Shown here: in pieces, positions 1 through 20,000 of the stretch
How positions within the stretch are numbered: the first letter of the stretch is position 1
Layout of the letters: each line of letters opens with the position of its first letter
DNA from: Raillietiella orientalis
Taxonomy: Eukaryota
Length of the DNA stretch: 20,000 nt
Assembly (NCBI GenBank): GCA_036172245.1
Contig: JAYWIR010000025.1
Coordinates: 3,021,570 to 3,041,569 of the forward strand
Direction of reading: 5' to 3'
Notes under the pieces: generated by a model
Seen by the model: only the letters and a program-made list of their open reading frames with translations
Told to the model about the DNA's origin: nothing
Databases searched by the model: none
Translations under genes and position numbers: made by a program

Positions 1-2938
1 TTGGAATACTAAAAAAGTTCACAAAGAAACTATACTGCTGGATTACCTAAATTTCATTATGAACAAAAGTATTGATACATTGAAAACATCTGCTGTTGTA
101 AGTTTGTTTATTTGATGTCAGCTTTGTGTGGCAGTATTGTTAATGTGTCATCATTGTTGAGTCTTGGTTTTCTTCATTCATACATCCAGTTTATAACAAA
201 TGATATTGACTTTATCATCAATATTATTGTGTAAACCTCTTATTTGTACAGTGGATCTCTGTTGAAAAGTATTATCAAGTGGAAACTTTAGAAGGCAAAA
301 TATTTAAATTTATATCATACATTTGGGTTTTTTGAGGGAAATAATAGTTTGTATTAATTTAGAATATATGAATGTTGACTTTTAAGCAAATTTGTTTTGC
401 AAACAAGTGGTATTGAATAAATGTAAAATGCCTCAGAAAGCAGTCAGAAATCTCAAAATGCTTTTGTTTTTAATTATGGAAACAATTTCATGTTCACATA
501 TCAGATGTAATAATTTTGTTTATATAATTTACATAGGTGGTTTTCTTAGTTAAGGAATTTTCGACTTTCTTAAAATTTGTAATTGATTTTAGCGTAATCT
601 GATCAATCAATGCACAACTAAGGGACTTTACAGGAATCTTAAAGTGAGCATCTATGATTTGAAAGTGATGTACAAGTGGTTTTGTGATTTTTATTATTGG
701 AAGGTATATCAATCACAGTCAGAAGGTCAGAATATTTTATCCATTTTTACATTCGTAAATATTATTTAGATGAAACTAATAAAGCTTCTCAACAGTGTGG
801 CATCTACACAGAGAGTGATTGTGAACAACTATTAACCTCTCCAGTATTATCAGATTGTTTAATTCCAATGTATGCAAGTATATTAAAAAAAAATAATAAA
901 TGGAACCTTATATATGAGTTGCTAAAGCACTTTCATAAAAATAATCCAAATAATCTCAATGCATATGTATATTCATATCAATTTCTCAAACATTATTCAC
1001 ATGAAAAAATAGCTTGCTTTATTCTTCTTCTCAAGGTAAATTAATACTTACAATTTTAATCATAAACTGATTTTTGTTTCTTATGCAGATTCTTTTTAAA
1101 GATCCTGGAAATCCATTAATTGAAGACCTTGTTTCATGTCTCTTGTCAGATAAAAAGATAAAACGACTTTCAGGTATTATTTTAAGAAAAAATGTATTTG
1201 CTCACGTCATTTTATCAAATTAATTCACCAAAAAATTTTTCCATTTTTAGAACAGTTGCTTGTAAAATCTTGTTACTTGTTGCTCAGATTATTAGATGAA
1301 ATACAACACAAGGAGAGCATCTTAATTTGGAAGTGTTTGTTGCAGATCATAAAAGAAGGTTGTATAAGGTTGTATAATTTTTATACTGTTTGTCAACACT
1401 GTTTTGTTTAACTGTAGGAAAGAAAATAATGAGAATCATTTACATTCATCTGTGCTTCAGTTATTTAATAACGCAAGTCAGCAAGGGTGGTGGAAACCTT
1501 ATCATTTCAATACAAAGGAAAATATCTGTCTGAATGAAAACAATTTTTTATTATATCAATACAAGTGTATAATATGTGTTTACTGTTTTGGAAAAAGTAA
1601 AGTATTTAATTATGTAATGACCTTAATGCAGTAATATTGTAGAATGTGACTTTTATAAATTATTTTCATCTTCATTCAACACGAATTGTGAATATCGAAA
1701 TTTGTTACAAACTGTTATGCATTTAGTCCCCAAAGGAGTGGAACATTTACCATTAGCTTCAAGTGAACATTCAGATGATGATCTTACTGTAAGTTAATAT
1801 GTTATCAATGAGACATTTGCATCTATAAGTAAGTTAGAATGCACTGCATAATATGCATTTGCATAGTATAAGTGTATTTATATTATGCATTTAGCATGTA
1901 TAAATTCAATTAAATTGATGCTGTGTAAAGATATGCTTTTTAATGGTTTCATTATATATTACATTAAGTTGTTACTGAACACGAAGATTTTACAGAAAGA
2001 CAAATCATTATTTTAGGAGAATGAAAGAATAACACACTCTTCTAAAGACTTGTAATCAGTAATCTCCAGGTGCATTTGGAACCTGCCAAAAATGTACTTG
2101 TATTATGAAGGGTCATAGTTTCAAGAAATGTGCTTCTACATTAAAACAATTTTGCACTATTAATTCTAGTCATGTATTATACTGATCGCCTATCTAATAG
2201 GGGATCTTTTGGGGGAATACATATCTTGATATCAAATTGTGCATAATTAAATCATTTGTGAAATAATGGGAATTGCAAGAAAGTTATCATGTAAAATTGA
2301 ATCAAAAGCTTTCAGCTGGATTGCATCTGTCTTTTTGCATTGGGGAATGTTAAAACTGCTAGTGCATTTGTACAGTATATTATAGATTTTTTTGTAATTC
2401 AGTAATTTATTAATTGTACATTTTTCATAAGTAAGCAAACTAATGTTAATAATAATAAATCATTAATATAATCAGCATATAATCAATAAATCCGAAATCA
2501 ATTTTTTTGTGTTTCATATTCTTATTTGAAGTCATGAATGCTGCTTTGTTAGCTCCATGTATATGTGGTGTTCAGAAAGGCACACACATTTTTTGTTTTC
2601 TTTTCCTAAAAAGATGAAAGTTTCATCAAGAATTTGTAATTCATAAAATTTCTATTTTCTAAAGAAATCATCTTTCTTTAGTGTAAGTCTTAGAATGTTC
2701 AAAGTATATTACTAAGGTTTCATTTGCAACAGTTACAACGAATTGAATTCATGTACCATAGTTTGATTGTCCAGAAAGAATCTCATTTTTGCAAATACTT
2801 TTCTAGTGGTTTCAAGACATGGAGATTGATTTTCCCAATCTTTCGAATATTTTTGAAAAGAAACGATTGCGAACTCCAAATTTAGAACCAAAAAAGTCCA
2901 AGAAAGGATTTGCCACTTCATGTGCAACTTCAAATTAA
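1..2938 (+). CDS. TAF1A: TATA-binding protein-associated factor RNA polymerase I subunit A (TAF1A/TAFI48)-like, 5' part outside window
   Basis: Manually spliced GT-AG exons with consistent phases: <1-97, 593-725, 770-1035, 1089-1173, 1251-1368, 1418-1596, 1643-1788, and probable last exon 2807-2938 (alternatives: read-through stop at 1797, or exon 2017-2055). Peptides ..SAV|RNLIN..DFYYWK, NPNNLNAYVYSYQFLK, ILFKDPGNPLI, LLDEIQHKESILIWKCL, QGWWKPYHF occur in the same order as the vertebrate TAF1A motifs I recall (AKRNLS, QYYTWS, NPNAHIYLYNFLK, ILYQIVPSH, VLDF..ITAWKYL, KNWWPGFHF). Confidence 0.72.
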
Positions 2939-2989
2939 AAACAAATATATCCCTTTAATGCATTATGACAATGGGAAAAATGAGATGCA

Positions 2990-2995
2990 AATAAA
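2990..2995 (+). terminator. Putative polyadenylation signal (AATAAA) of the TAF1A-like gene
   Basis: AATAAA about 50 nt after the TAA at 2936-2938 of the proposed terminal exon; weak evidence in AT-rich DNA. Confidence 0.4.
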
Positions 2996-3205
2996 GTGAA
3001 ATCATATCTTTGAGGAAAAGAAAATTTAATCAAATATTTATTTGAAATATTTTAGTATTCAGTTTATTTGAAAACTTGGTTTTGTAAATCTGTTTTTAAA
3101 AAACCTAAACAGTATTGATTTTAGTGAGATTATTATTTAATGATAAATAGTAATATTAAATGATGAATCATTTTCGCAAATAGCTTTGCCTGTAACACAT
3201 CTGTG

Positions 3206-6153
3206 ATGGTGGCATTTGAAGATCTTGATTTGAATCCAAAATTCATTGAAGCTTTAAAGAAAGTTAAGTATTAAATAGTAGTCAATACTTTAATTTAATG
3301 TAGAACGTAAAACATCTGTTCACATAAGTTCAATTTTTAATTTAATTCTAGGTCGCCTTCTTAATGCAGAAAGTGTGCTTCTTTTTCCACTTGTAGAACT
3401 TCAGAAGAGAACAAAATTAGGCAAATCAGATTTAACAAAAATTATAAAGTCAATAAGTAGATTCATTCTTTCTAAAGCTCCTGTCAGAAGTAAGCAACAC
3501 TGACTCTATATTTATTTTTATCACATATAAGAAATTTTACATTGTGTTTTTGACCATTGATTGCAAAATTTAATAAATCTCCGATTTTTCTCATTTCAAC
3601 AGTGATATGCTTTTATGGAGTTTTCTATTTTAAAGTTCATGTTCACCATCAGAATATTTTATTCTTTGAGTTTAAATTTTAAATTTTCCATTCTGCTTCT
3701 CACTGAGCTCTCTGGCAATTACTTTGTCTTGTCCACCATTTTATGGAACTCTTATTTTATGTTTTTTGCTTTCTTTTATCTTCAAGTATCAGTAAAGCAC
3801 TATTAGCAAGCTCCTCAACTTTTAAATTATGTAGTTTGCAAACATTCAAAAGCAAGTTATAAATGATTCGTTTTCAATACGAAAAAACAAAAAAAACCTA
3901 AAAACAAAATTGCTTGTTGATTTAAGTTATATTATTGTTTTATATGCATTTAAATAAATTTTGCATAAGTTTGCTATCTGTATTACTATCCGTATTATGC
4001 TGTGAATAAACTATATGAATCATTATTTCATTCATGGTACTGAAGGGATAAAAATTGCTTTTGCACTTGTATGTTATTTTCAGTTCCAAAATGAGGACTA
4101 CAATGCACTATTGTACTTTGTTCAAAGAACTACTGCATCTTATTTTAAAGTAACGTTCTATCTATGACTAAGACTGCTATATTGCTATACTAAGTTTTAT
4201 GCAAGTTTTCAAAATAATTTGATGTACATGTACAATTATATATGTCTCAGCATTATTAAAACCAGTTGCTTCATTCAAAACTAGTCTTAGAATTGAGGCA
4301 AAAACATCCTGATAATGAACAGATAGGAATTATTCGGGTCTCCACATTGTGTCCAGTACTTGATGAATTCTTTGGTGGAGGATTTCCATTCAAGGGTTTA
4401 ATGGAAATTGCAGGTGAAAGCGGCAGTGGAAAGACACAGCTGTGCTTACAATTATCTATTGCTGCCCAACTAAGTGGGAAAGAATCAGATCTTAATGGAG
4501 GTGAGAAGTTGCATCTGTTCTTATGAATTGTTGTTTCTCTCACTGATCTCCAGGTGTAATCTATGTTTCTACAGAGAAGGCATTCCCATCTCAACGATTA
4601 TTTCAAATTTTGCATGATTCTTCTGAAGAATGTGATGGGAAACACTCAATGGCACGATTATATTTGGAGCAAATATTTGAACTGGTAGGCTTCATTTTCA
4701 AAGTGAGCAATAAAATTTTGTTTCTGATGACATTAAGAGAGATTGTATTCATAAGAGCTATATGTATGTAGTTTTTGTTTCCACATATACATTCATGTCA
4801 GTTAATGAATTGTTTAGTGAATTATTATAAAACTCGTAAATACTCTTCGGTATTTTGGTAATCTTGACTATATTACAACATACATTAGTGGAATATAATC
4901 AGGTAGCTTATAGAAGTATGGTGAATAGTTTGACTATTGATTGTAGTTGAAACTTAAAATGAAAATTCGAATCTTGGAATGGCTGTTAGCAATTTTAAAG
5001 GAGATGGGATGAAGAATATTATGAATGCAATCATCATCAAATACTGTATTGACAGGACAAGAACCTATTTCTTTCAAAGGGTTTTGTGTTTTTTCTGATA
5101 ATAAGGTTTTGGAGCATATTTGCAGAGCTTTCACATTCAAAGAAATTGTAATTGAGTTTTAGTAATAGTGGATCATTTTTTACTTTAATGAAATACCGAT
5201 TGCTACTTTCACCAATGATTTTTAAGTAAGCATTATTATTATTACATTCTTCACACAGTTCTTGTTACTCTGTATAATTTTAGATAGCTTGCATTTTGTC
5301 TGCATTACTGGTATTCTTGGCTGTAAAATTTTATAGTTCTAAATTTAGTTTCATTTTTCTAACGAAGCTTTCATTTCAGATGAGTTTTATTCAATTTAAT
5401 GGAACACAGTGAAAACACTGATAATGGAATTTGAATGAATGCTAACATAAATACTTATACAATCCTGTGATTGTGGATCATATGATCCACTGAATTAAAA
5501 AGTTTTCTGTTTTAGTTTCAAAAATTATTAGTTTTATTGGCTTATTAGTTCTTAAATTAAAACAATTAACTTTCAAAGAATGCAAATATTTTGGAAAAAA
5601 TATTTCCAGTATCTTGAAGTATTCTATTTCAGGAAGATTTGAAGCACTATTTGGAAAAGAAAGTGCAACCGTTTATTCGAAAATTCAATATTAAATTGCT
5701 AATACTAGATTCTGTATGTGCAGTTTTTAGAGGAGGGGACAAAAGTTTCAGTCATGTTCAAAGAGCAAATGAAATTCAAACAATCGCTTACAGATTACAT
5801 TCACTTATAAGAGAGAACAGAGTTTGTGTTCTTTGTACAAATCAGGTAAACATATTTTCTAAAACAATTTTCGTTGATAATCCTTGTTCTAGATCGGATA
5901 TTCCTCAAATAACATCAACCATTCTTTAGCTGCTTTGGGATTAACGTGGTCTCATTTAATTTCATCAAGATTTAAGATGTGCAGAACAGAACTGATGTTT
6001 CACAATAATTGCATCATCCCATTTTCCAATGAATCTAATGGAGATCGTATTCGGCATATACAGTGTAGTTTTTCACCCTTTTTTCCAACAAAAGCTTGTT
6101 GTCAGTTTATTATAAAAAGTAGTGGTCTGATGGGAATACATATTAGTTTTTAA
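3206..6153 (+). CDS. XRCC3: DNA repair protein XRCC3 (RAD51 paralog)
   Basis: Exons 3206-3263 (donor irregular, see findings), 3352-3489, ~4285-4500, 4554-4684, 5633-5845, 5893-6153. N-terminus MVAFEDLDLNPKFIEALKK resembles XRCC3 MDLDLLDLNPRIIAAIKK. Also CPVLDEFFGGG, Walker A GESGSGKT followed by QLCLQL, VIYVSTEKAFPSQRL, Walker B LLILDS, VLCTNQ and ALGLTWSH. Confidence 0.92.
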
Positions 6154-6250
6154 ATGTGAATGACAATTGAATTAATATGTATATTTAATCAATACTAAGT
6201 GAGAGCATCTTTTCCCAAGGTAGTCTCATTTGCATAATTCTGAGAAAGAA

Positions 6251-9200
6251 ATGCAGACATTGCAAATTTCTGTGAAAAATTTTAAAAACTGTACTAGCCT
6301 GAAAGTATTTTTAAGATATGAGCATTTAAAATCTTTAAATACAGGACAATTAAGTAAATACCAGCATACTTTGAACATGTTTGATGTCCCATTTCATGCT
6401 AGGGTTTTGGGAAAGGACAGGTTAGCTTTAGATCTTAAAATTGCAAAAGTATGTCGCCTTAGATGTTGACTTGCTTTACACATATTTTTTTAAAATTAAT
6501 AGGAAGCAGAATTTGAATCTTTGTATAAGTGGCAGTCTAATCAATGCAGTATGGATAGTTTTATTTTGCTTGATGGACCACCATATGCAAATGGGAAACC
6601 TCATGTTGGTCATGCAATAAATAAGGTAGTTCAGAATTAAAGTATGTTACTGGTCAAACCATTTCTTTTTTTTTTTCTTTAGATTCTAAAAGATATTACT
6701 AATCGATTCAAGATGTTGAAAGGTTATACAGTGCATTTTGTTTGTGGTTGGGATTGCCATGGACTGCCTATTGAAGCAAAAATAAAAAATGTTTCCAATA
6801 ATGCAGTTGACTTGAGGAGTGCAGGTATCGTTTTAGGAAAACTTAATTTTCATTAAAAACTGTCGTAACTTTTAGCTCTGAAAGATCTGAAACTTAAGAG
6901 CATTGTTCGTGAATTTGATTTCTGTAATTTCTTTGTGGTTTTTATAGTTGTTTGAAGAAGCTATGTACAGCTGAAACTTGCATGCCAATAAATGGCATAT
7001 TGTTCAGATACAATATTAAATAGATTATTCTTGAACAATATGCTATGTAGTTGATGATAAGTAGCTATTATAATACTATTTATTTAGAATGTCATATATA
7101 ATGTTAATATAATCCTAATGCTGAAATGATCTTTCAAATTTGTTGCAAAGTAAATGCATTTTTATTACTGTAATGCATTCTGTATCGATCGTATTTTCAA
7201 GTACACAACACCCAAACAATATTTATGACATCTCATTGATTAATACATTAAAATTGTTACTTATTCAAGATAACTAAACTTTATTCAGTACTCAAAAGCA
7301 TGTTCCACCAAATTGACTTCATTACACTTGTATTGTTTTTGCACAATTCCTTCCAATTATGCATGTACACCAAACTGTTTTGCTAATGTATGCAAAATTA
7401 TAAACATTTGAAGCTGATTATTTCTTGATTAAAGAATAAATAAAAATATTCTTATACTGAAAATTATAACATGGTTTATATGAGATTGCTGCATAATTTT
7501 ATTTGTTCTTTGTTAAATATAATTCATGGTAGCAAAAAGTGTAGCAGCAGAAGCAATTGAAAATCAGAGATCTGCATTTCGACATTGGGGCCTTATGACA
7601 GATTGGAACCATTGTTATTATACTTATGATAAGAACTATGCTGTAAAGCAAATAGAGATATTTTGGGAATTGTTTCAGAAGGTAATGCTTTTCATTAATT
7701 TACAGTAACATACTCTAGATCTCAATCCTAGGGTCTGGTATATCGTGCATATAAGCCCGTGTTTTGGTCTGTTCAGTACAGGTATTATAGTCTTTCAGAT
7801 TTGTGCATCTCTCGTTCTTAAATTTAAAAGTTTGCAATGCGGCATGCTCTTAATATGTTTCATAATACTTTAAATTTTGAAAAATGTAAATTAAAATCTA
7901 TGGATTCAGGTGCATTTTCTTGTCAGTTTCAAAAAGTTATGGGGAACTGGGAAGGAGTTTGTAGCCTAGAGACCACAAGAAACTTTCTTTGGCAAAAATC
8001 ACCGAAATAGTCTTGTATTTTCTGGTCCGAAAATATTAAACGCATGCATACATTATTTACTTCCTAAAATATTCCTTCAGAGATCTCGATGAATCTTGCA
8101 GTTCGGAAAGTATGGCATATGTAGTACAGATACTTAGTACGTGTAACGCCCTTTATAAATTGCATATTCACAGATTAAATATTTTCATTGCCATGTTGTT
8201 TACAAACCAAAAAGTTTCGTTTCCTTATGAGTGTTTGTATATGTAACAATGATTTCCATTCGATTTGTGAATTTCAGTATCATATAAGTATTCTGTTATA
8301 ATATCTAGGGGATAAGCAAAACAAAAATTTATTAATAATGCATGTTTGTAACATTTGCACATTTTAAAAACATCCCAAAGGAGCATCATTCACATAATAG
8401 TGAGCACTATTCAGAGTTTCACTGAATTACGCAGTCTGGCATGAATGGAATTACAGGGAAAAAATATAATCATCATCTGAAAAGTAGTGTATGTATAAAT
8501 CTAGTCAATCTCTCTCCTAATATGTCTGTGCAAAACAAATATTGCAGTCATTATCAGGCCTCTTTTACATCGGAGGCTATAATTGATGGTAGAAATTCAA
8601 GTCAGTCTTTTATTGATTATTTTCATTTTTTCATAAGCTACTTGAAAATTCTTTTCATAAGCTACATGAAAATTTTGGAGAGTCATTTTACACACATGGA
8701 TATCACAGGATAGGTGGGGAGCTATCTTGCAGAAAGTAATATGAAATTTTTGGCCATTGCACTTTAAATACGATATAATATTTACATGTAAATGTATTTA
8801 TCCAAATTGGTAATCACTTATGTGAGTTCTTCTGTATTCAACATTCCACTTAAAATGAAATTGAAACCCAAGTTCACTCATTAAAAATTAATGACGTTTA
8901 CACAATGAAGCTTTGCATATGGCACCTTTGGATGTTTCCATAATTTAAAGGGCTAAGATATCTGATTGAGCTTCAGCAATTTCTTTGTTAAGAGAATAAA
9001 TCATATTCTCATGTTGGGACTAACTTTTTTCTTCTATTTATTACACAGGAGTATTTGAAAATAATTGTTCATCAACAAATGAATTTTTCATTAAGAAATG
9101 TTTGGAGCTATTCTATCACATTTTCAGTATTTCATGGTTTTTGTTATTGTAGAACCGCTTTAGCGGAGGCTGAGTTACAATATGAATCAAATCATCACAG

Positions 9201-12200
9201 CACTTCTACCTACATCAAATTCGAAGTTACTAAGGAGACATTATCTTTTGATTCTCAAGTTTATCTTTTGATATGGACTACTACTCCTTGGAGTCTTCCT
9301 ATGAATGAAGCAATTTGTTTTCATAATGCTGAGACATATGTTATTGTACACAACAAACAATTAAATGAGTTTTATATTATAGCAGAAAAGAGTGTATCCA
9401 AAGTTGAATCAGAAACTGATTCAGTTCTTATTCCTGTATGTTTATTGAACAGTAAGTCACATCAAAAATATTTTTTGGCTTTCTGGATCATGATTTAGTA
9501 TCTTATCAAAAAAATTGGCATTTAATAGTAATGATAAGTTCATAGCATTTGAATGTATTTGTTACTTATTTGAGTAGTTATTGTCTGGCGGTAAATAGGG
9601 TGAATGAACTTTATTGTACAAATTAAATTTTCTTCCAGTAATAAAATACACATAGTAATTAAAAATTTGCTATAAAACTGGACATTATGCAATTTTAACT
9701 ATTCTTTATGCTGAATAATTTACGTATTTTTCAGTGTTTATTTGCATTTATCTAGTCCTATTTAGCATATTTATCAGTGTAAAAAAATTATGAAATGTAA
9801 ATTTTAATTTCCAAAGCCATCTTCTGGACAAAATACATTTGTTAACATCGCCTTTTAATAGTTACGTCTTTATTCTCCTAAAAATGTTCAATAGTATTTA
9901 TGAAAGTTTATGGTCTCTTCCATATGTATGATAGTAAGAGAGTTTTCATTACATTAGTTTAAAGAAACTGTTGCATATATTCAATTGTATGATTACTCCA
10001 TTATTATACTTCTAATTAAAAAACATTCTTGTTCCAGCTTCGATTATGTCCCAACTCAAGTATATTCATCCTTTGAATTCTAGAATTCTGCCTGTAATTT
10101 CGTCGCAACATGTTAATGCTGACACTGGCTCAGGATTAGTTCATACTGCACCATCACATGGCCATGAAGATTTTGTAGTAGCATTGAATAATGATTTACC
10201 ACTGGTTTGTAAAACCTAATCTTTCTAGCAAATAATAACTCATTATTTGCAAATTTGTTGATATCATGTTTCTTTTATTAGAGTTGTCATGTGGATGAGC
10301 AAGGGTTATATACTAAAACGTTAGGAATGGAATTAGAGGGATTATTTGTATTGAAGGAAGGCACAGAAAAGGTTTTACACCTGTTGAAAGATTCTGTTTT
10401 GTCAAAAAAGCCGTTTTTTCATAATTATCCCTATGATTGGAGATCACACAAACCTGTTATTATAAGATCAGATTTGCAGTGGTTTTTTGACACACAGAGT
10501 GTGAAGAAAACTATCTCGGTAAGGTTAGGATTGTCTTATGTAATTTTTTTGTTTGTTTTTAAGAACATCATTCCAAACATCGAAACGCTTCCTGCAAATT
10601 ACGTAAATTGCTTTACTGATTCCATTAAAAATCGTCCATACTGGTGCATATCTCGTCAGAGAGTTTGGGGTGTCCCTATACCAGCGTTTTATAAAAGAGG
10701 GGATTCTAAACCCGTGCTTACAAGGTTATTCGTTTTGTGCTATGAAAAGAACCATTTTAAAGATTTTCATCATTAGAGACTCTGTTGAGTACTTTATCAA
10801 ATTAATTTTGCATCATGGTACTGACATATGGTACAGCTGGCCCATTGAAAAATTGCTTCCGGAGTCCATGAAAAACAATGTCAATGTTGATGAGTTGGAA
10901 AAAGGAAAGGATATAATGGATATATGGTTTGATAGTGGTATCTCTTGGTCAGTAGTTTTGAAATCAAAACAAAGTGCGGATTTATGTATTGAAGGCATTG
11001 ATCAGTTGAATGGCTGGTTTCAGTCTTCTCTTTTATTATCAGCAGCATTGCAAAATGTCTCTCCATTCAAGTAAGTGACAGATTTATAGCTTATAACTCT
11101 TCAGGGTACACTTTAGGAAAATTTATGTGCATTCATTTGCAGTTGATGACAAAAAGCAAAAAATGTCCAAGTCTTTAGGAAATGTATTAGATCCCTATTT
11201 GATAACTCATGGTACAGACACTGTACCAGCAATGGGAGTAGACACGTTAAGGTTAGAAAGAAAGTGTTTATGTACTTTCTTATGTAGTCATAGGTGGTTG
11301 GTAGCATATCATGCAACAAATAAGCAGAGTGTATCTGTAGGAAGTCAGTTACTAAGTGATTGCAATCAAAATATACAAAAATTAAGAAATTGTTTAAGGT
11401 TTATTTTGTGCAACCTCAAAGATTTCGTTTTCAATGAACATGGTCAAGATTACAGTACTTTGAAACTTGCAGATAGGATTATATTGCATCTTTTGTGGAG
11501 GTTCTGGAATCAAGTATGTGACATTTCAAATAACTAACTGACCATGCATTCTTAAAATCATCCTACAGATTATTTCTTGCTATGAAAAGTTTTCATACAA
11601 TGATGTTTGCCATGAAACATTACGACTTGTTTCCCGGGATATCTCATCATTTTATTTCACTGCTGTAAAAGACAGGTGAGAAGATAAGTCTTATGCAAGT
11701 CAAAATCTGTTTATAATGTGTTCATACAAAAAAGAGTGCACTTAATTTTTCCCTTGGCATGTTAAATGTGACATTCACAAATAAAAAATAAATTATATGT
11801 TGTTATAATTAAAAGTAATTCATTGTATAGTTTTTGGGAAAATCGGTTATAGCGAAGTATGCATGCAGGATTGATTGTGGAAAAAAATCTAAAAAAGAAT
11901 TATCAATTTCATGTTTTAAACATTGATTATGTGCCACTGTTCATGAACTTTTGGTTTCTTTTTTTCCAGTCTTACAATGTTTTTCGTGACTACCTCAGAA
12001 TTTTACGTTAATTTTCTAAAAGTTAACTCAAAATGCTGTAAAGGCATTTTCTCATCTATCTCTTATAAAATCACAATAGTGCTTCGTTTTGCTTTGTAGA
12101 CCTTTAATTCTAAATTGAAACTTGTATCCCATAATTCTGTTTTAAATATTCAATATATGTTTCTGCATTACTTTAGACTTTATTGTGATGATGCCAAATC

Positions 12201-12771
12201 CCAATCCAGAAGAAGTAGTCAAACAACTCTTTATTATATTATGAAATATCTGCTGTATGCTATTGCACCAATTTTACCCCATTTGGCAGAAGAAGCATAT
12301 TGTTGCAAACTATTGGAAAATGGTGGGTTTGCTCAGTTATGAACTAAATTATGAAAATTGTAGGAGAACGAGTATTATTCCAAAATAAACTTCCAAATAT
12401 TCCTGAATGTTGGAATCTTGACTACACAAATGTGCTGATACATGCCATCTTTGATTTAAGGAATGAAATAAAGAAGGTGTGTCGAGGTCATTCACTAAGC
12501 ATGAATGCTAAGATTGTTCTCCCCTGTGCACTGTCCACAGTGAAGGTATTTGTAAAATCAAATTCCCAATACTAAAAAATGTTTTAAGCAATATGAAAAT
12601 GAACTTGCTGATATCCTTCAAGTTGCAAAAGTTTCTTTCACTGATGGAGAAGATCTATCAATATCCCTTCAAAAAACATCACTTAGTAGGTGTCACCGTT
12701 GTCGCAAATATGTATGTGTATTGGGTTCAGTTTTGTGCGATAGGTGCACAGTCATACTATCTTGTACTTGA
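6251..12771 (+). CDS. IARS2: Isoleucine--tRNA ligase, mitochondrial (bacterial-type IleRS)
   Basis: 16 phase-consistent GT-AG exons: 6251-6448, 6503-6625, 6683-6824, 7533-7681, 7732-7781, 9153-9451, 10038-10204, 10282-10518, 10564-10724, 10777-11070, 11117-11251, 11294-11513, 11569-11675, 12177-12322, 12364-12545, 12589-12771. Motifs [12 protein letters not shown] (HIGH), [79 protein letters not shown]-terminal Zn finger CHRC..CDRC. A basic N-terminal extension before KYQHTL fits a mitochondrial presequence; the start codon is less certain. Confidence 0.95.
8628..8674. repeat. Short tandem duplication (2 x 23 nt) in IARS2 intron 5
   Basis: ttttcataagctacttgaaaatt (8628-8650) and ttttcataagctacatgaaaatt (8652-8674), one mismatch. 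Confidence 0.8.
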
Positions 12772-13870
12772 AGATTCACATTTACCATATTATTTTTAAG
12801 TAGTCCGAAATATATTGTTAATGTAATCAGTACTTTACATTATGCATTTCCAATCATAAGCATGTATAGAACAAGGAACATTCTCAGGTTTTTTTTAAGG
12901 CATACTGCCACAATGGATTAACTTCTAGTACATAAAGTTAATTTTGAAAGGGAAATGAAATGAATGTCAACTTTGCAAAAGTCCTGTATCTGCTAATGTG
13001 TTAATGAACTCATTTTTCATTCATGTTTATTAAAGTCTTTTGTGTGGCTTTCACTGGTGATTGCTTATGCTTTTGTGAATTAATAATTTTCAGTTATAAC
13101 AAAACTTTCTGGAAATTGTGCTGTGTTACATAGAAAACCATGACCTTTGATATGCCCTCTTTCATGTGATGTGCATGAAAGAATTCTCTAAAATACAGGG
13201 ACACAGTTTGTTAAAGTCAAAGAATTATGCATGTCCACAAAAGTGTGCATGCAGTTTTATTAACATAATTTTGTTCTTCATGATATGCTTGTCCATTTAA
13301 CTAGCTATTTTCCATACACAAACGGTCACAGCCAGCAATGTGAAAAAAAAGTCACTCTAAAGAGATTTTGCATTTTTCAACTACTGAGAATTTTATTTTA
13401 ATTAAGCACTCATGTTGAAGATAAATTACAGAGTTGCTGTACATCACTATTGAACATTCATTTTGATTTCGTTTTTCTCATTTGCAACGGGAAAATCTGC
13501 TTTAGTGATTTCTTTTGTTAATTAGATCGCTTCTCGTTATTCAGGTGATTCTCGTTACTCAGTATTTTGTTGAAAGACAGATATCAAAAGTTGTTTGCAC
13601 AGAATATGAAACAGTTTCTATTTCTCATTTTGCTTATAAAGAGTGCTTATCTTTGCTTTTTGGCACCAGTGCAAAAAAGGAATTACGTGCTACAGAAGTC
13701 AAAGCAAAACTTGGAAGCATCTTGTTTTGAAATACCAAATTCTTGTTTTTGAAATAAAATAACGATGAAGACATTTCTAAAATAATGCATGTCCATTTTT
13801 CAAATCTCACTAAGATTCAATAATATTCTTATTTTATCAATATCAATGATTACTAATCAGGTACTAGAAA

Positions 13871-14028
13871 TCTTCAAATGGTATCTGTAAAATAAAGTAT
13901 ACATGAAGGCATTGGGATATGCAGAAACAATTCCAATTAATTAATAGTTCGTATGTGGTATGTATACTTTATTTTAAACATACCATTTCAAGAACTATTA
14001 ATTAATTGGAATTGTTTCCGCATATCCC
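13871..14028. repeat. Interleaved inverted repeats A-B-A'-B'
   Basis: A 13871-13904 vs A' 13960-13993: 31/34 reverse-complement match. B 13914-13950 vs B' 13992-14028: 36/37 match. Confidence 0.9.
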
Positions 14029-14392
14029 CATACTTTCCGCCTCCCAAGAAGACGTACAGAGAATTTCCATCTTTGCTGTAACTTGGATGATCACTTTTGG
14101 TGTGCTTCTACATGGAGTTTAGGCTCCCATCCTGAGAGGCGCGTCGTTCCGCCACCGACGAGGTGGTAAAGGGTAATCCAGCTTGAAGCCCATTTCGGCA
14201 AACCAAACTTACCACCACACCACAAGGCTATGCATCCCCAAGAGGTGCAACGTGCCTTGCGAGTCAACGACCCAATGGTGAGTTGCTCGTCCGCCTCACT
14301 ATCAAGCGCGGAGCAGGCGATGCACCTTTTCCGTTTTCCGTAACCAAAAGCAGATTTTGCGAGTGTGGAAGTGCGGACTTTGGAGGGCAGAA

Positions 14393-16011
14393 ATGCCTGA
14401 AGACTCCGCAACACCTGCGACGGGAGTCGTGACACCCACGTCTCCCTAACCCATGGAGATGGGGTCATGTCCCACCACAAAATCAGCCCCCGCCGCCCCG
14501 GCGAGGGCATGGAATAAAGTGGCCGCGGCGGCTCCGCCGGATGTGGCTGCAGAAGTGCAAGCCTACATTAAGGAAGGCTACAACCCTGCCCTGCTTTACA
14601 AGGTAGGGAATTTATACTCACCGCTAACTACGCGGAAATTTGGTAACGCCATCCGTAGGATGGGCATTACAGAGGAGGAGATTCTGTGCTTCTCGGTACG
14701 GAGCGGAGGGCAGTTCGCGGAGCTCATCTGCAGAGATGCAGTGCTCACACACAAACTGCTCTGCACGCCCGTTCCTTTCGAAGGGCGGAATCTCCTCCCA
14801 CACACGGTGGATCACTCGATAGTGATCCACCTAACCGGAACAACAGTGCGGATGAGCTACGAAGCCATCCGCACTGAAATTAACAAGTTCGCGGAGATTT
14901 ACGCGATGTGGAAGAAGCCCAACGCCTTCACATATAGAGGCGCATTTAGTGGGCGACTTGCCGCTCGCGTAACTCTCTGCGACAATGTTGAAATTCCCCA
15001 CAAGCTGGAGATTAATGACGAGCTCGTTGATCTCTGGCACATGGGGAAAGAAAAATGCTGCGGGCTGTGCAACACGTTTGGTCATCTCAAAAAGAGATGC
15101 CCGGACGCCACATGCCCAACGTGCGGCGCTAAGGGCCACACTAGCGTTGTGTACCCGAAAAACGCCAATACAACGCCGGAATCCCCGACAACAAAAGAGG
15201 GGAAGAAGGCAGAAAACCAAACAAAAAGCGACCAACAGCCAAACTCAGAAGAAGCCGAACAGAAGGAGCAGGAGACTCAAAAGGAGACTTCTGAAGCAAC
15301 TGTCGGCGAGGAGCCTGGAAATTAGTCGCAAACAAAAATACAAAAACTCAAACTTTCAATAATGAAAAGCCTAAAAACTCTACAATTCAGAAAGCGAGCA
15401 AACCGAAAAAAACCGCGAACGGCGCAAAAAAATTACGCCGCGCGAAATAATAAAGGAATGCCGCGTTAACATCGGGCGCGTTCCGTCGATCGATCGTCGA
15501 ACGCGACTCCCGCAACCGTCGCGAACGCCGCGGAACCGCCGCAGGAAACCTGCGAGAAAGATGCGTGCAGCAGCGACGAGAAAAACTTCGCGAAGACGGC
15601 GGAGGAACTCGCGGCCACCTTAATGCAGCCACCTAAGGCTGCAAAGAGAAGGCCGTGAGACGTCCGGAGGAAGCCAAAGGACCGGAAACTTCGGAGTCCG
15701 AGGCGGAAGCCGGAAACGCTCCCACCGTCGCCCTCTCCAAGAGGAAGGCTGGCCGGAAGTCCCGCAACCCCATGCGCGTCGCTCCCCCTCAGGCTGAGGA
15801 GGAGGAAATGCGCTCGGGTAGCGAGGAGGCGATGTCCGCCAGGTCGCGGGATCCCTCCTTGGAAACCGTCCGGTCCGATCTTCCGATCGACCTCAGTCCG
15901 GCTGCCGACGTTCCGGACGTTGCGGAAACGCCGTCCATGCAGGTGGACATCGACCAGCCGCCTCCCGAACAGGAGGCGGCTACACAATCGCCACCACCAT
16001 CATTAGCATGA
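14393..16011 (+). pseudogene. ORF1 (gag-like, 2 zinc knuckles) of U1, disrupted
   Basis: ATG 14393 (MPEDSA, homologous to U2 MPEDTA), in-frame TAA 14447-14449, ORF 14453-15325 with CGLCNTFGHLKKRC and degenerate CPTCGAKGHTSVVY, TAG at 15323-15325. Frameshifted segments homologous to U2 follow (REIIKECRVNIGRV, FAKTAEELAATL, AGRKSRNP) up to TGA 16009-16011. Confidence 0.85.
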
Positions 16012-16290
16012 TGCGTGGAATCGCCTCCTGCCGGCAGCTGCGTATAGCCTGTTGGAATGTCAACGGGCTGCGTAGCGAAAGCAAGAGGCGTTGCATGGCC
16101 GACACCCTGCGACCTTTCGACCTGGCACTTCTCCAAGAGGTTCACGCCCTCAGGAGAGGGAACGTCCAGGAGATCGAGAGGCTCACAGGGGGAAGGCTAC
16201 TTTGGCGATCCGGTGGAGACCACTCCCGCGGAGTGGCCTTCCTGCTGAAGCCAGCCGTCGCAAAGGCAGTGCGCAGTGTACAGTTCGACG
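16008..16290 (+). pseudogene. ORF2 N-terminal AP-endonuclease fragment of U1 (about 94 codons, truncated)
   Basis: MMRGIASCRQLRIACWNVNGLRS..DLALLQEVH..SRGVAFLLK..VQFD. Homology to the U2 endonuclease ends at 16290, where the minus-strand 3' end of R1 begins. Confidence 0.88.
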
Positions 16291-16960
16291 TTTTCACCCG
16301 GTCAAGCCGGGGCGTTTATTTAAAAACTAACAGTATTTGCAGTACAAGGCCCTGCTGCGGATAATAGTTCTATGGAGCTGTCTGGTGGTCAGTGCACAGA
16401 CCGACATAACACTCCACGTCAACGGATGGGGTTAGGGAAAAAACAAAAATAAAAAAAAATAAAAGGTAGAAACACTTGTCAATTGGAGGGCCGGGAAGGG
16501 ATCACTGCCCGTTGCGTGGAGCTTCCATCCTTTTCAGGATGCCGACGAGGTCCTGGTACAGATTTCCCAGCTGGGGCCATCGGGATGCTATCCGCAGAAA
16601 GCGAGCAGCAAACTCCATGGCGTCCCTTTCGTTAATATCCTCTGCTTCGTCGGATCCACTCCAAGCTGCCACGATACCGCGAACGCAGCAGAGAGCTGTG
16701 ATTACAGCGGCTGGCTGCATTGCGTCCCGCACGAAGAGGCGCCGAAAAACGTCTCTGGGAAGGCTACCTTCCAGGATCCCTAAGATGGAACCGAAACGTT
16801 CCCACAGAGGCCAGAGGGCTGCACAGTCTATTAGAAGGTGCGGGAGGGTTTCCCGCTCCCCACACCGGGCACAGTTTGGGTTTACACTTCCCCGTGTCGT
16901 TCTAGGGAGCGGACGTGGTTTGGCATCGCTCCACGGACTGGTTAGTGGGAAGCTTTTCGT
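16291..16960 (-). mobile_element. L1/Tx1-like 3' terminal fragment (R1): ORF2 C-terminal zinc-finger region, ~207-nt 3'UTR, AATAAA and A4 tail
   Basis: Minus strand reads EKLPTNQ (frameshift) ..PNCARCGERETLPHLLIDC..WPQLGN..RNGQ* (stop 16502-16504), matching the C-terminal CCHC/zf-RVT region of L1-clade ORF2. Then a U-rich UTR, AATAAA (16315-16320) and AAAA (16291-16294). Confidence 0.85.
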
Positions 16961-16993
16961 TGGTTGTCTGGTGTGTGGGAGCACCGGTGTCCC

Positions 16994-18711
16994 ATGGCAG
17001 AAATGCCTGAGGACACCGCGATGGAAGTTGGAGGAGGAGAAGCGACACGCTCTCCTCCACCAATGAAAGTGGGGGCATCCTCCCCCACGGAATCCGGAGC
17101 ACTTGCCCCCTCGGAATCGGGGGCAACCGCCCCTTCGCGACCCTCTTCGCCATTGGCGAGGAGTTGGAGTGACGTCGTTGCTGCACCATCCCCGGATGCA
17201 GTAGCGGAGCAGACTGCCTACAAGGACAGCGGCTACAAGCCGTCTCTGATCTATAAGGTAGGCAGTGTGTTTGATGAAAAAATTGCACGCTCCTTCGAAA
17301 TGGAGCTGCAAAGGCTGAACGTGAGGGAGGAAGACCTTTTAGGCCTATCCGTCCTTAGTGGGGGCCAGCGAGTTGAGCTGACATGCAAAGAGGCAAGTCT
17401 GGCGCAGCGACTGCTGAACACCCCTATTACGGTGGACGGCCGCAGGATCTTCCCTGTGACGGAGGACCGCTCCGTCGTGGTCCACCTCACAGGTGTATCA
17501 CTCCGAATGGACAAAACCAGCGTCCATGAGGAGTTGTCGAAGCATAGTAGTGTGCACGCGTATTGGGCCAAACCCAATGTCTTCCGAACGTACGGAAGGC
17601 TATTCAGTGGGATGGCCGCAGCCCGTGTCACCCTACCAGAGAATGGTGGGCTTCCCCACAAACTGAATATCGGCAAAGAAAAAGTCGATGTTTGGTACGT
17701 GGGTAAGCCCAAGTATTGTGGCCATTGCGATGCTACAGGGCATCTAAAAAAGCGGTGCCCTAACATCCAATGCCACTTATGTGGAAATAAGGGCCACATC
17801 CGTCAGGTGTGCCCAAGAAGAGAAATCCCGCCCCCATCCGCTGCAAAAAAGGCAAAGGGGAAACGCACGGGAGAGACGCATAAACAGAAACAGGCTGTAA
17901 ACACCCAGATGCCAGTCCCTAAGCCCTCACAGCAAACGTCGGTTGAGAACACTCCCGACGACGCTGGTGACGGCGAAGGCTGGCAGACGGTACAGCCACG
18001 AAGAAAACCCGGGAGTCCCGAACGAAACGCGGTGAAAACAAAAACGCAGCGCGAAAAACCGTGCCGCGAAAAGCTCCGCGCGTGTTCGGTAAAATTAGAA
18101 CGTGTGGAGGCACTCGATGCCGCCACCGGGGGAGCAATCCCCCCCCTCGCGTCCGCCGAAGCCGCGACGGTCGATGGCGAACCCTCTGGCGAAACAGAGG
18201 GGGAACCGCGCGCCGCGCTCGACGCGATCGAGGAGGCCGCCTTCCAGCAGGTGATGGAAGAACTCACGGCTGAACTGCAAGGCCGTGAAAAGAACTCGCG
18301 AAAAGGCTTGCGAAGGCCGGCCGCGAGGAAGGCTCCGGAGGCAGGTGAGGCCGATCCGGACGTCGAAAGTGCATCCTCTTCAGCGGAGGCGCCACCAAAG
18401 AAGACGGGACGTAAGTCTCAGAATCCCAGGAGGCGCATCCGGATCAATAAGGAGGCGGATGAATCGGCCCCGAGGGGGAAGCCGGCAGCGTGGGAGGCGA
18501 GGGTGGGAATATCTCATTCCCCGACACCGTGCAGCTAGCGACCCCCATGGAGGAGGATGTGCAGGTGGGTGAACCCCTACTTCCTCTGCAAGGCCCCGAC
18601 GACGAATCGTCCTCCATGGAGGAGGGAGAAGCGGTGCGCGACGCACCCCCTCCTCCTAGCGTCCCGCCCGACAAGGTGGCGGGAGCCCCATTGCCAATTT
18701 CCCAGGATTAA
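16994..18711 (+). CDS. ORF1 (gag-like nucleic-acid-binding protein, 2 CCHC zinc knuckles) of U2; apparent frameshift near 18480-18510
   Basis: Open from ATG 16994/17003 to TAG 18538, with knuckles CGHCDATGHLKKRC and CHLCGNKGHIRQVC and a long low-complexity tail. The shifted frame 18490-18711 matches the U1 ORF1 C-terminus and ends overlapping ORF2. Confidence 0.82.
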
Positions 18712-19563
18712 CACCTGGACTCGCCTGTCGCCGTAGGATACGCGTAGCCTGCTGGAACGTCAACGGGCTGCGCGATGACGGCAACAGGCGGGACATGGCC
18801 GACACCCTGCGTGACTTCGACCTGGCACTCCTGCAGAAGATCCACGTGATCACCGCGGAGAACGCCCAGGAGATCGAAAGGATCGCAGAGGGTCGTCTAT
18901 TTTGGCAATGCGGCGCTCGCAACACCTGTGGCGTCGCGTTTTTTATGAAGCTAGCAGTCGCTTCCTTCGTCAAGCACGTACGATTCGACAAGGACAGTCG
19001 GATCGGCCAGCTTATCCTTAGGTGGTCCGACTCGATCGACCTTGTCGTGACTAATGTGTACGCTCCGAGCGGAGGACGCGGGTACGGGGAACGTTCCCGG
19101 TTCCTCGAAACCCTGAAGCGCGACTGGCTGGCGGATACAAACGTACGCAAGGCACATCTGATCGGTGGGGATTTCAACATCCGCCTGCTCTCAGGTGTGC
19201 CTTGCAGGCAAAAAGACGCAACCAACGAGTTGTGCGCCGCTATGCGTACGCGCAACTGGCTGGGGGACCTACCGGAAATGGCCCAAAGCGTAGACCACGT
19301 CTTCCTTGACGCCGACCTGTGCCCACGGGTCGGCAGACGAGAGAAACTTCCGTCGACGCTATCGAACCACTTCCGGTTGATAATCGAAATTATGCCAAGC
19401 GACAAAGGACCACCATCCAGGGCGTGGCGTATGCCAGGGGACTGGACGCGCATCTCCGGTGCAGCGGAACATCTCCGTCAGTTCCTGAGAGGCGTCATCC
19501 TCCGCAACCTCGAAGACTGGGACCGCATGAAGGTCTCGGTCCGCGAGTTCTGCGAGGATTTCC
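18708..19563 (+). pseudogene. ORF2 AP-endonuclease domain of U2 (no stop; catalytic substitutions; interrupted before RT)
   Basis: RVACWNVNGLR, LLQKIH, CGVAFF, VTNVYAP, LIGGDFN, VDHVF, LSNH, AWR, WDRMKVSVREFC. Absent from the ORF track, probably because the frame has no stop before the window end. Confidence 0.88.
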
Positions 19564-19597
19564 CTTTGCACCGCCTGCCCCGGGGATTTGGTGTTGC

Positions 19598-20000
19598 CAC
19601 CCGGGTACGCCGGGGGCGTTTATTAATAAAAAACTCTACAATCGCGGTACCAGGCCCCGCTCACGGCCTTATGCACGGGACCTACCGGGACGCCGGGACG
19701 CAGCCCGGCGTGGCACTCCCCGGCAGGGAAAGGGGATGGGGAAAAACAAAAGTAAAAATAAAAACGCAAACAAACAAAAGAGGTTGGAGGGCAGGCAAGG
19801 GATCACTGTTCGCTGAGACGAGGGCCCATCCGTTGAAGGAAGCCCTCGAGGTCCATCCGTATGTTCCCCAGCTGGGGCCATCCAGCAACTCTCCGCAAGA
19901 AGCGTTGGGCATATTGGATGACATCCCTCGCGTGTTGACCCACTCCTTCCTTGTTGGTGTCGCTCCATGCCGCCACGATGCCTCGGACGCAGCACAAGGC
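19598..20000 (-). mobile_element. L1/Tx1-like 3' terminal fragment (R2): ORF2 C-terminus and ~205-nt 3'UTR, continues beyond window
   Basis: Minus strand LCCVRGIVAAWS..RFLRRVAGWPQLGN..SEQ* (stop 19803-19805), homologous to R1. The UTR shares CAGTGATCCCTT..GCCCTCCAA, a U-rich tract, AATAAA (19619-19624) and terminal CGCCCC..CCGGGTG. Confidence 0.85.

Follow-up and report, generated by a model that had tools for sequence, protein, structure and literature searches.

In crocodilians, the Tx1 LINEs Tx1-Mar, Tx1-8_Crp, Tx1-4_AMi and Tx1-9_AMi have Mariner, Harbinger or LTR elements as their targets (PMC4494074). Tx1L of Xenopus laevis resides in Tx1D, and is credited with a sequence-specific endonuclease and one stringent DNA-transposon target (PMC1950540, PMC4494074). 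In green algae, Zepp and ZeppL are described as assembling the 3′ ends of one family into tandem arrays, with one cluster per chromosome (PMC8226300, 10.1101/2022.06.16.496473), and R1Bm and SART1Bm belong to the R1 clade and have rDNA or telomere-repeat targets (PMC7265360). How does a stack of related LINEs in the genome of Raillietiella orientalis compare? The window, by which we mean the whole 20,000-nucleotide stretch analysed, is the final 20 kb of contig C25 and contains a nest of units in the order U1 (+), R1 (−), U2 (+) and R2 (−), as the first-pass annotation had proposed; ORFs, Pfam domains and homologous copies agree on this order, and that observation as a whole is confirmed. Each of the four stacked units belongs to a different lineage within a single GC-rich, L1/Tx1-like clade of LINEs. 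These lineages are mutually 68–72% alike, and the two pairs that had been called homologous yet well diverged are so (68% for the endonucleases (EN) of U1 and U2, 68% for R1 and R2); the 3′ end proper to U1 differs. The features are as follows.

14040..14338, no strand assigned: GC-rich segment beyond U1, probably the outermost host or flank; no further genome match, GC step
14339..16289, + strand: U1, a slightly 5′-truncated LINE with the remaining 5′ UTR, a broken ORF1 and the first part of the APE endonuclease
16278..16290, + strand: site C, at about codon 110 of the U1 endonuclease, where the R1 3′ end interrupts it
16290..16886, − strand: R1, the 3′ part of a second lineage, with the zf-RVT end of ORF2, the 3′ UTR, AATAAA and a GC hairpin, and no poly(A)
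16887..16911, + strand: site B, the U2 leader, zf-RVT target sequence in antisense that U2-type elements carry at their 5′ end
16911..19593, + strand: U2, a third lineage with its full 5′ end (GGACGTG start), ORF1 and a complete endonuclease, cut in the EN-RT linker
19580..19593, + strand: site A, the P-R-G-F-G codons of the U2 EN-RT linker, where the R2 3′ end interrupts it
19594..20000, − strand: R2, the 3′ end of a fourth lineage, with the 3′ UTR, a hairpin and the final ORF2 codons, leaving the contig end

The nest contains three junctions, not two. The first cut, annotated at 16290, was placed at 16289|16290 (±1). The second cut, expected at about 19563–19597 inside EN, has its position borne out (19593|19594), but it lies past the endonuclease domain, in the EN-RT linker (GFG codons). 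Both interruptions counted at first are thus present, and a third had gone uncounted, in which U2, with its 5′ end, breaks into R1 in antisense at about 16886–16911, within the part that encodes zf-RVT. The array had been taken to start at 14040, whereas homology of U1 with other copies begins at 14339–14366, and fuller 5′ ends are found in L140–L150; for the segment 14040–14338, neither the genome search nor the fetched loci gave a further match, and a GC step lies at 14001. Because the last base of the window is the end of the contig, the far half of the nest is not readable here.

Both U1 and U2 have an APE endonuclease (Exo_endo_phos, E 1e-4 in U1 and 5e-9 in U2) and an ORF1 that bears two CCHC knuckles. 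The ORF1 of U1 is broken by a stop at 15323–15325, and that of U2 runs from an ATG at 16994 to a stop at 18536–18538 (16946-frame); two residues of the catalytic motifs are changed in the U2 endonuclease. The ORF2 stop of R1 is at 16502–16504, and its zf-RVT C-terminus is under the Pfam cut-off (E 0.029). The RT domain lies outside the window and is seen in the intact relative L015 (Exo_endo_phos E 1e-12, RVT_1 E 3e-18, zf-RVT E 0.004). As in the L1 group, ORF2 has an N-terminal APE endonuclease, an RT and a C-terminal zinc finger, and there is a separate ORF1, with CCHC knuckles below the cut-off; the top solved match is human L1 ORF2p (E 5e-47), against E 8e-11 for the solved match of the name R2. 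Atlas hits of ORF1 (0.93) fall in zf-CCHC and ZCCHC3-type RNA-binding clusters (82–84% of the members of hit 3), a lead only to a putative RNA-binding part. In the RT tree, built with 16 database hits and no named Tx1 reference, the sole grouping obtained is that of both local families with a single metagenome protein. A target preference that goes lineage by lineage, as in Tx1, is seen here on genomic evidence only. Across eight lineage copies, the EN stretch aligned to the L1 specificity loop is one of the more variable, at 0.33 against a mean of 0.59 (rank 16 of 231 alignment windows), and two further stretches vary more.

The 3′ ends are precise, lying about 24 nt past AATAAA, and a poly(A) tail, the mark of L1 in the narrow sense, is absent from all 60 sampled ends. 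Genome-wide, two patterns for the 3′-end hairpin gave 534 and 186 matches, and their reversed controls gave 0; the hairpin is conserved, yet no stabler than shuffles (z −1.3). Truncation at the 5′ end together with target-site duplications of varying length, 8–16 nt around 5′-truncated copies, is as in target-primed reverse transcription. An Rfam scan gave three matches, every one far under the gathering score.

The proposal that family members repeatedly invade the ORF2 of relatives, and its predicted enrichment of 3′ flanks, were borne out in the 60 sampled ends: same-clade DNA lies in 29/60 flanks and in 26/400 background tiles (p 8e-15), or in 21/192 when GC-rich tiles alone are taken (p 3e-9). 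The other 31 ends resisted placement in the clade. Antisense insertion holds as a bias and fails as a rule, since 15 of the placed ends are antisense and 14 sense; five of the sense ends are tandem arrays at a copy of the antisense site, formed at the captured leader, and nine of 29 are plain sense insertions. The 3′ ends are dispersed, with, for example, 23 matches along contig C1.

At three sites, insertion has recurred at single nucleotides, many of the events being independent, and duplications and empty sites accompany them. Site C holds 8 of 12 R1-type 3′ ends, with inserts 82–94% and hosts 55–93% alike, and a duplication of at least 9 nt is present at the complete copy L034. At site B, the leader is common to nearly all 30 U2-type 5′ ends in any host. 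U2-type elements that are 98–99% alike sit there inside hosts about 70% alike and are therefore separate insertions, not copied blocks; 28 of 120 pairs combine insert identity of at least 93% with host identity of at most 75%, and the two identities are weakly correlated (rho 0.26). Uninterrupted U2-type copies reach their 3′ end in C15 and C8. Site A has received at least three insert lineages at the identical nucleotide, and here too host and insert identity are weakly correlated (rho 0.44; hosts 67–91% and inserts 76–98% alike among L068, L074, L082, L084 and L088, a sample in genome order). It is filled in 8/20 U2-type (Arg-codon) hosts versus 1/80 others, which take in the inserters' own kin (p 5e-6), although the 1/80 may partly reflect younger hosts. 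At the U2 site, two alleles, TG and AG, are each seen with R2-type copies and each also empty. That interrupted hosts resume past the insert with target-site duplications, as had been predicted, is seen at other loci: in C117 host sequence picks up again past a complete U2 insertion. Site A yielded no nest that was both clean and complete; the sequence that resumes in C5 belongs to a different host.

Lineage and site are associated, and occupancy among own kin is low. In a tree of 38 ends the target label changes four times, a value reached in 0/2000 shuffles (mean 13.7), in a test that ignores kinship on the tree and so overstates independence. The earlier interpretation is partly supported: 'self'-nesting fails, the units being distinct lineages and the linker site almost never being filled in the inserters' kin, and the presence of comparable nests on dozens of contigs makes a special trap next to housekeeping genes unnecessary. 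We consider it probable that the nest reflects leaky, lineage-specific site targeting of sister LINEs, rather than self-insertion or a local trap.

Might there have been few insertions, with composite nests multiplied later as blocks, either through segmental duplication or when an outer element retrotransposed and took its passengers along? Block 16284–20000 recurs on many contigs at 86–97%, some flanks are plain duplicates (L062/L063, L069/L070, C198/C21), and an internal deletion is common to the R2-type copies of C31 and C91. Five U2::R2 junctions, including that of the window, are 96–99% alike on both sides, and congruence trees of U2 and R2 are star-like and carry no information as a test; one copied composite may therefore underlie this junction. 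At sites B and C, block copying as the sole cause is refuted: near-identical inserts lie in hosts 65–75% alike, different insert lineages share one nucleotide, flanks around R1-type copies are unrelated, and empty alleles exist. As a general account it is improbable. R1-U2-R2 as a single mobile unit is rejected for a general cause, and R1 plus U2 as one twin-primed inverted insertion is out, the own 3′ end of U2 being just 72% like R1. An assembly artefact at the contig end would fit a nest that stops there with no read set across it, and is extremely unlikely: the same junctions recur with different point changes inside many other contigs, and duplications and intact 3′ ends are present at other loci. 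The 8 of 141 listed pieces from one DNA run (share 0.07), none of which spans 16290 or 19594, are neutral either way.

A regional trap, heterochromatic or piRNA-cluster-like, with selection for antisense copies and a nicking motif of only 4–5 nt, would account for GC-rich flanks (54/60 versus 192/400 background tiles), although these are weak proof of TE targeting, 151/320 random tiles also being GC-rich. It would also suit the small contigs that consist wholly of TE nests in the contig survey, and the off-site ends, about half of all, which share merely a 4–5 nt start (C-N-C-C or C-N-T-C). One copy contains 385 C-N-C-C sites, however, and at least five ends at one site arose in 0/200,000 draws of 14 (the non-tandem placed ends of this class number 12); lineage-specific sites and the 1/80 occupancy stay unexplained, and, with strands that alternate, a piRNA precursor would lack one consistent antisense strand. 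The trap is refuted for the fine-scale pattern, though nests may still act as sources of silencing, and is, overall, slightly less credible still than block copying. Target memory in RNA deserves more weight, as a minority view: endonucleases would be loose, read-through transcripts carrying the donor's 3′ flank would pair with the nicked homologous host, and a lineage would inherit its parent's site. The exact, tail-less 3′ ends agree with this, and U2-type elements carry target-derived leaders even in unrelated DNA (in C8 one was taken into AT-rich DNA, with a separate 9-nt duplication around the full-length element); therefore the RNA includes flank sequence. A report on R1Bm also finds that downstream target sequence is needed for accurate reverse transcription (PMC7265360). 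Against it, one site takes hosts 55–70% alike whose first 10 nt differ at several positions, a lineage pair (L059 and L030/L060) uses two unrelated sites with the start C-N-C-C-A alone in common, and the 3′ read-through RNA itself is a prediction.

Under the site-targeting reading, a radiation of L1/Tx1-like LINEs specific to this genome would have moved by target-primed reverse transcription, each element comprising ORF1 (a putative RNA-binding part and CCHC), ORF2 (APE endonuclease, RT and zf-RVT) and an end with AATAAA and a hairpin. Several lineages would each favour one short coding site of a sister lineage, usually in the opposite orientation: R1-type elements about codon 110 of the endonuclease, U2-type elements the zf-RVT codons and R2-type elements the GFG linker. 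Because every new copy would give another lineage a site, Russian-doll nests and tandem arrays could grow at any copy, and the window would be the left half of one. We lean towards a site chosen at insertion by the endonuclease, aided by pairing of the nicked DNA with flank-bearing read-through RNA. Landing in dead or rival TE copies may have been favoured because host genes are spared. More speculatively, and we hold this to be doubtful, the lineages could form a guild, each on another's conserved coding motif and largely immune at its own, with sites inherited via RNA that bears flank sequence; in such a hyperparasitic network, transposons would inactivate one another and create safe havens for themselves.

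Since an ORF2 insertion kills the rival's copy, conflict between TEs becomes testable in a single genome. Close lineages (about 70–87% alike) with different sites provide a natural panel for asking whether protein or RNA sets a LINE's target, a choice that bears on LINE-based gene insertion tools. The reading frames of sister LINEs join RNA genes, microsatellites and other classes of transposon among the known targets of site-specific LINEs. A literature search, largely outside subscription journals and Repbase Reports, returned no account of LINE lineages targeting each other's ORFs; the supplementary target tables of PMC4494074 may hold such cases. The crocodilian Tx1 elements resemble ours in their APE type, in a leaky preference for fixed positions and orientations in other transposons, and in preferred positions that differ between families, and their SINEU partners share the tandem insertions around a duplication and the target-derived 5′ extension (PMC4494074). 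Here, unlike there, the targets are coding motifs of sister LINEs, in a chain of inserter and target that mostly spares own-lineage sites. Tx1L is likewise a LINE with an APE endonuclease inside another mobile element, whereas our lineages have several leaky targets within a LINE clade, with a specificity read from the genomic pattern (PMC1950540, PMC4494074). Zepp and ZeppL share the L1 type and the clusters built by nested insertion into existing copies (PMC8226300, 10.1101/2022.06.16.496473); in contrast, the nests here are spread across many contigs and combine different lineages at codon-precise sites, mostly in antisense, own-family same-strand insertion being replaced by hosts of other lineages (own-type site filled in 1/80) and one cluster per chromosome by 3′ ends scattered over contigs. 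In R1Bm and SART1Bm, priming is made more accurate by downstream target sequence in the RNA, which offers a model for our precise 3′ ends without tails (PMC7265360). Target-specific LINEs were already known from Tx1L, Tx1-Mar and Zepp, and what is new is that fixed positions within the genes of sister LINE lineages serve as targets.

The nest of four stacked LINE units, all of one GC-rich L1/Tx1-like clade, is real. Mapping against the natural, intact element L015 of contig C13, whose 1115-aa ORF2 has endonuclease, RT and zf-RVT domains, upheld the order proposed in the first-pass annotation.

Units of the nest (window coordinates)
14339-16289, + strand: U1
16290-16886, - strand: R1
16911-19593, + strand: U2, preceded by a 25-nt leader (an antisense copy of the target)
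19594-20000, - strand: R2

U1 starts 300 nt later than the 14040 first proposed, and the second cut, formerly placed within the endonuclease, lies downstream of that domain in the P-R-G-F-G codons of the endonuclease-RT linker (site A, where R2 inserts). A third junction is present, at which U2 interrupts the zinc-finger codons of R1 (site B). U1 and U2, and likewise R1 and R2, are homologous but diverged, as had been noted (68% in the endonuclease and 68%, respectively). The 3′ end proper to U2, taken from an uninterrupted copy, scores 72% to R1 and 71% to R2, and a U1-type tandem (L149) has yet another 3′ end. U1, R1, U2 and R2 are thus members of four separate lineages.

How might such junctions have arisen? 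When window 14000-20000 was searched against the same genome, 35 scored candidates yielded 72 matches, whose breakpoints cluster at 16287, 16878 and 19593. Because recurring breakpoints fit either copied blocks or repeated targeting, host and insert were compared on both sides of each junction. For site B, 30 U2-type 5′ ends were fetched and the 16 with an adjoining antisense zf-RVT host retained, the other 14 being tandem arrays, duplicates or other sites; in 28 of 120 pairs the inserts were at least 93% identical yet the hosts at most 75% (99% and 70% in one example). Eight of 12 R1-type ends lie at about codon 110 of the endonuclease (site C, where R1 enters U1) and the remaining 4 elsewhere, with identities of 82-94% among inserts and 55-93% among hosts. 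Besides the R2 lineage, a sister group occupies site A, as does a third lineage, 77-82% similar to R2; R2-type copies occupy both alleles of the U2 site, and both alleles are also found empty. Taken together, the host and insert patterns at sites A, B and C require separate insertions. Even so, the site A junction in this window may belong to a copied composite, because five U2::R2 junctions, this one included, are 96-99% alike on either side and give star-shaped trees.

The first-pass annotation had also raised self-targeting. A site A pattern admitting both host types has 188 genomic matches, and the 100 listed were sorted by hand; among these, the site was filled in 8 of 20 Arg-codon (U2-type) hosts versus 1 of 80 others (p = 5e-6). 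The 80 include inserting copies: one (C4:24483) lies 2.9 kb upstream of a 3′ end (L068) that itself occupies site A of another host. The separation of the four units into four lineages and the near-emptiness of the site among the inserters' kin argue against self-targeting; these kin are mostly spared, and host age may contribute to the difference in occupancy.

Two exact 3′-hairpin patterns gave 534 and 186 genomic matches (controls, 0). Thirty matches per pattern, those that come first in contig order (n = 60), were set against 400 background tiles, taken from 20 stretches of 8 kb chosen at random in a pool of 37 contigs that make up 125 of 210 Mb. A clade match lay within 150 nt in 29/60 flanks versus 26/400 background tiles (p = 8e-15), so the expected enrichment of 3′ flanks in same-family DNA held, but an exclusively antisense orientation did not: 15 placed flanks were antisense and 14 sense, 5 of the latter being tandem arrays with a site A copy as spacer. 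In the second hairpin class, 10/30 ends lay at site A or at the leader's copy of this site, and 6/30 at one sense site in another lineage's ORF1. On a tree of 38 alignable ends the site label changed 4 times (shuffles averaged 13.7 and never reached 4); since kin share labels, this shows association of lineage with site rather than independent origins. Among the 31/60 unplaced flanks, some share unassigned repeats and one looks like an RRM gene of the host. A single lineage accounts for three 3′ flanks (L031, L039, L048), having landed each time at one position in an unassigned repeat. The nest is well supported as the outcome of targeting among sister LINEs that is specific to each lineage, yet leaky.

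Duplications of 8-16 nt, with C as first base, accompany 5′-truncated copies; the 60 sampled 3′ ends terminate about 24 nt past AATAAA, and no poly(A) tail was found among them. On contig C117 an entire U2 insertion is followed by resumption of the host. U2-type elements start with the antisense target copy, and because a full-length copy in AT-rich DNA (C8), with its own 9-nt duplication, still carries this leader, the element RNA would include flank sequence of the donor copy. Every insertion would thereby recreate a target, which would explain the tandem arrays. Although the DNA alone fits either, site choice by the endonuclease is slightly favoured over read-through pairing, because the identical base is hit even in hosts that carry several mismatches. 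The endonuclease stretch aligned to the L1 hairpin loop, a loop whose role is treated in PMC1950540, varies across lineages (0.33 vs 0.59), but two further endonuclease stretches vary more. R2-lineage copies are themselves cut at recurring spots (reference positions about 2800, 3131 and 4043), so the chain of targeting continues.

The nearest database protein to these LINEs is a metagenome fragment (71%). A second, distant LINE family (L013:1-3672, L014:6762-9998) has 28% ORF2 identity to the nest clade, groups with it in the RT tree, and is also struck by R1-like ends (L049). Four short elements (L011, L035, L065, L086) resemble the LINEs in the 3′ hairpin only; they show duplications some 190 nt upstream, several of them lie inside LINE copies, and they are candidate SINE-like passengers.

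The window is the final 20 kb of contig C25. Its left 14 kb is AT-rich (GC 25-35%) and carries compact genes with introns, whose best named matches are arthropod proteins (identity about 45-58%), which points to an invertebrate host animal with no near relative among these matches.

Genes left of the nest
5618-5929, + strand: exon of a Rad51-family gene, presumably XRCC3-like
about 8990-12770, + strand: compact, multi-exon mitochondrial isoleucyl-tRNA synthetase gene, 3′ end about 1.3 kb ahead of the nest

A 49-nt inverted pair (4229-4277 and 9302-9350; 90% complementary, 5 kb apart) has its second arm inside the synthetase coding region. Directly at the nest edge, 13871-14037 forms a near-perfect, AT-rich long hairpin with nested inverted repeats (DNA fold z -10.8; single copy in the genome search); its Rfam match to mir-55 falls far under the gathering score, and it may be what is left of a foldback element, or else a microRNA-like hairpin. 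GC rises to 48-65% at about 14040, and the GC-rich 300 nt at 14040-14338, with no second match in the genome search, are possibly a remnant of the outermost host. The genome itself is bimodal in GC (151/320 random 500-nt tiles at 48% or more; L119-L138), the nest's clade accounting for only about 6% of bases; a host-like RRM gene (L069) is GC-rich.

The nest elements resemble target-specific Tx1 LINEs, a likeness of behaviour, the RT tree having given no Tx1 placement. Tx1 LINEs are described as inserting preferentially at set positions, and in a set orientation, within Mariner, Harbinger and LTR elements, SINEU forms tandem copies around a duplication with a target-derived 5′ extension (PMC4494074), and Zepp nests into pre-existing copies (PMC8226300); both self-nesting and insertion aimed at other transposons are therefore already known. 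Within a partial coverage of the literature, we found no account of sister lineages of LINEs whose reading frames serve as targets for one another. As far as these sources extend, what the nest adds to a known kind of targeting among transposons is the use of sister LINEs as targets.
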